Below the pieces are notes generated by a model that worked only from the letters and a program-made list of their open reading frames with translations, made no database searches and had not been told where the DNA came from. Shown in pieces: positions 1-64,000 of a DNA stretch of 64,000 nucleotides. The first letter of the stretch is position 1, and each line of letters begins with the position of its first letter. The stretch comes from Acidimicrobiia bacterium. GTDB taxonomy: Bacteria; Actinomycetota; Acidimicrobiia; Acidimicrobiales; Bin134. Location of the stretch: NCBI GenBank assembly GCA_022825005.1, contig JAJDYU010000085.1:126947-190946 (forward strand), given 5' to 3'. The translations under genes were made by a program, and so were the position numbers.

Positions 1-1186
1 TGTCCACAGAGCGGGCGAAGCCGAGCCACTCCCCCACCTCCATGCCGAAGCTCTCTCCCTCAGAGGATCGCAACGCCATCTGATCGGCTACCGCCTGCGA
101 ATAGGTGGCCAGACCCGACGCCCGGTGCCACGCCTCGGCCAGAGCATCGGAGGCCCGGTCCACCGCTTCGTCGGCTCGGGGATCAGGTGAGGCATGGAAG
201 GTGACGGCTGCCTTTTCGATGATCTGGTTGACTCCCGTCTGATCAAGCCAGGCCATCGCTCGCTTGTAGCGGGTCTCGGGCACGGCATACAGCAGATGCC
301 CGTTCACCCCCTCAACGCCGACTTCGGCCAGGCGGCGCAAGACCGCCAGGTAGGCGTCCTTGTAGGACGGGACCGACAGCTGGGTTGCGCCCATGATGTA
401 CGGCTGGTCGCGCTCGTCGGTGCCGCCGTCCAGCAGGTTGGCCGCCTCGGCGTCGGTCCGAGCCACGATGATGCCCGGCACTCCCATCACGTCCAACTGG
501 AATCGAGCCGAATTGAGTCGCTTGATCTGCTCGTCGCACGGCACCAACACCTTGCCGCCCTGATGCCCGCATTTCTTGACACCGGGTTTCTGGTCCTCGA
601 TGTGATAACCGGGCACTCCGGCCTCGACGAATCGGCGGATCAAATTTCGGACGTGGGCGTCTCCGCCGTGGCCGGTATCGGCATCGGCGATTATCGACGG
701 GGTGAAATCCACCTCCGGGGTGCGCATGCGCTCTTCGATACTCATCCGCGACCGGGCGAACCGCTGGTTGCGATCGGCGGTCAACAGCGCCCTAACCAAA
801 CCCGCGGCCTCGTCGGGAACCATGTTCAGCGGATAGCTGGCCAGGTCGGGGCCGGGATCTTCGTGCAGGGAGCCCTTTGCCGAAGTGGCCCATCCCCCCA
901 GGTAGATCCCCTCGATCCCTGCCCGCTTCATAGCCACGGCTTGGCCCGGCGAATAGGGGCCGAAGGTTGAGATGCACCTCCCCTGCTCGAACAACTCCCG
1001 CAGACGGGCGTAGAACTGCTCGGACGCGAACCGGGCCACGGTGTGGTCCTCGTTTAGAACTCCGCGTTGTTCCACTACTTGGCGAGCCGAGTACAGGCGG
1101 GTGATCCCCTCGAAGCGGGGCGAGGCCATCCACGCTTGGGTGGACCGGACCTCGGCATCGAATGAACCGGCAACGTTGGCGGCCAT
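1..1186 (-). CDS. aceA: Isocitrate lyase, long ICL2-type isoform. The 3' end runs off the left window edge; about 395 N-terminal aa are present.
   Basis: Own translation of the minus strand from ATG 1186: [42 protein letters not shown]... It carries the ICL signature [13 protein letters not shown] and the ICL2-type insert [17 protein letters not shown]...NGHLLYAV. The frame is open to position 1, so it is missing from the ORF track. AAGAGG lies 7 nt upstream of the ATG. Confidence 0.9.
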
Positions 1187-1297
1187 GCTGATACCTCTTT
1201 GGTGTGGTGGGGGTGGTTGTTCGGGCACGATAGCAACCGCGTCGCTTCTAACTGCACCATTATTTTCGGGAAACATGGCTTTGCTTGAGAATCCGGC

Positions 1298-3490
1298 TTG
1301 GGCAACTTCTACCCTGTGGCGGTGACCTACGAGACTTTCGGAAGACTCGAGGTGTCTAAGCCGTTGGCCGACTTCGTCAACAGTCGCTTGGCCCCAAACA
1401 CACACCTGGACATCGAACAGTTCTGGTCCTCCCTGGAACAGGCAATCGTGCGTTTCGGCCCAAGCATCAGGGCCTGCTTGGACGAGCGCGATGACTTGCA
1501 GGCCCAAATCGACTCTTGGCATCGGAATAGGGGTGATCTGCCAGCTAGCCCGATCGACTTCTTGCGCTCAATCGGCTACTTGGCCGAAGAGCCGCCACCG
1601 GTAGCAGTGACCACCGCGGGGGTCGACCCTGAAGTTGCCCGTCTGGCCGGGCCGCAGCTGGTTGTGCCGGTGGACAACGCCCGCTATGCCCTCAACGCGG
1701 CCAACGCCCGCTGGGGCAGCCTGTACGACGCCTTCTACGGAACCGACGCCATCGACGAGGTGGGCGGCGCGCAACGAAGTGGGCCGTACAACCCGGTGCG
1801 GGGCCAGCGAGTGATCGACCGGGTTCGAGCACTGCTGGACAGCCATGTCCCGCTGGCGTCGGGATCGCATGGCGACGCGGCGGCCTATGCGGTGTCTGCC
1901 GATGGTCTTCGGGTTGAATTTCCCAGTGGCGCAACCTCAGGGCTGGCCGATCCTGAGCAGTTCGCAGGGTACACCGGCACGGACTCGGCTCCAGACACGG
2001 TGTTGCTGCGCAAGCACGGCCTCCACATTGAACTGGTGATTGATCGCGACCACCCCATCGGTCGAGATGACCCCGCAGGGGTGGCCGATGTGATGATGGA
2101 ATCAGCGCTGACCACCATCATGGACCTGGAGGATTCAGTGTCCTCGGTGGACGCCGAGGACAAGACCGTGGCCTATGCCAACTGGCTCGGCCTGATGCAG
2201 GGCAACCTCACCGCCTCGTTCACCAAGGATGGTCAGCCCGTGACCCGCAGTCTGAATGAGGACTCCGCGGTGATCGACCCATTGGGGATTCAGACAACGG
2301 TGCGTCGGCGCAGCGTGATGCTGATCCGCAGCGTGGGATTGCACATGGAAACCGACATGGTTCGCCTAGACAGCCAGCCAATTCCCGAGACCATCATCGA
2401 TGTGGCGATGGCGGCTTGGTGTGCCCTCTGCGATCTGACCGCAACCGGCCCCCATCGCAATAGCCATGCCGGATCGGTTTACATCGTGATGCCAAAGCTG
2501 CACGGTCCCGGTGAAACTGCCCTTGTCCGAGATTTTTTCACCGAGATCGAGGAGGTCTTGGGCATGGCCCCCAACACGCTGAAGATGGGGATCATGGATG
2601 AGGAGCGCCGTACGTCGCTCAACTTGGCCGCCTGCATCGCCGAGGCCTCAGAGCGAGTGGTGTTCATTAACACCGGCTTCCTAGACCGCACCGGCGACGA
2701 TATCCATACCAATATGGAAGCGGGTCCCATGATCCCCAAGGGGGAGATCAAGGCGTCGGAGTGGTTGACGGCCTACGAGGAGGCCAACGTGGCCGTTGGG
2801 TTGGCCATGGGCTTGCCAGGACACGCCCAGATCGGAAAAGGCATGTGGGCTAGACCCGACGACATGGCGGCGATGTTGGATGAAAAGATCGGTCATCCTC
2901 AGGCCGGGGCAACCACCGCATGGGTCCCCTCCCCCACCGCGGCCACATTGCACGCTCTGCACTACCTGGAGACTGATGTCGGCACCCTTCAGAATGAACT
3001 GGCCGAGTCGCCGGTTGATCGCGCCGCCGCCGTCGAATCCATGTTGGCCCCCGCAGTCCTACCGCCAGATCGCGAGCTTTCCCCTGCGGAGATCCAGCGG
3101 GAACTGGACAACAACGCCCAAGGCATCTTGGGCTACGTGACCCGATGGGTGGGCCAGGGAGTGGGATGCTCCAAAGTGCCCGACATCGACGATGTCGCCT
3201 TGATGGAAGACCGGGCCACCCTGCGTATTTCCTCCCAGCACATCGCCAACTGGCTGCACCACGGGCTGCTATCTGAAGAGCAGGTAGTGGAGGCCATGCA
3301 GCGCATGGCTGCGGTGGTGGACGGTCAGAACTCCGATGACCCCGACTATGAGCCCATGAGCGGCGATTTCTCCACCAGCATCCCCTTCAGCGCTGCCCTC
3401 TCGTTGGTTCTCGAAGGTCGTGAGCAACCCAACGGTTACACCGAGGCGATCCTCACCGCTCACCGCCGCCGCCAGAAGGCAGCCAGCTAG
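1298..3490 (+). CDS. glcB: Malate synthase G
   Basis: 730-aa ORF. The N-terminus ...[23 protein letters not shown] and the overall length are typical of GlcB. It is divergent from aceA. The track start is TTG 1298; GTG 1316 or 1322 may be the true start. Confidence 0.95.
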
Positions 3491-3507
3491 CGGGCCAGCT
3501 CCCTGCC

Positions 3508-4233
3508 CTACAACCCCCAGGGTCTCAGATCGATATCCAGCTCCCGCAGACGGTCGATGATCATGGGAGGATCCATGCTCAAGGCCGGCCAGTGGTAGTC
3601 ATAAATGCGGATATTCAGTACGAAGGCGATGTATTCGGCAACTTGGTCGACGGTGAAGTAGATGCCCCGCCGCCCTATGGATGCCTCATAGGCGGCGCCG
3701 TTCTCGCGGTTCAGCACGAAATTTGTGTGGTCGCACATGTGCTTCATGTCGGTGCTCACCCAGTCCCAGATCACTTCGGTACACAAGATCAAGGGTTCGG
3801 AGGGCTCGGCGGAGATCAGCTTGAAGTCCTTGGACACCAGGGTGATGGGCTCCAGCGTGTGGGCGTCGTAGGTCCGCAGTTCCACTTCCTTGCCTCGGAA
3901 GTACGGGGTCCAAGAAACCCCGATTCCCTCATGGGCGCAACCTATATAGCTGTGGAACTCCCCGTCGATGAACATCTCCACCTGGCTGGGAAAGGCCGAG
4001 AACGGCGGCGCCTTCAGGATGTCGCAATTCGGCGATGTCTCGTCGATCACAAACACAATCCCCAACTGGAGAAGCTTGAGCGCCTCCACCAAACGGCGCC
4101 GTTCCATCCCCGTCCCGGCATGCATCGCGGCCAGATTGGGAGCCCGCTTGTTCTCCCCCCAGTAGTCGAAGACAAACTTCCGCAGTTCCAAAGCATCCGC
4201 TGTCCACTCGATCTCCGGCACATGCTGGGGCAT
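3508..4233 (-). CDS. Alkylmercury-lyase (MerB)-like family protein; function unknown
   Basis: 241-aa ORF. It is collinear with MerB blocks: MFIDGEFHSYIGCAHEGI (MerB FEIDDRRLYAWCALDTL), HMCDHTNFVLN (MerB FCCHVHFFAS), IYFTVDQVAEYIAFV (MerB AIVSVHEAFGLGQEF). Confidence 0.5.
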   Translation of the reverse strand: MPQHVPEIEWTADALELRKFVFDYWGENKRAPNLAAMHAGTGMERRRLVEALKLLQLGIVFVIDETSPNCDILKAPPFSAFPSQVEMFIDGEFHSYIGCAHEGIGVSWTPYFRGKEVELRTYDAHTLEPITLVSKDFKLISAEPSEPLILCTEVIWDWVSTDMKHMCDHTNFVLNRENGAAYEASIGRRGIYFTVDQVAEYIAFVLNIRIYDYHWPALSMDPPMIIDRLRELDIDLRPWGL

Positions 4234-4256
4234 GGAGCGAGATTATCCTGCCGGGC

Positions 4257-5516
4257 GTGAGCGACCGCCCTGCCCCCATCCGTATAGAGGATCTCGTTGA
4301 GCCGGTTCTAGCCACTGAGATCGTCGAGATGATGGAGCAGACCGCTCCTATGGCCGATCAGATCGAGTTCAGCCCTGAGGCTGTGCTCGCCGCCGCCACC
4401 GCCCAAAGCGGGCTCAGCGACTTCGGTCCCAGCGAATTCCGAGAACCGCTGGAGGTTCTGTGCCGGGCCATGGACACCGAGGCTGATTTATCGCCAATGG
4501 GCCGCTTGAGCCAGTTCAGCCAGCTCACAGCCTTCGCCGTCAATCGGCTGCGCATCGAGCAATACATCAAGGACCACCCCGATGCCGTGGATGTGCCCAT
4601 CGATCGTCCCATCGTTATCGCCGGGCTGCCCCGCACGGGTACGACGCATCTGCACAATCTCATCTCTGCCGACCCCGGGTTGCGCTCGCTGCCGTGGTGG
4701 GAATCTTTGGAGCCGGTTCCCCCTACCGATGAGGCCGGCACTGTTGAGGGCCGCATCCAGCGGGCCAAAGACGGTTTGGCGGTGATGAACGCGGCCATGC
4801 CCCACTACGACCGCATGCATGAAATGACCTGGGATCACGTCCACGAGGAGATCCACCTGCTGGCCATCGACTTCTCCACCATGCTGTTCGACTGCTCGGC
4901 GGTCATGCCCACGTGGCGGGCGTACTACAAGGAGCACGACCAAACCCCTCACTACCAATACCTGAAGCGCATCCTCAAGGTCCTCACCCATCAGCGCCCG
5001 CCCCGAGAGCGCTGGGTGCTCAAATCGCCCCAACACTTGGAGCAGATCGCTCCGCTGATGAACGTGTTCGGCGACGCCACCGTGGTGTTCACCCATCGCG
5101 ACCCGGTGTCGATTACCGCCTCATTCGCCACCATGATCTGCTACTCGGCCCGCATGAGCGCCTCCCACCCGGTGGATGTCTGCGGCATCGGCCAGTGGTG
5201 GGCCCAGCTCATCCAGGACATGCTCCAGTCGTGTACCGACGACCGCGACCTGGTGCCGCCCGAACAGTCCATCGACGTGCTGTTTCATGAGTTCATGGCC
5301 AACGACGTGGCCATGGTGGAGCGCATTTACAGACTGGCCGACCAGCCGTTCACCGCCGAAGTCAAGTCCGCCATGGACACCTATATGGCTGATCATCCTC
5401 GAGGGAAGCACGGGCGGGTGATCTACGACCTGGCCGATTTCGGAATGACCGCACAAGAGCGCCGCCAAGCGCTCAGCTTCTACACCGACCGCTTTGCCGT
5501 CGAACTAGAGCACTAG
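4257..5516 (+). CDS. Sulfotransferase family protein
   Basis: 419-aa ORF with a PAPS-binding loop motif GLPRTGTTHLHNLIS. GTG start. Confidence 0.8.
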   Translation: MSDRPAPIRIEDLVEPVLATEIVEMMEQTAPMADQIEFSPEAVLAAATAQSGLSDFGPSEFREPLEVLCRAMDTEADLSPMGRLSQFSQLTAFAVNRLRIEQYIKDHPDAVDVPIDRPIVIAGLPRTGTTHLHNLISADPGLRSLPWWESLEPVPPTDEAGTVEGRIQRAKDGLAVMNAAMPHYDRMHEMTWDHVHEEIHLLAIDFSTMLFDCSAVMPTWRAYYKEHDQTPHYQYLKRILKVLTHQRPPRERWVLKSPQHLEQIAPLMNVFGDATVVFTHRDPVSITASFATMICYSARMSASHPVDVCGIGQWWAQLIQDMLQSCTDDRDLVPPEQSIDVLFHEFMANDVAMVERIYRLADQPFTAEVKSAMDTYMADHPRGKHGRVIYDLADFGMTAQERRQALSFYTDRFAVELEH

Positions 5517-5552
5517 CCGTCGAACCGACCGGTTCGCGATGAAGCTAGAGCA

Positions 5553-6635
5553 CTAGCTCAGCTCGGCCAGTTTCACCACTTCGGCGGCAATCGGGTCGGG
5601 GGTCCTCTCAGGAAGGAACCACCGGAACCAGATGCGCCCGTGGGGCCGGCCCTGGGTGGACACCCAGTTGGGCACACCAGGGTCGTTGGCCGCGATCACG
5701 ATGGTCCACGATCCGTCGTCGTCTAGCTGCACTTTGGAGCCATTGGTGGTGACGTCGTCGTAGTCGTAGTTGAAGCAGTGCAGGAACTGGTTCCACAAGC
5801 ACATGTTCCAGAAGACGCACTCCGGTGAACTGCCCTTCAATACCAATGCCTCGTCATCGTCGAGTTCGAACGCTCCCATGGCGTAAGAGGCATCCCCGGC
5901 GGCCCAACCGAAGGTCTCGGTCGGCACCGGAAACGGGTCATCGATGTGGTTGAGGGTGCCCAGCGGGATGGGAACCATGGCGGCCTGTTCCTTCACCCAT
6001 GTCGTCGCGTGCTGGAAGCGCCGGGCCACCTCGGCATCGGTGTGTACAGCACTCCACGCGGGTGCCGGGTCGAGGCACTCGATGCTCCAACGGGCTTTCT
6101 CCCCGCCAACTGGGTCGTTCATGTAGTCGCGAGTGCAGGCCACCACGGCATCAGGAGCGAGTTTCAGGAAGTTGCCCTCGTGGTCGTTGGGGCTGACCAT
6201 CATCTCGTAGGTGCCGTCGGGATTGGGCGTCATCTGAGTGGTGTTGAGCGTTCCCACGATGCGCTCGGAGTAGCGGCCGTCGTCGGGGCCGCCGTACACG
6301 GTGAGCGACAAGTACACCGCGTCGCCGGGGTCTACGGTCATCCGGTAAGTGCGAGAGGGGTCAATTCGGGTCATGAAGTAGAACGCATCAGAGTTGTCGC
6401 CGCCCCACTTCTTGTACGGGCCCACGATCTCGGTGAACCGGGGCCGGTTGGTATCCGCCCACACGTAGACGTCCAAAGCCACCTGGGTAATGGAGAAGAT
6501 CCACCGGTAGCCCTCCAGCACCGCCTGATCGTCGGCCAGCGCCTTGGGACCGGTCAGAAACTCCTGGTCGAGGCCCTTCATGGTGTCAAGCAGTTCGTAA
6601 ACCGCCGCGCTGGTCTCAAATCCGGTATCAGTCAT
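5553..6635 (-). CDS. DUF1214-type conserved protein
   Basis: 360-aa ORF with ...GPYKKWGGDNSDAFYFMTRID... and an overall pattern like DUF1214 proteins. Coding quality is good. Confidence 0.6.
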   Translation of the reverse strand: MTDTGFETSAAVYELLDTMKGLDQEFLTGPKALADDQAVLEGYRWIFSITQVALDVYVWADTNRPRFTEIVGPYKKWGGDNSDAFYFMTRIDPSRTYRMTVDPGDAVYLSLTVYGGPDDGRYSERIVGTLNTTQMTPNPDGTYEMMVSPNDHEGNFLKLAPDAVVACTRDYMNDPVGGEKARWSIECLDPAPAWSAVHTDAEVARRFQHATTWVKEQAAMVPIPLGTLNHIDDPFPVPTETFGWAAGDASYAMGAFELDDDEALVLKGSSPECVFWNMCLWNQFLHCFNYDYDDVTTNGSKVQLDDDGSWTIVIAANDPGVPNWVSTQGRPHGRIWFRWFLPERTPDPIAAEVVKLAELS

Positions 6636-6652
6636 GGTTTCTCCCGTCGGGG

Positions 6653-7321
6653 CTATAGATCTTCATAGAGTTGTCGGTCGGCACGAACGAAGACACCGTC
6701 AGCCGTGGCGGTCACCGTTCCGTCGCACACCATTTCACCTGATGCGTAGAGCTTGCGGCCTTCTCCGCCAGAGGACCAGGCTCGGAGCTTGACCTCCCTT
6801 AACAACGGGGTGGGCCGCCGATAGACCACCGTCAACGTACCGGTGTAGCCCCCCTTGTTGTTGACCACGTTGACCACACCCAAGAGCTCATCGAAAATCT
6901 CCGCGATTATCCCGCCGTGGACCAGGCCGGGAGGGCCCGCATAAACCGGAGACAGGTTCATCCTCCCGTGAACCTCCTCCCCCTCCGCCCAGAGTTCAAC
7001 TGGCGGGGATGCCGGGTTCAACCGGCCGACGATGGGACTGAAAGGGAAGAACGCCATGGGATCGCGGGAATCGAAATTGGGAGTCAGCTCGCCCATCACC
7101 CCTTGTTGATGGAGCCCCTTCATCTGCTCCTTTTCGACCAGCGCCGCGGCCTGTTCCAGCAATTCAGTGGCCTTGGTGAGGGAATCCCCGGTGACCGTGG
7201 TGACTCGCACCGCGTTCAACACGCGCCGGGCCGCTTCGGTCAACGCCAGACGGTCGGCCCCGGCGCCGTAATCGGGGCTAGGCGCTGCGCTGGGGGCTTC
7301 CCAAAGAGGCTTTTCGCTCAA
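6653..7321 (-). CDS. PaaI/hotdog-fold thioesterase family protein
   Basis: 222-aa ORF. Hotdog core motif GLVHGGIIAEIFDELLG. Confidence 0.7.
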   Translation of the reverse strand: MSEKPLWEAPSAAPSPDYGAGADRLALTEAARRVLNAVRVTTVTGDSLTKATELLEQAAALVEKEQMKGLHQQGVMGELTPNFDSRDPMAFFPFSPIVGRLNPASPPVELWAEGEEVHGRMNLSPVYAGPPGLVHGGIIAEIFDELLGVVNVVNNKGGYTGTLTVVYRRPTPLLREVKLRAWSSGGEGRKLYASGEMVCDGTVTATADGVFVRADRQLYEDL

Positions 7322-7346
7322 AGTGAGGGCAGGAAATGGATGATCG

Positions 7347-8144
7347 TCAGTCGGTGTCGTAGCCGTAGTCGACCACGTGATCAGTGCCGGGAAGGCCGGG
7401 AGTGACCAGTCCGGCTCGCCAGCCGCCGTCCACGTTCAACTCGGCACCAGTGACGTAAGACGATTCGTCGCTGGCCAAGAACAAGGCGGCGTAAGCGATC
7501 TCGATGGGCTCACCAACCCGGGAAATGGCGTGGTAGATGTAGGGCTCCTTCTCGGCCCGCGGATCATTCCTCGGGTTGCCCATAGGCGTGTTCACCCCGC
7601 CGGGGTGGATGGAGTTGACCCTGATGTCGAAACGGCCCCACTCGATGGCCGCGGTCTTGGTCATGCCCCGGATGGCGAACTTCGAGGCGGAGTAGCTGAT
7701 GAGGCCGTTCTTAGACTGCTGGCCATCGATGGAGCTGATGTTCACGATGGAGCCCCCGCCGGCCATCTTCATAGATTCCAACACCGCCTTCATGCCCAAA
7801 AAGGTGCCCACCTGGTTGACGTTGATGACCGCCATGTAGTCGTCGAGGGTGGTTTCCTCGATGGCCGCGGGCCGCAGGATGGCGGCGTTGTTGACCAGGA
7901 CACTCAACGAGCCCATGCTCGCGGCCGCTTCAACGGCCGCGTCCCAGTCAGCCTCTTGGGACACATCCAGGTGTACATATCGGGCGTTCGCTCCGATACT
8001 GGCCGCCACTTGCTCGCCGTCGTCGTCGAGAACGTCCCCGAGCACAACTTTGGCCCCTTCGGAGGCGAAAAGCCGGGCCTCGGCCTCCCCCTGGCCCCGT
8101 GCTGCTCCGGTGATGATTGCTACTTTGCCGTCCAGCCGTCCCAT
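7347..8144 (-). CDS. SDR family oxidoreductase (3-ketoacyl/hydroxysteroid dehydrogenase-like)
   Basis: 265 aa. KVAIITGAARGQG cofactor motif and YSASKFAIRG catalytic Y-x-x-x-K. Confidence 0.9.
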   Translation of the reverse strand: MGRLDGKVAIITGAARGQGEAEARLFASEGAKVVLGDVLDDDGEQVAASIGANARYVHLDVSQEADWDAAVEAAASMGSLSVLVNNAAILRPAAIEETTLDDYMAVINVNQVGTFLGMKAVLESMKMAGGGSIVNISSIDGQQSKNGLISYSASKFAIRGMTKTAAIEWGRFDIRVNSIHPGGVNTPMGNPRNDPRAEKEPYIYHAISRVGEPIEIAYAALFLASDESSYVTGAELNVDGGWRAGLVTPGLPGTDHVVDYGYDTD

Positions 8145-8219
8145 CTCAGCGTCTCCTTCGGTGTTCGGGCGGTGATTGCCGGGGCCACCCTACTTGCCCG
8201 CTTCAGCCCGCCCTAACCT

Positions 8220-9416
8220 GTGCGCATGGATCTGGGATATCGGACCTTCGACGCCGACAACCACTACTACGAGCCCCGTGACGCCTTTACCCGTTACATC
8301 GAACCGGCATTCGCCAACCGTGCCGTAAGGCCGGTGATCGAGCCCGACGGCGCCGAGGAGGTGTACATTGGCGAGCAGCGCTTCACCTTTTTGGAGCACC
8401 GCAACTACGACACTGCTCCCCGTCCGGGAATGTTGCGGGAGATGCTCCAAGCCATGAAGCGAGGGGAGGGTGGCGCCAACATCAGGGGTACTCGGGTGTC
8501 TGAGCCTCATCGCCCGGAATATGTAAAGCGCTCGGCCCGAGTCGCCGTGCTCGACGCGCAGGGCATCGAAGCCGCAGTCTTGTTCCCCACGCTCGCAGTG
8601 TGCGTTGAGCACTACATGGTTGATGACCCCGCCCTGCTCTATGCCAACCTCTCTGCTTTCAACCGCTGGTTAGACGACGAGTGGGGCCTGAACCGAGATG
8701 GCCGCATCCATGCCCCTCCCCTGCTGTCGCTGGTCGATCCCGACCTAGCGGTGGCCGAGTTGGAATGGGCGTTGGGCCGGGGGGCTCGGGTGGTGTCGCT
8801 TCGTCCGGGACCCGCAGCCGGCCGAAATATCGCCGACCCAGTATTCGACCCCTTCTGGGCTCGGATCAATGAGGCCCATGCCGTGGTGGGGTTCCACATC
8901 GGCGAGTCGGGCTACAACCAGTCGATGTCGGTGCATTGGGGCGAGGACCCAAATCCCCCGTCGCACCGGCAGTCGGCGTTGCAATGGACCTGCTTCTACG
9001 GAGACCGGCCGATCATGGAAACGGTGGCAGCGCTGATTTATTCCAATCTGTTCGAGGCGTTTCCCAACGTGCGGATCATGAGCGTGGAGAACGGCAGCCT
9101 GTGGGTGGACTACCTGATGGCGGCCATGAACAAGATGAACCGGATGGGCCGCAACGGCCCGTGGTTGCGGGGCCCGCTGACTGAGAAACCCAGCGACGTA
9201 TTCCGCCGCCACGTGTTCGTTTCGCCCCACCACGAGGAGCCGGTGGCCGATCTGGCCCGCTCTATCGGGGTATCCCAAGTGCTGTTCGGCTCCGACTGGC
9301 CCCACGCCGAAGGCCTTGCCCAGCCGCTGGAGTTCGCCGAGGGGCTATCCAGCCTCCCGCCAAGTGATATCCGCCTGATAATGCGGGAGAATTTGGCCGG
9401 ACTGCTGGCCGCCTAA
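8220..9416 (+). CDS. Amidohydrolase_2 family protein (metal-dependent hydrolase/decarboxylase type)
   Basis: 398 aa. N-terminal FDADNHYYEP and C-terminal LFGSDWPHAEG motifs. The start may be ATG 8226. Confidence 0.85.
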   Translation: MRMDLGYRTFDADNHYYEPRDAFTRYIEPAFANRAVRPVIEPDGAEEVYIGEQRFTFLEHRNYDTAPRPGMLREMLQAMKRGEGGANIRGTRVSEPHRPEYVKRSARVAVLDAQGIEAAVLFPTLAVCVEHYMVDDPALLYANLSAFNRWLDDEWGLNRDGRIHAPPLLSLVDPDLAVAELEWALGRGARVVSLRPGPAAGRNIADPVFDPFWARINEAHAVVGFHIGESGYNQSMSVHWGEDPNPPSHRQSALQWTCFYGDRPIMETVAALIYSNLFEAFPNVRIMSVENGSLWVDYLMAAMNKMNRMGRNGPWLRGPLTEKPSDVFRRHVFVSPHHEEPVADLARSIGVSQVLFGSDWPHAEGLAQPLEFAEGLSSLPPSDIRLIMRENLAGLLAA

Positions 9417-10300
9417 ACGGCATTGTCTCTAAACAGCCGCCGGTCATAGGGCACGCCGCATCGCTCGAGGGCGGCCTGCCAGGCGGGGCTGTTCTTCATG
9501 ATGCGCCGCAGTCCCAAGACCATTGCCGTGCTGCTGGCTCGCGCCCCGGGAAACGCGGTCAAACCCAAGACCGAGGTGAGCTCTTGGGGGATGGTGGCGA
9601 TAGCCCCGTTCATCAGGATCTGGTATCCCGCCTTTTGGGCCGCGGGAATCGGAGGACTCTGTAGGAACCTGACCGCGGCCCGCATGCCCGGGCTCGGCGC
9701 CAGAGCAGGATGCCCGATAATCCACTCCCGCAGCGCTCTGGCAGTTGTGGGCAATGGTGCGGCCCCCAGCATCTCCCCCACCTGGGACTGCTCAACCACG
9801 AACTGGTCGGCTTCGGCGGGGCTTAGGCGACCGCCGAAGCGCTGGAAGGACTCGAGGAAGGAGTCAGTCAACGAGTTGTGGACCCACGCGGCAAGCTCTG
9901 GAGTCGATGCACTGTACGCCTGCCCCCGATGTGAAGTGCCGCTCACACCTTGGTGGGCCGAATTAACCAGATCAATGGCTTCTTTGACCTCAGGCATCGC
10001 CCCAAAAGTGGCCGACGTGACGTAGAAGGACGTGCGGCTGAGGCGGCCGAGCGGATCATCCCGGTAGCGACTGTGGTCGTCCACACCGGCCACTACCTCA
10101 GGATGGGCCGCTTGGATCAGCAGTGCTCGGATACCGCCGATGAACACGCTGACATCGCCGATAACCCTCCAGCTGATCGAGCCTGGACCGCACAGTCCCG
10201 GATCTCCGGGGAAATCTCGGGTGTGTCTCAAAGGCATCTGCGCGTGGGCGAACATGCCGCTCACCGAGTTGATGACCCGACTCTTGGCCCAGTGGAGCAC
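9413..10300 (-). CDS. MpaB/DUF2236-type oxygenase family protein
   Basis: 295 aa. GPGSISWRV...GGIRALLIQAAHPEVVAGV pattern. Confidence 0.7.
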   Translation of the reverse strand: MLHWAKSRVINSVSGMFAHAQMPLRHTRDFPGDPGLCGPGSISWRVIGDVSVFIGGIRALLIQAAHPEVVAGVDDHSRYRDDPLGRLSRTSFYVTSATFGAMPEVKEAIDLVNSAHQGVSGTSHRGQAYSASTPELAAWVHNSLTDSFLESFQRFGGRLSPAEADQFVVEQSQVGEMLGAAPLPTTARALREWIIGHPALAPSPGMRAAVRFLQSPPIPAAQKAGYQILMNGAIATIPQELTSVLGLTAFPGARASSTAMVLGLRRIMKNSPAWQAALERCGVPYDRRLFRDNAV

Positions 10301-10334
10301 TGATTCACCCTACCTCCGGCCGAGGGGAGGCCGG

Positions 10335-11516
10335 TCAGGCGATTGTCACCATGAGCTGTTCGAAGCGGCGGATGGAGGCATAGGGGACCCACTCAGGCTC
10401 GGCCGCTAATTCCATGCGGGGGTGGCGCTCCAGCAGCATCGGGAAGGCCACCTGGCCTTCCAAGCGGGCCAGCGCCGCACCCAGGCAATAGTGGATTCCC
10501 TGGCCGAAGCTCATCAGCTTGCCTCCGGGGCGGCGGATATCGAAACGGTCGGGAACATCGAAGGCGCCTGGGTCGCGATTGGCTGCCAGGGACATAGTGG
10601 TGACGGTCTCCCCGGCTTCTACCGGAACACCGAACAAGTCCAAAGACTCGGCGGCATCCCTGCCCGACCCCAGCACCGGCGCCTCGAAGCGGAGGATCTC
10701 GTCAACCGCCTGGGCGGCCAGATCCGGATTGTCCGAGAGCAATGCTCGTTGGTCCCGGTGGGTAAGCAGCAATGCGGCACCGGTCATCAGCATGGAGCGG
10801 GTTGTGTCATGCCCGGCGAAGAGCAGGTTCTCCACCATGGCCACCAATTCGGCCTCGCTGAGGACATCCCCGTCAGCCTCTGCGGCGATCAAGCCGCTGA
10901 GCAGGTCCTCACCCGGGTGGGCCCTCCGATCGGCTACGAGTTCGGCAACGTAGCCGTTGAGTCCGGTGATGGCGGCTTCCAGGCGGGACATCAGCTCGGG
11001 GGTGTGGACCGAAGAGAAAACCAATCCAAGGTCGGCGGTCCACGCCGCAAAGCGGCGATGGTCGCCAGGGGGAACCCCCAGCATGGCTGCCATAACCCTG
11101 ATGGGCAGCTCGTGGGCAAATCCGGCCACCAGGTCCACAGCGTCGCCACCCAGCCCGGTCACCAATTCCTCGGTGATATCCACCACGCGGGGACGAAGGG
11201 ACTCCACCGCCCGAGGGGTGAACGCCCGGCTGACCAAACGACGCAGGCGGGTGTGCTCTGGCGGGTTGGCCGAGAACATGACCTGACCCCACCAATCGGC
11301 AATTGGCCCCTCGGTAATCCCTCGGGGAGCCAGCAGGTCGGTGGTTAAGAATCGGGGATCTCGCAGCACCGACTCCACCGCGTCGAAGCTAAGGGCGATC
11401 AAGCCCCCGTCGACTCCCCGGGCCAGCGGATGCCGGTTCCGGGCTTCGGCCAGCACCGGATAGGGGTTCGACCAGAAAGCCGGATCAGTGAGGTCTACAA
11501 CAGCGAGTTCGTCCAC
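10335..11516 (-). CDS. Cytochrome P450
   Basis: 393 aa. Heme loop FGQGIHYCLGAALARLE and I-helix AGHDTT. Confidence 0.9.
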   Translation of the reverse strand: MDELAVVDLTDPAFWSNPYPVLAEARNRHPLARGVDGGLIALSFDAVESVLRDPRFLTTDLLAPRGITEGPIADWWGQVMFSANPPEHTRLRRLVSRAFTPRAVESLRPRVVDITEELVTGLGGDAVDLVAGFAHELPIRVMAAMLGVPPGDHRRFAAWTADLGLVFSSVHTPELMSRLEAAITGLNGYVAELVADRRAHPGEDLLSGLIAAEADGDVLSEAELVAMVENLLFAGHDTTRSMLMTGAALLLTHRDQRALLSDNPDLAAQAVDEILRFEAPVLGSGRDAAESLDLFGVPVEAGETVTTMSLAANRDPGAFDVPDRFDIRRPGGKLMSFGQGIHYCLGAALARLEGQVAFPMLLERHPRMELAAEPEWVPYASIRRFEQLMVTIA

Positions 11517-11524
11517 AGTCGCTA

Positions 11525-12388
11525 TTGTCCCCCGGCATGGAATTACTTCCCAGCCCTGAGCCGTTTATCCAGGGAATCGATTTCGGTGAGGGTCCCCGAT
11601 GGCACGACGGCCGTCTCTGGTACTCCGACTTCTACCAGTACTCCGTGAATGCTGCCTCGCTGGACGGCACCGTCGAGGTGATCGTGGAGGTTCCCGGTCA
11701 ACCATCGGGTTTGGGGTGGATGCCCGACGGCGACCTCCTGGTGGTGTCGATGCGGGACCGCCGGGTCATGCGCTACGACGGCGTGGCCCTCCATGAGCAT
11801 GGCGACCTCTCCGAGATAGCCACCTCGCTCTGCAACGACATGACAGTGGACGCCGAGGGGCGGGCATACGTGGGAAACTTCGGATTCGACTTGCACGGTG
11901 GAGAGGAATTTGCCCCCGCCACTCTCGGGCTGGTGCAGACCGACGGCACGACGGAGGCCGCTGCTGACGGCCTGGCGTTTCCCAACGGAGCGGTCATCAC
12001 GCCCGACGGCACCACCTTTATCGTGGGAGAGAGCTTCGCCAGCCAATTCACCGCGTTCGATTTCGGGCCCGAGGGACGGCTGGAGAATCGGCGGCTGTGG
12101 GCCGCGGTGCCGGGCACCATTCCCGATGGCTGTTGCTACGACGCCGAAGGAGGCATCTGGTACGCCGACGCCATAGGACGAGCCGCCCTGCGTGTGGTCG
12201 AAGGCGGCGAGATCACCCACCGAGTAGAGACAGAACTCAATTGCTTCGCAGTGATGCTGGGAGGCGACGACCGCCGCACGCTCTTCCTGGTCACTGCACC
12301 GGGCTCGCATCCCGATGAGGTTCAGGGAATTGGGCAGGGGCGAATTGAGTCGGTGCCGGTGGAGATCCCCGGTGTTGGGCTTCCCTAG
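11525..12388 (+). CDS. SMP-30/gluconolactonase/LRE family protein
   Basis: 287 aa. GEGPRWHDGRLWYSD and a repeated beta-propeller-like pattern. Confidence 0.8.
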   Translation: MSPGMELLPSPEPFIQGIDFGEGPRWHDGRLWYSDFYQYSVNAASLDGTVEVIVEVPGQPSGLGWMPDGDLLVVSMRDRRVMRYDGVALHEHGDLSEIATSLCNDMTVDAEGRAYVGNFGFDLHGGEEFAPATLGLVQTDGTTEAAADGLAFPNGAVITPDGTTFIVGESFASQFTAFDFGPEGRLENRRLWAAVPGTIPDGCCYDAEGGIWYADAIGRAALRVVEGGEITHRVETELNCFAVMLGGDDRRTLFLVTAPGSHPDEVQGIGQGRIESVPVEIPGVGLP

Positions 12389-12408
12389 AGGATCAAGGAG
12401 CTTCAATC

Positions 12409-13155
12409 ATGAGATTTTCCGGAAAGGTCGCATTGGTCACCGGTGCTGGGTCGGGCATCGGCCAGGCCACCGCGATACGGCTGGCCAGCGAGGGGGCCGT
12501 GGTGGTGGGTAGCGACATCAACCAAGCGGGACTTGAGGAAACCGCAGGGATGATTGCCAGTGGCGTCGATTTCCAGCCCGTCGTATCCGACGTGCGTTCT
12601 CGGGATGCTTGCCATGAACTGGTGGACTCAGCGGTTGCCAATCACGGGCGCCTTGATGTGTTGTGCAACGTCGCCGGTGTGGCCCGGGGCCACCGGGTGG
12701 AACATGTTGATCAGGAAGCCTGGGATCTGATCATGGGTGTGAACGTTGAGGGGGTGTTCTGGATGTCACAGGCTGCCCTCCCCCACTTGGAGACATCGGA
12801 CGGCTGCATTGTGAACATCGCCTCCAATGCGGGGCTGATGGGGCAGGCCTACACCGTGCCCTACTGCGCCAGCAAGGGAGCGGTGGTTTTGATGACTAAG
12901 GCCATGGCCATGGAGACGATGAAGACCGGGGTTCGGGTCAATGCGATTGCTCCCGGAGGTGTGGAAACCAATTTGATGGAGACCTTCACATTTCCCAAAG
13001 ACCCTGATCCAGACCTCATGGGACGCTACCTGGGATTCCGCGGCCAGGCTCAAGCCAACGACATCGCTTCTTTAGTGGCGTACATCGCCTCCGACGATGG
13101 CCATCGGATCCATGGCTCGGTGCTGAGCATTGACGCCGGAATGACCGCGGGATGA
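12409..13155 (+). CDS. SDR family oxidoreductase
   Basis: 248 aa. VALVTGAGSGIG, NIASNAG, YCASKGAV. Confidence 0.9.
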   Translation: MRFSGKVALVTGAGSGIGQATAIRLASEGAVVVGSDINQAGLEETAGMIASGVDFQPVVSDVRSRDACHELVDSAVANHGRLDVLCNVAGVARGHRVEHVDQEAWDLIMGVNVEGVFWMSQAALPHLETSDGCIVNIASNAGLMGQAYTVPYCASKGAVVLMTKAMAMETMKTGVRVNAIAPGGVETNLMETFTFPKDPDPDLMGRYLGFRGQAQANDIASLVAYIASDDGHRIHGSVLSIDAGMTAG

Positions 13156-13943
13156 CCTGGGATCCAACCGGGCAACGAGTGCTGGTCACCGGCGCCTCGT
13201 CCGGCATCGGGGCTGCTCTCGCGGTTGAACTGGGCCGGGCAGGGGCGTTTGTGGGCCTGGCCGCCCGCCGAGGCGACCGCCTCGAACGAGTTCTCGAAGA
13301 AGTGCGAGATGCGGGCGGCGATGGCTGCTGGTGGACGCTCGACTTGGGTGACTTGGAAAGCGTGGCGCCGTTTGCCGATCGGGCCTGGACCGAAATGGGT
13401 CCCATCGACGTGCTGGTGAACAACGCCGGTGCCCCGCGGCGGCGGTCCATGAAGCGTCTCACTCCCGCGGAGTTGGACGAAACAATGGCGGTGAACTTCA
13501 CCGGGTCGGCTCGGCTCACTCTGGCCCTGCTGCCCTACATGCTGGAGCGGGACTCGGGGGCCATTGTGAATGTCTCCTCCATGGGGACCCAATCGATGTC
13601 GTTTCGAACTGGGGCCTATGGGGCGGCCAAAGCCGCCTTGAACCTATTCACTGAGGGACTCTATTTCGATCTGGCCGGGACTGGAGTTCGGGCCCATCTG
13701 TTCACCCCGGGAGCCACCGCCACCGAGTTTTCCACTCCCAAACCGGGGAACGACGACCCGTTCCCACAGCCTCCTGACGCGTTCATGGACCCCGTAGATG
13801 TGGCCAAAGCGCTGATTGCCAAGCTGGGAAACAATGATTTCGAGGGATTTGCCGCACCGGCCCTGCTACAGACCGCTCAGGCCAAGCGAGCCGACCCCAA
13901 CGGCTTCCTCGTTCAGGCGATCGAGATGATGGGTCGGCGCTAG
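13152..13943 (+). CDS. SDR family oxidoreductase
   Basis: 263 aa. VLVTGASSGIG, YGAAKAAL. ATGA start/stop overlap with the upstream SDR. Confidence 0.9.
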   Translation: MTWDPTGQRVLVTGASSGIGAALAVELGRAGAFVGLAARRGDRLERVLEEVRDAGGDGCWWTLDLGDLESVAPFADRAWTEMGPIDVLVNNAGAPRRRSMKRLTPAELDETMAVNFTGSARLTLALLPYMLERDSGAIVNVSSMGTQSMSFRTGAYGAAKAALNLFTEGLYFDLAGTGVRAHLFTPGATATEFSTPKPGNDDPFPQPPDAFMDPVDVAKALIAKLGNNDFEGFAAPALLQTAQAKRADPNGFLVQAIEMMGRR

Positions 13944-15298
13944 TCGATTCTTGAGAAGGTGCGTCCGGGGAACAGGTCCACGACTGGCTTCCACAGATAC
14001 TCAAGGCGCCAAGCCCGGCGAGCCAGATAGCGGAGCAACTCCTCCTCATTTCCCGCACTCTGATCTTGAATGGCCTTATCCAGGTCCATCAGTCCGTCTT
14101 CGAGCGTGTCCGCCCTCCGGCCAATCAGCGCCGCGATCTCGTCCAATTCGATGTCGGCGAGCTGGGGACCGAGCTGCTTCTGCCGGTCCAGGCACTCAAC
14201 CAACAAGGTGGCGTGCTCGAGGCGATGGCGCGGGAAGTCGCCGTCTACTGCGGGCAGTATCTCGTCGCGCAGATTCTGGATCACCACTCCTTCCAGAGAG
14301 GACCCCATTTCAACCTGGGGCAGCTCTGGCCGCTGCAATTCGATTCCCATGGCATCGGCCAGCGCCTCACAGGTGGCCCGCTCACAGATGTAGCGGTAGG
14401 CCCAGTTCATGGCGTTGGGCATCTGGGGGTCATTGATCACCGTTATGCGAGCCAGTGACACGATGGATCGCACGAACTGCTGCACCCGGTAGTAGCGAAC
14501 CGAGTCGAGATGTACCGGGATTCCGGACAGCTCTTCGTACCGACGGAAGAGGGGGCCAAGACCTTCGTCGGGGGTCGAAGGACAGTAGAACTCCCGGGTG
14601 CAGATGTTGCCGAAGTCCTCCATGGGATCGCCGAAATGAGCCCACTCCCAGTCGACGATGGCGCTCACCTGCCCATCGTTGAACATGAAGTTGGCCGGTC
14701 CGGTGTCGCCCTGCAAGAGGCTCACCCTTTCGAGGCGCTCGGGAACATTGTTCCTGATCCACCGGAGCGAATAGGTGTACAGCGGGTCAGTGACCATGCC
14801 GCCGAGGAACTGCTCCACGAAGTCGATCTCGCCCAGCGCGCACTCGGCCGAGGTGGTGGGAATGGGCATGTGGTCAAGCCCCAGCGAGTTGGGATCCAGC
14901 AAGTGAAGCATCACCAGCTGCTGGATGAAGTCCTCGAGCACCGCGGCCTGCTCTTGGGGGTCGGCGTTGTCCAAGTCGGCCCGCCCCGGCATTCGTTGGT
15001 GCAACGCGGCTTGGAGATCCTCGTTCCAGGCGCAGATAGCAGGCACCTTCATTCCGGTTTCCACCAGCGCGGTCTGCACCTTGGCCTCACTCTTCACCGA
15101 ATGGGTGCCGCTGCCGTCTCCTTCGCGGTCGAGCCGCAGAAAGTACTCGGCTACCGACCCGTCGGGCCGGGTCACATCCACCACCCATGCCTCCCGCCGA
15201 GCGATGTGGCGCTTCAGATGGGTTATCCGGCCGCCACCCGCCCCGGCGATCCAGTCGGTCATCCCATCGGGCAAATCGTGATTGAACTCCTCAGCCAT
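13940..15298 (-). CDS. Phosphotransferase (APH/choline-kinase-like) family protein
   Basis: 452 aa. LLQGDTGPANFMF...IVDWEWAHFGDPMEDF kinase-fold motifs. Confidence 0.8.
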   Translation of the reverse strand: MAEEFNHDLPDGMTDWIAGAGGGRITHLKRHIARREAWVVDVTRPDGSVAEYFLRLDREGDGSGTHSVKSEAKVQTALVETGMKVPAICAWNEDLQAALHQRMPGRADLDNADPQEQAAVLEDFIQQLVMLHLLDPNSLGLDHMPIPTTSAECALGEIDFVEQFLGGMVTDPLYTYSLRWIRNNVPERLERVSLLQGDTGPANFMFNDGQVSAIVDWEWAHFGDPMEDFGNICTREFYCPSTPDEGLGPLFRRYEELSGIPVHLDSVRYYRVQQFVRSIVSLARITVINDPQMPNAMNWAYRYICERATCEALADAMGIELQRPELPQVEMGSSLEGVVIQNLRDEILPAVDGDFPRHRLEHATLLVECLDRQKQLGPQLADIELDEIAALIGRRADTLEDGLMDLDKAIQDQSAGNEEELLRYLARRAWRLEYLWKPVVDLFPGRTFSRID

Positions 15299-15372
15299 CC
15301 CGATGGCTTAGCACGCCGCTACCCCGCAGGCCGCTTTCCCCATAGGGCAATCCAAAGGCCTACGATGCAGGT

Positions 15373-15693
15373 ATGAGCGAAGAGCGGGTATTCGGCGAGG
15401 TCGCCACCAAGCTGCTGATGGAAAACGACCGGGTGAAGATTTGGGAGATGCGTCTGGATCCTGGCGAGCGGTCGGATCTTCACCGGCACAACCACGACTA
15501 TGTGCTGGTGCAGGTGTCGGGCGACAAGATTGCGGGAGACTTCGAGCCGGACACAGCCGGGGAATTCTCCGGACTGGTTGAAGGCGACGTGATCCCCGGT
15601 CAGCCCATGTTCATCTCCAAGGGTGGTATAGAGACCGCGGTCAATACCGGCACCGAGCCCTACTACGAGATCCTGATCGAGCTGAAAGACTGA
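15373..15693 (+). CDS. Small cupin-domain protein
   Basis: 106 aa. VKIWEMRLDPGERSDLHRHNHDYVLVQVSG. Confidence 0.6.
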   Translation: MSEERVFGEVATKLLMENDRVKIWEMRLDPGERSDLHRHNHDYVLVQVSGDKIAGDFEPDTAGEFSGLVEGDVIPGQPMFISKGGIETAVNTGTEPYYEILIELKD

Positions 15694-15770
15694 GCTCCCC
15701 AACAACTCACCAACAGCCGCACGATGCGGCGTACGCCTGGCGGCTGCTGGTAACTCTGCTTGCTGGTCAG

Positions 15771-17075
15771 GTGGTGTTCGGCTCCACCATGACCATCATT
15801 GGAGCCTCGCTAACGGACATCTCGGAGAGTCTGGACACCACCAACGCCACTTTGTCGTGGGCTGTCTCTGCACCGTTCCTCGGGTTGGCTGCGGGCACCA
15901 CGGTTTTCGGGACCCTAGGCGACTCGTGGGGCCACCGTCGGATGCTGATCCTCGGCTTGACAGTGTTCACCGCAGCTACGGGAGTGTGCGGGTTGGCTTG
16001 GGATCCCTTGAGTTTCATTGCCTTTAGGGCGTTGTTCGGGCTGGGTGGAGCCATGATGATCCCCAACGGGATGGCCATCATGATGGCTGCGTTTCCGGTC
16101 AATCAACGGGCTAGGGCCATGGGCTGGTTCCAGTTCGCGGCCGTAGGAGGACCAGCCATCGGCTTGGTCACCGGCGGTGCTCTGGTGGATGCGCTGGGAT
16201 GGCGGGCGATCTTCGCGGTCTATACCCCCATCGCCGCGCTCGGCCTGATTGCGGCCCTCATCGTGGTGCGTCCTACCCGTGCTGGCGAGGCCAAGCCGGT
16301 CGACGTCACGGGCGCGCTCAGTTTGGTGGCTGCGGTAGTCGTCTTGATGGTGGCTCTGGACCGCGGTGCCACCCTGGGCTTCGGACACCCAGTGGCATTA
16401 GTTCTCTTGGCCCTCGTGCCAGCAACCATCTGGTTTTTCGTGACCATCGAGCGGTACTCAGCTCATCCGATGGTCCCGCTCGAGTGGTTCCGACGCCGGA
16501 ACTATGCCGGGCCGGTGGTGGCCTCGGCCACGGCCAACGCGGCCTACATGGGCGGTTTCATCCTCGCGCCCCAGATCTTGCAGCAGCGTTATGGGTACAC
16601 GCTGACCGCGGCGACTGTTTTTCTGGTAGTACGGCTGATCTTCTTCAGCCTCAGCTCGCCGGTGGGCGGTCGGCTGACCGCAACTAGGGGTGAGCGGTGG
16701 ACGTCCTGTTTGGGCAGCGTGCTGGTGGTTTTGGCCATGGTGTCTTTTGCCGCGGGATCGCTGGTTGATGGCGTTGTGCTAGTCGTGCTGGGCCTTGCCA
16801 TGGCCGGCGCAGGACTGGGGGTGGCTGGGCCGGCGTATCAGGTGTCGGTAGTGGGGTCAGTTCCGATGGACCGCCTTGGAGCGGCAACCGGGATGTTCCA
16901 GACGATCACCAGCCTGGGTACAGCCGCGGGAGTCCAGGTGCTGGTACTGGCCGTGGGAGAAAGTGGCACTGGAGCAGCTTTTGCCAACGCCTTTTGGCTG
17001 GGCGCGGCGGTAGCCGCGGTCGGGGTCTTCGGCGCTGCCGCTATTTCTTCAACAAACTCCGCGGTGGCGGGATGA
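15771..17075 (+). CDS. MFS transporter (DHA2/EmrB-like); the 5' end is probably upstream of the track start
   Basis: 434-aa multi-TM ORF. The in-frame upstream sequence SSPTTHQQPHDAAYAWRLLVTLLAGQ completes TM1, but the only start-like codon there is CTG 15690 (see findings). Confidence 0.85.
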   Translation: MVFGSTMTIIGASLTDISESLDTTNATLSWAVSAPFLGLAAGTTVFGTLGDSWGHRRMLILGLTVFTAATGVCGLAWDPLSFIAFRALFGLGGAMMIPNGMAIMMAAFPVNQRARAMGWFQFAAVGGPAIGLVTGGALVDALGWRAIFAVYTPIAALGLIAALIVVRPTRAGEAKPVDVTGALSLVAAVVVLMVALDRGATLGFGHPVALVLLALVPATIWFFVTIERYSAHPMVPLEWFRRRNYAGPVVASATANAAYMGGFILAPQILQQRYGYTLTAATVFLVVRLIFFSLSSPVGGRLTATRGERWTSCLGSVLVVLAMVSFAAGSLVDGVVLVVLGLAMAGAGLGVAGPAYQVSVVGSVPMDRLGAATGMFQTITSLGTAAGVQVLVLAVGESGTGAAFANAFWLGAAVAAVGVFGAAAISSTNSAVAG

Positions 17076-17079
17076 ACGG

Positions 17080-17628
17080 TCAGCTCTGGCCGGTCAACGC
17101 GGTCAGGACCTTGGGCGCCATGATCTCGGCGAGCTCCAGGCACTCTTCTTTGGACCAGATGGCGATGGGTACCCATGGATAGTCGACGGTGAGAAACTCA
17201 TAATCGGGGCAACCGCTCACTCGGGCGATGGCCTGGGCCGATCCCCTCATCTCCTCATGGACGATGGCGATGCTGGGAACACCGGCCCACTCCAACTCCA
17301 CTGCGTCCCGCAAACTGCGGGCACTACAGCTGCCTCAACCGCCGAAGCCGGTGATGGCGACGGTTGCCTCCTCGGTCAACCGACTCCAGTCTCCCGGATC
17401 AGGGGGAATGGACACCGAGCTCTTTACCACCTTGAGCGGGGCTTGCAGATCGCTCAACTTGTTCAGCTCGTCATAGAGCGCATCCAGGAAGATCTCCCCC
17501 TCGCCGAGGCCGTTGGCCACCAAAGCGACGACCGCCCCGTCCAAGCTGGCCGGCCGGGGATAGAAATTATGGTCGTCGGTGCGGTCGAACAGGCCCGACG
17601 TTGGGTCGAGGCCGATGAGGGTCGTCAT
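17080..17628 (-). CDS. Selenoprotein candidate with a U-G-S-C motif (UGSC-type (seleno)protein). The in-frame TGA at 17335..17337 is read as Sec.
   Basis: Track ORFs 17335..17628 and 17080..17313 share one frame. They are separated only by TGA plus 7 sense codons. Read-through gives ...VAITGFGG-U-GSCSARSLRDAVELEW... A hairpin lies 11 nt downstream. The second ORF has only a TTG and no SD. Confidence 0.7.
17303..17324 (-). promoter_or_regulatory. Candidate bacterial SECIS hairpin
   Basis: RNA GUGCCCGCA-GUU-UGCGGG(A)CGC. It forms 9 bp with one bulged A and a GUU apical loop. It starts 11 nt 3' of the UGA. Confidence 0.5.
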
Positions 17629-17667
17629 GGCTTCAGACTAGCCGACAAGCGTGCGTCCGGGCAGCGG

Positions 17668-18651
17668 CTAGGAAACAGGCTCGGTGATGGCGAGGGCTAG
17701 GTGGGGAAGCAGGAGCCAGCTGGCTCCCATGCCCGCTCCCCCGGCGGCCACGATCAAGATGCCCTCGGGTTTACCGATGCGGGCCATCCGGTCGGTGGCG
17801 CTGGTGGCCGGCGCGTTGAGACGGGGCCACAGATACTGCTGGATGTCAGCCTTCGACCACCCTTCCTCGACGAAGAACCGATGGTGCTCGTGGCCGACCA
17901 CGATGACGACGTTGCCGTCCTCACCCAGCCATGCATCTCCCGCGATCCCGTTGGCCCGGATATTGGTGACCAGCGTGTCGCACACCCCCTCGGCATTGCG
18001 ACTGGTGAAATCGGTGGCCTCGACCATCTTCATCAGGGAGTGGACGGTGACCGCGCTTTGCTCAGGAGCTAGCCCCCGTTGGACGTGCAGCGGTTCCCAG
18101 TCGGAGGCCTCCTCGTTCTCCCCGAAACAGAAGGAGTACCGGGCTGGGGTGGAGTAGCTGGCCCGGTCCAAGAAGCCGGGGATGCCCCGGCACACGTTGC
18201 GGATCACCAGGCGGAGGGCCCGTCCGATGGTGGCGTTGGCCCGAAATCCTGGTCCGAAGCAGCCTGCCCCTGAAGCCACGCCCAGCTCATTGCGGATTGG
18301 TCCGTTGATGATGACAGCCTGAGCTGCGCCCGACAGCGTGCCGGTGGTGGAGTGGCAGTTGCCCTTGGGCTGGAGATGGGCCCGAACCGCGGCCACCACC
18401 GTTGGGAAGTACTCGGGCAAACAGCCGGCCATGACCGCGTTCGCCGCGGCTTGTTCCGCGGTACACGTCACCTCTCGGGTTGGCACAGTGCCAAGCACCT
18501 CGTCCCCGGAGAGTCCGGCGCACTCCAGAAAGGCGGCCACCTTTTCCGGTGTTGGAGGCATGATGGGCAGCCCATCAGTCCATCCCTTTTCGAAATAATC
18601 CTCCACCAAGGCTTCATAGGAGTCATAGGCGTGCTGGGCGGCCGTCGTCAT
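17668..18651 (-). CDS. Conserved hypothetical protein (327 aa, no family recognised)
   Basis: Clean ORF lying between the lrp-type regulator (9-nt gap) and the selenoprotein candidate (39-nt gap). Motifs: GWTDGLPIMPPTPEKV, GNCHSTTGTLSGA, GAGCFGPGFRANATIGRALR. Confidence 0.7.
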   Translation of the reverse strand: MTTAAQHAYDSYEALVEDYFEKGWTDGLPIMPPTPEKVAAFLECAGLSGDEVLGTVPTREVTCTAEQAAANAVMAGCLPEYFPTVVAAVRAHLQPKGNCHSTTGTLSGAAQAVIINGPIRNELGVASGAGCFGPGFRANATIGRALRLVIRNVCRGIPGFLDRASYSTPARYSFCFGENEEASDWEPLHVQRGLAPEQSAVTVHSLMKMVEATDFTSRNAEGVCDTLVTNIRANGIAGDAWLGEDGNVVIVVGHEHHRFFVEEGWSKADIQQYLWPRLNAPATSATDRMARIGKPEGILIVAAGGAGMGASWLLLPHLALAITEPVS

Positions 18652-18660
18652 GCTCTGATG

Positions 18661-19122
18661 CTAAAGCTCGTGGCGGGTGGTCTCCCATACAGAACGGATG
18701 GCAAAACTGGATCGGAGGCGGCCCACACCGCTGAAGCGGGACAGATATTGATTGTGGATCCGCTCAAAGTCGCGCTGGTCGGCCACCGCGAGGTGGAGGA
18801 GATAGTCCGCGTCACCGGCCATCAAGTGGCAGGACATGACCTCGGGGCACTCCACTACCTCCTTCTCGAACTGGCGCAGATTGGCCTCGCTCTGGCTCAC
18901 CAAGGAGATCTCGACGAAGACATCTAGAGAGCGGTTGATGGCTTCGGGATCGAGGATCATCACGTACCCGGCAATCACCCCGTCGGCTTCGAGCCGCCGG
19001 ACCCGCCGATAGCAAGCTGACGGCGAGAGCCCCACCCGGTCGGCGAGTTCTGCATTGGACATCCGCGCATCGCTCTGGAGCTCGTTGAGGATTGATCGAT
19101 CGATTGGATCCAACTCCGACAC
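18661..19122 (-). CDS. Lrp/AsnC family transcriptional regulator (AldR-like)
   Basis: 153 aa. DRSILNELQSDARMSNAELADRVGLSPSACYRRVRRLEADGVI HTH plus a RAM domain. Divergent from ald. Confidence 0.9.
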   Translation of the reverse strand: MSELDPIDRSILNELQSDARMSNAELADRVGLSPSACYRRVRRLEADGVIAGYVMILDPEAINRSLDVFVEISLVSQSEANLRQFEKEVVECPEVMSCHLMAGDADYLLHLAVADQRDFERIHNQYLSRFSGVGRLRSSFAIRSVWETTRHEL

Positions 19123-19306
19123 TGGTCTGACTCCTTGCGAAGAGATAGGGGCTCAAATCGGTTAGAACATAAATTAGCCGTAATATTGAATCGGAACGGA
19201 TAATTTATTCGCCAATAGGCCTAATGCCCACACCTTTTCAAGAATTATTCGCCGTAATCGCGGATAAAATATCAACATAGCGATCGGCTTGCGGCGGAGG
19301 CACGAG
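19123..19306. promoter_or_regulatory. AT-rich divergent promoter/operator region between lrp and ald
   Basis: Clearly lower GC than the flanks. Repeated TTATTCGCC (19205..19213, 19245..19253) and GCCGTAAT (19177..19184, 19251..19258). GGAGG at 19296..19300 precedes the ald ATG. Confidence 0.45.
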
Positions 19307-20440
<1,134 letters not shown>

Positions 20441-20452
20441 TCGAGCTCGCTG

Positions 20453-21955
20453 CTAGATCAGCTCAGCCATCCGCTCGGCTACCGCGATGACATTCAAGTT
20501 CGTGTTGGCTCTCGGGGTCTCCGGCATGATTGACGCGTCGCACACCCGGAGCCCTTCGGTCCCCCAAATTCGGCCGTCGGGGCCGACCACCGCAGCCGGG
20601 TCGTCGGCTGGCCCCATCGCACAGGTGCCTGCGCCGTGGTAAAAGGCCACATGATGGCTAAAGACGTAGGCCAGGAGGTCGTCGCGGGTCATTCGATCGG
20701 GCAGAAACAGCGGGCCTCGGGCCACCCTTCGGTATGGGGTCGTCCCCAATAGCTCCAAGCCGAGCTCTACCGCTTCCACCAGACGCTCAAGATCGGGCCT
20801 ATGAGCCAGGAATGGATAGGTGATGGCTGGCGGATCAGCCGGATCAGTTGACACTGGGCGCACCGATCCTCGGGCATCCACCTGTTGCAGCGCAGCGTTG
20901 AAGGCGAAGACGGTGTCCAGGCCGCCAGCTTCAACCTGGCGTCGGGGACTGCTGGTGAGATCAATCCTCCCCACGGGGAACAGCTGGAGATCGTTGGCGG
21001 GTCCCGTCGAGCTGGTGAACCGCAACAGGGTTTGGATGGTGACATCTTCGGGGGTCACCATCTTCGGCCGGGGTTCTGCAAAGAGGTAGATGGCCGGGTG
21101 ATCAGAGAAATTGGCCCCCACTCCCGGACGGTCGGCAACCACATTGATTCCCAAGCCGGCCAGCTCAGATGCCGGGCCAATCCCCGATCGCCACAGCAGC
21201 ATCGGTGATTGGATCACCCCTGCGGCCAGGATAACCTCCTGGGCAGGAATGGCCTCTGCCCGGCCGTCACAAACAACGTCCACTCCAACGGCTCGATTGC
21301 CTTGCCACCTCACCGTCAGCGTCAGGCAATTGCCCCTCACCTCAAGGTTGGGACGCTTTCTGACCTGGGTGGTCAAGTAAACGTCAGCAGCAGACACACG
21401 CTGCAATCCACGGCGATTGCGAGGCAGCGGGCCTGCGCCGTGGGAATTCGGAGCGTTGTGATCGGCGGTGTAGTCGTAGCCCACTGCCTTGCACGCGTCA
21501 TAGAACGCGGCATGAACCGGGAGCAGTTCAGCCTCTGGGGTACGCACGATGGGCAGCGGGCCGTTGTGGCCATGCCAGCGCTCCTCACCGTCGGGATCCG
21601 ACTCCAGTCGCCGGAAACTGTCCAGCATCGCCTCCCACCGCCACTCGGGAAACCCCCATGCGTCGAAGTCTGCGGGCATTGCCCGTATGGCGATACCGCC
21701 ATTGACCGCAGAGCTGCCGCCGAGCACTCGTCCTCGGGGGTAGGGCTGAGTTCGGCCTCCGGGTAGACGCACCTCATCGCCCCAGTCATGATCCGGATGC
21801 GAGGAGACCGTGATGTCGGCCAATGCAGGGGGCAAGTGGGCTCCGTGGTCCGGACCGGCCTCGAGCAGCAGCACATTGCGGGCAGGATCCTCAGACAATC
21901 GGGATGCCAATACCGATCCCGCTGATCCTCCCCCGACGATGACGGTGTCAATCAC
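20453..21955 (-). CDS. GMC family oxidoreductase (choline dehydrogenase-like)
   Basis: 500 aa. IVGGGSAGSVLASRLSED...LLLEAGP FAD motif. Confidence 0.9.
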   Translation of the reverse strand: MIDTVIVGGGSAGSVLASRLSEDPARNVLLLEAGPDHGAHLPPALADITVSSHPDHDWGDEVRLPGGRTQPYPRGRVLGGSSAVNGGIAIRAMPADFDAWGFPEWRWEAMLDSFRRLESDPDGEERWHGHNGPLPIVRTPEAELLPVHAAFYDACKAVGYDYTADHNAPNSHGAGPLPRNRRGLQRVSAADVYLTTQVRKRPNLEVRGNCLTLTVRWQGNRAVGVDVVCDGRAEAIPAQEVILAAGVIQSPMLLWRSGIGPASELAGLGINVVADRPGVGANFSDHPAIYLFAEPRPKMVTPEDVTIQTLLRFTSSTGPANDLQLFPVGRIDLTSSPRRQVEAGGLDTVFAFNAALQQVDARGSVRPVSTDPADPPAITYPFLAHRPDLERLVEAVELGLELLGTTPYRRVARGPLFLPDRMTRDDLLAYVFSHHVAFYHGAGTCAMGPADDPAAVVGPDGRIWGTEGLRVCDASIMPETPRANTNLNVIAVAERMAELI

Positions 21956-22722
21956 TACTGGGCGGCTTTGTTCGACTCCCGCTCTCCTCGAATGAAGGCG
22001 TCCCGGGCCTTTTCGCCTTCGCCCATGAGATTCAGCTCGTAGGTGAACCCCTGTTCGAATCGATAGCTGCGGTGCACGTCAACCGGGTCGATCCCGTTGA
22101 TCGACCACTTGGCCTTGCGGATCACGCCGGGTGGCTTTGACGCGATCACCCCGGCCAGCCTTCGGGCCTCGTCCATGAGCTGGTCGCCGGGGACCACGCT
22201 CAGCACGGTCCCCCACCGCTGGAGGTCTTCGGCGGCCACCGGCTCACAGCTGTACATCATCCAGCGCATCACCTTTTCCGGAACGAGCCGAGCAGTGTGG
22301 GTGGCGGCTCCCAAGGCTCCGTTGTCAACTTCGGGCATGGAGAATTTGACCCCCTCGGCGGCCACCACCAAGTCGCAATTGCCCGCAAGACCGATCCCCA
22401 AACCCAGGCAAAAGTCCTGAACTGCGGCAATCACTGGCACCGCGCAGTCGTACACCGCTCCAAAGGCCTCATAGCAGGCATCTCCGGTGCCCAGAACTCC
22501 CTCAAAGCCCTCCATGGCCTGCATTTCCTTGATGTCCACTCCAGCGTTGAACCCCCGGCCCACGGCGGTGAGGATGGCCACGCGCACGTTGGAGTCGTGC
22601 TTATAGCCGCGGAATATCTCAGCCAGCTGATAGGTATCGGCGATATTGAGTGCGTTCACCGGCGGGTTGTCCATAGTGACGACGGCAATGCCCTGCTCGT
22701 CGATCTCGGTGTGAATGGCCAC
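21955..22722 (-). CDS. Enoyl-CoA hydratase/isomerase (crotonase) family protein
   Basis: GIAVVTMDNPPVNAL...GRGFNAGVDIKEM. Start set at GTG 22722 (AAGGAG 6 nt upstream). The track start 22776 is probably too long. Confidence 0.85.
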   Translation of the reverse strand: MAIHTEIDEQGIAVVTMDNPPVNALNIADTYQLAEIFRGYKHDSNVRVAILTAVGRGFNAGVDIKEMQAMEGFEGVLGTGDACYEAFGAVYDCAVPVIAAVQDFCLGLGIGLAGNCDLVVAAEGVKFSMPEVDNGALGAATHTARLVPEKVMRWMMYSCEPVAAEDLQRWGTVLSVVPGDQLMDEARRLAGVIASKPPGVIRKAKWSINGIDPVDVHRSYRFEQGFTYELNLMGEGEKARDAFIRGERESNKAAQ

Positions 22723-22818
22723 TGTGCGCTCCTTTGCCTCTCGCACGCCAGCGTAGGCTCGCCAAGCGCCAGCCACTACCTTCTAGGCGAAGCAACTGCC
22801 CCAGAAAGCGAGCACATC

Positions 22819-23901
22819 TTGCGAATCGGCTATCTGATCGACACCAACCACGGAACCTACGACCAACCCCTGCCTGCTCCGGACAACGCGGCAAACGCCC
22901 TCGATGCCATGATCGAGGAGGGGATCTTGGCCGAGCAGTCCGGGTTTCACTCCATCCAAGTCCCCGACCGACATGGCCGCACAGAGTCTTACTTCGGCTC
23001 GCCGCTGAATTTGCTGATGATCTTGGCCCGGGAGACTTCCCGGGTGGCCATCGGCTCCTACTGCCTGGTCAACACGCTCTACCACCCGATGGAGATAGCC
23101 GAGCAGTGCGCCATCATCGACAACATCTCCAGGGGAAGGCTGTACATGACCTGGGGACGGGGATTCCATGCCGGCTACTGGGGCCAGTTCGGGGTGCCGC
23201 ACGAGCGGATGCTGGGCCGCTACCTGGAGAACGTGGCCATCATCGACAAGGCCTTGCAATCCAAGGGTGAGCGGTTCAGTTGGGACGGCGACTTCTACCA
23301 GGTGAGCGACGGCCTGCTGTCTCCCAGTTCCTTTCAACAGCCCCGTTTCCCGTTCTGGGGCGGCGGTCAGCTTCCCGCAGCCATCGAGCGGTGCGGGGTC
23401 TACGCCGAGTCGTGGACTTGCGATGACTTTCCCATCCTCAAGGAGACGTGGGATGTGCAGGCCGGCGCCTATCGGGCCAAGGCACTCGAGCACGGCAAGG
23501 AGCCGTTCATCGTCTTGATGAGAAAGGCATGGGTGGCCGACACCTTCGAACAGGCTGCCGACCAGTACGGCGCCCATTACGTGCCCGAGATGCGGTTCTA
23601 CTGCGAACAGGGCATCCTGGCCCACCACCCCGAGTTCGACTCCCCGGAGAAGATCACCACTGAATCGGCCCGCGAGCACATTGTGGTGGGCTCCCCCGCC
23701 CAATGCCGGGAGCGCCTAGAGCAGTACTACGAGGAATTGGGCGTGCAGTACTTCACCGTGCAGTTCCGCATGGTTACCGGACCGTCCTTCGAGGCGACCC
23801 GAGAGCAAATCCAGCGCTTCGGCGAGGAGGTAGTGCAGCCGCTGCACCGCAAGTACCCCGCTCCAGACCATCCGGCCATCCCCGAAGCCTGCCGATGGTG
23901 A
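22819..23901 (+). CDS. LLM-class (luciferase-like) flavin-dependent oxidoreductase
   Basis: RIGYLIDTN...GFHSIQVPDRH...NISRGRLYMTWGRG. Only the 3' two-thirds of track ORF 22297..23901 is credible. The TTG 22819 start avoids the antisense overlap with the crotonase. Confidence 0.8.
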   Translation: MRIGYLIDTNHGTYDQPLPAPDNAANALDAMIEEGILAEQSGFHSIQVPDRHGRTESYFGSPLNLLMILARETSRVAIGSYCLVNTLYHPMEIAEQCAIIDNISRGRLYMTWGRGFHAGYWGQFGVPHERMLGRYLENVAIIDKALQSKGERFSWDGDFYQVSDGLLSPSSFQQPRFPFWGGGQLPAAIERCGVYAESWTCDDFPILKETWDVQAGAYRAKALEHGKEPFIVLMRKAWVADTFEQAADQYGAHYVPEMRFYCEQGILAHHPEFDSPEKITTESAREHIVVGSPAQCRERLEQYYEELGVQYFTVQFRMVTGPSFEATREQIQRFGEEVVQPLHRKYPAPDHPAIPEACRW

Positions 23902-23905
23902 GCAG

Positions 23906-24361
23906 ATGACTTCGGCGACACAGACTCCGACCATTGAAGAACTGGAATCCCTGGTGGGAAGGCAGTTCCCGGGTGGCACCTACGCGGTGGAACCGTGGCG
24001 GGTGTGGCTGACCAACGACGTGATCGGCGCCCCACAGCGAACCGACGGCATCGCCCATCCCATGTTCTGCTACTACGCGGCGATGGCCGGTTTTGGCATC
24101 TCCATCGACGAGATGTTCACCCTTTGCTACGCGTCAGCCGACGACGGTCCGATGTTCGGAGAGTGCGATATCCAGCAGATGCGCCCTTTGAAGATCGGCG
24201 CCACCTACACCGTGAGGGGCAAGATCACCAGCGCAGTCCGCAAGCAGGGGGAGCGCACCGGCACCTTTGACATCGTTGCCTTTCAGCTGGAGGTAGTTGC
24301 CCCTGATGGCGAAGTTTCTTCCGTGGTTTCCAACTCATTCATCTTTCCCAGGAGGTCCTAG
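23906..24361 (+). CDS. MaoC-N/FAS1-dehydratase-like hotdog protein (non-catalytic hydratase subunit type)
   Basis: 151 aa hotdog-like. Start/stop overlaps the downstream MaoC gene. Confidence 0.7.
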   Translation: MTSATQTPTIEELESLVGRQFPGGTYAVEPWRVWLTNDVIGAPQRTDGIAHPMFCYYAAMAGFGISIDEMFTLCYASADDGPMFGECDIQQMRPLKIGATYTVRGKITSAVRKQGERTGTFDIVAFQLEVVAPDGEVSSVVSNSFIFPRRS

Positions 24362-24771
24362 TGAGCGCGGTCCTTAATCCATCAGTGGGTGACGAACTGC
24401 CCCGTCTGGTTATCGAGGCAGTGGATGCCGGGAAGATGAAGACAATGGCCGCCTTGTTGGGCGACTCCAACCCCATCCACTGGGACGTCGACACCGTGAG
24501 AGAACTGGGTATGGGCGACCAGCCAGTTAATCAAGGGCCCAACAATCTGGGGTATGTGATGAACATGCTGGGCGATTGGGCCGGTGGCGCCGAGCGAATC
24601 CAGAACATCCGCGTTCGTTTTGTGGACAACGTCTTCGCCGGGGACCGCTTGGAGGCCGGCGGTACCGTAACTGCAATCGGCGACGATGGCACCGTCGAGT
24701 GCGATGTCTGGTTGGCAAGAGACGGCACCCACCCGGTACTGGCCGGAAAGACCACCGTCTCGTTGGCCTAA
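24361..24771 (+). CDS. MaoC family (R)-specific enoyl-CoA hydratase subunit
   Basis: 136 aa. LLGDSNPIHWD hydratase motif. Confidence 0.8.
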   Translation: MSAVLNPSVGDELPRLVIEAVDAGKMKTMAALLGDSNPIHWDVDTVRELGMGDQPVNQGPNNLGYVMNMLGDWAGGAERIQNIRVRFVDNVFAGDRLEAGGTVTAIGDDGTVECDVWLARDGTHPVLAGKTTVSLA

Positions 24772-24837
24772 GGTCAAGTATTGATGGGCGAGGCTCTTCG
24801 AATGGGAGCGAAGGAAAGTGCAGTTTTGAGTCCCGTT

Positions 24838-24855
24838 ATTAGTCCTATTACTAAT
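24838..24855. promoter_or_regulatory. Inverted repeat ATTAGT-N6-ACTAAT upstream of the His-rich gene (possible operator)
   Basis: Seen directly in the 164-bp AT-richer gap 24772..24935. The cognate regulator is unknown. Confidence 0.25.
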
Positions 24856-24935
24856 TGCAGAGAAAGATTGATGACTGGCATCGATCATGCCTAGGGTTTG
24901 GCACGTACTACTTCCTCTTCACATAAGGAGTCCTC

Positions 24936-25253
24936 ATGTCTGACCATGTTCACACTGATGCGTGCTACGACCATCCGGAGCACACCCACGCCGACCACGA
25001 AGACCACTGCGGTCAAGCCGAGCACGATCACGCCGATCACTGCGACACGCCTGAGCACACCCACGCCGACCACGAAGACCACTGCAACGAACCCGGACAC
25101 ACTCATGCTGATCACGCCGACCACTGCGACGAGGCGGAGCACGATCACGCCGATCACTGCGACACGCCTGAGCACACCCACGCCGACCACGAAGACCACT
25201 GCGATATCCCGGTACATGTCCACACCGAAGAGTGCTGTACCGCTGCGGCATAG
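24936..25253 (+). CDS. His/Asp/Cys-rich repeat protein; putative cytosolic metal-binding/buffering protein
   Basis: 105 aa with 27 His, 19 Asp and 9 Cys (own count). Repeats EH[TD]HADH(ED)HC. AAGGAG at 24925..24930 lies 5 nt before the ATG. The stop TAG overlaps GTG 25253 of the CDF gene. Confidence 0.75.
   Translation: MSDHVHTDACYDHPEHTHADHEDHCGQAEHDHADHCDTPEHTHADHEDHCNEPGHTHADHADHCDEAEHDHADHCDTPEHTHADHEDHCDIPVHVHTEECCTAAA
25020..25202 (+). repeat. Perfect 66-bp direct repeat (25020..25085 and 25137..25202) inside the His-rich gene. A third 33-bp copy lies at 24978..25010.
   Basis: Read directly: gagcacgatcacgccgatcactgcgacacgcctgagcacacccacgccgaccacgaagaccactgc occurs twice. The copy-to-copy period is 117 bp, which is in frame. 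Confidence 0.9.
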
Positions 25254-26389
25254 TGGACAAACCTGATCATGGTCATGGGCATGACCACGGCCATGCCCAT
25301 GACGATGATTGCGGACACGATCACGGGCACGACCACCACGACCACGGGCACCACGATCACGGGCACGACCACCACGACCACGGGCACCACGACCACGGGC
25401 ACGACCACCACGACCACGGGCACCATCACCATGATCTGCGAGAGGCCAGCCGAAAGAGCTTGATCACCGCGGTCACCTTGACCACCACATTCATGGTGAT
25501 TGAAGTGATCGGCGGCTTCGCGTCGGGCAGCCTGGCGCTGATCTCCGACGCCGGCCACATGCTCACCGATAGCGCGGCCATTGGCCTAGCGCTGTTCGCC
25601 ATGTGGGCTGCCGACCGAGCCGCTTCTGCCAAGCGGACATTCGGCTTTTATCGAACCGAGATCCTGGCCGCTATGTTCAATGCCCTATCCCTCTGGGTGA
25701 TCGTAGGATGGATTTTCTTCGAGGCGATTCGAAGATTCGGTGCGGATACTCACCACGTCGAAGGCGGGCTCATGCTCGGCGTGGGCACGGCCGGTCTATT
25801 GATCAACGTGTTGGTGGCCTATGTCCTCCATCGCCAATCCGGACACAGCCTGAACGTGGAGGGTGCTTTTCAGCACGTCTTGGCCGACTTGCTGGGCTCG
25901 GTGGCCGTTGTGATCTCGGGCATCTTTATCATCAGCGTGGGCTGGGACATCGTAGACCCGATCCTCAGCATGTTCATCGGTGTGCTCATCCTCTTCAGCT
26001 CTTGGAATCTCGTGTCCGAGGTATTCCACGTGCTGATTGACGGCACACCCGAGAACGTGGATGTCTACAAGCTGTGCCATGACATCGAAGAGGTGGAGGG
26101 TGTCACCATCGTCCACGATGTGCATGTACGGACGATCTCATCGGGCTATCTGTCTATGACCGCCCATGTGCTGGCCGAACCGGCTAGCGACGTTCAAGTA
26201 GGGGATGACCAGCTCCGTAGAATCCGCGAGATCGTCAAGGGTTACGGAATCCAGCACACCACCATCCAGCTTGAGCATTCGGTAGAGGGCTGCGACCAGG
26301 AGAGCCACCATGTCGACCATCTGTTTGCCACCGAGCGGGAAATCCGTCAGAAGTCCAAGCTCACCAAATTCCTAATGCATTCCCATTAG
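25253..26389 (+). CDS. Cation diffusion facilitator (CDF; CzcD/ZitB-type) divalent-metal exporter with a long His/Asp/Gly-rich N-terminal tail
   Basis: TM core ...LITAVTLTTTFMVIEVIGGFASGSLALISDAGHMLTD..., FGFYRTEILAA, and a C-terminal cytoplasmic domain. The start is GTG 25253 (coupled, TAGTG) or the track GTG 25232. Confidence 0.9.
   Translation: MDKPDHGHGHDHGHAHDDDCGHDHGHDHHDHGHHDHGHDHHDHGHHDHGHDHHDHGHHHHDLREASRKSLITAVTLTTTFMVIEVIGGFASGSLALISDAGHMLTDSAAIGLALFAMWAADRAASAKRTFGFYRTEILAAMFNALSLWVIVGWIFFEAIRRFGADTHHVEGGLMLGVGTAGLLINVLVAYVLHRQSGHSLNVEGAFQHVLADLLGSVAVVISGIFIISVGWDIVDPILSMFIGVLILFSSWNLVSEVFHVLIDGTPENVDVYKLCHDIEEVEGVTIVHDVHVRTISSGYLSMTAHVLAEPASDVQVGDDQLRRIREIVKGYGIQHTTIQLEHSVEGCDQESHHVDHLFATEREIRQKSKLTKFLMHSH
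25319..25426 (+). repeat. Three tandem 36-bp coding repeats (DHGHDHHDHGHH x3) in the CDF N-terminus
   Basis: gatcacgggcacgaccaccacgaccacgggcaccac occurs twice exactly, then once with two substitutions. Confidence 0.9.
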
Positions 26390-26457
26390 GGGGCGGCGCG
26401 AACGGGTGACCATCCATGGGTGGCATGCATACGGGTTCTCAGGTATTGGTGCAGGCT

Positions 26458-27321
26458 CTATGCAGCCAACCGGACTCTTTCTGAGCCGGTCAGGGTCCTG
26501 ACGGTAAGGGCGACCAGAAACAGGACCACCGTGCACAGGGCCATGGTGGCCCCGGCTGCGGTGTCGTGGTGGTAACTGATGAGCAATCCGACCAAGACCG
26601 AGACTGCGCCGAGGATGGCCGCGGAAACCATGATTGCCGGAATCCGACGGAACAGCATGGCGGCGGTGGACGGAGGCGCTACTAGAAAAGCGAAGACCAG
26701 CAGGTTCCCCACTGCTTGGAATGAGGCGACGATGGCGATGGCCAACAGTGCCAGCAGGGCGGCGTGGGCTAACCGAGGCCGGAGCCCCATTAGCCGGGCC
26801 TGAATCTCGTCAAAGGTCATCACCAAGAACGCCCGGTGGAGGACGACAACCCCCAACAACACGACACCGGCGATAACTAGCTGGCGGATAAGGTCGCTGT
26901 CGGTTACTCCGGTAATGGAGCCGAACAAGAAACGGCTTAGATCACCAGAGTAAGCCCCGGAGCTACTGGACATAATCACAACTGCCAAGGCCAGGAAACC
27001 CACATAAAGCAATCCGATCGAGCTGTCGTCAGACAGTGGGGAATGATGGCGGATGAGGTTTATGCCGTAGACCATGACCAGCGCGGCGATGAGCGCCCCC
27101 AGCGTCGTATCGCCCCCGACAATGAAAGCGATGGCCAGGCCGGGCAGCACACCATGGGCCAATGCCTCACCGAAAAAGCTCATCCCCCGAAGGACCACCC
27201 ACGTACCCACCGTGGATGTGGCCAGCACTGCCAACAACCCCGACCACAGGGCGTTTCGCATGAAGATGTTGTCGATGAAGGGTTCGATCCACCAGTCGAT
27301 TGGGCTGGTCAAAAACTCCAT
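26458..27321 (-). CDS. znuB: Metal (zinc-type) ABC transporter permease, ABC-3 family
   Basis: 287 aa multi-TM. ...RNALWSGLLAVLATSTVGTWVVLRGMSFFGEALAHGVLPGLA... Confidence 0.85.
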   Translation of the reverse strand: MEFLTSPIDWWIEPFIDNIFMRNALWSGLLAVLATSTVGTWVVLRGMSFFGEALAHGVLPGLAIAFIVGGDTTLGALIAALVMVYGINLIRHHSPLSDDSSIGLLYVGFLALAVVIMSSSSGAYSGDLSRFLFGSITGVTDSDLIRQLVIAGVVLLGVVVLHRAFLVMTFDEIQARLMGLRPRLAHAALLALLAIAIVASFQAVGNLLVFAFLVAPPSTAAMLFRRIPAIMVSAAILGAVSVLVGLLISYHHDTAAGATMALCTVVLFLVALTVRTLTGSERVRLAA

Positions 27322-27357
27322 GCTGCAAGCCCTAGTGGTGAGTCATGAGGGACTGGG

Positions 27358-28479
27358 TCACCCGAGGCTGCCGGCAATTCTTTCCGCGTTGCTACGCAAG
27401 AAACCGAGGTAGGTATCAGAATCGCTCCCCGATGGACCAAGTGATCCGGTGTCCAGTACGACAACCTCAACACCGGCCTGCCGGGCCAGGGCTTCGGCGT
27501 CATCCGAACTGTGCGATGACTCGGCAAAGATTGCCGGCACCCCCGTCTGTTCGATCAGACCGACGAGTTCCTGAAGTTCTGCCGGATTGGCTTCCCCTAT
27601 AGACGAGCCACCAGGGATTACCGTCCCAACCAATTCGAATTCATACCGGTTGGCGAAGTACCCAAGGGCATCGTGGTTGGTGACCATAAGGCGGCTCTCG
27701 TGCGGAAGCGGCGCCAAGATCTCTTCGATCTCGGCGTCGACTGCAATCAACGCATCCCGATATTCGGCCACACAGGCGCCTAGCGCATCAGCATCTAGCC
27801 CGGCCTGTGCCGCAAGAGCCTCGCTGAGGGGAACAAGCGCATCTGCCACCTTGATTGGGTCGAACCACACGTGGGGATCCTCGCCACTGTGTCCGTGCCC
27901 TTCTTCTTCGTCGCCGTGGTCCTCGCCTTCGTCCTCTTCTTCGTCGCCGTGGTCCTCGCCTTCGTCGTTGTCTTCTTCTTCCTCGTGGTGCTCTTCGCCC
28001 TCTTCAAGTTCCGCCTCGTCATCTTCGTGGTGCTCTTCGCCCTCTTCCTCTTCTTCTTCGTCGTGGTGTTCGAGCTCCATACCAGGGGCAAATCCAATGG
28101 TTTCGACGTGGTCAGCCATATGGAAGACCGGGGTTCCGGCTTCCTCTACCGCTTCAAGGGTGTCACCCAATCCCTCTTCGAGGTCGAGACCGTTGGCCAC
28201 GATCATGACGGCACTTTCCATTCGGCCCCGATCCTGCAACGAGGGTTGGAAGCCGTGGGGATCACCGCCGGGAGGAATGAGAATGATTACTTCGGCTTGG
28301 CCATCGCAAACCACATTGGCCAATACGTCGGCCCAGATGGAGGTCGTCGCCATAACGACAGGCAAGCCATCGGAGCCTGCGTCGTCGTCATTGCCGCACC
28401 CGGAAATTAGTAGAGCCAAAGCAGCCACGATCCCTGTGGCGCACACAAGGATCTTTTTGATATCAATAATCGTTCTCAC
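27358..28479 (-). CDS. znuA: Zinc ABC transporter substrate-binding lipoprotein (cluster A-I/ZnuA type) with a very long acidic/His-rich loop
   Basis: Lipobox LLISGC. GGDPHGFQPS and DPHVWFDP metal-site motifs. The ~70-aa loop is HHDEEEEEEGEEHHEDDEAELEEGEEHHEEEEDNDEGEDHGDEEEDEGEDHGDEEEGHGH. GTG start. Confidence 0.85.
   Translation of the reverse strand: MRTIIDIKKILVCATGIVAALALLISGCGNDDDAGSDGLPVVMATTSIWADVLANVVCDGQAEVIILIPPGGDPHGFQPSLQDRGRMESAVMIVANGLDLEEGLGDTLEAVEEAGTPVFHMADHVETIGFAPGMELEHHDEEEEEEGEEHHEDDEAELEEGEEHHEEEEDNDEGEDHGDEEEDEGEDHGDEEEGHGHSGEDPHVWFDPIKVADALVPLSEALAAQAGLDADALGACVAEYRDALIAVDAEIEEILAPLPHESRLMVTNHDALGYFANRYEFELVGTVIPGGSSIGEANPAELQELVGLIEQTGVPAIFAESSHSSDDAEALARQAGVEVVVLDTGSLGPSGSDSDTYLGFLRSNAERIAGSLG
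27901..27966 (-). repeat. Two tandem 33-bp coding repeats in the ZnuA acidic loop (DEGEDHGDEEE x2)
   Basis: Copies at 27901..27933 and 27934..27966 differ at one base. A second, dispersed repeat tcgtggtgctcttcgccctcttc lies at about 27983 and 28024. Confidence 0.85.
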
Positions 28480-28497
28480 TCCTGTAACAATATTTGG

Positions 28498-28512
28498 GAA
28501 TGAGTGTCATTC
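28498..28512. promoter_or_regulatory. Candidate Zur/Fur-family operator GAATGA-GTG-TCATTC in the znuA-zur divergent region
   Basis: Perfect 6-3-6 palindrome lying between the znuA start (28479) and the zur start (28542). The AATGA/TCATT half-sites resemble Fur-family boxes. Confidence 0.5.
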
Positions 28513-28541
28513 GCAAGAGCCTGATGGGATACTGATGCCAA

Positions 28542-29012
28542 ATGACTGCCGAAGCGCATTCAATGCCAGGTGACACCGACCATCTGTCGGAAATTCACCT
28601 GGAAATCGGGTCCAGATTGGCTCGCCAGGATCATCGCTATACCACCGGCCGAAGGCACTTGGTAAGTGTTCTGGCCCAAGCCGGACAGCCGATGACGCTG
28701 CCGGACATCGTGACGGCTGACCCAGACCTCGCCCAGAGCTCGGTGTACCGAAATCTGGACGTGTTGGTACGCAGCGGCGTCATCCGGCGAATCAGCGCCG
28801 GCGGCGATCACACGCACTTTGAGCTGGCCGAGCCCCTACTGGGACATCACCACCACCTAATATGCATCAGCTGTGGCGGCATCGAGGACATCCACCTTGA
28901 CAGCGAAGTGGAGATGCTGGTGGATCAGAGCCTGACTGATATTGCCTCTCGGTCCGGATTTACTCCTATCCATCACAGCCTTGACCTCCACGGCCACTGC
29001 GCCGACTGCTGA
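28542..29012 (+). CDS. zur: Fur family transcriptional regulator, probably Zur
   Basis: 156 aa. Winged-helix SSVYRNLDVLVRSGVIRR, HHHHLICISCGG and HGHCADC metal sites. Genomic context next to znuA. Confidence 0.8.
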   Translation: MTAEAHSMPGDTDHLSEIHLEIGSRLARQDHRYTTGRRHLVSVLAQAGQPMTLPDIVTADPDLAQSSVYRNLDVLVRSGVIRRISAGGDHTHFELAEPLLGHHHHLICISCGGIEDIHLDSEVEMLVDQSLTDIASRSGFTPIHHSLDLHGHCADC

Positions 29013-29030
29013 CCCGGAGTCCGGGCTAAG

Positions 29031-30614
29031 TTGGATATGCGGCTGACCGAATCCAGGCTAAGCCCAGACTTGGGCCAATGGCGCCTCGAGATTCGGGAAT
29101 TCTTGGCTGCGGAGATGGCCTCGCACAATGTGGCAGGACACGTCGATCCCTCGGATCTCACCGGACTCGACCACGAATTTGAGCGTAGTCATCAGCAGGA
29201 AGCTGCCCGCCGAGGCATGCTGGCCATCTCTCTTCCGGCCCACGATGGTGGACGCGGCAAGTCCCGGGCCTGGAAGCATGTCTATGACATGGAGGCCGCC
29301 TTCTTCGGTGCCCCGTCCATCGATACCGGCGTCACGCTGTGCGGGTTCGTGTTGTCCCGCTATGGCACCGAGGCTCAAAAGGCGCGCTGGCTTGCCCCCA
29401 TGGTCTCGGGCGAAATGATGGGGGCAATCGCCTACAGCGAAGCTGGTGCCGGCAACAACCTGGCCGCCATTTCAACGGCCGCGGAGCGCAGGCCTGAAGG
29501 GTGGGAGCTAACCGGCACCAAGGCGCACGTCACCGGTGCCCACAAGGCGGACGTCGCCGTGGTGTTGGCGGTAACCGACCCTGATGCCAAGCCCCGCACT
29601 GCAATGACCATGTTTCTGGTGCCGCTCGATGCCCCTGGAGTTCGCCTGGCTAGAAGGCCGACGCTCAATCGCTGGACTCTGGGGGAGGTCGCATTCCAAC
29701 GAGTGCAACTTGGCGACGACTGTGTACTGGGCGAAGTGGGAAATGGCTGGTCCCAGGTCATCGCCGCAGTGGCCGCAGAACGGGGCTCTTTGGCCCACTA
29801 CGGATGGGTCGAGCGGTGGATTCAGCGACTCCCCGCGGGTGTCCCTCGCATCGACCGGGCCAGGCTGCACGCGGCCGCGGCTCAAGTCCGGGCCCACGCC
29901 CAGAGGCTGATCGACTATGAGGAGTCGGGCCAGCCAGTTGGCTACGAGGCATCGGTCGTGAAGGTGGCGTCCACCGAGCTTCTCCAGGACATCGCACGTG
30001 TGGCCCGATCAGGAGCAGGGCAGGGGGAGGCCGCATGGACTGCGATGTTCGAGGAGGGTCCGCCGTATGCCTACGACGTTCTGGAATCCATTCATCCCAC
30101 CATTTCGGTAGGTGCGAACGAGACCCACCGAGACATGATCGCGGCCGAGCTGTTGGACCGCGACCTGACTGTGGCCGCTCATCGGACGGCGACCTCTGAT
30201 GACCCCGCTATCTCCTCCTGTGCCCAGCAGGCGGCTCAGGCCCGGGAATTATTGGCCCTGACCGCCCAGCACGCTCTGCCACGACCCTTGTACGGAAAGC
30301 AAGTGGAAGACTTCCAAGTGGCCCGCCATCGCTTCGTGGACATGGCCATCGCGGTTGAGTCCATGGAGCTCACCACAGCGGAAGCCGCCCTCGCCCCTCC
30401 CGGCCCAAAGCGCGACTACCTGGTTTCAGCAGCCAAAGTGACCGGGAACGAGTCGCTGCTGGACGTGTTGGCCGGCGCCCATCAGTTGCACGGGGCCGAC
30501 GGCTATTACGACGACCACTATCTCGCCGCTTTCACCCGTCGGGCCTGGGTCCTCCAATCTCAAGGGGGAAGCAGCGCCGAGCATCTGGAACAGTTGGCCC
30601 GCCTTGCTGACTGA
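29031..30614 (+). CDS. Acyl-CoA dehydrogenase family protein, atypically long (527 aa)
   Basis: ACAD N/middle domains (GAIAYSEAGAGNNLAAISTAAE...WELTGTKAHVTGA). It appears to have two consecutive ACAD C-terminal helical domains. The start may be ATG 29037. Confidence 0.85.
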   Translation: MDMRLTESRLSPDLGQWRLEIREFLAAEMASHNVAGHVDPSDLTGLDHEFERSHQQEAARRGMLAISLPAHDGGRGKSRAWKHVYDMEAAFFGAPSIDTGVTLCGFVLSRYGTEAQKARWLAPMVSGEMMGAIAYSEAGAGNNLAAISTAAERRPEGWELTGTKAHVTGAHKADVAVVLAVTDPDAKPRTAMTMFLVPLDAPGVRLARRPTLNRWTLGEVAFQRVQLGDDCVLGEVGNGWSQVIAAVAAERGSLAHYGWVERWIQRLPAGVPRIDRARLHAAAAQVRAHAQRLIDYEESGQPVGYEASVVKVASTELLQDIARVARSGAGQGEAAWTAMFEEGPPYAYDVLESIHPTISVGANETHRDMIAAELLDRDLTVAAHRTATSDDPAISSCAQQAAQARELLALTAQHALPRPLYGKQVEDFQVARHRFVDMAIAVESMELTTAEAALAPPGPKRDYLVSAAKVTGNESLLDVLAGAHQLHGADGYYDDHYLAAFTRRAWVLQSQGGSSAEHLEQLARLAD

Positions 30615-30618
30615 GCGA

Positions 30619-31401
30619 TTACACAGGGGCGTTTCCGGCAATGGTGACCCGATGGAGCACGCGTTCCTCGCCGGCCACGTCCCCGACCACGGCGTGCTGG
30701 GTGGACCGGTTGTCCCAGATCACTAAATCGCCACCGCGCCAGCGATGTCGATAGGTGTTCTCGTAGCGTCCGATCACCCCGTAGAGGTACTTCAGCAGCG
30801 GGCGGCTCTCCTCGGGGGTCCACCCGTCGATCCGGGTCACATAGTTGTCGTTGACGAAAAGCGCCTCGGCTCCGGTCTCGGGATGAGGTCGCACGACCGG
30901 ATGGACGGCCACAACAGCCTCGTGCTCTAATCCGGCTTCAGCGGCCAAACTGGTGCCCTCGTGGACAGCAGAGAGTTCTCGGAGCGCGGCTTGCAGTCCC
31001 GGGGAAAGCGACTCGAAGGCGCCTGTCGCGCTGGCGAACATGGTGTCACCGCCCACATTGGGCAATACCCGGGCCAATAGCAGGGTGTACGCATGCGGAT
31101 CGCGCATATGGGTCGAGTCGGAGTGCCACGTTTGAGTAATGGGGTTCGGGTCGTAGATCTTCATGATCCCCGGGTAACCCTCAATTGATGGCACATAGGG
31201 ATGAATGGATATCTCTCCCCACATGGCGGCAAAAGCCAGTTGGTCTTCTGGGGTCATAGCACCCTGGTCGCGAATGCAGATCATCCCGCTTTGGTGGAGT
31301 GCGTCGCGTACGGCTTCGAAAGCGGACCCCTCGATTCCGCCAGTCAGATCGAGCCCGATGACCTCCGCGCCCAACGCCCCAGCCAGCGGTCGAATCTCCA
31401 T
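30619..31401 (-). CDS. TauD/TfdA family Fe(II)/2-oxoglutarate dioxygenase
   Basis: 260 aa. WHSDSTH (H-x-D) and a typical TauD layout. Confidence 0.85.
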   Translation of the reverse strand: MEIRPLAGALGAEVIGLDLTGGIEGSAFEAVRDALHQSGMICIRDQGAMTPEDQLAFAAMWGEISIHPYVPSIEGYPGIMKIYDPNPITQTWHSDSTHMRDPHAYTLLLARVLPNVGGDTMFASATGAFESLSPGLQAALRELSAVHEGTSLAAEAGLEHEAVVAVHPVVRPHPETGAEALFVNDNYVTRIDGWTPEESRPLLKYLYGVIGRYENTYRHRWRGGDLVIWDNRSTQHAVVGDVAGEERVLHRVTIAGNAPV

Positions 31402-31413
31402 GAACGGGAAACT

Positions 31414-32676
31414 CTAACCAGTTGATCCGCGGCCTACCACTCGGTCGTTGAATTCGATGGGCAGCGTCTTGAGGCCGCTCAATCGGTTGGTCCGAGTCCA
31501 GGTGGCGTCACCGACGATCTCGATACCGGACCAGCGGTCCAAAATGGCGTTGAGCATCACGTCAATCTCCAGCCGGGCCAGGTTGGCGCCCAGACAGAAG
31601 TGGGGTCCGTGCCCGAATCCCATGTGGTTGTTGGGGCTCCGGTCGATGCGGAATTCGAACGGGTCTTCAAACACCGCCCCGTCACGGTTGGCCGACATCT
31701 CCCACACCACCACCTTCTCGCCCGCGGCGATGGCCTGTCCCCCCAGCATGGTGTCCGCAGTGGCCGTGCGCCGCTTGTAGACCGACGGCGTCGTCCACCG
31801 GACGATCTCTTCGATAGCCGTTCCCATGAGGGATCGGTCCGCGGTGAGCAGGTCCAACTGTGCGGGCGACTTCACCAGCTCCCACAATCCCCCAGCGATG
31901 GCCTTTCGAGTTGTCTCCGACCCGGCGGTGAACAACAACGACCAGAACATCGCCACTTCGTCGCTGTCCAGCCGAGAAGGATCCTGGTCGGGGAGCTCGC
32001 CGTGGATGACCACCGACAACAGATCGTCCCCCGGGTTCTCGGTGCGCTCTTGGATCAGGCGCTGGCCGTACAAGTACATGTTAACGCCGGCTTCGCTGGG
32101 CTGGTTGGGCATCTCTTCGAGGGTGAAGGTTTCCGAAGTTATGTCCACCCATTCGCACAGCATCCGCCGGTCGTCGTTGGGCACCCCCAACAGCAAGCAG
32201 ATGGCTTGAAGGGGAAGCTCCGCGGCGACATCGATGACCAGATCGCAAGCACCCCGGTCGCCGGGCGCGGGGGCCACGCTGTCGAGAATGTGGTGGGCTC
32301 GAAGGACGAGGTCGTCGCGGATTTTACCGATCATCTTGGGGGTGAAGCCCTTCTTGACCAGCTGTCGGATCCGCTGGTGCCGGGGGTCGTCCATCATGTT
32401 GAGGAGCTTCCCGCTCATCTCCATGTCATTGATGGTGGTTCCGCCGTAAGGTCGGCTTCCCCCGGTGTGGCTGGAATAGATCTTGGGATTGCGGAAGACC
32501 TCCAACACCAACTCATGGGTGCTCACGCACCAGAAGCCCTCGCCGTCCGGGGTGCGATCGGTGGGCTCGTGCCACCACACCGGAGCATGCTCGCGCAGCT
32601 GGACAAAGGCCTCGTGGGGAAATCCATGAACAAAGGTCTGGTAACTACTGAGGTCGGGGATTTCGAGCGCAGTCAT
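31414..32676 (-). CDS. Cytochrome P450
   Basis: FGHGPHFCLGANLARLE heme loop. Start set at ATG 32676 (GAAGGAGGG 7 nt upstream) rather than the track start 32712. Confidence 0.9.
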   Translation of the reverse strand: MTALEIPDLSSYQTFVHGFPHEAFVQLREHAPVWWHEPTDRTPDGEGFWCVSTHELVLEVFRNPKIYSSHTGGSRPYGGTTINDMEMSGKLLNMMDDPRHQRIRQLVKKGFTPKMIGKIRDDLVLRAHHILDSVAPAPGDRGACDLVIDVAAELPLQAICLLLGVPNDDRRMLCEWVDITSETFTLEEMPNQPSEAGVNMYLYGQRLIQERTENPGDDLLSVVIHGELPDQDPSRLDSDEVAMFWSLLFTAGSETTRKAIAGGLWELVKSPAQLDLLTADRSLMGTAIEEIVRWTTPSVYKRRTATADTMLGGQAIAAGEKVVVWEMSANRDGAVFEDPFEFRIDRSPNNHMGFGHGPHFCLGANLARLEIDVMLNAILDRWSGIEIVGDATWTRTNRLSGLKTLPIEFNDRVVGRGSTG

Positions 32677-32768
32677 CAAGAACCCTCCTTCGGCCAGCGT
32701 ACCTCGCGCCAAGGTCTACGGTTTTGCTTGCATATCTCCTCAAAAGTGAGTGCCGAGCACTCTGTCTA

Positions 32769-32780
32769 CATGAATTCATG
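32769..32780. promoter_or_regulatory. Perfect 12-bp palindrome CATGAATTCATG in the P450-tetR intergenic region (possible TetR operator)
   Basis: Read directly. It lies about 95 bp upstream of the P450 start. Confidence 0.3.
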
Positions 32781-33118
32781 GCCCAAGTAGGCAGATGCGT
32801 GTTCTACATCGAGTTAGACTTCATTGAAGCCAAACATCGCTAGAACGCTCGCCCATCACTCCAGGGATTCCATAGTTGACACGCGGCCGCTTGAGATAAT
32901 CAACGGGTAACCTCGCTGATTGAACATATTTCTCCTACAACGATTGAGGCTCACAGTTGCCGATAATTCAAGAATATACGGACACGATTTATTGTCGAGT
33001 TGGCGACTGGCTATTCATGCAACGGCCTGGGGAGGCATGCCGCTGGTATTGAATTGGCAGGCGGAAATAGCCTATTCAGAAAGCGACATGCTAATGCTCC
33101 ACGGGTAAGCTCTCGCTG

Positions 33119-33748
33119 ATGGGAGAGTCCAGCAAGCTCAGAAAATATCGCTCAGACCATGAAGACCTGAACACTCAGAGCCGCTCGGCAATCATCGAGG
33201 CTGGCCAGATTTTGTTCTTGGGACAGGGAATCGCTTCCACGACGATGGGAGAAATCGCGGAGCAGGCACGAGTGAGTCGGGTCACCGTGTACCGGCATTT
33301 CCCCGAGTGCGGTGCGATTGCGTTTGAGGTGTACAACCGAATGCTAGAGTCGATCCTCGAGGCTACCCGCGCAGGAGTGCCCGCAGGAGTCAGTGGCCTT
33401 GACGCAGCCCGTCATTGTCTGGATGCCCTTTTCGCGGCATATCCCAGACATGAAACCGCCTTTCGATTCTGCGCAGCGTACAGTGCCTATTACGCGACAG
33501 AGGAGCGGTCCGACGAACTGGCGGAGTGGTACGCCGCTCGGGAATTCCAAGGACTCTCCGATGCTTGTGCCCAGTTCTTTGGTTCCCAACTCGACCAGGA
33601 GACATCCAATCTCCTGATGGCTGTGACCGACGCCGCGGCAAGCGGGCTGTGCAGCCTGGCAGTCAGCAGCGATTCTCTGAGCCAGGAGGACGCCCAAGCG
33701 CGGCTGAATAATCTCAGGGAATTGCTCCGGGGAAACTTGGGCACCTAG
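33119..33748 (+). CDS. TetR/AcrR family transcriptional regulator
   Basis: 209 aa. N-terminal HTH TTMGEIAEQARVSRVTVYRHF. Confidence 0.85.
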   Translation: MGESSKLRKYRSDHEDLNTQSRSAIIEAGQILFLGQGIASTTMGEIAEQARVSRVTVYRHFPECGAIAFEVYNRMLESILEATRAGVPAGVSGLDAARHCLDALFAAYPRHETAFRFCAAYSAYYATEERSDELAEWYAAREFQGLSDACAQFFGSQLDQETSNLLMAVTDAAASGLCSLAVSSDSLSQEDAQARLNNLRELLRGNLGT

Positions 33749-34900
33749 TCAAGGGCCTTCGATCCGATAGAGGGCGGCCGCGTTCTCCCACAGCAGCTTG
33801 CGGCGGACTTCTTCCGAATGGCCAACGAGCGAAGCCTCAATCCGCTCTCGGACATTGCCGTAGAGACAGGTCGGATGAGGGAAGTCAGTCTCGAACAACA
33901 CGTTGTCGACGCCGATCTTGTCGAGCAGCCGCTGCGGTGCCGTCTCCTCGAACCAGTAGCAGGCGTAGACCTGGCGGCGGAAGTAGTCACTGGGCATCAT
34001 CTCGAAGTTGGAGGCCTGCTCGAGTCCACCGCATTCATTGAAGGAGTGGTCGACGGCCTCGAGCACAAAGGGGATGAATCCGATGCCGCTCTCCACCGAC
34101 ACGAACTTGAGGTCGGGGTAGCGAGGCAGTACGCCGGACCCCAGCAGGTCGGTGAGCTGGATGCCGTTCTTGAGGAACATCTCCAGCGACGCGTAGGCAT
34201 AGGTGGACGGCTTGCCGTGAGCCGCCATCCGCTCAGGAGTGAACCCAGTGGTGGTGTCACCGCTGCCGATATGGAGGCTGATGGGAAGGCCGGCCTCTTG
34301 GGCCACCGACCAAAGCGGATCCCAGTGGGGGTCACCAAGGAGGGGCAGCCCGAACCTCTGCGGCTCGCCAGTGAACAGGACCGCTCGGTGGCCGAGCTCA
34401 GCGCACCGGGTTATCTCCGCCACGGTGTCATCGATGTCCCAGAAGGGGGTCGAGATGACGGCGACGAATCGTCGCGGGTCGGGGGATATCCAGTCGAGCT
34501 GGAAGTTGTTGTACGCCTGGACGCAGGCCAGCATCAACTCGCGGTCCTTCAGCTTCAAAAAGTGCTGGGCGCCAAACCCTCCGACATTGGGATAGAGCAC
34601 CTGAGCCCAGATTCCCTGCTCATCCATGAGCTTCAGCCGCTCGCTGGAGTCGTAGGCCGCTGGGTGGATCTCCTCGAACACTGAGGGCCCAGCGGGAAAT
34701 GGCTCAGGCCAACCAGCCACCGCAGTCATGCCCACCGATGAGAACACCTCGCCCCCCACGAACCAGTGATCCTTGCCCTCTTCGGTGCGCTCGACACGGG
34801 GCACCCGATCCTTCAATTTGGCGGGAACCCTGGAAACAAAGGTGTCAGGGGGCTCGGTGACATGGGTGTCGACGTCGATGACGAGCTCAGTGGTGGACAT
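33749..34900 (-). CDS. Amidohydrolase_2 family protein
   Basis: MSTTELVIDVDTHVTEP... and LFETDFPHPTC. Start moved to ATG 34900; the track 35020 start would overlap the upstream SDR. Confidence 0.85.
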   Translation of the reverse strand: MSTTELVIDVDTHVTEPPDTFVSRVPAKLKDRVPRVERTEEGKDHWFVGGEVFSSVGMTAVAGWPEPFPAGPSVFEEIHPAAYDSSERLKLMDEQGIWAQVLYPNVGGFGAQHFLKLKDRELMLACVQAYNNFQLDWISPDPRRFVAVISTPFWDIDDTVAEITRCAELGHRAVLFTGEPQRFGLPLLGDPHWDPLWSVAQEAGLPISLHIGSGDTTTGFTPERMAAHGKPSTYAYASLEMFLKNGIQLTDLLGSGVLPRYPDLKFVSVESGIGFIPFVLEAVDHSFNECGGLEQASNFEMMPSDYFRRQVYACYWFEETAPQRLLDKIGVDNVLFETDFPHPTCLYGNVRERIEASLVGHSEEVRRKLLWENAAALYRIEGP

Positions 34901-34944
34901 CCCCCAAGTTTGCCCCACTGATGTCGGTCTGAGGTACTTGACCC

Positions 34945-35691
34945 CTATTTTGTGATGCGGGCCATGCCGCCATCTATCACCACGGTCTGGCCGTTCATAA
35001 AGCTTGATTCGTCCGAGCACAGGTACAGCAGCAAACCGACTAGGTCTTCGGGTTGGCCTGGTCGTCTGATGGTTTGGCGGGCCAGCAGCCGCTGCACCTG
35101 ATCCTCAGGGAGCTTTGCGGTCATCACGCCCGGAGCAATGCCGTTGACCCTGATGTTGTCGGCAGAGAACTCATCGGCGAGCACCTTCGTGACACCGTTG
35201 AGGGCCAGTTTCGACACCGTGTAGGCACCGGCGTCGATCCACGCGCCGTTCGATGACTGGTTGACGATGACACCGCCGCCCCGGCTGCGCATCGACTCGG
35301 CACAGGCCTTGGCGCACATGATGGGAGCAACGGTGTTCACAGCCAGGATCTCCATCCATTCATCCTTGGAGAGTGGTAAAGCGTCGCTCCATTTCCCCCG
35401 AGCCAAGCCAGCGTTGTTGACCAGGATGTCCACACCGCCGAAAGCGTCAACGGCGGCCTTCACCATGGCCTCGATGTCCTCTCCCGAGGTGACATCACAG
35501 CGAACACCAATGGCCTGAGCACCGGTCGAAGCAATGCCTTCGGCGGTGCGGATTGCTGCTTCGCCGTCTATGTCTGAGACCACCACCGCAGCGCCTGCCG
35601 CGGCCAGGGCCCGGGCATAGACAACCCCCAACCCTCCCACTCCGGCGCCGCCTGCACCGGTGACGATTGCCACTTTGCCTTCAAGTCTCAT
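34945..35691 (-). CDS. SDR family oxidoreductase
   Basis: 248 aa. KVAIVTGAGGAGVGG, YTVSKLAL. Confidence 0.9.
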   Translation of the reverse strand: MRLEGKVAIVTGAGGAGVGGLGVVYARALAAAGAAVVVSDIDGEAAIRTAEGIASTGAQAIGVRCDVTSGEDIEAMVKAAVDAFGGVDILVNNAGLARGKWSDALPLSKDEWMEILAVNTVAPIMCAKACAESMRSRGGGVIVNQSSNGAWIDAGAYTVSKLALNGVTKVLADEFSADNIRVNGIAPGVMTAKLPEDQVQRLLARQTIRRPGQPEDLVGLLLYLCSDESSFMNGQTVVIDGGMARITK

Positions 35692-35710
35692 ACAACCACC
35701 TCTTGGACAA

Positions 35711-36889
35711 ATGAAATCCTATGCTCGCGGTCGATATATGACCCTTGGTTCTGCAATCTCGCTGGCCGATTTGGAGGCCGATCCCGATCCGATTTTGACC
35801 CGACTGCGGGCGGAGGAACCCGTGGCTTGGGTACCGGCTATGGAGATGTGGCTGGTCACCCGGTGGGATGACGTGATCTACATGGAAGAACATCCCGAAC
35901 TCTTAACCGCAGCCACCGAGCCCTCGTTCCTGGCCCGGGCACTGGGGCAGAACATGCTCACCTGCGACCCGCCCAAGCACACCCGCCTTCAGGCCATCAT
36001 GCAGCCTCCCTTTCAGCCCGGCGGGCGCAGCGGCACCTTTGCCGCTGATGAACTCGGAACAATGGCCGATCAACTGCTCGATGCCGTAGACCCGGCCGGT
36101 TTCGAACTGATGACCGACTACGCCCAACCGCTCTCTGCGGGCACCCTGGCCACCGTCCTCGGACTCGATGCTCACGGGTACGATCGCATGTGGTCGTGGT
36201 GCGAGGGTCTTTGTACCGATCTGGCCAATTTTGAGAACGATCCTGAGCTGACTGCCATCGGAGAGCAGACCAAGGCCGATCTGGGCGCGGCGGTCGCCGA
36301 GCGGATCGCATCGGCCGGTGATGACGACTCGGCCATTTCCTGGTTCGTCCGTGAGGGGGCGACGCCCGAAGAGATCGTCAACAACGTGCGCCTGATGATC
36401 TCCGGCGGCATCAACGAGCCCCGCGACGGCATCGGCATGGTGACCTGGGTGCTGCTGACCCGCCCCGACCTCAGGGCCCAGATCGATGCCGCCCCGGCCA
36501 AGCTTCGTCGGCTTATCGAAGAGGTGTTCCGGGTGTACAGCCCAGTGGGAACCATCACCCGCCAGGCCACTCGTGATCTCGAACTCGGCGGGTCAAGAAT
36601 CATGGCCGGGGAGCTAGTGAGCGGCGTTCTGCGGTCGATTAACCTCGACGAATCGCACTGGACAAATCCCCAGGAAATCGACCTAGATCGCCGGGAGGGC
36701 ACCCACGCCGCCTTCGCCCTCGGCATTCACCGCTGTCTGGGAGAGTGGCTCGGCCGCCAAGAGGTACGGGTGGGTGTAGAACGGCTGTTCGCTCGGTTCC
36801 CTGATCTGGCTTTAGAGCCACATCAGCACATCGAGATCCACGGATTCGAATTCCGCGGCCCCCGCTCAGTTCGGGTAAGAGCTCACTGA
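35711..36889 (+). CDS. Cytochrome P450
   Basis: FALGIHRCLGEWLGRQE heme loop. The start is ATG 35711 or 35738. The track GTG 35660 overlaps the divergent SDR. Confidence 0.85.
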   Translation: MKSYARGRYMTLGSAISLADLEADPDPILTRLRAEEPVAWVPAMEMWLVTRWDDVIYMEEHPELLTAATEPSFLARALGQNMLTCDPPKHTRLQAIMQPPFQPGGRSGTFAADELGTMADQLLDAVDPAGFELMTDYAQPLSAGTLATVLGLDAHGYDRMWSWCEGLCTDLANFENDPELTAIGEQTKADLGAAVAERIASAGDDDSAISWFVREGATPEEIVNNVRLMISGGINEPRDGIGMVTWVLLTRPDLRAQIDAAPAKLRRLIEEVFRVYSPVGTITRQATRDLELGGSRIMAGELVSGVLRSINLDESHWTNPQEIDLDRREGTHAAFALGIHRCLGEWLGRQEVRVGVERLFARFPDLALEPHQHIEIHGFEFRGPRSVRVRAH

Positions 36890-36898
36890 GGTCTCGCC

Positions 36899-37870
36899 TC
36901 AAGGGCAGTGAGATGGATGCTCAAGCAGCATGAAGCGCCCGGAGTCAGTAGCAAGCCCGACTGGAATTGGATCGCTAATGCCCCCCACAAACGAACGCGC
37001 ACCGCCGTCGAGAAATGCCAAGTATGTGTATTCGCCGGATTCGGTGGTGAAGATTCTTCCCGCATATCGAGTGCCGATCGCGTCGGCGTCAATGAAGGTT
37101 GGGGGCCCCTCGTAAGGTCCAAAGGGGTGCTCGCCGACAAATTCACCGGTGCCTATCTTCGGGCGTGCCCCGGGCCTGTTTCGAGGCCAAGGCCCATCGC
37201 TATTTGTGCAGAAGATCAAATGATGGCGGTCGCCGGCGGTGACGAGCTGAGGTACTTCAAGTTGGGCAAAGTGCCCATCAGTACCCGGTATTGGTTCCCG
37301 GGCAATCCAGTTGATTCCATCGTCAGAGGTTGCTGCACCAATGGCTCCAGCTCGGAACGGACTACCGGCGTCAGCGAGCCGGGCGCTCAGCAACATCGAA
37401 TATCTACCATCGCCTGTGGGAATCAAGAATGGGTCGCGCCAGCCGTGCTGCCATTGGGAGGAACCAGGATTCTCATACCAACGGGGGTCTGACTCCAGTA
37501 CCGGGTTCGATGGCTCCTTCTCCCACTCGGTGAGATCGTCAGACCAGGCCAACCCGACCCTTTCAATGTAGGAGTCTTTCGCCTGGGTGATCCCGGTATA
37601 GGCCATCAGCCAGCGGCCCGAGTGGTGCAGGATTACTGACCCCGTCCAAATGGCGGTGTCATCCCAGGTGCCGGGCACTCCCGGTTCCACTGCGGTGGTT
37701 TGCGGGCTCCAGTTGACAAGGTCTGAGGATGTTGCATGACCGACGACCGCATGCCAGTGGCGCTGTTCAGGAGGAACGGTTCTCGGGGCTTGCAGGTGGA
37801 ACATGTGCCAGAGAGAACCGTCCTGCACCAACCAGAAGTCCCAAACCCAGCGGTCATCAGGGCGGTACAA
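36899..37870 (-). CDS. Clan GH-J (GH32/GH68-like) beta-fructosidase/levanase-type glycoside hydrolase
   Basis: 323 aa. VWDFWLVQDG (nucleophile Asp motif), WRDPF (RDP motif), LEVPQL (acid/base Glu). Last gene of the sugar ABC operon. Confidence 0.7.
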   Translation of the reverse strand: MYRPDDRWVWDFWLVQDGSLWHMFHLQAPRTVPPEQRHWHAVVGHATSSDLVNWSPQTTAVEPGVPGTWDDTAIWTGSVILHHSGRWLMAYTGITQAKDSYIERVGLAWSDDLTEWEKEPSNPVLESDPRWYENPGSSQWQHGWRDPFLIPTGDGRYSMLLSARLADAGSPFRAGAIGAATSDDGINWIAREPIPGTDGHFAQLEVPQLVTAGDRHHLIFCTNSDGPWPRNRPGARPKIGTGEFVGEHPFGPYEGPPTFIDADAIGTRYAGRIFTTESGEYTYLAFLDGGARSFVGGISDPIPVGLATDSGRFMLLEHPSHCP

Positions 37871-37873
37871 CGC

Positions 37874-38791
37874 TCATCCCTTGATACCCACAGTTGAGAT
37901 TCCCTGTCGGAAATAGCGTTGGAATGTGAAGAAAATGACGGCAATTGGAATGGTGGTCAGCAGGCTTGCGGCCATGAGGGTGTTCCACGGGTTGGACTCC
38001 CCAAAGGCGCCGCGCAGCAGGGCCAATCCGACCGGCAAAGTTCGAATATCCGGATTGCTCGGAGCGGCAAGCAGCGAATGGAGAAACTCATTCCAAACGC
38101 CCTGCACGCTCAGGACGGTCAGTGCGATCAAACCGGGGCTGACCAGGGGCAGCATCACCCGGCTATAGGTTTGCCACAGGGAAGCCCCGTCGAGGGCCGC
38201 GGCCTCCTCAAGCTCTCTGGGCACAAGGTCGAAGAACCCCTTCATCATGAAGATGGCGAAGGCGTCGAACATCAGTGGCAGAATCAACGCCCAATAGGTA
38301 TTGAGTATCCCGAGCTCTTTCATCACCAGGAAACGGGGGATGATCAAGACGATGCCCGGGATGCCTTGGACCGCGATGACAGCGCTGAAGACAAACCAGC
38401 GGCCCCGAAAGCGAAGCCTCGAAAGCGCATAACCCGCCAGGGTTGCCAGGAACAACCGCCCCAGGGTGACTGACACCGTCTGGATGGTGGAGTTGAGGGC
38501 CCAGCGCGGTATCCGAATGCGATCGTTGTCCAGTCGTTGCAGCCCTTCGAGGGATGGACTGCCGAGTTCGCCATCGAAAGTCAAGCTCGTCGGATTCTGG
38601 GCAATGTCGGGAAGCGACTTGAACGAAGATATGCCCGCGAGGACGAAGGGCATCACAAATGCCAAGGCAAAGGCGATAAGCACGGCATACGAAAGGAACA
38701 TCCGCAAGCGCCGCAGCCAATCCTGAACTTGATGTCGCTCGAAGAACGGAACGAACTCGTTGGCCCCAACCGGAGCGGTCACTTCGGCCAT
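37874..38791 (-). CDS. Carbohydrate ABC transporter permease (MalG-like)
   Basis: 305 aa, 6 TM. EAAALDGAS EAA loop. Confidence 0.9.
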   Translation of the reverse strand: MAEVTAPVGANEFVPFFERHQVQDWLRRLRMFLSYAVLIAFALAFVMPFVLAGISSFKSLPDIAQNPTSLTFDGELGSPSLEGLQRLDNDRIRIPRWALNSTIQTVSVTLGRLFLATLAGYALSRLRFRGRWFVFSAVIAVQGIPGIVLIIPRFLVMKELGILNTYWALILPLMFDAFAIFMMKGFFDLVPRELEEAAALDGASLWQTYSRVMLPLVSPGLIALTVLSVQGVWNEFLHSLLAAPSNPDIRTLPVGLALLRGAFGESNPWNTLMAASLLTTIPIAVIFFTFQRYFRQGISTVGIKG

Positions 38792-39879
38792 CAGAGCATT
38801 TCCCTATTCCTCATCAACATTCTTTGAAGGCCGGTGAAGGCCATGATGATGAAGAAGAGCAGTACCGCCATCGCCGCCCCGAGACTGGCCTTTCCGTTTT
38901 GGAATGTCTGGAAGTAGGTCAGGAAAGCCGGAGTCATGGTGGTTTTTTCTGGTCCGCCGAAGCTGATGGCAAAGATCTGGTCGAACACCTGCCAGGTTCC
39001 CAACAGGCCCAACGTGACGACAAAGGTGATGGTCGGTCTCATCATCGGAACGGTCACATATCGAAATCGCTGCCACGCGGAAGCACCGTCCAACTCCGCG
39101 GCCTCCTCGATTGAGGGAGAGATGTTCTGGAGCGCGGCAAGAAAAATCAACATGAACGTACCGGTAGTGGTCCATGTCGAGAGGATCATGATCGAGCCCA
39201 TGGCAACTGAGGGTCCACTTACCCACTCCCATAGCGACAGGCTCATCACCTCGGTGTCGTCCATCCACCCCGGCGGCGAATCGATACCCATGGTTCCCAA
39301 TAAGTTGTGGATGACTCCGTTGGGGTTCGCCAGCCAATTGAAGTCCTGCACAGGAAGGATCGCGTTGACGGCACCGTGCGTCTGGAACAGGAACAGGAAT
39401 ATCAGTGAGATTGCAATCGATCCGGTGATCGACGGGAAGTAGTACGCCGTCCGGAAGAAGCCCTTCGCCTTCAGCCGCTTCTGGTTGACAATGACAGCTA
39501 ACACCAAAGCGACAATCGTCTGGGTAGGCACTACGCCGAGTACGTAGTAGAGGTTGTTCCTGATGGATATGGCGAAGTCCTTGCGCCGGATTCCGTCCTC
39601 GGTGAGGAGTTCGCGGTAGTTGTCCATCCCGACGAATTCGCTGTTGAACGGGGCGGTAATCCCGGTCCAGTCGCGCAAGCTGACCAGAATGGACATGACG
39701 ACGGGGACTAGTAGAAAAACACACAGCCCCATCAACGCGGGAGAGACGAATATCCAGCCCCAGAATCCCTCGCCCTTGAATATCTGAGCTCGAGTTGGCT
39801 GCCGTGACAGCCTGAGCTTTCTGAGCAGGCTGAAAGGGCGAATTGAATTCGCCGTGCTACTCCTGCTTGCAGTTGCCAT
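38791..39879 (-). CDS. Carbohydrate ABC transporter permease (MalF-like)
   Basis: 362 aa. EAAELDGASAWQRF EAA loop. AGGAGGA lies upstream of ATG 39879. Confidence 0.9.
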   Translation of the reverse strand: MATASRSSTANSIRPFSLLRKLRLSRQPTRAQIFKGEGFWGWIFVSPALMGLCVFLLVPVVMSILVSLRDWTGITAPFNSEFVGMDNYRELLTEDGIRRKDFAISIRNNLYYVLGVVPTQTIVALVLAVIVNQKRLKAKGFFRTAYYFPSITGSIAISLIFLFLFQTHGAVNAILPVQDFNWLANPNGVIHNLLGTMGIDSPPGWMDDTEVMSLSLWEWVSGPSVAMGSIMILSTWTTTGTFMLIFLAALQNISPSIEEAAELDGASAWQRFRYVTVPMMRPTITFVVTLGLLGTWQVFDQIFAISFGGPEKTTMTPAFLTYFQTFQNGKASLGAAMAVLLFFIIMAFTGLQRMLMRNREML

Positions 39880-40030
39880 ATGCCGCCTATCCTCCTAGCC
39901 CAATTGAACTCAGAGCGGACGGTATGTGTGGACTAGCTGGCCGAGGTGGCTGAGGGGGATTGAACGCCACCCCGACCAGTCAAGTCGCTCGGATCCGCTA
40001 TTGCGAAGATCCGCCTTCCCGCTGGAGGGG

Positions 40031-41395
40031 CTAGAGAAGGTCGTCGCCTGCGTCGGCTACTTCTTCGATGAGGTCTTCGACTGTGATGTCGCCAGTGATC
40101 AGCTTCTGGAAGTTCTCGTTGAACACGCCTTGGATGTCCCCAACGCCGGTTGGGAATTGGAAGCGGGAGGCATAAGCCGCTCCCGCCACGAAAGCGCTGA
40201 GCTCGGGGTTGTCGGCCACCCACTGGTCACGAACCGATGCTCTAGCGGGCATGACCTGGAAGCCGGAGGTCCAAGCAGCCGCGCCCTCGGCGCTGGTGAG
40301 ATAGTCGACAAATGCCCACGACTGCTCGGGGTTGTCGGCACTTGAGGCAACGCCATAGCAGACGGTAAAGGCGAACGTGCCCGGGCCAGCAGGTCCATGG
40401 GGCAATTCCGCCACCGCCCATTCACGGTCCGGGAAGTTGCTGTTCAGGTAGCCGACGATCCAGTTGCCTTCAATGGTCATGGCTGCATTGCCGGAGGCAA
40501 AGGCCTCACCACCCCAGCCGGTGTCGATGGCTTGGGGAGAGGCTGCGTGACCTGCCGCGAACATATCGGCAAGATACTGGAGTGCATCCCGAGCTCCATC
40601 TGAGTCAAGAGCCACGGCGGTGCCATCAGCGGTCAAGATATCGGTACCGGCCTGGAACAGGAATGCGCCGGCACGCGAGTACTCGGCACCGAAGCTCAGC
40701 CCGACCCGGTCGTCGGTGGTCAGTGCTTCGGCGGCAGCAGCCAGTTCATCCCACGTGGTCGGCACCTCGACGCCAGCTTCAGCAAGGGCGGCTGGATCAT
40801 AGATGAGGCCCAAGGTCGAGAAGTCCTTAGGCGGGCAGTACCAGGTGCCATCAATGGTAAAGATGTTGCGCAGCGCAGGGTAGATGTCATCTGGGTCGCT
40901 GAGAACGCCGTCGGGTACTGGCGCCAACGCCCCGGAGGCCACTAGGTCGGGGAGCCTTGAGGAATCCACGTAGAACAGGTCAGGAGGATCGCCTGCTACA
41001 AGGGCTGCCTGGAGAGCAGCGTCAAACTCCGGCTGCGGTTCGAACGAAGCGTTGGCACCGGTGTCAGCATTGAATTGGTCAACGAGAGCCGTGAGTTGGG
41101 TGTCTTCAGCTTCAGAGGATGCCCAGCCCCAGACAACCAGATCGGCGCCGGCAAGTTCGACGCCCATTGGCTCGTCGTCCATTGGCTCGTCTGCCGCAGG
41201 CTCGTCGTCCATTGGCTCGTCTGCCGCAGGTTCGTCGGCGGGCTGGTCATCTGCCGGGCTGTCGACACCGTCATCGGACGGCTGGGCCGCCGGCGTTTCA
41301 TCGACGCCCGTATCGTCGTCATCGTTGCCACAGGCCGCAGCGACCAGGGCAAGAGTTAGCAGTAGCGCTAGTAAGCGCAACCAGTGTTTTTTCAC
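40031..41395 (-). CDS. Sugar ABC transporter substrate-binding lipoprotein
   Basis: 454 aa. Lipobox LVAAAC, an acidic Pro/Asp/Glu linker, then an SBP_bac_1-like body. Confidence 0.9.
   Translation of the reverse strand: MKKHWLRLLALLLTLALVAAACGNDDDDTGVDETPAAQPSDDGVDSPADDQPADEPAADEPMDDEPAADEPMDDEPMGVELAGADLVVWGWASSEAEDTQLTALVDQFNADTGANASFEPQPEFDAALQAALVAGDPPDLFYVDSSRLPDLVASGALAPVPDGVLSDPDDIYPALRNIFTIDGTWYCPPKDFSTLGLIYDPAALAEAGVEVPTTWDELAAAAEALTTDDRVGLSFGAEYSRAGAFLFQAGTDILTADGTAVALDSDGARDALQYLADMFAAGHAASPQAIDTGWGGEAFASGNAAMTIEGNWIVGYLNSNFPDREWAVAELPHGPAGPGTFAFTVCYGVASSADNPEQSWAFVDYLTSAEGAAAWTSGFQVMPARASVRDQWVADNPELSAFVAGAAYASRFQFPTGVGDIQGVFNENFQKLITGDITVEDLIEEVADAGDDLL
41171..41230 (-). repeat. 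Exact 30-bp tandem duplication in the SBP linker (PAADEPMDDE x2)
   Basis: ctcgtcgtccattggctcgtctgccgcagg occurs twice, back to back. Confidence 0.9.
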
Positions 41396-42444
41396 AGGAT
41401 CCCCTCCTGGGTCGGTGGCGATTCATCAGCTAGAGCAGCTTCCGAAGCGCCAATTGTTGATTCACGGACGATCAGATCGGGCTCAACGAGCTCCGAGCCA
41501 GGCGCGTCCTCGCCGGTCAGCCGAGCGACAAGTCGCTCGACCAGAAGGGCGCCCACCCGGTCCATGGGTTGGCGGAGTGATGTCAGCGACGGTGCACACA
41601 ATGAGGCTGCCGGTACGTCGTCAAAACCCGTAACGGCAATCTGGCCCCCTGGAGTTAGGCCTTCGTCTCTCAGACCCGCCAACACTCCCAATGCGACGGT
41701 GTCCGAAACGCACACGACTGCCGACGGTCGGTGATCGGATAGCAGGGCCGGAACGAGCTTTCGCGCTAGATCGAAGTCATTCAGAGTCCTAACCACCCGC
41801 TGCGGATCCAAGCCGAGAGCGATAGCGAGGGTTGAGAAGCCATCAAACCGGTCGTCTCCAGTGGCAGAACCCTCAGGCCAGCCAACAAAGGCAATCCTCT
41901 CGTGCCCGAGCGAATGCAAGTGGCTTACCGCCGCTTGGATTCCCGCCGCCCCATCAACGTCGACAGAGATCACTGATTCATCAGCTACTCGGCCAAAGCA
42001 GGCAAACGGAATCCCGCGCTGCTCTAGAAAGTCAACCCGCGTGTCGTTGTAGTCAATACCCGACAGCACAAACCCATCGGCGCCCCCCCGCTGCAATATC
42101 TCGGCATACGGCTGAACCTTGTCGAGATCCTTCTGGGTAAAGAGGAGCACTTCAAGATCTGCCCGGGCAGCCGTAGACACGACATGGTGCAAGAACACAT
42201 CCAAGGCTGCGTTGGGCGAGGTGTCGTCCGGGAGGCAGTAGCCCAGCAAAAAGGTGCGCCCCGCAGGCAGGCTCCTGGCCGCCCTGCTGGCCTGATAGCC
42301 CAAGGCATCGATCGCTTCAAGGACCCGCTTCTTGGTCCCATCCCGCACATGGGCGTGTCCGTTGACCACATTCGACACCGTGGCCATCGACACTCCGGCA
42401 TGGTTGGCCACATCTTGAATCGTGGGGCGCCTTCCTGAAGGCAT
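41392..42444 (-). CDS. LacI family transcriptional regulator
   Basis: PTIQDVANHAGVSMATVSNVVNG HTH plus a periplasmic-binding-like sugar domain. The start is ATG 42444 or GTG 42459. Confidence 0.9.
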   Translation of the reverse strand: MPSGRRPTIQDVANHAGVSMATVSNVVNGHAHVRDGTKKRVLEAIDALGYQASRAARSLPAGRTFLLGYCLPDDTSPNAALDVFLHHVVSTAARADLEVLLFTQKDLDKVQPYAEILQRGGADGFVLSGIDYNDTRVDFLEQRGIPFACFGRVADESVISVDVDGAAGIQAAVSHLHSLGHERIAFVGWPEGSATGDDRFDGFSTLAIALGLDPQRVVRTLNDFDLARKLVPALLSDHRPSAVVCVSDTVALGVLAGLRDEGLTPGGQIAVTGFDDVPAASLCAPSLTSLRQPMDRVGALLVERLVARLTGEDAPGSELVEPDLIVRESTIGASEAALADESPPTQEGIL

Positions 42445-42465
42445 GGGGCGAAGATACACGGTTTA

Positions 42466-42489
42466 TTGAAGCGTTTCAAGAAACGTTTC
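42466..42489. promoter_or_regulatory. Two adjacent LacI-type operators: TTGAAGCGTTTCAA (42466..42479) and GAAACGTTTC (42480..42489)
   Basis: CG-centred palindromes matching the LacI-family TGnAAnCGnTTnCA pattern. They lie between the divergent lacI-type gene and the glucosidase-like gene. Confidence 0.6.
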
Positions 42490-42588
42490 AATAAAGTCTC
42501 CAAGTGTGCCAAAATAGACCGCACAGTGAACGACCCCAAAACAGGCGCGATTAGCTGACCAACCGAGCCTCTAACCCGGCAGGAACGA

Positions 42589-44523
42589 ATGCCCTCATCG
42601 ATACCCGAGCACGGCTGGAGCATGGCCGGAGCTGGCGTAGCCCTTGTGACAGAAGCAGATGGCACTATCTCGGGGGAAGAAGCCACAGGCCTGTACCACA
42701 GGGACCGCCGAATCGTCTCGGGGATGCGGCTACTTGTCGATGGGCAGCCGCCCGTTTATCTGAACGGCGCAGCGACTGGCGCAGCGACTCATCGACTCAC
42801 GTATGGACATTGGGGGGATAGTCCCGATCCCTTGGCGGTCATCGTACGCGAGCGCTCGCTCAACAACGGCTACCAAGAACATCTCTCCATTCACTGCTTT
42901 CGCGACCCCATCTCTTTGCAAGTTGAAGTACATCTGTTGGCGGGAGGCGGCACCGTGTACCACCTCGACCAGGAAACGCACAGTCCTGAAGACGCCAGAC
43001 TCCTGGCCGAAGCCCTATGGGCAGACGGAGCAGCCAAGTCAGGCCTGACACTCAAAACCAACCTTTCCGTCAACCCGGGGACTCCATCATCTTTCTCGTG
43101 GGGAATAAAAATCGATGTGGAGATGCCGACTGTTCGGCCCTCTACCCTGGTAACGACAGGAGACTCTCGGTTGCAACGGGCCTTGGAAAGCAGTGCTTGG
43201 ACCTTCGAGGCGCTGACTGTTCAGGAGCCGCGAACGGGGATTTCGTTCCTAGCGGCCGGAGCCCCTCACTTTCTCGCCCTATTCGGTCGCGATGCTCTCT
43301 TCGCCTCCATCCTCTCTATGGTCGCAGATCCCCGGAGGACCCTTGAGACGATTGAAATCCTTGCCTCATATCAGGGAAAAGACCGCCATCCGCTCACTCT
43401 CGAAGACCACGGTCGGATACTCCACGAGCTGCGTATTGGCGACATGGGGGTCTTCGACCTCGACCCCGGAACGGCGTACTACGGCTCAATCGACGCTACG
43501 CCCCTATTTGTGGTCGCGATGTCCGAAGCCCTTTGCTGGGGAATTTCACCATCCCAACTTGAACCCCTTCTCCCCATGGCTCGCTCGGCCATCGCCTGGT
43601 GTCGCGCCCACACTGACAAATTCGGCTTCATCCAGTCAGTCCCCCACGACGGTGGAATAGCAAACCAGAATTGGAAAGACTCGGGCGATTCGATAGTTCG
43701 CCCTGATGGCTCGGTGGTCCAAGGGGCCACCTCGCCGGTCGAAGTGCAGGGCTACTTCCACCAAGCACTCTATGGCCTTGCCGAGCTGGAGTCCGCGTTT
43801 GGAAACCGTAGCGAGGCCGCGGCTCTATTCAACGAAGCTGAAACCTTCGCTGAACGATTTCATCAGCACTTCCTGGTCGATGAACCATGCCTCGTCGCCT
43901 TGGCCCTCGACGCCTCTGGAGAGCCCATACCCGTGCGTGCGTCCAACGTGGGGCACCTCCTCGGCACCGACCTGATCACTGACGAACTCGCGGGCAGACT
44001 CGTTGATCGGCTCTTCAGTGAGGAGGAATTCTCGGGTTGGGGAGTCCGCACCCTGGCTGCTTCTGAAGCCGCATACAACCCTCTGGGCTATCACGTGGGA
44101 AGCGTATGGCCCCATGACAATGCAGTCCTGTTGCGGGGGCTCGCCCACCGAAGGTTCGATAGCCAAACCCGCCGTCTCGCCGCCGCCCTCGTCGAACTTG
44201 CGGTGGCCGAGCGCCACCAGCTTCCGGAACTCTTAGGGGGATTTCCCAGAACCCAAATTCCCGAGCCGGTCCCCTACCCGGCATCTGCCCGACCTCAAGC
44301 ATGGGCTGCGGCGGTCCCCTATCAGATTGTGACAGCGCTACTGGGGTTACAGCCAGAGATTCATCACAACCGAGTCCGCATCCATTCCGTGCTCAAGGAT
44401 GACCAGAGAATCAAAATTTCGAGACTTCGCCTAGGCGAGCGCATGATTGACATTGACGCAAGAGGCTCAGATGCCACAGTCAGCGGCGACATTGATGGAC
44501 TCACGATCTCTGTAGAGACCTGA
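42589..44523 (+). CDS. Amylo-alpha-1,6-glucosidase / glycogen-debranching-enzyme-like protein
   Basis: 644 aa. FLAAGAPHFLALFGRDALFASI, GIANQNWKDSGDSI, and VWPHDNA of the (alpha/alpha)6 GDE_C-type domain. Confidence 0.75.
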   Translation: MPSSIPEHGWSMAGAGVALVTEADGTISGEEATGLYHRDRRIVSGMRLLVDGQPPVYLNGAATGAATHRLTYGHWGDSPDPLAVIVRERSLNNGYQEHLSIHCFRDPISLQVEVHLLAGGGTVYHLDQETHSPEDARLLAEALWADGAAKSGLTLKTNLSVNPGTPSSFSWGIKIDVEMPTVRPSTLVTTGDSRLQRALESSAWTFEALTVQEPRTGISFLAAGAPHFLALFGRDALFASILSMVADPRRTLETIEILASYQGKDRHPLTLEDHGRILHELRIGDMGVFDLDPGTAYYGSIDATPLFVVAMSEALCWGISPSQLEPLLPMARSAIAWCRAHTDKFGFIQSVPHDGGIANQNWKDSGDSIVRPDGSVVQGATSPVEVQGYFHQALYGLAELESAFGNRSEAAALFNEAETFAERFHQHFLVDEPCLVALALDASGEPIPVRASNVGHLLGTDLITDELAGRLVDRLFSEEEFSGWGVRTLAASEAAYNPLGYHVGSVWPHDNAVLLRGLAHRRFDSQTRRLAAALVELAVAERHQLPELLGGFPRTQIPEPVPYPASARPQAWAAAVPYQIVTALLGLQPEIHHNRVRIHSVLKDDQRIKISRLRLGERMIDIDARGSDATVSGDIDGLTISVET

Positions 44524-44545
44524 ACCCTTCGATCTCACTGCAGTT

Positions 44546-46039
44546 CTAAGGATCCGACGCGAAGCTGAGAGGGATTCGGATGGTGGCCTCGGGTTCTTGT
44601 AGGCCGGAGTCATTGACGGCGATCACGCAGTCGTCGACAGTGGCATCACAGATGCCGCTGCCTACCGGGCCGACGATGACCGTCAACTCCACCGAACCCT
44701 CGCCAGTGGGATTGGGATGCAAGATCCTGGCGTTGGCGAAGTCGCAGGCGCCCGAGCCCTCCGTGCCGCCCTGGGAGCACTGGAGGATGTTCACGGTCTG
44801 CTCGGGGAGGAAGCCGCTCCAAGTGACCACCACGGATTGACCGTCGACCAGACCGGTTGTCGGCTCGGCTGATGCCTGCCGGCTGAGCTCGGGCACCTCG
44901 AATTCTACTGTCAGGCCGGAATCGGCCTCGGCGGCGAACACCAGATCGGCTTCGGGTGATAAGCGTGGCTGTTGCAAGCGTGTGGCGGCCTCGTCATCTC
45001 CGACAAAAGCCACGGCCAAGAAGTCCAAAATGGTGGTCACAACGTCGTCGAAGAGATCGCTGGTTTGACCCAGCCAAGAGCCGTGGTCCGCGCCTTCGAG
45101 GGTCAAGAGGCCCTTTATCGCTGAAATGTCGTTGAACAGCTTCGGAGAGGTTGCGTAGAGGATCAAGGGGTCCTTGGTGCCGTGGATTATCAAGATGGGC
45201 GGAGTAGCGGTGAAGTCGTATTCGCCCTCAAACGGGGCCGGCGGACCCGCCATGGCCACCACTGCACTCACCCGCTCGTCGCGGCAACAACTGTTGGCGC
45301 TGATTCCCAGCACGGTGATCGCCCCGTTGGAATGCCCTATGGCCGCGATTTGGCTGTTGTCCACCATGCCCGCCAGTGGCCATTGAGGATCGGCAGCCCG
45401 TTCGGCCACAGTGTCGATCAGAAAGCTCAGGTCGCCTGGTTGTGAGCCGGTATCGCCCGCGTCGGGACCACCAGGATTGAAACGCGAGCTGCGGGGGAAC
45501 TCGGAGGCGACAACCACGTATCCTCCTGAAGCCACCGCAGCCAGAAACTCTCCATATCCCTCCGGGAAACCGCCCAGACCGTGGGCGAACAGCACCAGCG
45601 GATAGGGGCCACCGGTCGGCGAAGCGTTCTCGACCGGAGCGGACGCGCCATCAACCGCGGCCGGGTAGACAATCAGGGTCCGAAGCGTCCGGCTATCCCT
45701 TCCGGGGTCGCCTCCGCTCCGCGGAGTCGCACGCTCATTATCGGTGTACACCTCTTCGAAGTAGCCAACCCCAGAGGCAACGGGGTCGGGCTCACTTGTG
45801 ACAGCTTCAATAGGTACCGAGGGAACCTCTACAGCTGGGGTTCCAGCCGGACTCTCACTGGTCGGTTCAACCGGAGTCGCCTCCAACGAAGGAGTTGGCT
45901 GCGTGGCGACGTCGGGCTGCCGGACATCGCTCGGAGCCTCATCCGATTGATCCGCAGATGATCCGCATGCCATCAGCAAGGCTGCAACCAGAGCGACGAG
46001 GCTGATACTGGCCGCCATGCGGCCCATCGAGTCCGACAT
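44546..46039 (-). CDS. Secreted lipoprotein: alpha/beta-hydrolase (PAF-acetylhydrolase/chlorophyllase-like esterase) with a C-terminal neocarzinostatin-like domain
   Basis: Lipobox LLMACG. YPLVLFAHGLGG and the nucleophile elbow GHSNGA. The C-terminal ~110 aa is collinear with the NCS apoprotein pattern (GLVDGQSVVVTWSGF...QC...C...C..DDC.IAV). Confidence 0.7.
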   Translation of the reverse strand: MSDSMGRMAASISLVALVAALLMACGSSADQSDEAPSDVRQPDVATQPTPSLEATPVEPTSESPAGTPAVEVPSVPIEAVTSEPDPVASGVGYFEEVYTDNERATPRSGGDPGRDSRTLRTLIVYPAAVDGASAPVENASPTGGPYPLVLFAHGLGGFPEGYGEFLAAVASGGYVVVASEFPRSSRFNPGGPDAGDTGSQPGDLSFLIDTVAERAADPQWPLAGMVDNSQIAAIGHSNGAITVLGISANSCCRDERVSAVVAMAGPPAPFEGEYDFTATPPILIIHGTKDPLILYATSPKLFNDISAIKGLLTLEGADHGSWLGQTSDLFDDVVTTILDFLAVAFVGDDEAATRLQQPRLSPEADLVFAAEADSGLTVEFEVPELSRQASAEPTTGLVDGQSVVVTWSGFLPEQTVNILQCSQGGTEGSGACDFANARILHPNPTGEGSVELTVIVGPVGSGICDATVDDCVIAVNDSGLQEPEATIRIPLSFASDP

Positions 46040-46045
46040 CTGCTC

Positions 46046-47152
46046 TCAGAATACGACTACTCCGCGGGCGTTGTGGCCGTCTTCCATCTTCTCCACGGCG
46101 CCGTTGATCTCCTCGAGATCGAATCGGTGGGTAATGAGCTTCTCGATCTCGAGCTGTCCTTGCCGGTACATCTCCACCAGCATCGGAATGTCAGTGGTGG
46201 GCCTAGAAGTGCCGTACACGCAACCCATGAGAGTCTTCTCTGTCATGCAGAACTCCAGGCCGGGCAGTTCGGTCAAAGCGCCGGCGGCTTGGACGCCGAT
46301 GGCTACCACGGTGCCGTCCTGGCGAAGGCAGTCCCAGGCCAGACGGACCAGCGAAGGTATGCCGACGACTTCGAAGGCATAATTGGCCCCTTCTCCCCCA
46401 GTGAGCCCGAACACCTGCTCAACTGTGGCTTGGGCGTCTTCGTTCTTGATGAGATGAGTGGCTCCAAAACCCTGCGCCATGGCCAGCTTGTCGTCGTGGA
46501 GGTCGACGCCGATGATCGCGCTGGCGCCAGCGAGCACAGCCCCTTGGATGACGTTGAGCCCCACGCCGCCGCAACCGATCACCACCACCGAGGATCCCGG
46601 CTGCACCTTGGCCCGGTTGAAGACTGCCGAAGTTCCCGTCAACACGCCGCAACCAGTCATGGCCGCGATCTCCAGCGACACGTCTTTGGGAATCGGTATG
46701 GCACGCCTCTCGTTGCAGACGAGCTCTTCCGAGAGGGTGCCGATGGCCGAGAACTGGTAGAGACCGCGGCCCTCGGAATCGGCCATCCGCGGCTCACCTT
46801 CGGCGGAATCGGTGCCAGTGAAAGTCAGATCCAGATTCGCCGAGCACAGGTTGGGCCGGCCCTTGAGGCAGTTCCGGCACACCCCGCAGTGAATCAGGGC
46901 CGAGAGCACCACATGGTCGCCCACCTCGCAGGTAGTGACCTCACTACCTACTTCTTCCACCACCCCGGCGCCCTCATGGCCGAGGATCATGGGGAGAGGG
47001 AACGGCAGATCACCGGTTTTCACTGCGACATCCGAGTGGCACAGGCCACTGGCGCCAACCTTGACCCGCACATCATGAGGACCGACAGCACCGGAGGTGA
47101 ACTCCACGACATCGATAGGAACACCGGCCTCATATACGACCGCTGCTTTCAT
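46046..47152 (-). CDS. Zn-dependent alcohol dehydrogenase (MDR family)
   Basis: 368 aa. GLCHSDV, GHEGAGVVEEVG, GCGGVGLN. Confidence 0.9.
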   Translation of the reverse strand: MKAAVVYEAGVPIDVVEFTSGAVGPHDVRVKVGASGLCHSDVAVKTGDLPFPLPMILGHEGAGVVEEVGSEVTTCEVGDHVVLSALIHCGVCRNCLKGRPNLCSANLDLTFTGTDSAEGEPRMADSEGRGLYQFSAIGTLSEELVCNERRAIPIPKDVSLEIAAMTGCGVLTGTSAVFNRAKVQPGSSVVVIGCGGVGLNVIQGAVLAGASAIIGVDLHDDKLAMAQGFGATHLIKNEDAQATVEQVFGLTGGEGANYAFEVVGIPSLVRLAWDCLRQDGTVVAIGVQAAGALTELPGLEFCMTEKTLMGCVYGTSRPTTDIPMLVEMYRQGQLEIEKLITHRFDLEEINGAVEKMEDGHNARGVVVF

Positions 47153-48369
47153 TACGCAACCACCCCTTTGACCTTCAAGTCGATTACCTCGTCCCAGTCC
47201 ATGCCCAGGTTCTCGGTGAGGATCTCATCGCCGTGCTCGTTGAATCCCGGAGCGCGGCCCGGTGGAGCCGGCTGCCCGTTGAACTGAACCGGAACAGCCA
47301 CCAACTTGAAGGGAATCCCGTCTTCGCTCACCACATCCTGGACATAGCCGTTGGCCTCCACTTGTAGGTCGTCGATTATCTCAAGAGTGTCCAGTGCCGG
47401 CGACCATTGGCCGGAGAAATCGGCAAAGAGCTCCCGCACTTCTTCCAGGGTGCGGCTCGCTACCACCTCCTCGACGACATCCCGAGCCTGCTTGGCATTG
47501 GCCATCAGCGCCTCATAGGTGGTGAATCGCTCGTCTTCGATCAGCTCTGGGCGCTCGATCACACCGCAGAACTCCTGCCAGTACGGAAGGGGCTGAAGGC
47601 AGCTGATGTTGATGGTGTAGCCGTCGGCGGTGACATAGTTGCCGAGGAGCGGCTGGATGTGCCCGCTCAGATCAACCGGACGCCATGGCGTGTTGTTGAC
47701 ATGCGACATGGCCACGCCCGCTCCCATGGCCCACAGTCCGGTGCCCAGCAGCGACACCTCCAACGCTACGGCCTCTCCGGTCCGCTCGCGATGGAACAAC
47801 GCGGTGGCAATCCCCCCGGCAATGGTCATCGCCCCGATCGAATCCCCGAAGGCCGGGCCCGGCTGAGTAGGCATGCGCTCATCGTCGGTGTACCAGGTGC
47901 CCTTGGCCGCCCCAGACCGCACCCAGAAAGAGGTCATGTCGTAGCCGCCCCGATTGCCCTCCGGTCCCTCGGGACCCCACGCGGTTCCCGCCGCGTACAC
48001 GACATTCTCGTTGTGGGGCCGCACCTCCTCCTCGGTGATGTGCAGCCGCTCTCGCACATTGGGCGGCTTATTGGTGAGGAAGACATCAGAAATGGCGATG
48101 AGCCTGTGCAGAATCGACAACCCCTCCTCGGTTTGGAGGTCGAGGCCGAGGCTGCGCTTTCCCCGGTTGGCGTGTTCCATGATGGCATGGACCCGTCCCC
48201 CGAGGTCGAGTGCTCCGCTCGACGCCAGACCCCGAGCAGCGTCCCCCCGCTGGGCGTGCTCGATCTTGATGACATCGGCCCCCCAGTCGGCCAGCACCGC
48301 CGAAGCCGCCGGCACAAAGGTGTGATCGCAGACATCCAATATCCGGATGCCATCCATTGGCTGAACCAT
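47152..48369 (-). CDS. Family III CoA-transferase (CaiB/BaiF type)
   Basis: MVQPMDGIRILDVCDHTFVPAASAVLADWGADVIKIE. Start at ATG 48369. The rest of the 783-aa track ORF is an antisense extension. Confidence 0.9.
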   Translation of the reverse strand: MVQPMDGIRILDVCDHTFVPAASAVLADWGADVIKIEHAQRGDAARGLASSGALDLGGRVHAIMEHANRGKRSLGLDLQTEEGLSILHRLIAISDVFLTNKPPNVRERLHITEEEVRPHNENVVYAAGTAWGPEGPEGNRGGYDMTSFWVRSGAAKGTWYTDDERMPTQPGPAFGDSIGAMTIAGGIATALFHRERTGEAVALEVSLLGTGLWAMGAGVAMSHVNNTPWRPVDLSGHIQPLLGNYVTADGYTINISCLQPLPYWQEFCGVIERPELIEDERFTTYEALMANAKQARDVVEEVVASRTLEEVRELFADFSGQWSPALDTLEIIDDLQVEANGYVQDVVSEDGIPFKLVAVPVQFNGQPAPPGRAPGFNEHGDEILTENLGMDWDEVIDLKVKGVVA

Positions 48370-48426
48370 GATGAACTTCTCTCTTCCGACCGGCTTTGTC
48401 AGGGACGCTACCAATACGCTCTGCCC

Positions 48427-49740
48427 ATGAGCGAGATTGATTCTGCGTGGGGGAAGTATCCCGGGTATGCCATCGACCTGGTCCCGTGGTCGGGCCGGGG
48501 GCAAGCGACGTTCAATGGCACCGTCGTGGCCGAAAGCGATTCTTGCCTGATTGTCAAGGAGTCGGATCATCAGGACCAGCTCTACTTCCCCATGGGCGAT
48601 GTCGTGTGGGAGCACTTCGCCGAGTCCGACCTGAACACGGTGTGCCCATTCAAAGGTGAGGCCGACTATTGGTCGCTGACCGTTGGCGATGAGACCGGGG
48701 AGAACGTGGTTTGGGCTTACCGCCAACCGTTCCCCGAAGTCGCCGGCTTGGAGGGCCACGTGGCCTTTTACACCGATCAGGTTCAAGTGGCGCTCCTGGA
48801 AGAGGTGGCCGAAGACGACGACGTGGTGGCCTACCGCTTCCCGGTCTGGGGCACGGCCGCCGATCTGGCTCGATTGATCGACGTGGTGCCCGACGGCGAC
48901 GGGCGGTTCACCAGTCCGTCGTTCCCCGACCCGCCTTTGGGCACCTTCGTCGATATTCCCGACCGCTTCCGACCCCGCCAGGTGATCGAGGGCGGCCAGC
49001 TTTTGGGCCAGGCCATTGTGGCGGCGTCCAAGACCGTGCCCGACCAGCGGGTGGTGTCGGCTTCGATGGTCTTCACCAAAGCGGCCCGGTTCGACTCTCC
49101 TCTGGCCGTCGAAGTGGACGTGCTGCGCCAAGGCCGGACCTACTCCACCGTGGAGACCCGTATCGTCCAGCACGACAAGCTGTGCTCGGTGGGGTTGGTT
49201 CTGCACGACAGCGGCGCCGAGGACGTCTACCGGGTGACCGCGGAGATGCCTGATGTGCCTGGACCGCTGGAGTGTCCGCTGCGGGACTTCCAGGTGATCG
49301 GGCGGGACATCCGGGTGGTGGACGGGGCTTACAACTTCGATCCTGATGATGTCGGTCCCCCGGAGCTGTTCGTGTGGATGCGCTATCGCGACCGCCCTGA
49401 GTCCCCGGTCATGCAGGCTGCCCTGTTGGCCCAGGCCACCACCCACTACACCATCGGTGCGTCGATGCGACCCTTCCAGGGCATCACCGAGGCATTGGCC
49501 CACAGGACCCTGTCAACCGGTCCCATGACCGTCGACATGTCCTTTCATGACGATGCCGATGCCGGGGAGTGGCACCTCTACGAGAATCCGGCCATCTATG
49601 CCGGGCGCGGCCACGTGCAAGGGCAGGGCCGCATCTTCTCCCAGGACGGCCGCCTGGTGGCCTCCTACTCGCTTCACGCCATGGTCCGGTCGTTTGAGAC
49701 CGACGCCAAGAAGATCGGCGGGTTCACCTCGGCGATGTGA
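48427..49740 (+). CDS. Fusion protein: N-terminal DUF427 domain + acyl-CoA thioesterase II (TesB-like double hotdog)
   Basis: MSEIDSAWGKYPGYAIDL...LYFPMGDV...TVCPFKGEADYWSL...VAFY (DUF427 pattern). This is followed by QVIEGGQLLGQAIVAASKTV...VLRQGRTYSTVETRIVQ (TesB pattern). Start at ATG 48427. Confidence 0.75.
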   Translation: MSEIDSAWGKYPGYAIDLVPWSGRGQATFNGTVVAESDSCLIVKESDHQDQLYFPMGDVVWEHFAESDLNTVCPFKGEADYWSLTVGDETGENVVWAYRQPFPEVAGLEGHVAFYTDQVQVALLEEVAEDDDVVAYRFPVWGTAADLARLIDVVPDGDGRFTSPSFPDPPLGTFVDIPDRFRPRQVIEGGQLLGQAIVAASKTVPDQRVVSASMVFTKAARFDSPLAVEVDVLRQGRTYSTVETRIVQHDKLCSVGLVLHDSGAEDVYRVTAEMPDVPGPLECPLRDFQVIGRDIRVVDGAYNFDPDDVGPPELFVWMRYRDRPESPVMQAALLAQATTHYTIGASMRPFQGITEALAHRTLSTGPMTVDMSFHDDADAGEWHLYENPAIYAGRGHVQGQGRIFSQDGRLVASYSLHAMVRSFETDAKKIGGFTSAM

Positions 49741-49788
49741 CGGAGGGACAGGGCACCCTTGCCCTCGGCCCGATGTGCTCCCGACCAG

Positions 49789-50637
49789 CTATTGGGTGAG
49801 TAGGTCTGGCTCGACGATGTCGACCAGCATCTCCATCGACCGGACCCATGCCTCGGCGTCGGTTCTCCACGGCGCCGATACCACGTGCTCCACACCAGCT
49901 TCGACATAACGGTCCCGCTCATCGCGGATTTGGGCTGGGTCCATGCCCTGGGGATCCCAGCCGGTGCGGTATGAGAAGGTGAACTCAGCCTCCGAGCGGC
50001 TGTCGGCCAGTTGGGCCTGGATGTCGGACACGATCCTCCCCATTTCTTCGGGAGGTTTGCTCAATCCCTGATAGCCGTCCCCCACCGCGGCGGCCCGGTC
50101 ATATCCGGGCTGGCTGCTGCCGCCGACCCAGATGGGGATCGGGTGGGCCGGCTGGGGCAGCACCTTGATGTCTTCAAACTGGTAGTGATTCCCCTGGTAG
50201 GAGGCAGGAGATTCGGACCACACCAAGCGCATAATCTCCAACGCCTCGTCCATGCGCGCCCCCCGGGTGTGGAAATCCTGCCCCAGGGCCGAGAACTCAG
50301 CCTCCGACCATCCCACCCCGGCACCAACGGTCAGACGTCCGCCGCTCAGCTGGTCGAGGCTGGCCAGGCTGTTGGCCAAGTGCAGCGGATGGTATTGGGG
50401 AACCACCATCACGCTGGTGCCCAGTCCGATTCGCTCTGTTGCCGCCGCGGCCCAACCCAAGGTGAGCAAGGGATCGAACAAGTACGAAGCCGGATATCCC
50501 TGGTCGGCTGGATAGACGAGGTGGTCGCTCACCCACACATCGGCAAGGCCGATCTCTTCGGCCCGCATGGCGATCTGGGCGATTGCTTCCGGTGACGCCG
50601 CCCGACCGTACTGAGGCAGGTGGATTCCTAGTCGCAA
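49789..50637 (-). CDS. LLM-class flavin/F420-dependent oxidoreductase
   Basis: RLGIHLPQYG...VWVSDHL...GRLTVGAGVGW. Start set at TTG 50637 (AGAGGA upstream). The track start 50751 overlaps the upstream gene. Confidence 0.8.
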   Translation of the reverse strand: MRLGIHLPQYGRAASPEAIAQIAMRAEEIGLADVWVSDHLVYPADQGYPASYLFDPLLTLGWAAAATERIGLGTSVMVVPQYHPLHLANSLASLDQLSGGRLTVGAGVGWSEAEFSALGQDFHTRGARMDEALEIMRLVWSESPASYQGNHYQFEDIKVLPQPAHPIPIWVGGSSQPGYDRAAAVGDGYQGLSKPPEEMGRIVSDIQAQLADSRSEAEFTFSYRTGWDPQGMDPAQIRDERDRYVEAGVEHVVSAPWRTDAEAWVRSMEMLVDIVEPDLLTQ

Positions 50638-50662
50638 AGGAGTTCCTCTCTTGTTCCGGCGC

Positions 50663-51856
50663 TCACTGGTTCCACCGGGCTCGTGGCAGTTGCTTCTCTT
50701 TGTCGATGAAGGGCAGCAACTCCACGGTCGCCTCATGCAACTCCCCGTCATGGTCCTGCAACTGAACCCCTTTGCCCGTCCACTCGTCTCTGGGCAGTGG
50801 CCGGTCGAAACGCACGTAGCCCACTCCCTCGTCCCGCGTGGGCGACCAGGTGCCGATGGTTATGTGCCCTGCCGGAGCGTTCTCGTAGTGCACGGTCATA
50901 TAGGTCTCCGGCGTCGCGGTCGGACAGACCAGCCCAAGCAATAGCTGGCTGCGGTCAGCCTTTTCCAACGCAGCTCGGCCGATGAAATCTCCCTTGTCGA
51001 AGTTGACAAAGTGACCGAGGCCAGCGCTGAACGGGGTCAGATCCGGCTCTATGTCGCTGCCGTTGTCCAAGATTCCAGCCTCGACGCGGCGAATTCCCAT
51101 GGAAGACGACGTGCTGAACTCCATGCCGAACTGCTCACCGCTAGTGAATATGTGGTCCCACAAAGCATCGTGGTCGGTGGGTTCTGGACCGCTGTTGCAA
51201 TAGACCTCAATCCCCACTTCTCCGGTCCATCCGGTTCGAGACACCCACAGTGTCTGGCCCCCAATGTCGAAGAACCCGGCCCGGAAGTACTTGAAGTCGG
51301 CTGGCAACCCGCCGCCGATGGCGGCATTCAGCACATCCAGCGACTTCGGCCCCTGGATTTGGAGCACCTGTGACTGTGGATCGGACACCTCGGCATCAAG
51401 CCCGATGGCGGCGGCCTTGAGCCAGCTGATGAACTCTCCGTTGGCCTTGACATACCAGTAGCGATCCGTTTCCAGCTTCATGACCACGCCGTCCATCACA
51501 ATTCTGCCGTCCTCATAACAGGCGAGGGCGTACCGGCATCGCCCCACCCCGAGTGTCTCCGCCTGGCACACGAGAACTCTCTCCAGCACCCGAACTGCAT
51601 CGGGACCGACGATCTCAATGGGCTGCTCTGGAACGTCGTACAGCAAGACGCCATTGCGCAACTTCCAATAGTTGGGTACCGGATCCTCGTCGTGGGACGC
51701 CTTCAGCGGGTACAGCCGACCGCAGTACAAGCCGAAAATCGTCGACTCAGTGGCATACCGACTAGCAAACGGCGATTGATGCTGTCGATAAGAACTGAAC
51801 TCGACCGTGTCAAACGCCTCGATGTAGTAATGCCTCTCCCCCGCCATAGAGACCAC
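50663..51856 (-). CDS. Aminomethyltransferase (GcvT/DmdA-like, folate-dependent) family protein
   Basis: 397 aa. LYDVPEQPIEIVGPDA..., QIQGPKS, SRTGWTGEVGIEVY. Confidence 0.8.
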   Translation of the reverse strand: MVSMAGERHYYIEAFDTVEFSSYRQHQSPFASRYATESTIFGLYCGRLYPLKASHDEDPVPNYWKLRNGVLLYDVPEQPIEIVGPDAVRVLERVLVCQAETLGVGRCRYALACYEDGRIVMDGVVMKLETDRYWYVKANGEFISWLKAAAIGLDAEVSDPQSQVLQIQGPKSLDVLNAAIGGGLPADFKYFRAGFFDIGGQTLWVSRTGWTGEVGIEVYCNSGPEPTDHDALWDHIFTSGEQFGMEFSTSSSMGIRRVEAGILDNGSDIEPDLTPFSAGLGHFVNFDKGDFIGRAALEKADRSQLLLGLVCPTATPETYMTVHYENAPAGHITIGTWSPTRDEGVGYVRFDRPLPRDEWTGKGVQLQDHDGELHEATVELLPFIDKEKQLPRARWNQ

Positions 51857-51914
51857 AAACTACTGCCATTACCATCGGGCGGGTGAACGCCTGTAGCGAT
51901 CATGGACACAGCGT

Positions 51915-52433
51915 GTGAAGTCGCGTCTAGAACTGGTTCTCGGCGACATCACGGCTGAGAACGTAGATGCAATTGTGAACGCAGCGAATCACACGCTGTT
52001 GGGGGGTGGCGGGGTGGATGGGGCTATTCATCGGGCGGCGGGGCCGGAGTTGGTCGAGTATTGCCGGACTTTGGGCGGGTGTGAGACGGGGCAGGCGAAG
52101 ATCACGCCGGGGTTCAACCTTGCGGCTCGTTGGGTCATTCACACGGTGGGGCCGGTTTGGCACGGCGGGGAGCACGGAGAACCGGAGCTGCTGGCTTCCT
52201 GCTACCGGGAGTCGTTGGCCAGGGCCGACGAGGTTGGGGCGGAGTCGGTTGCCTTTCCGGCCGTTTCTACTGGTGTATTCGGGTATCCGATTGATGCGGC
52301 GGCCGCCATTGCGGTGGAGACTCTCCGCACCACTCCTACCCAGGTGAACGAAGTTCGGCTTGTGGCCTTCAACCAGGAAACGGTGGACGCCTACAAGAGC
52401 GTTCTCGATCTCAGCACCGACGCTGATCCCTAA
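51915..52433 (+). CDS. Macro-domain protein (O-acetyl-ADP-ribose deacetylase, YmdB-like)
   Basis: [35 protein letters not shown] start. Confidence 0.9.
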
Positions 52434-52446
52434 AACTCGCCCTCGA

Positions 52447-53328
52447 TCAGGCTTTGCGCTGGCTGTAGTCGCCGAAGGGCCCGTCGCGTTGGGCAACTGC
52501 GGCGGGGACACCCTCGGTCATGGCCGTGTCGATGAAGGCCAAAGCTTCGGGGGTGTTGCGCATCGCCCCGTCGAGGATCGATCCGAGCACCTGGGAATTC
52601 CGCAGCCCCATCCCCTCGTAGGCCTGGTTGACCACCAGTTTCATGGCGGCCAGCTGCGACGACGGGATGCTTGCCAGCTGTTCGGCCAACTCCTCCACTG
52701 CCTCATCGAGTTGGTCGGCTGGGACTGCTTGGTTGATGAGTTCCACCCGAGCTGCCTCGGTGCCGGAGAGTGGTTTGCCGGTCAGGGCGTACTCCTTGGC
52801 CTTGGCCAGCCCTAGCCGGTACACCCACATCGCGGTCAGGTAGCAGCCCCACATCCGGGAATACGGCGTGCCGATCTGCGCGTCTTCAGCCGCGACAACT
52901 AGATCGGCCGAGAGGGCCATGTCTGACCCACCCCCCACACACCACCCATGCACCTGGGCAATGGTGGGTTTCGGGCTCGACCAGAGGCCCATGAAGTTCG
53001 GGACCGGCGCATCCCAGCGGTTGGTGACCCCGATGGCATCTCGTCCTGGATCCCAAGCCCGTCCCTCACCCCGCGCTGCGGCAAGGTCGCCGTCAGCGCC
53101 GAAGTCGAAACCGGCGCAAAATGCCCGCCCAGCGCCCCGCAGCACAATCACCTTCACATCAGGATCGCGGTTCGCCTCCGCAATGAAGTGGTCGAGCTGT
53201 GTCCACATGGGACGGACAATGGCGTTCAGATAGTCAGGACGATTCAGAGTGATCGTCGCAGTGGCTCCGTCAGTGCTGTACAAGATGTAGTTGTCGCTCA
53301 TGGGAGCCCAATCTACGGTGTCGTTCAT
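52447..53328 (-). CDS. Enoyl-CoA hydratase/crotonase family protein
   Basis: 293 aa. ITLNRPDYLNA...GAGRAFCAGFD. Confidence 0.85.
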   Translation of the reverse strand: MNDTVDWAPMSDNYILYSTDGATATITLNRPDYLNAIVRPMWTQLDHFIAEANRDPDVKVIVLRGAGRAFCAGFDFGADGDLAAARGEGRAWDPGRDAIGVTNRWDAPVPNFMGLWSSPKPTIAQVHGWCVGGGSDMALSADLVVAAEDAQIGTPYSRMWGCYLTAMWVYRLGLAKAKEYALTGKPLSGTEAARVELINQAVPADQLDEAVEELAEQLASIPSSQLAAMKLVVNQAYEGMGLRNSQVLGSILDGAMRNTPEALAFIDTAMTEGVPAAVAQRDGPFGDYSQRKA

Positions 53329-53373
53329 GGCGTCCTGTCAAGCGGCGCGGTCAGTCGCCGTCGGGGTCCGCGC

Positions 53374-54132
53374 TCAACCCTCGAGTTCCCACGAGATCCG
53401 CATCCATACATCCAGCGTCTCTCCTGGCTCAAGAACCACCGGGTTGCGGTTGAATGCATCGGGGGCGTCGCTTTGGGGCTCCACGCATACCAGATCGGGC
53501 TCTTCGTTGTAGACCACCCATGAGGTCATGTTGGATTCAAGCCATATCGAACCGAAGCCGGGCCAGCGCACGACAGGAGGTTCGACAACATCGCCGAAGC
53601 AGTCGTCCCACGGACCGGGCGGAACCAGTACTTGCTCCCCTGTCGGAATCCCGACATCGTCTCGCTGCCACATGTACCCGCTGTTGATCGACAGCTCAGC
53701 CGGGTTGCCCTTCGACAATTGCCTAAGAAAGCACGGATGCCAGCCGGCCATTGCCGGCATCCGCTGAGTCGCCTGTACCGACATGGTGACTAGCAGCGAC
53801 TGGTCCGACACCTCGAAGTGCTGCTCCAACCCTCCGCCAAAGGGCCACAGCCCCTCCATGTTCAGATGCAGAGTCGCAGGGCCGGTCTCCTCCCAACTGG
53901 CCCGATACGCCACCCCGTGAATGGCGTGCGGGGGAAGATCCAGCTCCAGCTGGTATTCCTCGCCGTCGAACTCGAACCGGCCGTCGCGTATCCGCCCGGC
54001 CCAAGGCACCATCGGATAACACCCCCAAAGCAACCAGTCGCAACCCTGGCGCGGGGCCAGGAGCTCAACCCCACCCACCTCCAGCGATGCAATCCGACCA
54101 CCATTGGCCGGATCAAGGCGCAAAGCCACCAC
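53374..54132 (-). CDS. Aldose 1-epimerase (mutarotase-like) family protein
   Basis: LRLDPANGGRIASLEVGGVELL...GCYPMVPWAGRI..HGV. Start placed at GTG 54132 or TTG 54138 (GGAGAA upstream). The track start 54300 overlaps the upstream gene. Confidence 0.6.
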   Translation of the reverse strand: MVALRLDPANGGRIASLEVGGVELLAPRQGCDWLLWGCYPMVPWAGRIRDGRFEFDGEEYQLELDLPPHAIHGVAYRASWEETGPATLHLNMEGLWPFGGGLEQHFEVSDQSLLVTMSVQATQRMPAMAGWHPCFLRQLSKGNPAELSINSGYMWQRDDVGIPTGEQVLVPPGPWDDCFGDVVEPPVVRWPGFGSIWLESNMTSWVVYNEEPDLVCVEPQSDAPDAFNRNPVVLEPGETLDVWMRISWELEG

Positions 54133-54157
54133 AATCAATTCTCCAGCTTCGGGCGAG

Positions 54158-55447
54158 TTACTCAGGCCACTCGATGTTGTAGTCGTCAAACCAGAACCGG
54201 GCCTCGCGAATGGCATTCGGTTCGGTCCGAAGGTTGAGATCCTGGTTGAGCTGCTCGGGGGTCGGCCCGATCTGACTAGCGATGTTCGACAGCCCGTCAA
54301 TGTCGAGGTCGTAACACCGCACGGCGTTGAGCCCGAGCAAAAGGCGGGTCTCCTCGACAGGGATCTGCTGGAAGTCGGTCTCTAGGCGCTCAACCGTGTT
54401 GGGCCAGCTTCCCTCAGGATGGGGGTAGTCGGTGCCCCACATCAGGGCGTCGACGCCGTTCATGTAGCGGCGGCGCAGCTCGACTTTGCTCATGGTGGAG
54501 GCGCCGATGAACACGTTGGTGCCGATGTACTCCGACGGCAGGCGCTGGATGAGGCCCTTCGTCTGCGAGCTCATCTTCTTCACCTTCCAGTTGCGCCCCC
54601 CGAACATGGCATCGGCCTTGAACAGCAGGTCGCCGAGCCACCACGATCCGCACTCCACCGGCACATAGCGAAGGCCGGGATGACGATCGAAGGCCCCGGA
54701 GAACAAGAGCTGCCACAGCGGCCGATGGGTCCAGAACGCCACCTCAAGCATGTACTGGGCCATGTTCTCGTTGTACGACGGCCGATCGGCCTCGCCCGAG
54801 TGAGTGTGCACCACCAGCCCGGCCTCGGCGCAGGCCGCCCATATCGGGTCGTAGCTCTCGTGGCCGTATGAGGGATGCTCATGCCACATGGTCGGGATCA
54901 TGATGCCCTTGACGCCGGGCTTGCCGGCCAGCGCCTCGATCTCCTTCACCGACTCCTCAACTCCGTGAGTGATCGGCACCAAGGCCACCCCGCCGCGGCG
55001 AGGCGGGTTGGTGGCGCAGAACTCCTCCAGCCAGCGGTTGTGGGCCCGGGCACCGGCCCACGCCTGACGGGAGTCGGTGATCTGCCCCGCTGACAGGCCA
55101 GCACCAAAGGGTGGAGCCTCCATTCCGGTGACGGCGTCGCCGTCGGCGAAGATGATCTCACCAGCCACGCCATCGGCATCGAGAGTCTTGTCGCGGATTT
55201 CTGGGTCGTAGGCACCTTTCAACCCGATCTCGTTCTCGCTCTCCCACTGCTCGACGTATTCGCCGTTGATCTCCTCAACCATGGCCCGATGCTGATGGCG
55301 GGTTACCAGCCACTCGTCGAACTCAGGATGCAGCGATGACTCCAAATACTCGCGGTAGTCCTCGACAAACAGTCCGGCGTGAGTATCGGACGAGACAATG
55401 ATGTATGGGGCGTTGCCTTGGTCAACACCGGCGACAGGGCTGGGCAT
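54158..55447 (-). CDS. Amidohydrolase_2 family protein
   Basis: IIVSSDTHAG... and MWGTDYPHPEGSW. Start at ATG 55447 (GAGGGAG upstream). Confidence 0.85.
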   Translation of the reverse strand: MPSPVAGVDQGNAPYIIVSSDTHAGLFVEDYREYLESSLHPEFDEWLVTRHQHRAMVEEINGEYVEQWESENEIGLKGAYDPEIRDKTLDADGVAGEIIFADGDAVTGMEAPPFGAGLSAGQITDSRQAWAGARAHNRWLEEFCATNPPRRGGVALVPITHGVEESVKEIEALAGKPGVKGIMIPTMWHEHPSYGHESYDPIWAACAEAGLVVHTHSGEADRPSYNENMAQYMLEVAFWTHRPLWQLLFSGAFDRHPGLRYVPVECGSWWLGDLLFKADAMFGGRNWKVKKMSSQTKGLIQRLPSEYIGTNVFIGASTMSKVELRRRYMNGVDALMWGTDYPHPEGSWPNTVERLETDFQQIPVEETRLLLGLNAVRCYDLDIDGLSNIASQIGPTPEQLNQDLNLRTEPNAIREARFWFDDYNIEWPE

Positions 55448-55554
55448 TGGACGGCTCCCTCTCGAAATTTGGGTGCGTACAACAGCTAGAGCGCTGATCA
55501 CACTGTACTGTCACACCGGCAATGGCTCGCCAATGACGCCCCAAGGGAGGATGT

Positions 55555-55974
55555 ATGACGCAGATCCTTGCCCAGTACTGCATCAATGTGGAAGACATGG
55601 ACCGGGCTCTGGAGTTCTGGGTGGATGTGTGCGAACTCGAGCTCCAGCACCGCCTTGAGATCCCCGGCGCCTTGGAAGCGGTGATCCAGTCCCCCCACGG
55701 CGGGTCACGCCTCCAGTTGGCGCAGCACCTCGACAACGAGGGCCCCATCGATATGGGCACAGCCATGTGGAAGATCTACATAAACACTTCGGACTGCCAT
55801 CGGCTCTACCAGCGAGCCATGGACGCCGGCTGTGAGTCGGTCATGGAGCCCACCCATCTCGACCGCTGGCCGGTGATCATGGCCTATGTAAGAGACTTCG
55901 ACGGCTATCTCATCGAGTTCGTCGAGCACAAAGAAGGCACCCGCCCCGGCATCCCCGACCCGAAGAAGGTATGA
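55555..55974 (+). CDS. VOC (glyoxalase/bleomycin-resistance) family protein
   Basis: 139 aa. INVEDMDRALEFW... and DFDGYLIEFVE. Confidence 0.8.
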   Translation: MTQILAQYCINVEDMDRALEFWVDVCELELQHRLEIPGALEAVIQSPHGGSRLQLAQHLDNEGPIDMGTAMWKIYINTSDCHRLYQRAMDAGCESVMEPTHLDRWPVIMAYVRDFDGYLIEFVEHKEGTRPGIPDPKKV

Positions 55975-56080
55975 GCGGCTCCACTAGTTCGGGAATTCTG
56001 CCCTGACCCCGCTCGAGATATTCATAATCATCTGCTTCTCGGCCGCGGGGGCCATTTCCCAGGGCTGTCTGGGCATTGGG

Positions 56081-56719
56081 TTGGCCCTCGTGGCTGGGCC
56101 TGCCCTGGTGGCCATCGACCCGAGCTTTGCCCCTGGGCCGCTCATAGTCGTCGGCCAAGTTGTCGGCATTCGCAATGTCATTGTCGAACGCAGCCACACC
56201 GACCGCAGGGCCGTCCGACGATGTGCATACGGACTGCCATTCGGCTTGGTTGCTGGGTTGGTAGTGCTCTCCATGGTTAGTGACGGGGTCATCGCGCTCT
56301 TGGTGGGGAGCCTTGCCGCGGCCGGCGCCCTATCGCTTCTCTGCGGATTTCGGATTGCCCGGACCCCAGGGGTGGAGGTGGCCACGGGAATGGGGGTTGG
56401 ATTCTCCAGCATGACCGCTGCCTTGCCCGGCCCCGCATTCGTGCTCACCTTCAGCGACATGAAGCCCGCGACACTGCGAGGCACAGTTGGCACGGTATTC
56501 CTTATGGTGGCGGTTGCCGCCTTGATCGGGCTCCTCGCCACCGGCGAGTTCGGCCTGTACGAGATCGAACTCATCGGCTGGCTCATCCCCGGCATCATTC
56601 TGGGGCTGTTCTTGGCCCGCTTCGTCCGCCCTCTCCTTGATCGGGCCTGGTTCCGTCCTGCCGTGCTCCTCGTCGCCCTCGCCGGCGGTATCGCCCTCAT
56701 CCTCCGTCAGGTGCTGTGA
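56081..56719 (+). CDS. TauE/SafE-type membrane transporter; the 5' end is probably upstream (to about 56003)
   Basis: Multi-TM ORF. The in-frame upstream LTPLEIFIIICFSAAGAISQGCLGIG completes TM1, but it has no ATG/GTG/TTG. Confidence 0.7.
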   Translation: MALVAGPALVAIDPSFAPGPLIVVGQVVGIRNVIVERSHTDRRAVRRCAYGLPFGLVAGLVVLSMVSDGVIALLVGSLAAAGALSLLCGFRIARTPGVEVATGMGVGFSSMTAALPGPAFVLTFSDMKPATLRGTVGTVFLMVAVAALIGLLATGEFGLYEIELIGWLIPGIILGLFLARFVRPLLDRAWFRPAVLLVALAGGIALILRQVL

Positions 56720-56802
56720 ATGCAGCCCTTGCCGGTTGCACCATGGCATCATGCCCCGGTTTCAGGAGTGCTAAGCAGAGAAAGCCACCAAGGGGAGACA
56801 AC

Positions 56803-59181
56803 ATGACTGAGACCTATCGCGATCCGAACGCAGCCATCGACGACCGAGTTACTGATCTCCTGGGGCGTATGACGCTCGAGGAGAAGGTGGCCCAGCTAGG
56901 AGCGATTTGGCTCACTGCTCTGGTTCAGGACGAGACCTTCGACGCCGACCATGTGGCCAAGACGCTGGCCGACGGCATCGGCCAAGTCACCCGCATTGGC
57001 GCGAGCACTGGACTGCTGGCCAACGAGTCGGCCCAGCTCGGCAACTCCATCCAAAGGGTGCTGGTGGAACGCACCCGGCTGGGGATTCCCACAGTGATCC
57101 ATGAGGAGGGCGTCGGCGGATTCCTCCATCGCGGCGCCACCACGTTCCCCCAAGGGCTGGGTCTGGCGGCCACCTGGGACGTTGACCTCATGGCTGAGGT
57201 GGCCGAGGTGATCCGCACCCAGATGACTGCCGTTGGCGCCCGCCACAACCTCTCCCCCGTCTTGGACGTCGCCCGGGATCCCCGATGGGGACGGGTCGAG
57301 GAGACCTACGGTGAGTCACCGGAGTTGTGCGCCCGGATGGGTGTTGCCTACGTCAGTGCCCTCCAGACCGACAATTTGGCCAACGGCGTGGTGTGTACTG
57401 GCAAGCATTTCCTGGGCTACGGATACTCCCTCGGAGGCCGGAATCAAGCACCCGTCCACCTCGGTGACCGTGAGCTACGCGAGGTGTACGCCGAGCCGTT
57501 CGCGGCCGCCATCCGCGAAGCTGGCCTGGAATCGATCATGAACAGCTACTCCTCGATCGATGGCGTGCCGGTAGCGGCCAGCCGGGCGCTGCTCACCGAT
57601 CTCCTGCGGGGCGAACTGGGCTTCGACGGCACGGTGGTGGCCGACTACTTCGCGGTCATGCAACTGCACTTCAACCACATGACCGCGGCAGATCCCACTG
57701 AGTCGGCCATCCAAGCTCTCAGCGCGGGCCTCGATATCGAACTCCCCGCCCTCGACTGCTACAAGCACCTTCCAACCGCAGTCCAAGAAGGCCGAATCGA
57801 CGAGTCAATCATCGACGAGTCGTGTGCACGGGTACTGGCCCAAAAGTTCCGGCTCGGGCTGTTTGAGAACCCCTATGTGGACGCCGAATCTGCACCCAAC
57901 GTCTTCGACACCCCCGACCAGAGGGCGTTGGCCCGGCGGGCCGCCGCTGAAGGGGTGATCCTGGTGGAAAACGATGGAGTGCTGCCTCTCGACTCCTCGA
58001 TCTCACAAGTGGCGGTCATCGGCCCCCACGCCGACGATCCTCGGCTTCTCCAGGGCGACTACCACTATCCCGCCCATCTGGAGATCATCTATCAGAACCG
58101 CAGTGCAGAAATGCTCGAGGCCATGGAGGCTCTCGGCATGGAACAAGGCATCGACCAGCTGCCCGAGGCCGGTGGCACGTTCTCCCCGGGACCGCACTTC
58201 ACCCCCCATGTGACGCCGCTCCAAGGCTTGCGGGCCGCCCTGCCCAACGCCGAGGTCGTTTACGTAGCAGGGTGTGCCGATACCGGTGACGACGCATCAG
58301 GAATCGGGGATGCCGTTGCCGCCGCGGCCTCAGCCGATGTCGCCATTGTGTGCGTGGGTGCCCGCTCGGGGCTGGTTGCCGATGCCACCGTCGGCGAAGC
58401 CCGCGACGCCACCCACCTGGGCCTTCCCGGAGTGCAGTCGCAACTCGTAGCCGAGGTCGCGGCCACCGGCACCCCGACCGTCGTCGTCGTGATCAGTGGA
58501 CGGGTCCATACGCTCGCCGATGAGGCTGCGGCCGCCAATGCCCTGCTCTGGTCGATCCTTCCTGGCGAGGAAGGCGGCGCGGCCATCGCCGATGTGCTGG
58601 TTGGTGCCGTCAACCCTGCGGGACGTCTCCCGGTCTCTCTGCCCAAACACGTCGGTCAGGTTCCGCTGCACTATGACATGCGGCGACGGGGCGACCGGTC
58701 GGAGTTCTACGGCAGCTATGTCGATTGCGAATCCGACGCGTTCTATTGGTTCGGGCACGGCCTGTCGTACACCACGTTTGAATATGGCGAGCCCTCAGTG
58801 ACACCCGGGTCGACGACAGAGGCCACCACGATTGCAGTGCCTATTTCCAACACCGGATCAAGCGATGGTGATGAGGTCGTGCAGCTCTATGCCACCGACG
58901 AGGTCGCCTCGGTAGCTCGACCAATTCGCGAGCTGATCGGATTCACCCGGATCGCCATCCCCGCCGGCGAATCCCGCACTGTCACCTTCACCGTCCACCC
59001 CAGCCGACTGGCCTTCCACGGCCTCGACATGGCTCTCGTTACCGAGCCCGGAACGTTCACCTTCCGAGTTGGGGGCTCACCCTACGACTCCGCCATGCAC
59101 GTGATCCCGGTCGACCTCGCCGGTGAAACCGCCCCCTACGACCGCCGCTCCATCATCGCCACCACGGCCGACGTCAGCTAG
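56803..59181 (+). CDS. Glycoside hydrolase family 3 beta-glucosidase (BglX-like)
   Basis: MTETYRDPNAAIDDRVTDLLGRMTLEEKVAQL..., KHFLGYG, GFDGTVVADY. ATG 56803 is preceded by AAGGGGA. Confidence 0.9.
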   Translation: MTETYRDPNAAIDDRVTDLLGRMTLEEKVAQLGAIWLTALVQDETFDADHVAKTLADGIGQVTRIGASTGLLANESAQLGNSIQRVLVERTRLGIPTVIHEEGVGGFLHRGATTFPQGLGLAATWDVDLMAEVAEVIRTQMTAVGARHNLSPVLDVARDPRWGRVEETYGESPELCARMGVAYVSALQTDNLANGVVCTGKHFLGYGYSLGGRNQAPVHLGDRELREVYAEPFAAAIREAGLESIMNSYSSIDGVPVAASRALLTDLLRGELGFDGTVVADYFAVMQLHFNHMTAADPTESAIQALSAGLDIELPALDCYKHLPTAVQEGRIDESIIDESCARVLAQKFRLGLFENPYVDAESAPNVFDTPDQRALARRAAAEGVILVENDGVLPLDSSISQVAVIGPHADDPRLLQGDYHYPAHLEIIYQNRSAEMLEAMEALGMEQGIDQLPEAGGTFSPGPHFTPHVTPLQGLRAALPNAEVVYVAGCADTGDDASGIGDAVAAAASADVAIVCVGARSGLVADATVGEARDATHLGLPGVQSQLVAEVAATGTPTVVVVISGRVHTLADEAAAANALLWSILPGEEGGAAIADVLVGAVNPAGRLPVSLPKHVGQVPLHYDMRRRGDRSEFYGSYVDCESDAFYWFGHGLSYTTFEYGEPSVTPGSTTEATTIAVPISNTGSSDGDEVVQLYATDEVASVARPIRELIGFTRIAIPAGESRTVTFTVHPSRLAFHGLDMALVTEPGTFTFRVGGSPYDSAMHVIPVDLAGETAPYDRRSIIATTADVS

Positions 59182-59195
59182 CGAGGCCAAGCTCC

Positions 59196-59708
59196 TTACG
59201 GCAGCGGCTGGGCATCGAGCAGGACGAAGGCCAGGCGTGCTGGCTCGGTGCCTCGGTTCTCCCAATGGTGGGCCGTACCGCGTTGGACCACCGTGTCGTA
59301 CTTGTGCAGGGTCACCTCGCCCTCGTCCAACAGCAGGGTGACTTCGCCGTCGAGCACCACCATGTAGTCGATCGTCCTGGTGGTGTGCATCCCGGGTCGG
59401 CTATCGCTATGGGTGACCGCGCCCTCTGCGGCGAGCCGCTCAGCAGTTTCCGCGGCTGCTCCCGGATCGAGTTCCCGACTGGGGGGAAGCTCCACCATCC
59501 AGAACAGGGATCCCTGGGGAGGAGCTTCGAGCCGGGTTTCGCGCAAGGCGGCATCGGTCACCTCTCCGGAGTTGTCAGCGGGGGAACCCTCCGTTGTCCA
59601 AATCTGCACCCGGCGCTTGTAGTCGTAAACGTCATTGAAGACGACAACCGACTTGCCATCGGCGTCGTGTCCTGTGACCACGCGGCGGATCGTGTGGGCG
59701 CTGTCCAT
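59196..59708 (-). CDS. Cupin-domain protein
   Basis: 170 aa. GMHTTRTIDYMVVLDGEVTL...GTAHHWEN. Confidence 0.7.
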   Translation of the reverse strand: MDSAHTIRRVVTGHDADGKSVVVFNDVYDYKRRVQIWTTEGSPADNSGEVTDAALRETRLEAPPQGSLFWMVELPPSRELDPGAAAETAERLAAEGAVTHSDSRPGMHTTRTIDYMVVLDGEVTLLLDEGEVTLHKYDTVVQRGTAHHWENRGTEPARLAFVLLDAQPLP

Positions 59709-59752
59709 CTTCTGCTTCGTTCCTTGTTGTTGGGGTTCTTCTGTAGCCGAAC

Positions 59753-60556
59753 TCAGAGCGGCATTACCCGCCCGCCGCTGGCGTGGATGGTGGCCCCGAG
59801 CATGGCGTGGCTCGGTGCGGAGGCGGCATAGGCGATCACGTCGGCGGCTTCATCGACTCGCAGGACCCGGCCCCATGGCAGCAAGCCGCGGTGCACGACA
59901 TTCAACATATGCTCGTCCTGTTCGGGAGTCGGAGGATTTTTGCTGCCCATGCCGCCGGTCGAGATGCCGCCGAGAGCGACAACATTCACCACAATGCCGT
60001 AGGGGGCCAATTCCGCGGCGGCCGACTTTGTCCAGGCGATCAAGCCCCCTTTGGCGGCGTTGTACAGAGACACGGGGCTCATGTCGGCGGGCGGCGGGTT
60101 GAATGGTGCCGTCGAGGCCACGCTGACCACTCGGCCGTAGTTGGCCTCCTTCATGGCCGGTACGACTGCCTGGGTACACAGCATCGGACCGAGCAAGTTG
60201 ACGCCGATCACCCGGTTGAATTCCTCCACCTCGAAGTCCTCGGTGCTGCTGGCCCCGCCGATCGCCGCGTTGTTGACCAGCGCATCAATGCGACCGAACT
60301 CCCCCAGCACGGCTTCAGCCATAGCCACGACATCATCGCGATTCGACACGTCGGCCCGCACCCAAATCGCCCGCTGGCCGGTCTCTCCCATGATGGCCTC
60401 AGCGCTCTGCTCCCCCCAGTCCTGACGGAGGTCAACCAACGCAATGTCGTAACCGCGTTGGGCGAGGGCCATTGCCGTGGCTCCGCCCACCCCCCACGGC
60501 CGTGCCCCGGTAACAATGGCGACTCTGCTTTCGCTGCGAGCGGTCATCTCTTGCAC
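59753..60556 (-). CDS. SDR family oxidoreductase
   Basis: 267 aa. VAIVTGARPWGVG, YNAAKGGL. Confidence 0.9.
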   Translation of the reverse strand: MQEMTARSESRVAIVTGARPWGVGGATAMALAQRGYDIALVDLRQDWGEQSAEAIMGETGQRAIWVRADVSNRDDVVAMAEAVLGEFGRIDALVNNAAIGGASSTEDFEVEEFNRVIGVNLLGPMLCTQAVVPAMKEANYGRVVSVASTAPFNPPPADMSPVSLYNAAKGGLIAWTKSAAAELAPYGIVVNVVALGGISTGGMGSKNPPTPEQDEHMLNVVHRGLLPWGRVLRVDEAADVIAYAASAPSHAMLGATIHASGGRVMPL

Positions 60557-60596
60557 TCCTTCGGGGTGGCTTGCGGTCTAGCTGTTGAACCAAGAC

Positions 60597-61853
60597 TCAC
60601 GCGTATGGACCGACGGTTCGAAACGCGAAGTAGCCATAGCCCTTGCGCTCAGGCCCCTCCAGAGCCGGAATGGCTTCCAACGGGGTGGTGATCTCTTCGA
60701 TGGTGGGACCGATCTCATCGGCGATCGAGCGCAGCACGCTGATGTCGAGCCCGTAGACCCGGGCCGCGTTTTCCCCGACAATGGACCGAACCTTGTCGTG
60801 GGGGGCGCTGGCCATGGCGTGGCGGAGCGATAGGTGGGTCATGGGGGTCTCGTCGGGGTCGTCGGAATAGCGCCAGGTACCCTCGGGATGCGGGTAGTCG
60901 CGGCCCCAGAAGATATTCGTCCACCACCAGTCGTCTACCGCAGCCTCTACCTCGAACGGGGCGATGAAGCTGGCCCCGACAAAAACGTTTTGCTTGAAGT
61001 ACTCGCTCGGAGCTTTGGACAGCTCTGCGTTGGCCAACGGCAGCGGCGCCAGGGCTGCCGAATCAAGCTCGACCAGGGCAGCGGGGATCCACACCCCGGG
61101 CTGTTCGGTCATGGCCAGCTTGAGGCCGGGGAACCGCTCGAACACTCCCCCCAGAATCATGCGGGCCACCGCCCGGCGGTTGTACGCCCCACCGGCCTCT
61201 ATCAACAGCAGCGGCGTGCCGCTGACTTCCCGAACGGCAGGATCGGTAGCCGCCCCGGAGTGGGTGCCCAGCACCAACCCGGCTTCTTGCACCGCGGCCC
61301 AGAACGGATCCCAGTCCGACTCGTTGTACTGGACCCATTGCGGTCGGGCGCTGGGAAAATTAACCGCCCGCAACCCGTGGTCGGCCGCCCACCCTACCTC
61401 TCGAATGGCGGCGTCAATGTCCCACATCGGGATATGGGCCAGCCCGATAAGCCGGTCGGGTGCCGCCGAGCAAAAATCGGCGAGCCAGCGGTTGTAGATC
61501 TGAAATCCCACCCCGGCTAACTCGGGATTGTCGAGCTCGGGCCAGCCTTCGTCGACGAAGGGAATCGGCTCGCCGTTGAAGCTGTTGTGGAAGATCACCT
61601 CGGCGGCAATGCCATCTCGGTCCATGTCGGCCAGGCGGGCTTCTGGGTCATTGTGCCCCGAGGTATTCATGTACAGCGACCCGCTCTCGCGCACCACGGC
61701 GCGCATTTCCTTGACTTGGGGGCTGGCGGAGAACTCATCGAAGGCCGCCAAGTAAGCCGACGGACAATATGTCCGCAGCGCTTCCAGGGTTGGGCCGGCG
61801 TGGGAATCGCCGGACACCAACAACACCCGCTCGTTCTCGTTGGCCGTCATCAT
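60597..61853 (-). CDS. Amidohydrolase_2 family protein
   Basis: MMTANENERVLLVSGDSHAGP... and FWGRDYPHPEGTW. Start at ATG 61853; the track start 61991 overlaps the divergent gene. Confidence 0.85.
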   Translation of the reverse strand: MMTANENERVLLVSGDSHAGPTLEALRTYCPSAYLAAFDEFSASPQVKEMRAVVRESGSLYMNTSGHNDPEARLADMDRDGIAAEVIFHNSFNGEPIPFVDEGWPELDNPELAGVGFQIYNRWLADFCSAAPDRLIGLAHIPMWDIDAAIREVGWAADHGLRAVNFPSARPQWVQYNESDWDPFWAAVQEAGLVLGTHSGAATDPAVREVSGTPLLLIEAGGAYNRRAVARMILGGVFERFPGLKLAMTEQPGVWIPAALVELDSAALAPLPLANAELSKAPSEYFKQNVFVGASFIAPFEVEAAVDDWWWTNIFWGRDYPHPEGTWRYSDDPDETPMTHLSLRHAMASAPHDKVRSIVGENAARVYGLDISVLRSIADEIGPTIEEITTPLEAIPALEGPERKGYGYFAFRTVGPYA

Positions 61854-61972
61854 CGGCCCTAAGCCTTGCGACTGCGGCGGAGTGTCACCAATCCGCAGGT
61901 TAGCTTCGACAACCGCCCCTCGCCGCCAACGGCGACCTACCATGCACAAGCCGCCACCAGAAGGGAGAGCTA

Positions 61973-62389
61973 ATGGCCGCCGATGCCCCAACCCGGCCGT
62001 CGCCCACGGTCACCGATGACAGCGCCGTGTTCTGGGACGCGGCCGCCGAAAGCCGCCTCGTTGCCCAGCGCTGTGCCGGCTGCGGAAGGCTGCGTCACCC
62101 GCCGCGTCCCATGTGCCCGGCCTGTTCATCGCTGGAGGTGGAAATAGCCGAGCTAAGCGGGCAGGGAACCCTGTACAGCTATGCCATACTCCACCACCCC
62201 CAGCATCCGGCATTCGAATACCCGGTTATCGCGGCGCTGGTGGATCTCGAAGAGGGAGTTCGCCTGCTGTCGTCCCTTACCGATGTCTCGAAAGACGACG
62301 TGCGCATCGGCATGCCGGTTTACGCGCACTTCGTGCCCACCGCTGACGGTCCCCTGATCCCCGTGTTCCGTCCTAGCGAGGACTTGTGA
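61973..62389 (+). CDS. Zn-ribbon/OB-fold protein (DUF35 family)
   Basis: 138 aa. CAGCGRLRHPPRPMCPACSS rubredoxin-like knuckle. Start/stop overlaps the thiolase-like gene. Confidence 0.85.
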   Translation: MAADAPTRPSPTVTDDSAVFWDAAAESRLVAQRCAGCGRLRHPPRPMCPACSSLEVEIAELSGQGTLYSYAILHHPQHPAFEYPVIAALVDLEEGVRLLSSLTDVSKDDVRIGMPVYAHFVPTADGPLIPVFRPSEDL

Positions 62390-63567
62390 AGGGCCGCCGC
62401 ACTTTGGCCCGCGGGGCGGCTTCTATCGTCGGGGTCGGCTGCACAGAGTTCTCCCGCAGGGCCGGCCGCACTGAGCTCCAACTGGCCTGCGAATCGATTA
62501 CCGCCGCCCTTGACGATGCCGGAATTGCCGCGGCCGATGTCAACGGGATCGTCAGCTACACCGTCGACCCCGTGGAGGAAACCGAGCTTGTCCGCTCGGT
62601 GGGGCTCGAGGAGATCAATTTCTCAGCCAGAATCCCCTACGGGGGCGGCGGATCGGTAGGCGTCTTGCAGCACGCCGCGGCTGCGGTGGCCAGCGGCACC
62701 GCAGAAGTGGTCGTGGCCTACCGGGCGATAAGAGCCCGATCTGGTGCCACCCGGTTTGGATCGGCCAAAACAGCACCCTCTCCCACTTCGGGCCATTCGG
62801 GAACCACGGCCATGCAGTGGTGCATGCCCTTCGGGGTGTTGACTCCGGCCTCTTGGATGGCACTCAACTCAGTGCGCTACATGCACGAATTCGGGGTAGA
62901 AAGTGCGGATTTTGGTCGTGCAGTAGTCCAGTTGCGCGAGTATGCCGCCAGCAATCCCGCGGCTTGGGGGTTCCAGAATCCGATCACCCTGGATGAGCAC
63001 CAGGAATCACGGTGGATAGTCGAGCCTTGCATCCACTTGCTGGACTGCTGCCAGGAGACCGACGGCTCAGTTGCTTTGGTGATCACCGGGTCACAGCGAG
63101 CCGCCGATCTGCCGCACACCCCCGTCCGCATCGGAACCGCATCGACGGCGGGCCTCTTCGAACAGGAGATCGCCAGCGACCACTACCGGCCCGACCTGTC
63201 CGTGATGGACGGCACAGTGGCGCTGGGCCGCCGTCTATTCGAAGATGCGGGGTTCTCCCGAGACGACATCGACGTCGCCCTGATCTACGACGCTTTCTCC
63301 CCCATTTTGCTTATGCAACTCGAAGGGCTGGGGTTCTGCGGGTTCGGCGAAGCGAAGGACTTCATCGCCGACGGCAATCTGGCCCTCGACGGCTCGCTGC
63401 CCACTAACACCAACGGCGGGCTGATCGGCGAGGGCTACATCCACGGGCTCAACCTCGTACTGGAGGCGGTACGTCAGCTACGAGGCACCGCGGTCAATCA
63501 GGTGGCCGAAGCCCGAACCGCGGTTATCTCCGCCAGCCGAACCGGGGCGATCCTGACGCTCGATTGA
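62386..63567 (+). CDS. Thiolase-like lipid-transfer protein (SCP-x type; Ltp-like)
   Basis: 393 aa. Thiolase-fold C-terminal NTNGGLIGEGYIHGLN. Paired with DUF35. Confidence 0.85.
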   Translation: MKGRRTLARGAASIVGVGCTEFSRRAGRTELQLACESITAALDDAGIAAADVNGIVSYTVDPVEETELVRSVGLEEINFSARIPYGGGGSVGVLQHAAAAVASGTAEVVVAYRAIRARSGATRFGSAKTAPSPTSGHSGTTAMQWCMPFGVLTPASWMALNSVRYMHEFGVESADFGRAVVQLREYAASNPAAWGFQNPITLDEHQESRWIVEPCIHLLDCCQETDGSVALVITGSQRAADLPHTPVRIGTASTAGLFEQEIASDHYRPDLSVMDGTVALGRRLFEDAGFSRDDIDVALIYDAFSPILLMQLEGLGFCGFGEAKDFIADGNLALDGSLPTNTNGGLIGEGYIHGLNLVLEAVRQLRGTAVNQVAEARTAVISASRTGAILTLD

Positions 63568-63589
63568 GCGGGCGGAGCGCTGAGAATTC

Positions 63590-64000
63590 TCAGAGGTCGA
63601 GATTCCAGACCCGGATGGCATTGCCGCTCAAGATCAGCTCGCGCTCATCAGCAGGGATGCCTTCGAAGTCTTGGTTGACCAGCTCCCGCGAGTCCGGCCA
63701 AGTGCAGGCGGGATGGGGGTAGTCGGTGGACCACATCATGTTCTCAACGCCGATGTCGTAGCGGAGCTTGTGGACCGCAAACGGCTCGTGGATGAACGTC
63801 ACGGACATGTTGCGGTTGAAGTAGAAGCTGGGGCGCTCGTCGATCTCGTTGAAGGGGTAGTTGGTCACCGTCTTCATCTGGTCGATGATGAACAGCCACC
63901 AGGGGATCCAACCCACCCCCGGCTCCACCCACACCGTCTTCAGCTCGGGAAAGCGCACGAAGATGCCGCTGAGGATGAAGTTGGCGTACTGCACCGAGGT
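63590..64000 (-). CDS. Amidohydrolase_2 family protein. The C-terminal part is present; the 5' end lies beyond the right window edge.
   Basis: MWSTDYPHPACTW motif. The reading frame stays open to position 64000 (..TSVQYANF..). Confidence 0.8.
   Translation of the reverse strand, partial: TSVQYANFILSGIFVRFPELKTVWVEPGVGWIPWWLFIIDQMKTVTNYPFNEIDERPSFYFNRNMSVTFIHEPFAVHKLRYDIGVENMMWSTDYPHPACTWPDSRELVNQDFEGIPADERELILSGNAIRVWNLDL

Follow-up and report, generated by a model that had tools for sequence, protein, structure and literature searches.

The window analyzed here, a stretch of 64,000 nt from an Acidimicrobiia bacterium, carries on its plus strand an open reading frame (ORF) that extends from an ATG to a TAG (24936..25253) and encodes a His/Asp/Cys-rich repeat protein of 105 aa, which consists of an N-cap (MSDHVHTDACYDHP), six repeat units and a C-cap (DIPVHVHTEECCTAAA). 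The product contains 27 His, 19 Asp, 13 Ala, 12 Glu and 9 Cys residues, while Lys, Arg, Leu, Phe and Trp are absent; potential ligands (H+C+D+E) account for 64% of the residues, the mass is 11.9 kDa and the charge is approximately -31 at pH 7.4. The Shine-Dalgarno (SD) sequence AAGGAG (24925..24930, plus strand) is located 5 nt before the ATG and is kept in all aligned orthologues. At its other end, the TAG of the ORF (25251-25253) overlaps the GTG (25253-25255) of a gene for a cation diffusion facilitator (CDF) exporter, which generates a TAGTG stop/start overlap on the plus strand (25251..25255) indicative of translational coupling. The first-pass annotation of this DNA had reported the ORF together with its sequence and its His, Asp and Cys counts, a strong SD and the overlap with a CDF transporter; the ORF, the sequence and the counts are matched exactly, and the SD and the overlap are both present as described.

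The six units follow the pattern H-x-H-A-D-H-x-D-H-C or H-D-H-A-D-H-C, and every unit carries a Cys, which corresponds to one Cys per 8-14-residue repeat. Their number results from an in-frame tandem duplication of 117 bp (39 aa) inside the ORF (24975..25202, plus strand; TRF: period 117, 1.9 copies, 89% matches) with sub-periods of 33/42 bp. The duplicated 39 aa are exactly the size difference to the 66-aa orthologue of L007, visible as a 39-residue gap in the protein alignment. Other frames over the same DNA are open as well, as had been noted for competing ORFs, and are by-products of the CAC/GAC-rich repeats. The maximal Kyte-Doolittle value in a 19-aa window is only -0.04, from which the absence of both a membrane segment and a signal peptide is inferred, the latter having been claimed by the first-pass annotation. 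An AF2 model of the 105-aa protein has no fold (pLDDT 45.6, pTM 0.14); it was generated from the single sequence only and is weak evidence, and the predicted lack of a fold fits a protein that might be ordered only around metal.

The gene that follows (25253..26389, plus strand) encodes a ZitB/CzcD-like CDF exporter of 378 aa, with profile scores of 142.1 bits for PF01545 (Cation_efflux; cut-off 26.6, E-value 2.4e-41) and 271.3 bits for TIGR01297 (cut-off 82.35). The best named equivalog is ZitB (NF002923), whose score of 252.5 bits remains below the 408-bit cut-off, and the protein is therefore called ZitB-like and is not certified as ZitB. Zn-type CDF transport sites, as in ZitB, CzcD and ZnT, are formed by one HxxxD motif in TM2 and a second in TM5. 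Both are read from the translation (HMLTD in TM2 and HVLAD in TM5), so that the criterion is met at the level of motifs, with the substrate specificity being inferred. The exporter begins with a His/Asp/Gly-rich cytosolic tail of 60 aa (25253..25432, plus strand), in agreement with the approximately 60 aa of H/D/G repeats that had been described for its N-terminus. This tail contains one Cys, harbors a 36-bp tandem repeat in 3.1 copies (25316-25425, 98% identical) and ranges from 32 to 93 aa among orthologues. No separate SD is seen in the 12 nt preceding the GTG. Together with the stop/start overlap, this makes it very probable that translation of the CDF depends on translation of the ORF. 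An alternative upstream GTG at 25232 is not available in L008, in which RGLVDK comes immediately after a stop codon. Stop-codon read-through into the exporter was considered and rejected, as the frame past the TAG enters a Thr-rich frame and not that of the CDF.

Genes for zinc uptake and its regulation are found next to this pair. Convergent with the CDF gene lies a gene for a ZnuB-like ABC-3 permease (26458..27321, minus strand; PF00950, 3e-62), an arrangement shared by L008, L009 and L097, and beyond it a gene for a ZnuA-like zinc-binding lipoprotein with a long acidic/His-rich loop (27358..28479, minus strand; PF01297, 3.3e-60). A Fur-family regulator (28542..29012, plus strand; PF01475, 9.1e-19, 68.2 bits against a cut-off of 23.1) is encoded 3.3 kb from the His/Cys ORF; its zinc specificity, and hence the designation as Zur-like, is inferred because of the adjacent znuAB. 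The inverted repeat in the znuA-zur intergenic region, a palindrome of 23 bp (TTGGGAATGAGTGTCATTCGCAA, 28494..28516), is located in the promoter region of this regulator gene and likely represents a Zur box; it occurs as a single copy in the window and is kept in L008, L009, L010 and L097. No ArsR/SmtB- or MerR-type sensor is encoded within approximately 10 kb, where the neighbors are metabolic genes as well as TetR and AsnC regulators. The possibility that the ORF encodes a RiPP or metallophore precursor was ruled out, as maturation genes are absent nearby.

Upstream of the ORF, two blocks are conserved in L007-L010 within an otherwise variable intergenic region. The first is an AT-rich element, CCCGTTATTAGT/CCTATTACTAAT (24832..24855, plus strand), for which two readings are possible, a tandem direct repeat with a 12-nt unit or the dyad ATTAGT-N6-ACTAAT. 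It is unique in the window (chance expectation 0), does not match the local Zur box and is located 12 nt upstream of a putative -35 element, which makes it a candidate regulator-binding site of inferred function. The second block is a putative promoter (24868..24897, plus strand) with a -35 element TTGATG, an 18-nt spacer and a -10 element TAGGGT, and an equal layout is present in L088 (TTGAGT-18-TAGGGC). As a scan of 24600-26600 called neither consensus sigma-70 promoters nor intrinsic terminators, the assignment of this promoter is a weak inference based on conservation only. Control by a Zur box was tested and dropped, since the znuA-zur palindrome is not found a second time in the window, even at a tolerance of 3 mismatches. 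Similarly, a riboswitch or leader RNA was rejected: the Rfam scan of 24300-25600 at E<=1 yields nothing beyond a miRNA match below threshold on the opposite strand, the NiCo/czcD motif is absent from it, and the 5' region does not fold better than shuffled sequences (z = -0.24). Counting against the explanation favored below, the promoter is not controlled by a recognizable zinc-excess sensor site and is itself only a conserved weak match.

Genomes and metagenome contigs of related Acidimicrobiia contain intact orthologues of the ORF in 9 further distinct sequence variants; the copy of one lineage has decayed. A synteny survey of the type suggested in the first-pass annotation recovers the ORF in frame, with SD and TAGTG, in every related Acidimicrobiia locus found. 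SD, ATG, both caps and the TAGTG overlap are conserved among the orthologues, the overlap being common to 14 of 14 type-1 loci, which represent 11 distinct sequence variants. The His and Cys positions show essentially no variation. Between L008 and L009, substitutions at codon positions 1/2/3 number 3/4/26, and Nei-Gojobori dN/dS values, compared across identical genome pairs, are 0.035-0.145 for the ORF and 0.042-0.169 for the core of the CDF; the third-position bias and the low dN/dS are specific to the His/Cys frame. The intact ORFs measure 39 (L088), 66 (L007), 74, 102, 105, 110 and 111 aa, with all differences being whole codons, and repeat number evolves independently of the CDF tail. 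It should be considered that repeat numbers are derived from short-read MAGs, in which mis-assembly is possible.

The ORF-CDF pair is present in three genomic contexts (MaoC/znuB, zur/znuA and DUF2510/HisK), and a type-1 ORF without a CDF was never found (14/14 loci). In the DUF2510/HisK context, both ORF and CDF are disrupted in six contigs. The sole frameshifted ORF copy (a 1-nt deletion in L001-L006 and L011) adjoins a broken CDF gene with a 76-nt out-of-frame deletion, to which L003 adds a nonsense codon. An ORF lost or frameshifted next to an intact CDF would have refuted the original proposal, and this constellation is not met. The ORF was thus shown to co-occur, co-move and co-decay with the CDF and, judged by its substitution pattern, is a real gene under purifying selection as strong as that acting on the CDF. 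A non-functional frame, opened by chance through expansion of CAC/GAC repeats or left over as a decaying remnant of a His-rich CDF leader, could account for the tandemly repeated DNA, for the several other open frames over it and for the frameshifted copy in one lineage. The frame-specific third-position bias, the dN/dS of 0.04-0.15, the conservation of SD, ATG, caps and stop overlap, the restriction of length changes in intact copies to whole codons and the broken CDF beside the only frameshifted copy are not compatible with this idea, which the conservation data already contradict and which is given next to no weight.

The protein does not belong to any family that could be identified. Pfam-A hmmscan of the 105-aa sequence returns no family, whether at E<=0.01 or at E<=1, NCBIfam profiles likewise none, and a PDB sequence search has no match at E<=1. 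Searches of 5.8 and 1.84 billion proteins identify only 3 true relatives, none of them with an assigned name; the phmmer search against the 1.84 billion representatives returns 6 matches, which comprise these 3 relatives and 3 cases of low-complexity noise. No description of such CDF-linked His/Cys ORFs was found in the literature. The statement that the protein is not part of a described family therefore holds for all of these sources. It had also been anticipated that the gene is easy to miss: gene callers rarely report such His/Cys ORFs, and ten exact sequences (the ORF, orthologues and competing frames) are all absent from a collection of 15 billion proteins.

A survey of the 80 closest CDF loci from other phyla (mostly Dehalococcoidia) identifies His/Cys-rich mini-ORFs beside the CDF gene in 62 of them, which can be divided into five sequence types. 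Within the 685 kb surveyed, such mini-ORFs occur essentially nowhere except beside CDFs. In three cases, the mini-ORF is joined in frame to the N-terminus of the CDF, with the order of the split genes retained. The link between ORF and exporter is strengthened by these analogous fusions and by the linkage to Zur described below. The type-2 module is convergent with the CDF in ten loci and is also found as stand-alone genes of 53-60 aa with no CDF within 3 kb. The assumption that this type is exclusive to CDF loci was dropped, as only one (P0009) of four database members checked adjoins a CDF.

Two alternative explanations can be evaluated with these data. In the first, the ORF acts in cis as an upstream ORF or leader, and the amount of CDF is set by the act of translation, through metal- or His-tRNA-dependent pausing or through termination-reinitiation, and not by the product. 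The overlap of CDF start and ORF stop without a visible separate SD would suit such a mechanism, as would the variable repeat number and hence transit time. Purifying selection equal to that on the CDF and invariant His and Cys would not be needed over 105 codons by a pure leader, however, no leader role is possible for the analogous modules that are convergent, divergent, stand-alone or fused, and the 5' region lacks RNA structure and a riboswitch; a leader function is consequently regarded as improbable. In the second, the product is a stand-alone sequestration or storage protein, similar to metallothioneins or Hpn, that is merely co-regulated with the exporter without any physical or kinetic hand-off. 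Its Hpn-like composition, the isolated type-2 genes away from any CDF and the ten convergent loci, which allow for an autonomous function, are in line with this proposal. It does not explain why type-1 copies are always accompanied by a CDF (14/14), in all cases with the stop/start overlap, why the ORF decays jointly with the CDF and why three genomes have an analogous module fused to the N-terminus of their CDF; moreover, a sink and a pump at fixed translational stoichiometry would have no obvious rationale if they did not cooperate. Sequestration without hand-off is the most serious competitor of the preferred reading, although it is considered rather unlikely.

In more distant relatives, the ORF is located between a Zur-family regulator gene and the CDF gene, as in L088 with the order zur -> ORF -> CDF. 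The Zur-like regulator of the window shares 60% identity with the Fur portion of P0002, directly after which a His/Cys ORF and then a CDF are encoded. The zur frame continues uninterrupted into that of the ORF in L087, L090 and L092, three contigs in which the two are joined by a poorly conserved linker of 33-34 aa whose length changes by whole codons. The internal SD and ATG of the ORF are kept in these contigs, and the fusions may therefore represent coincidentally open linkers. These arrangements raise the possibility of an accessory function for Zur, in which the module shifts the zinc set-point, either via the zinc pool or as a C-terminal extension of Zur, and the linkage to the CDF is secondary. 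The presence of zur 3.3 kb from the ORF in the window agrees with this possibility, and actinobacterial Zur activates the CDF gene zitB (PMC5472717, PMC9371925). In the window and its closest relatives, however, the ORF is not next to zur and is always TAGTG-joined to the CDF, the in-frame fusions are open to the objection raised above, and no consistent linkage to Zur is evident for the remaining four mini-ORF types among the examined loci. A primary role in Zur function accordingly receives only little support, marginally more than the leader.

The explanation that is preferred, with moderate confidence, is that the ORF encodes a cytosolic, disordered Zn(II)-binding buffer or hand-off module that is made together with the exporter, with metal binding, metal identity, transfer and the choice between buffer and chaperone all being inferred. 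It agrees with the first-pass annotation, in which a cytosolic metal buffer or chaperone delivering to, or co-regulated with, the exporter had been suggested, an interpretation that the synteny data support. A small, soluble, polyanionic and probably intrinsically disordered protein would be produced from the ORF in the cytosol, and six to eight His3-4/Cys units would bind several divalent transition-metal ions, most likely Zn(II) and possibly also Co, Cd or Ni. The gene would be cotranscribed with that of the ZitB/CzcD-type CDF and translated just before it; as an obvious ribosome-binding site dedicated to the CDF is lacking and its start lies within TAGTG, each CDF made should come with at least one binding protein. 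In functional terms, the product could be a detached, high-capacity counterpart of the exporter's own His-rich N-terminal tail. It may capture excess cytosolic zinc, which would then reach the tail and the transport site of the CDF through ligand exchange, and its capacity could be tuned over evolutionary time through gain and loss of in-frame repeats. A link to zinc is supported by the HxxxD quartet and the best equivalog ZitB of the CDF, by the adjacent znuA, znuB and zur genes and by the order zur-ORF-CDF. With ligands of the His, Cys and Asp type, Zn, Ni, Co, Cd and Cu cannot be told apart. Both the binding of metal and its identity are deduced solely from composition and context, without experimental or expression data. 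To our knowledge, hand-off to the exporter has not been shown for any CDF, and the stand-alone type-2 genes together with the ten convergent loci indicate that an autonomous buffer fits better than an obligate chaperone.

The cytosol contains essentially no free Zn(II), and the way in which CDF/ZnT exporters are supplied with zinc is unresolved. For copper pumps and some P-type zinc pumps, dedicated partners exist (CopZ, PacL); we know of none for a CDF. The conserved, unannotated ORF and the similar mini-proteins beside related pumps point to an overlooked metal-buffering or hand-off partner. A more far-reaching and tentative proposal, for which the current support is limited, is that the mini-ORFs are the first cytosolic zinc hand-off partners (metallochaperones or antennae) described for CDFs and a widespread overlooked class with at least five sequence forms in several phyla, which exist free, coupled, CDF-fused or Zur-fused and whose capacity is tuned by rapid in-frame repeat gain and loss. 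If this was true, CDFs would draw zinc from a dedicated protein-bound pool and not from the general buffered pool. The conserved, coupled and sometimes fused pair provides a cloneable candidate for testing protein-mediated zinc delivery or local buffering, and the repeat plasticity of 39-111 aa represents a natural experiment in metal-capacity tuning. Gene callers and low-complexity masking create a blind spot for such genes; in addition, the product yields no tryptic peptides due to its lack of Lys and Arg and would be invisible to standard proteomics. Many of the genomes with mini-ORFs belong to MAG lineages that we take to be sponge-associated (the record titles do not give a biome), and with 62 of 80 of the closest CDF loci affected, the module may be notable in the metal handling of these communities. 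The His/Cys repeat sequences might also find use as compact metal-binding tags.

The first-pass annotation had likened the protein to Hpn and metallothioneins, which holds for the composition and does not extend to family membership, as no profile or homology match exists. In Hpn, His makes up 46.7% of the residues and forms poly-His runs, and the EEGCC motif occurs twice; each monomer can bind up to six Ni, and expression of the protein renders E. coli tolerant (PMC5312948). Hpn and Hpn-2 of Helicobacter pylori and the ORF product are small, soluble and extremely hydrophilic, with dominant His and few Cys; an acidic Cys-Cys motif is present as EEGCC in Hpn and as a single C-terminal EECC in the ORF product, and both proteins have been proposed as reservoir or channelling proteins (PMC5312948). 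In contrast, no homology between them is detectable (phmmer, 1.84 billion representatives), His reaches 25.7% in the Acidimicrobiia protein versus approximately 47% in the Helicobacter protein, without adjacent His residues, and the ORF product is regularly repetitive (HxHADHxDHC) and much more acidic (30% Asp+Glu). In addition, it is CDF-coupled and linked to Zur and zinc, while Hpn is part of a nickel/urease/NikR circuit. Bacterial metallothioneins are small cytosolic Cys/His proteins that bind multiple metals and protect against their excess; SmtA is tied to zinc homeostasis and has a Cys9His2 ligand set in a fixed metal-thiolate cluster. The ORF product has no Pfam or NCBIfam match to this group (SmtA/BmtA, Pfam Metallothio_Pro; mycobacterial MymT), is dominated by His (27 His, 9 Cys) where metallothioneins are dominated by Cys, is repetitive and of variable length where these adopt a fixed cluster fold, and is encoded with an exporter and not, as metallothioneins are, beside an SmtB-type repressor.

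With regard to gene arrangement, a parallel is PacL1 of Mycobacterium tuberculosis, which is encoded in the same operon as, and directly upstream of, the zinc-resistance exporter CtpC, a P1B-ATPase (PMC9374683). This partly disordered protein binds Zn via a short Asp/His motif and is proposed to donate metal to the N-terminal metal-binding domain of the pump (PMC9374683). The ORF is likewise located immediately upstream of a metal exporter, with the TAGTG overlap in 14 of 14 loci. PacL1 differs in that it has an N-terminal transmembrane helix, Glu/Ala repeats and only one motif, at the C-terminus, and is assigned to DUF1490/PF07371, whereas the ORF product has neither a membrane segment nor a Pfam match and contains many putative binding units. 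As the exporter is a CDF antiporter and not a P1B-ATPase, the likeness is one of analogy and not of membership. In the CopZ-CopA system, a soluble metal-binding protein is co-expressed with an exporter and resembles its N-terminal domain, and the two arrangements are interconverted by fusion and fission. This logic, cited as a precedent in PMC9374683, is also followed by the ORF-CDF pair. CopZ adopts the ferredoxin-like fold of an HMA domain and has a single CxxC site for Cu(I), while the ORF product is a multi-site His/Cys repeat without HMA match, CxxC or confident fold. We know of no chaperone that has been established for any CDF. Finally, the His-rich cytosolic tails and loops of CDF/ZnT proteins (CzcD, ZitB, ZnT, MTP) have a similar composition, are cytosolic and are presumed to capture and funnel Zn, and the very N-terminus of the CDF consists of an analogous His/Cys module in three genomes. 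Unlike these tails, the ORF product is encoded as an independent polypeptide, with a dedicated SD and start codon, and carries Cys in every repeat.

The gene under study, the ORF, occupies 24936-25253 on the forward strand and runs from ATG to TAG over 105 codons, exactly as located and translated in the first-pass annotation. Its product contains 27 His, 19 Asp, 13 Ala, 12 Glu and 9 Cys residues (the His, Asp and Cys counts being those first reported), is devoid of Lys, Arg, Leu, Phe and Trp and has no hydrophobic segment; potential metal ligands account for 64% of its residues, and it carries a net charge of roughly -31. An N-cap (MSDHVHTDACYDHP) and a C-cap (DIPVHVHTEECCTAAA) enclose six HxHADHxDHC or HDHADHC units, and at the DNA level the gene is a 117-bp tandem duplication with sub-periods of 33/42 bp. 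The remaining open frames across this DNA are by-products of the CAC/GAC repeats, and the ORF has much the same GC3 (0.72) as the downstream cation diffusion facilitator (CDF) gene (0.74). The strong Shine-Dalgarno-type AAGGAG claimed for the gene is present 5 nt ahead of the ATG, as is the claimed TAGTG overlap (25251-25255, +), in which the ORF stop (TAG 25251-25253) overlaps the CDF start (GTG 25253-25255). Since the protein has neither Lys nor Arg, trypsin would leave it uncut as a single 11.9-kDa fragment and standard bottom-up proteomics would be blind to it, which compounds its under-calling by gene finders.

The CDF exporter (25253-26389, +; 378 aa) matches Pfam Cation_efflux (2.4e-41) and TIGR01297; its best named subfamily is ZitB, at 252 bits, under the 408-bit cut-off. 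As read off the translation, HxxxD is found in TM2 (HMLTD) and TM5 (HVLAD), and an HxxxD/HxxxD quartet is typical of Zn-type CDFs. Residues 1-60 are H/D/G repeats, in agreement with the N-terminus of about 60 aa described beforehand. Within this tail lies a 36-bp x 3.1 tandem repeat of 98% identity (25316-25425), and orthologous tails range from 32 to 93 aa in length; both the ORF and the tail are thus shifting in repeat number.

Scanning species-representative genomes with the CDF core yielded the 80 closest CDF loci. The nearest are Acidimicrobiia MAGs with 82-97% CDF identity (L007-L011; L-numbers denote related loci or contigs in other genomes or metagenomes), one of them titled marine group Sva0996. 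In L007-L010 the ORF is found at the equivalent position, following the MaoC-like gene that precedes it in the window, and the AAGGAG, the ATG, both caps and the TAGTG overlap are all retained; adding a single in-frame duplication of 39 aa to the 66-aa protein of L007 gives the window protein. Orthologue differences are overwhelmingly third-position: L008 and L009 differ at 3/4/26 sites in codon positions 1/2/3 (22 synonymous and 6 non-synonymous codon changes). By the Nei-Gojobori method, dN/dS values of 0.035-0.145 were obtained for the ORF; the CDF core of these genome pairs gave 0.042-0.169. There is essentially no variation at the His and Cys positions. Searched as a degenerate DNA pattern, the C-cap gave 20 matches, six being further ORF copies in metagenome contigs and the other 14 chance hits without His-rich context, and two further, more distant copies came from a full phmmer search of 1.84 billion representatives. 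TAGTG is kept in 14/14 loci (11 distinct sequences), and the lengths of intact proteins (39, 66, 74, 102, 105, 110 and 111 aa) all differ by whole codons. The ORF is a real feature, and the possibility that it is not a gene is contradicted by these conservation data.

The sole database protein from the first search, P0001 (58 aa, 15 contigs), is an ORF with a 1-nt deletion following two repeats. Downstream of it, the C-terminal domain of the CDF has lost 76 nt, out of frame, in 6/6 contigs examined, and the CDF of L003 additionally carries a TGC-to-TGA nonsense codon. The disrupted pair (L001-L006, 6001-7140, and L011) represents one lineage, comprising chromosome OX638350 and matching metagenome contigs; no intact copy from the OX638350 genome was found among the 80 best CDF matches. 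Both genes are broken in the same six contigs, in a genomic context unrelated to the window's; the ORF and CDF moved and decayed together. A broken ORF beside a conserved CDF, which would have refuted the original proposal, was looked for and not met.

The 80 loci belong mostly to Dehalococcoidia, and also to Nitrospirales, Acidobacteria and others, with 51-63% CDF identity. The synteny survey proposed at the outset identified a His/Cys-rich mini-ORF adjoining the CDF in 62/80 loci, and the pairing generalises well beyond the window. Across 685 kb of these loci, all ORFs with a 30-residue stretch containing 8 or more His and 2 or more Cys adjoin the CDF, with an off-frame artefact as the single exception. 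Five types can be distinguished, with homology versus convergence unresolved; none has a Pfam/NCBIfam match, and ten exact sequences looked up in a 15-billion-protein collection were all absent. Type 1, the window's kind (HxHxDHxxHC, 5 loci), lies upstream with the TAGTG overlap. Type 2 (HECDxHEHH, 43 loci) is found upstream on the same strand in 31 cases, convergent downstream in 10 and as an in-frame N-terminal CDF fusion in three (L025, L026 and L052, the last with an upstream copy as well). Type 3 (HCHxH, 7 loci) is upstream, and type 4 (CCEE[T/D]HHHH, 2 loci; L060 40-315 and L066 3305-3760, both on the reverse strand) is divergent, its MADEHADDCCEETHHHHHHGDCCEEDHHHHH... repeats being reminiscent of Hpn in their acidic Cys-Cys and poly-His layout. 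In L066, a Fur-like ORF lies 1.3 kb downstream of the CDF. Type 5 (DCGHxAVxH..., 5 loci) is located just downstream of the CDF (L027 5098-5469, L034 4876-5448, L047 4935-5294 and L058 5071-5442, +; L050 6059-6448, -) in MAGs of Nitrospirales, Acidobacteria and Rhodothermales; with about 105-120 aa and two copies of HGPDCGHxAVQHGDHTDYLxDGHLHHxHGDHCDDH, its protein looks more folded-domain-like than a simple repeat. A type-2 query retrieved only 16 proteins, all unnamed, among 5.8 billion. Type 2 is an autonomous module, often but not always CDF-linked, since only 1/4 database members looked up adjoins a CDF and stand-alone 53-60-aa forms are located elsewhere (L112 3001-3162; L114 3001-3162; L111 3001-3183), each with one HECDxHEHH-GDEPGH-VHDxHECDxHEHH unit. 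Their surroundings are transposase/resolvase-rich, with no CDF within 3 kb. The occurrence of mini-ORFs in non-leader arrangements, together with selection on the ORF at the protein level, speaks against its being a cis-acting leader ORF, a reading that is disfavoured.

In the window, znuB-like (26458-27321, -) and znuA-like (27358-28479, -) genes are convergent with the CDF and are followed by a Fur-family, Zur-like regulator gene (28542-29012, +), an arrangement also present beside the CDF in L008, L009 and L097. A hyper-acidic Glu/Asp/His loop of unusual length (~70 aa) is present in the ZnuA-like protein, a ZnuC ATPase gene is absent beside the pair, and an acyl-CoA dehydrogenase gene comes next after zur. 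A conserved 23-bp palindrome in the znuA-zur spacer is probably a Zur box. In the more distant L088, zur is followed after 87 nt by a 39-aa single-repeat ORF and, by TAGTG, the CDF. The zur frame remains open into the ORF, with no stop between, in L087 (560-1297), L090 (718-1593) and L092 (11458-12333), where a poorly conserved 33-34-aa linker forms the junction and the CDF again follows by TAGTG; a Zur-His/Cys fusion of 245-291 aa is predicted from these frames, with a Fur part 60% identical to the window regulator. As an internal SD and ATG are kept ahead of the ORF, this part may be made separately too. These in-frame fusions suggest an alternative role for the ORF protein as a Zur accessory. 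Actinobacterial Zur activates zitB, a CDF gene, by way of a site located ahead of the -35 (PMC5472717, PMC9371925). The ORF-CDF promoter candidate (TTGATG-18-TAGGGT) is conserved and weak, and just upstream of its putative -35 sits an AT-rich 24-nt element (24832-24855; two 12-nt direct repeats or a 6-6-6 dyad) that is conserved among close relatives and occurs once in the 64-kb window. Because this element has no resemblance to the local Zur box, the regulator acting there is unidentified; no riboswitch was found at the locus and no ArsR- or MerR-type gene in the neighbourhood.

The best-supported reading is a Zn(II) buffer and hand-off role, in which the binding of metal, the identity of that metal and its transfer are each a matter of inference. 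The ORF protein would be a soluble, disordered, polyanionic, multi-site Zn(II) binder, produced in obligatory translational coupling with the CDF as a detached, high-capacity counterpart of its His-rich N-terminal tail, and in this role it would take up surplus metal as a buffer and hand it to the CDF by ligand exchange. Single-sequence AF2 modelling gave no fold (pLDDT 45.6), which is weakly compatible with a disordered metal binder. Cooperation with the CDF is argued for most strongly by the collinear fusions of module, H/D tail and membrane domain. A rival explanation is that the protein serves purely for sequestration; the existence of type-2 genes that stand alone or are convergent suggests that buffering can be of use by itself. 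The initial interpretation of a metal buffer or chaperone tied to the CDF is supported, within the limits of what computation can show.

In composition, the ORF protein is similar to Hpn (PMC5312948) and, loosely, to bacterial metallothioneins, and to this extent the likeness proposed earlier holds; the protein fails all membership tests for both, with no profile or sequence match to either and with His-dominated regular repeats lacking poly-His. That the family is undescribed was borne out by the absence of a Pfam/NCBIfam match and of any description of a CDF-coupled His/Cys-rich partner in the literature searched. The genetic logic resembles that of CopZ-CopA and, more closely, PacL1-CtpC of M. 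tuberculosis, an actinobacterial case in which the gene for a small Zn-binding partner, PacL1, lies upstream of that for a zinc exporter (PMC9374683). Unlike PacL, the ORF protein has neither a transmembrane helix nor DUF1490, and its partner is a CDF, not a P-type ATPase. The ORF is a new sequence family, and a CDF with a soluble His/Cys repeat protein is a new pairing; both fall among the small cytosolic metal-binding or exporter-partner proteins, a kind already known.
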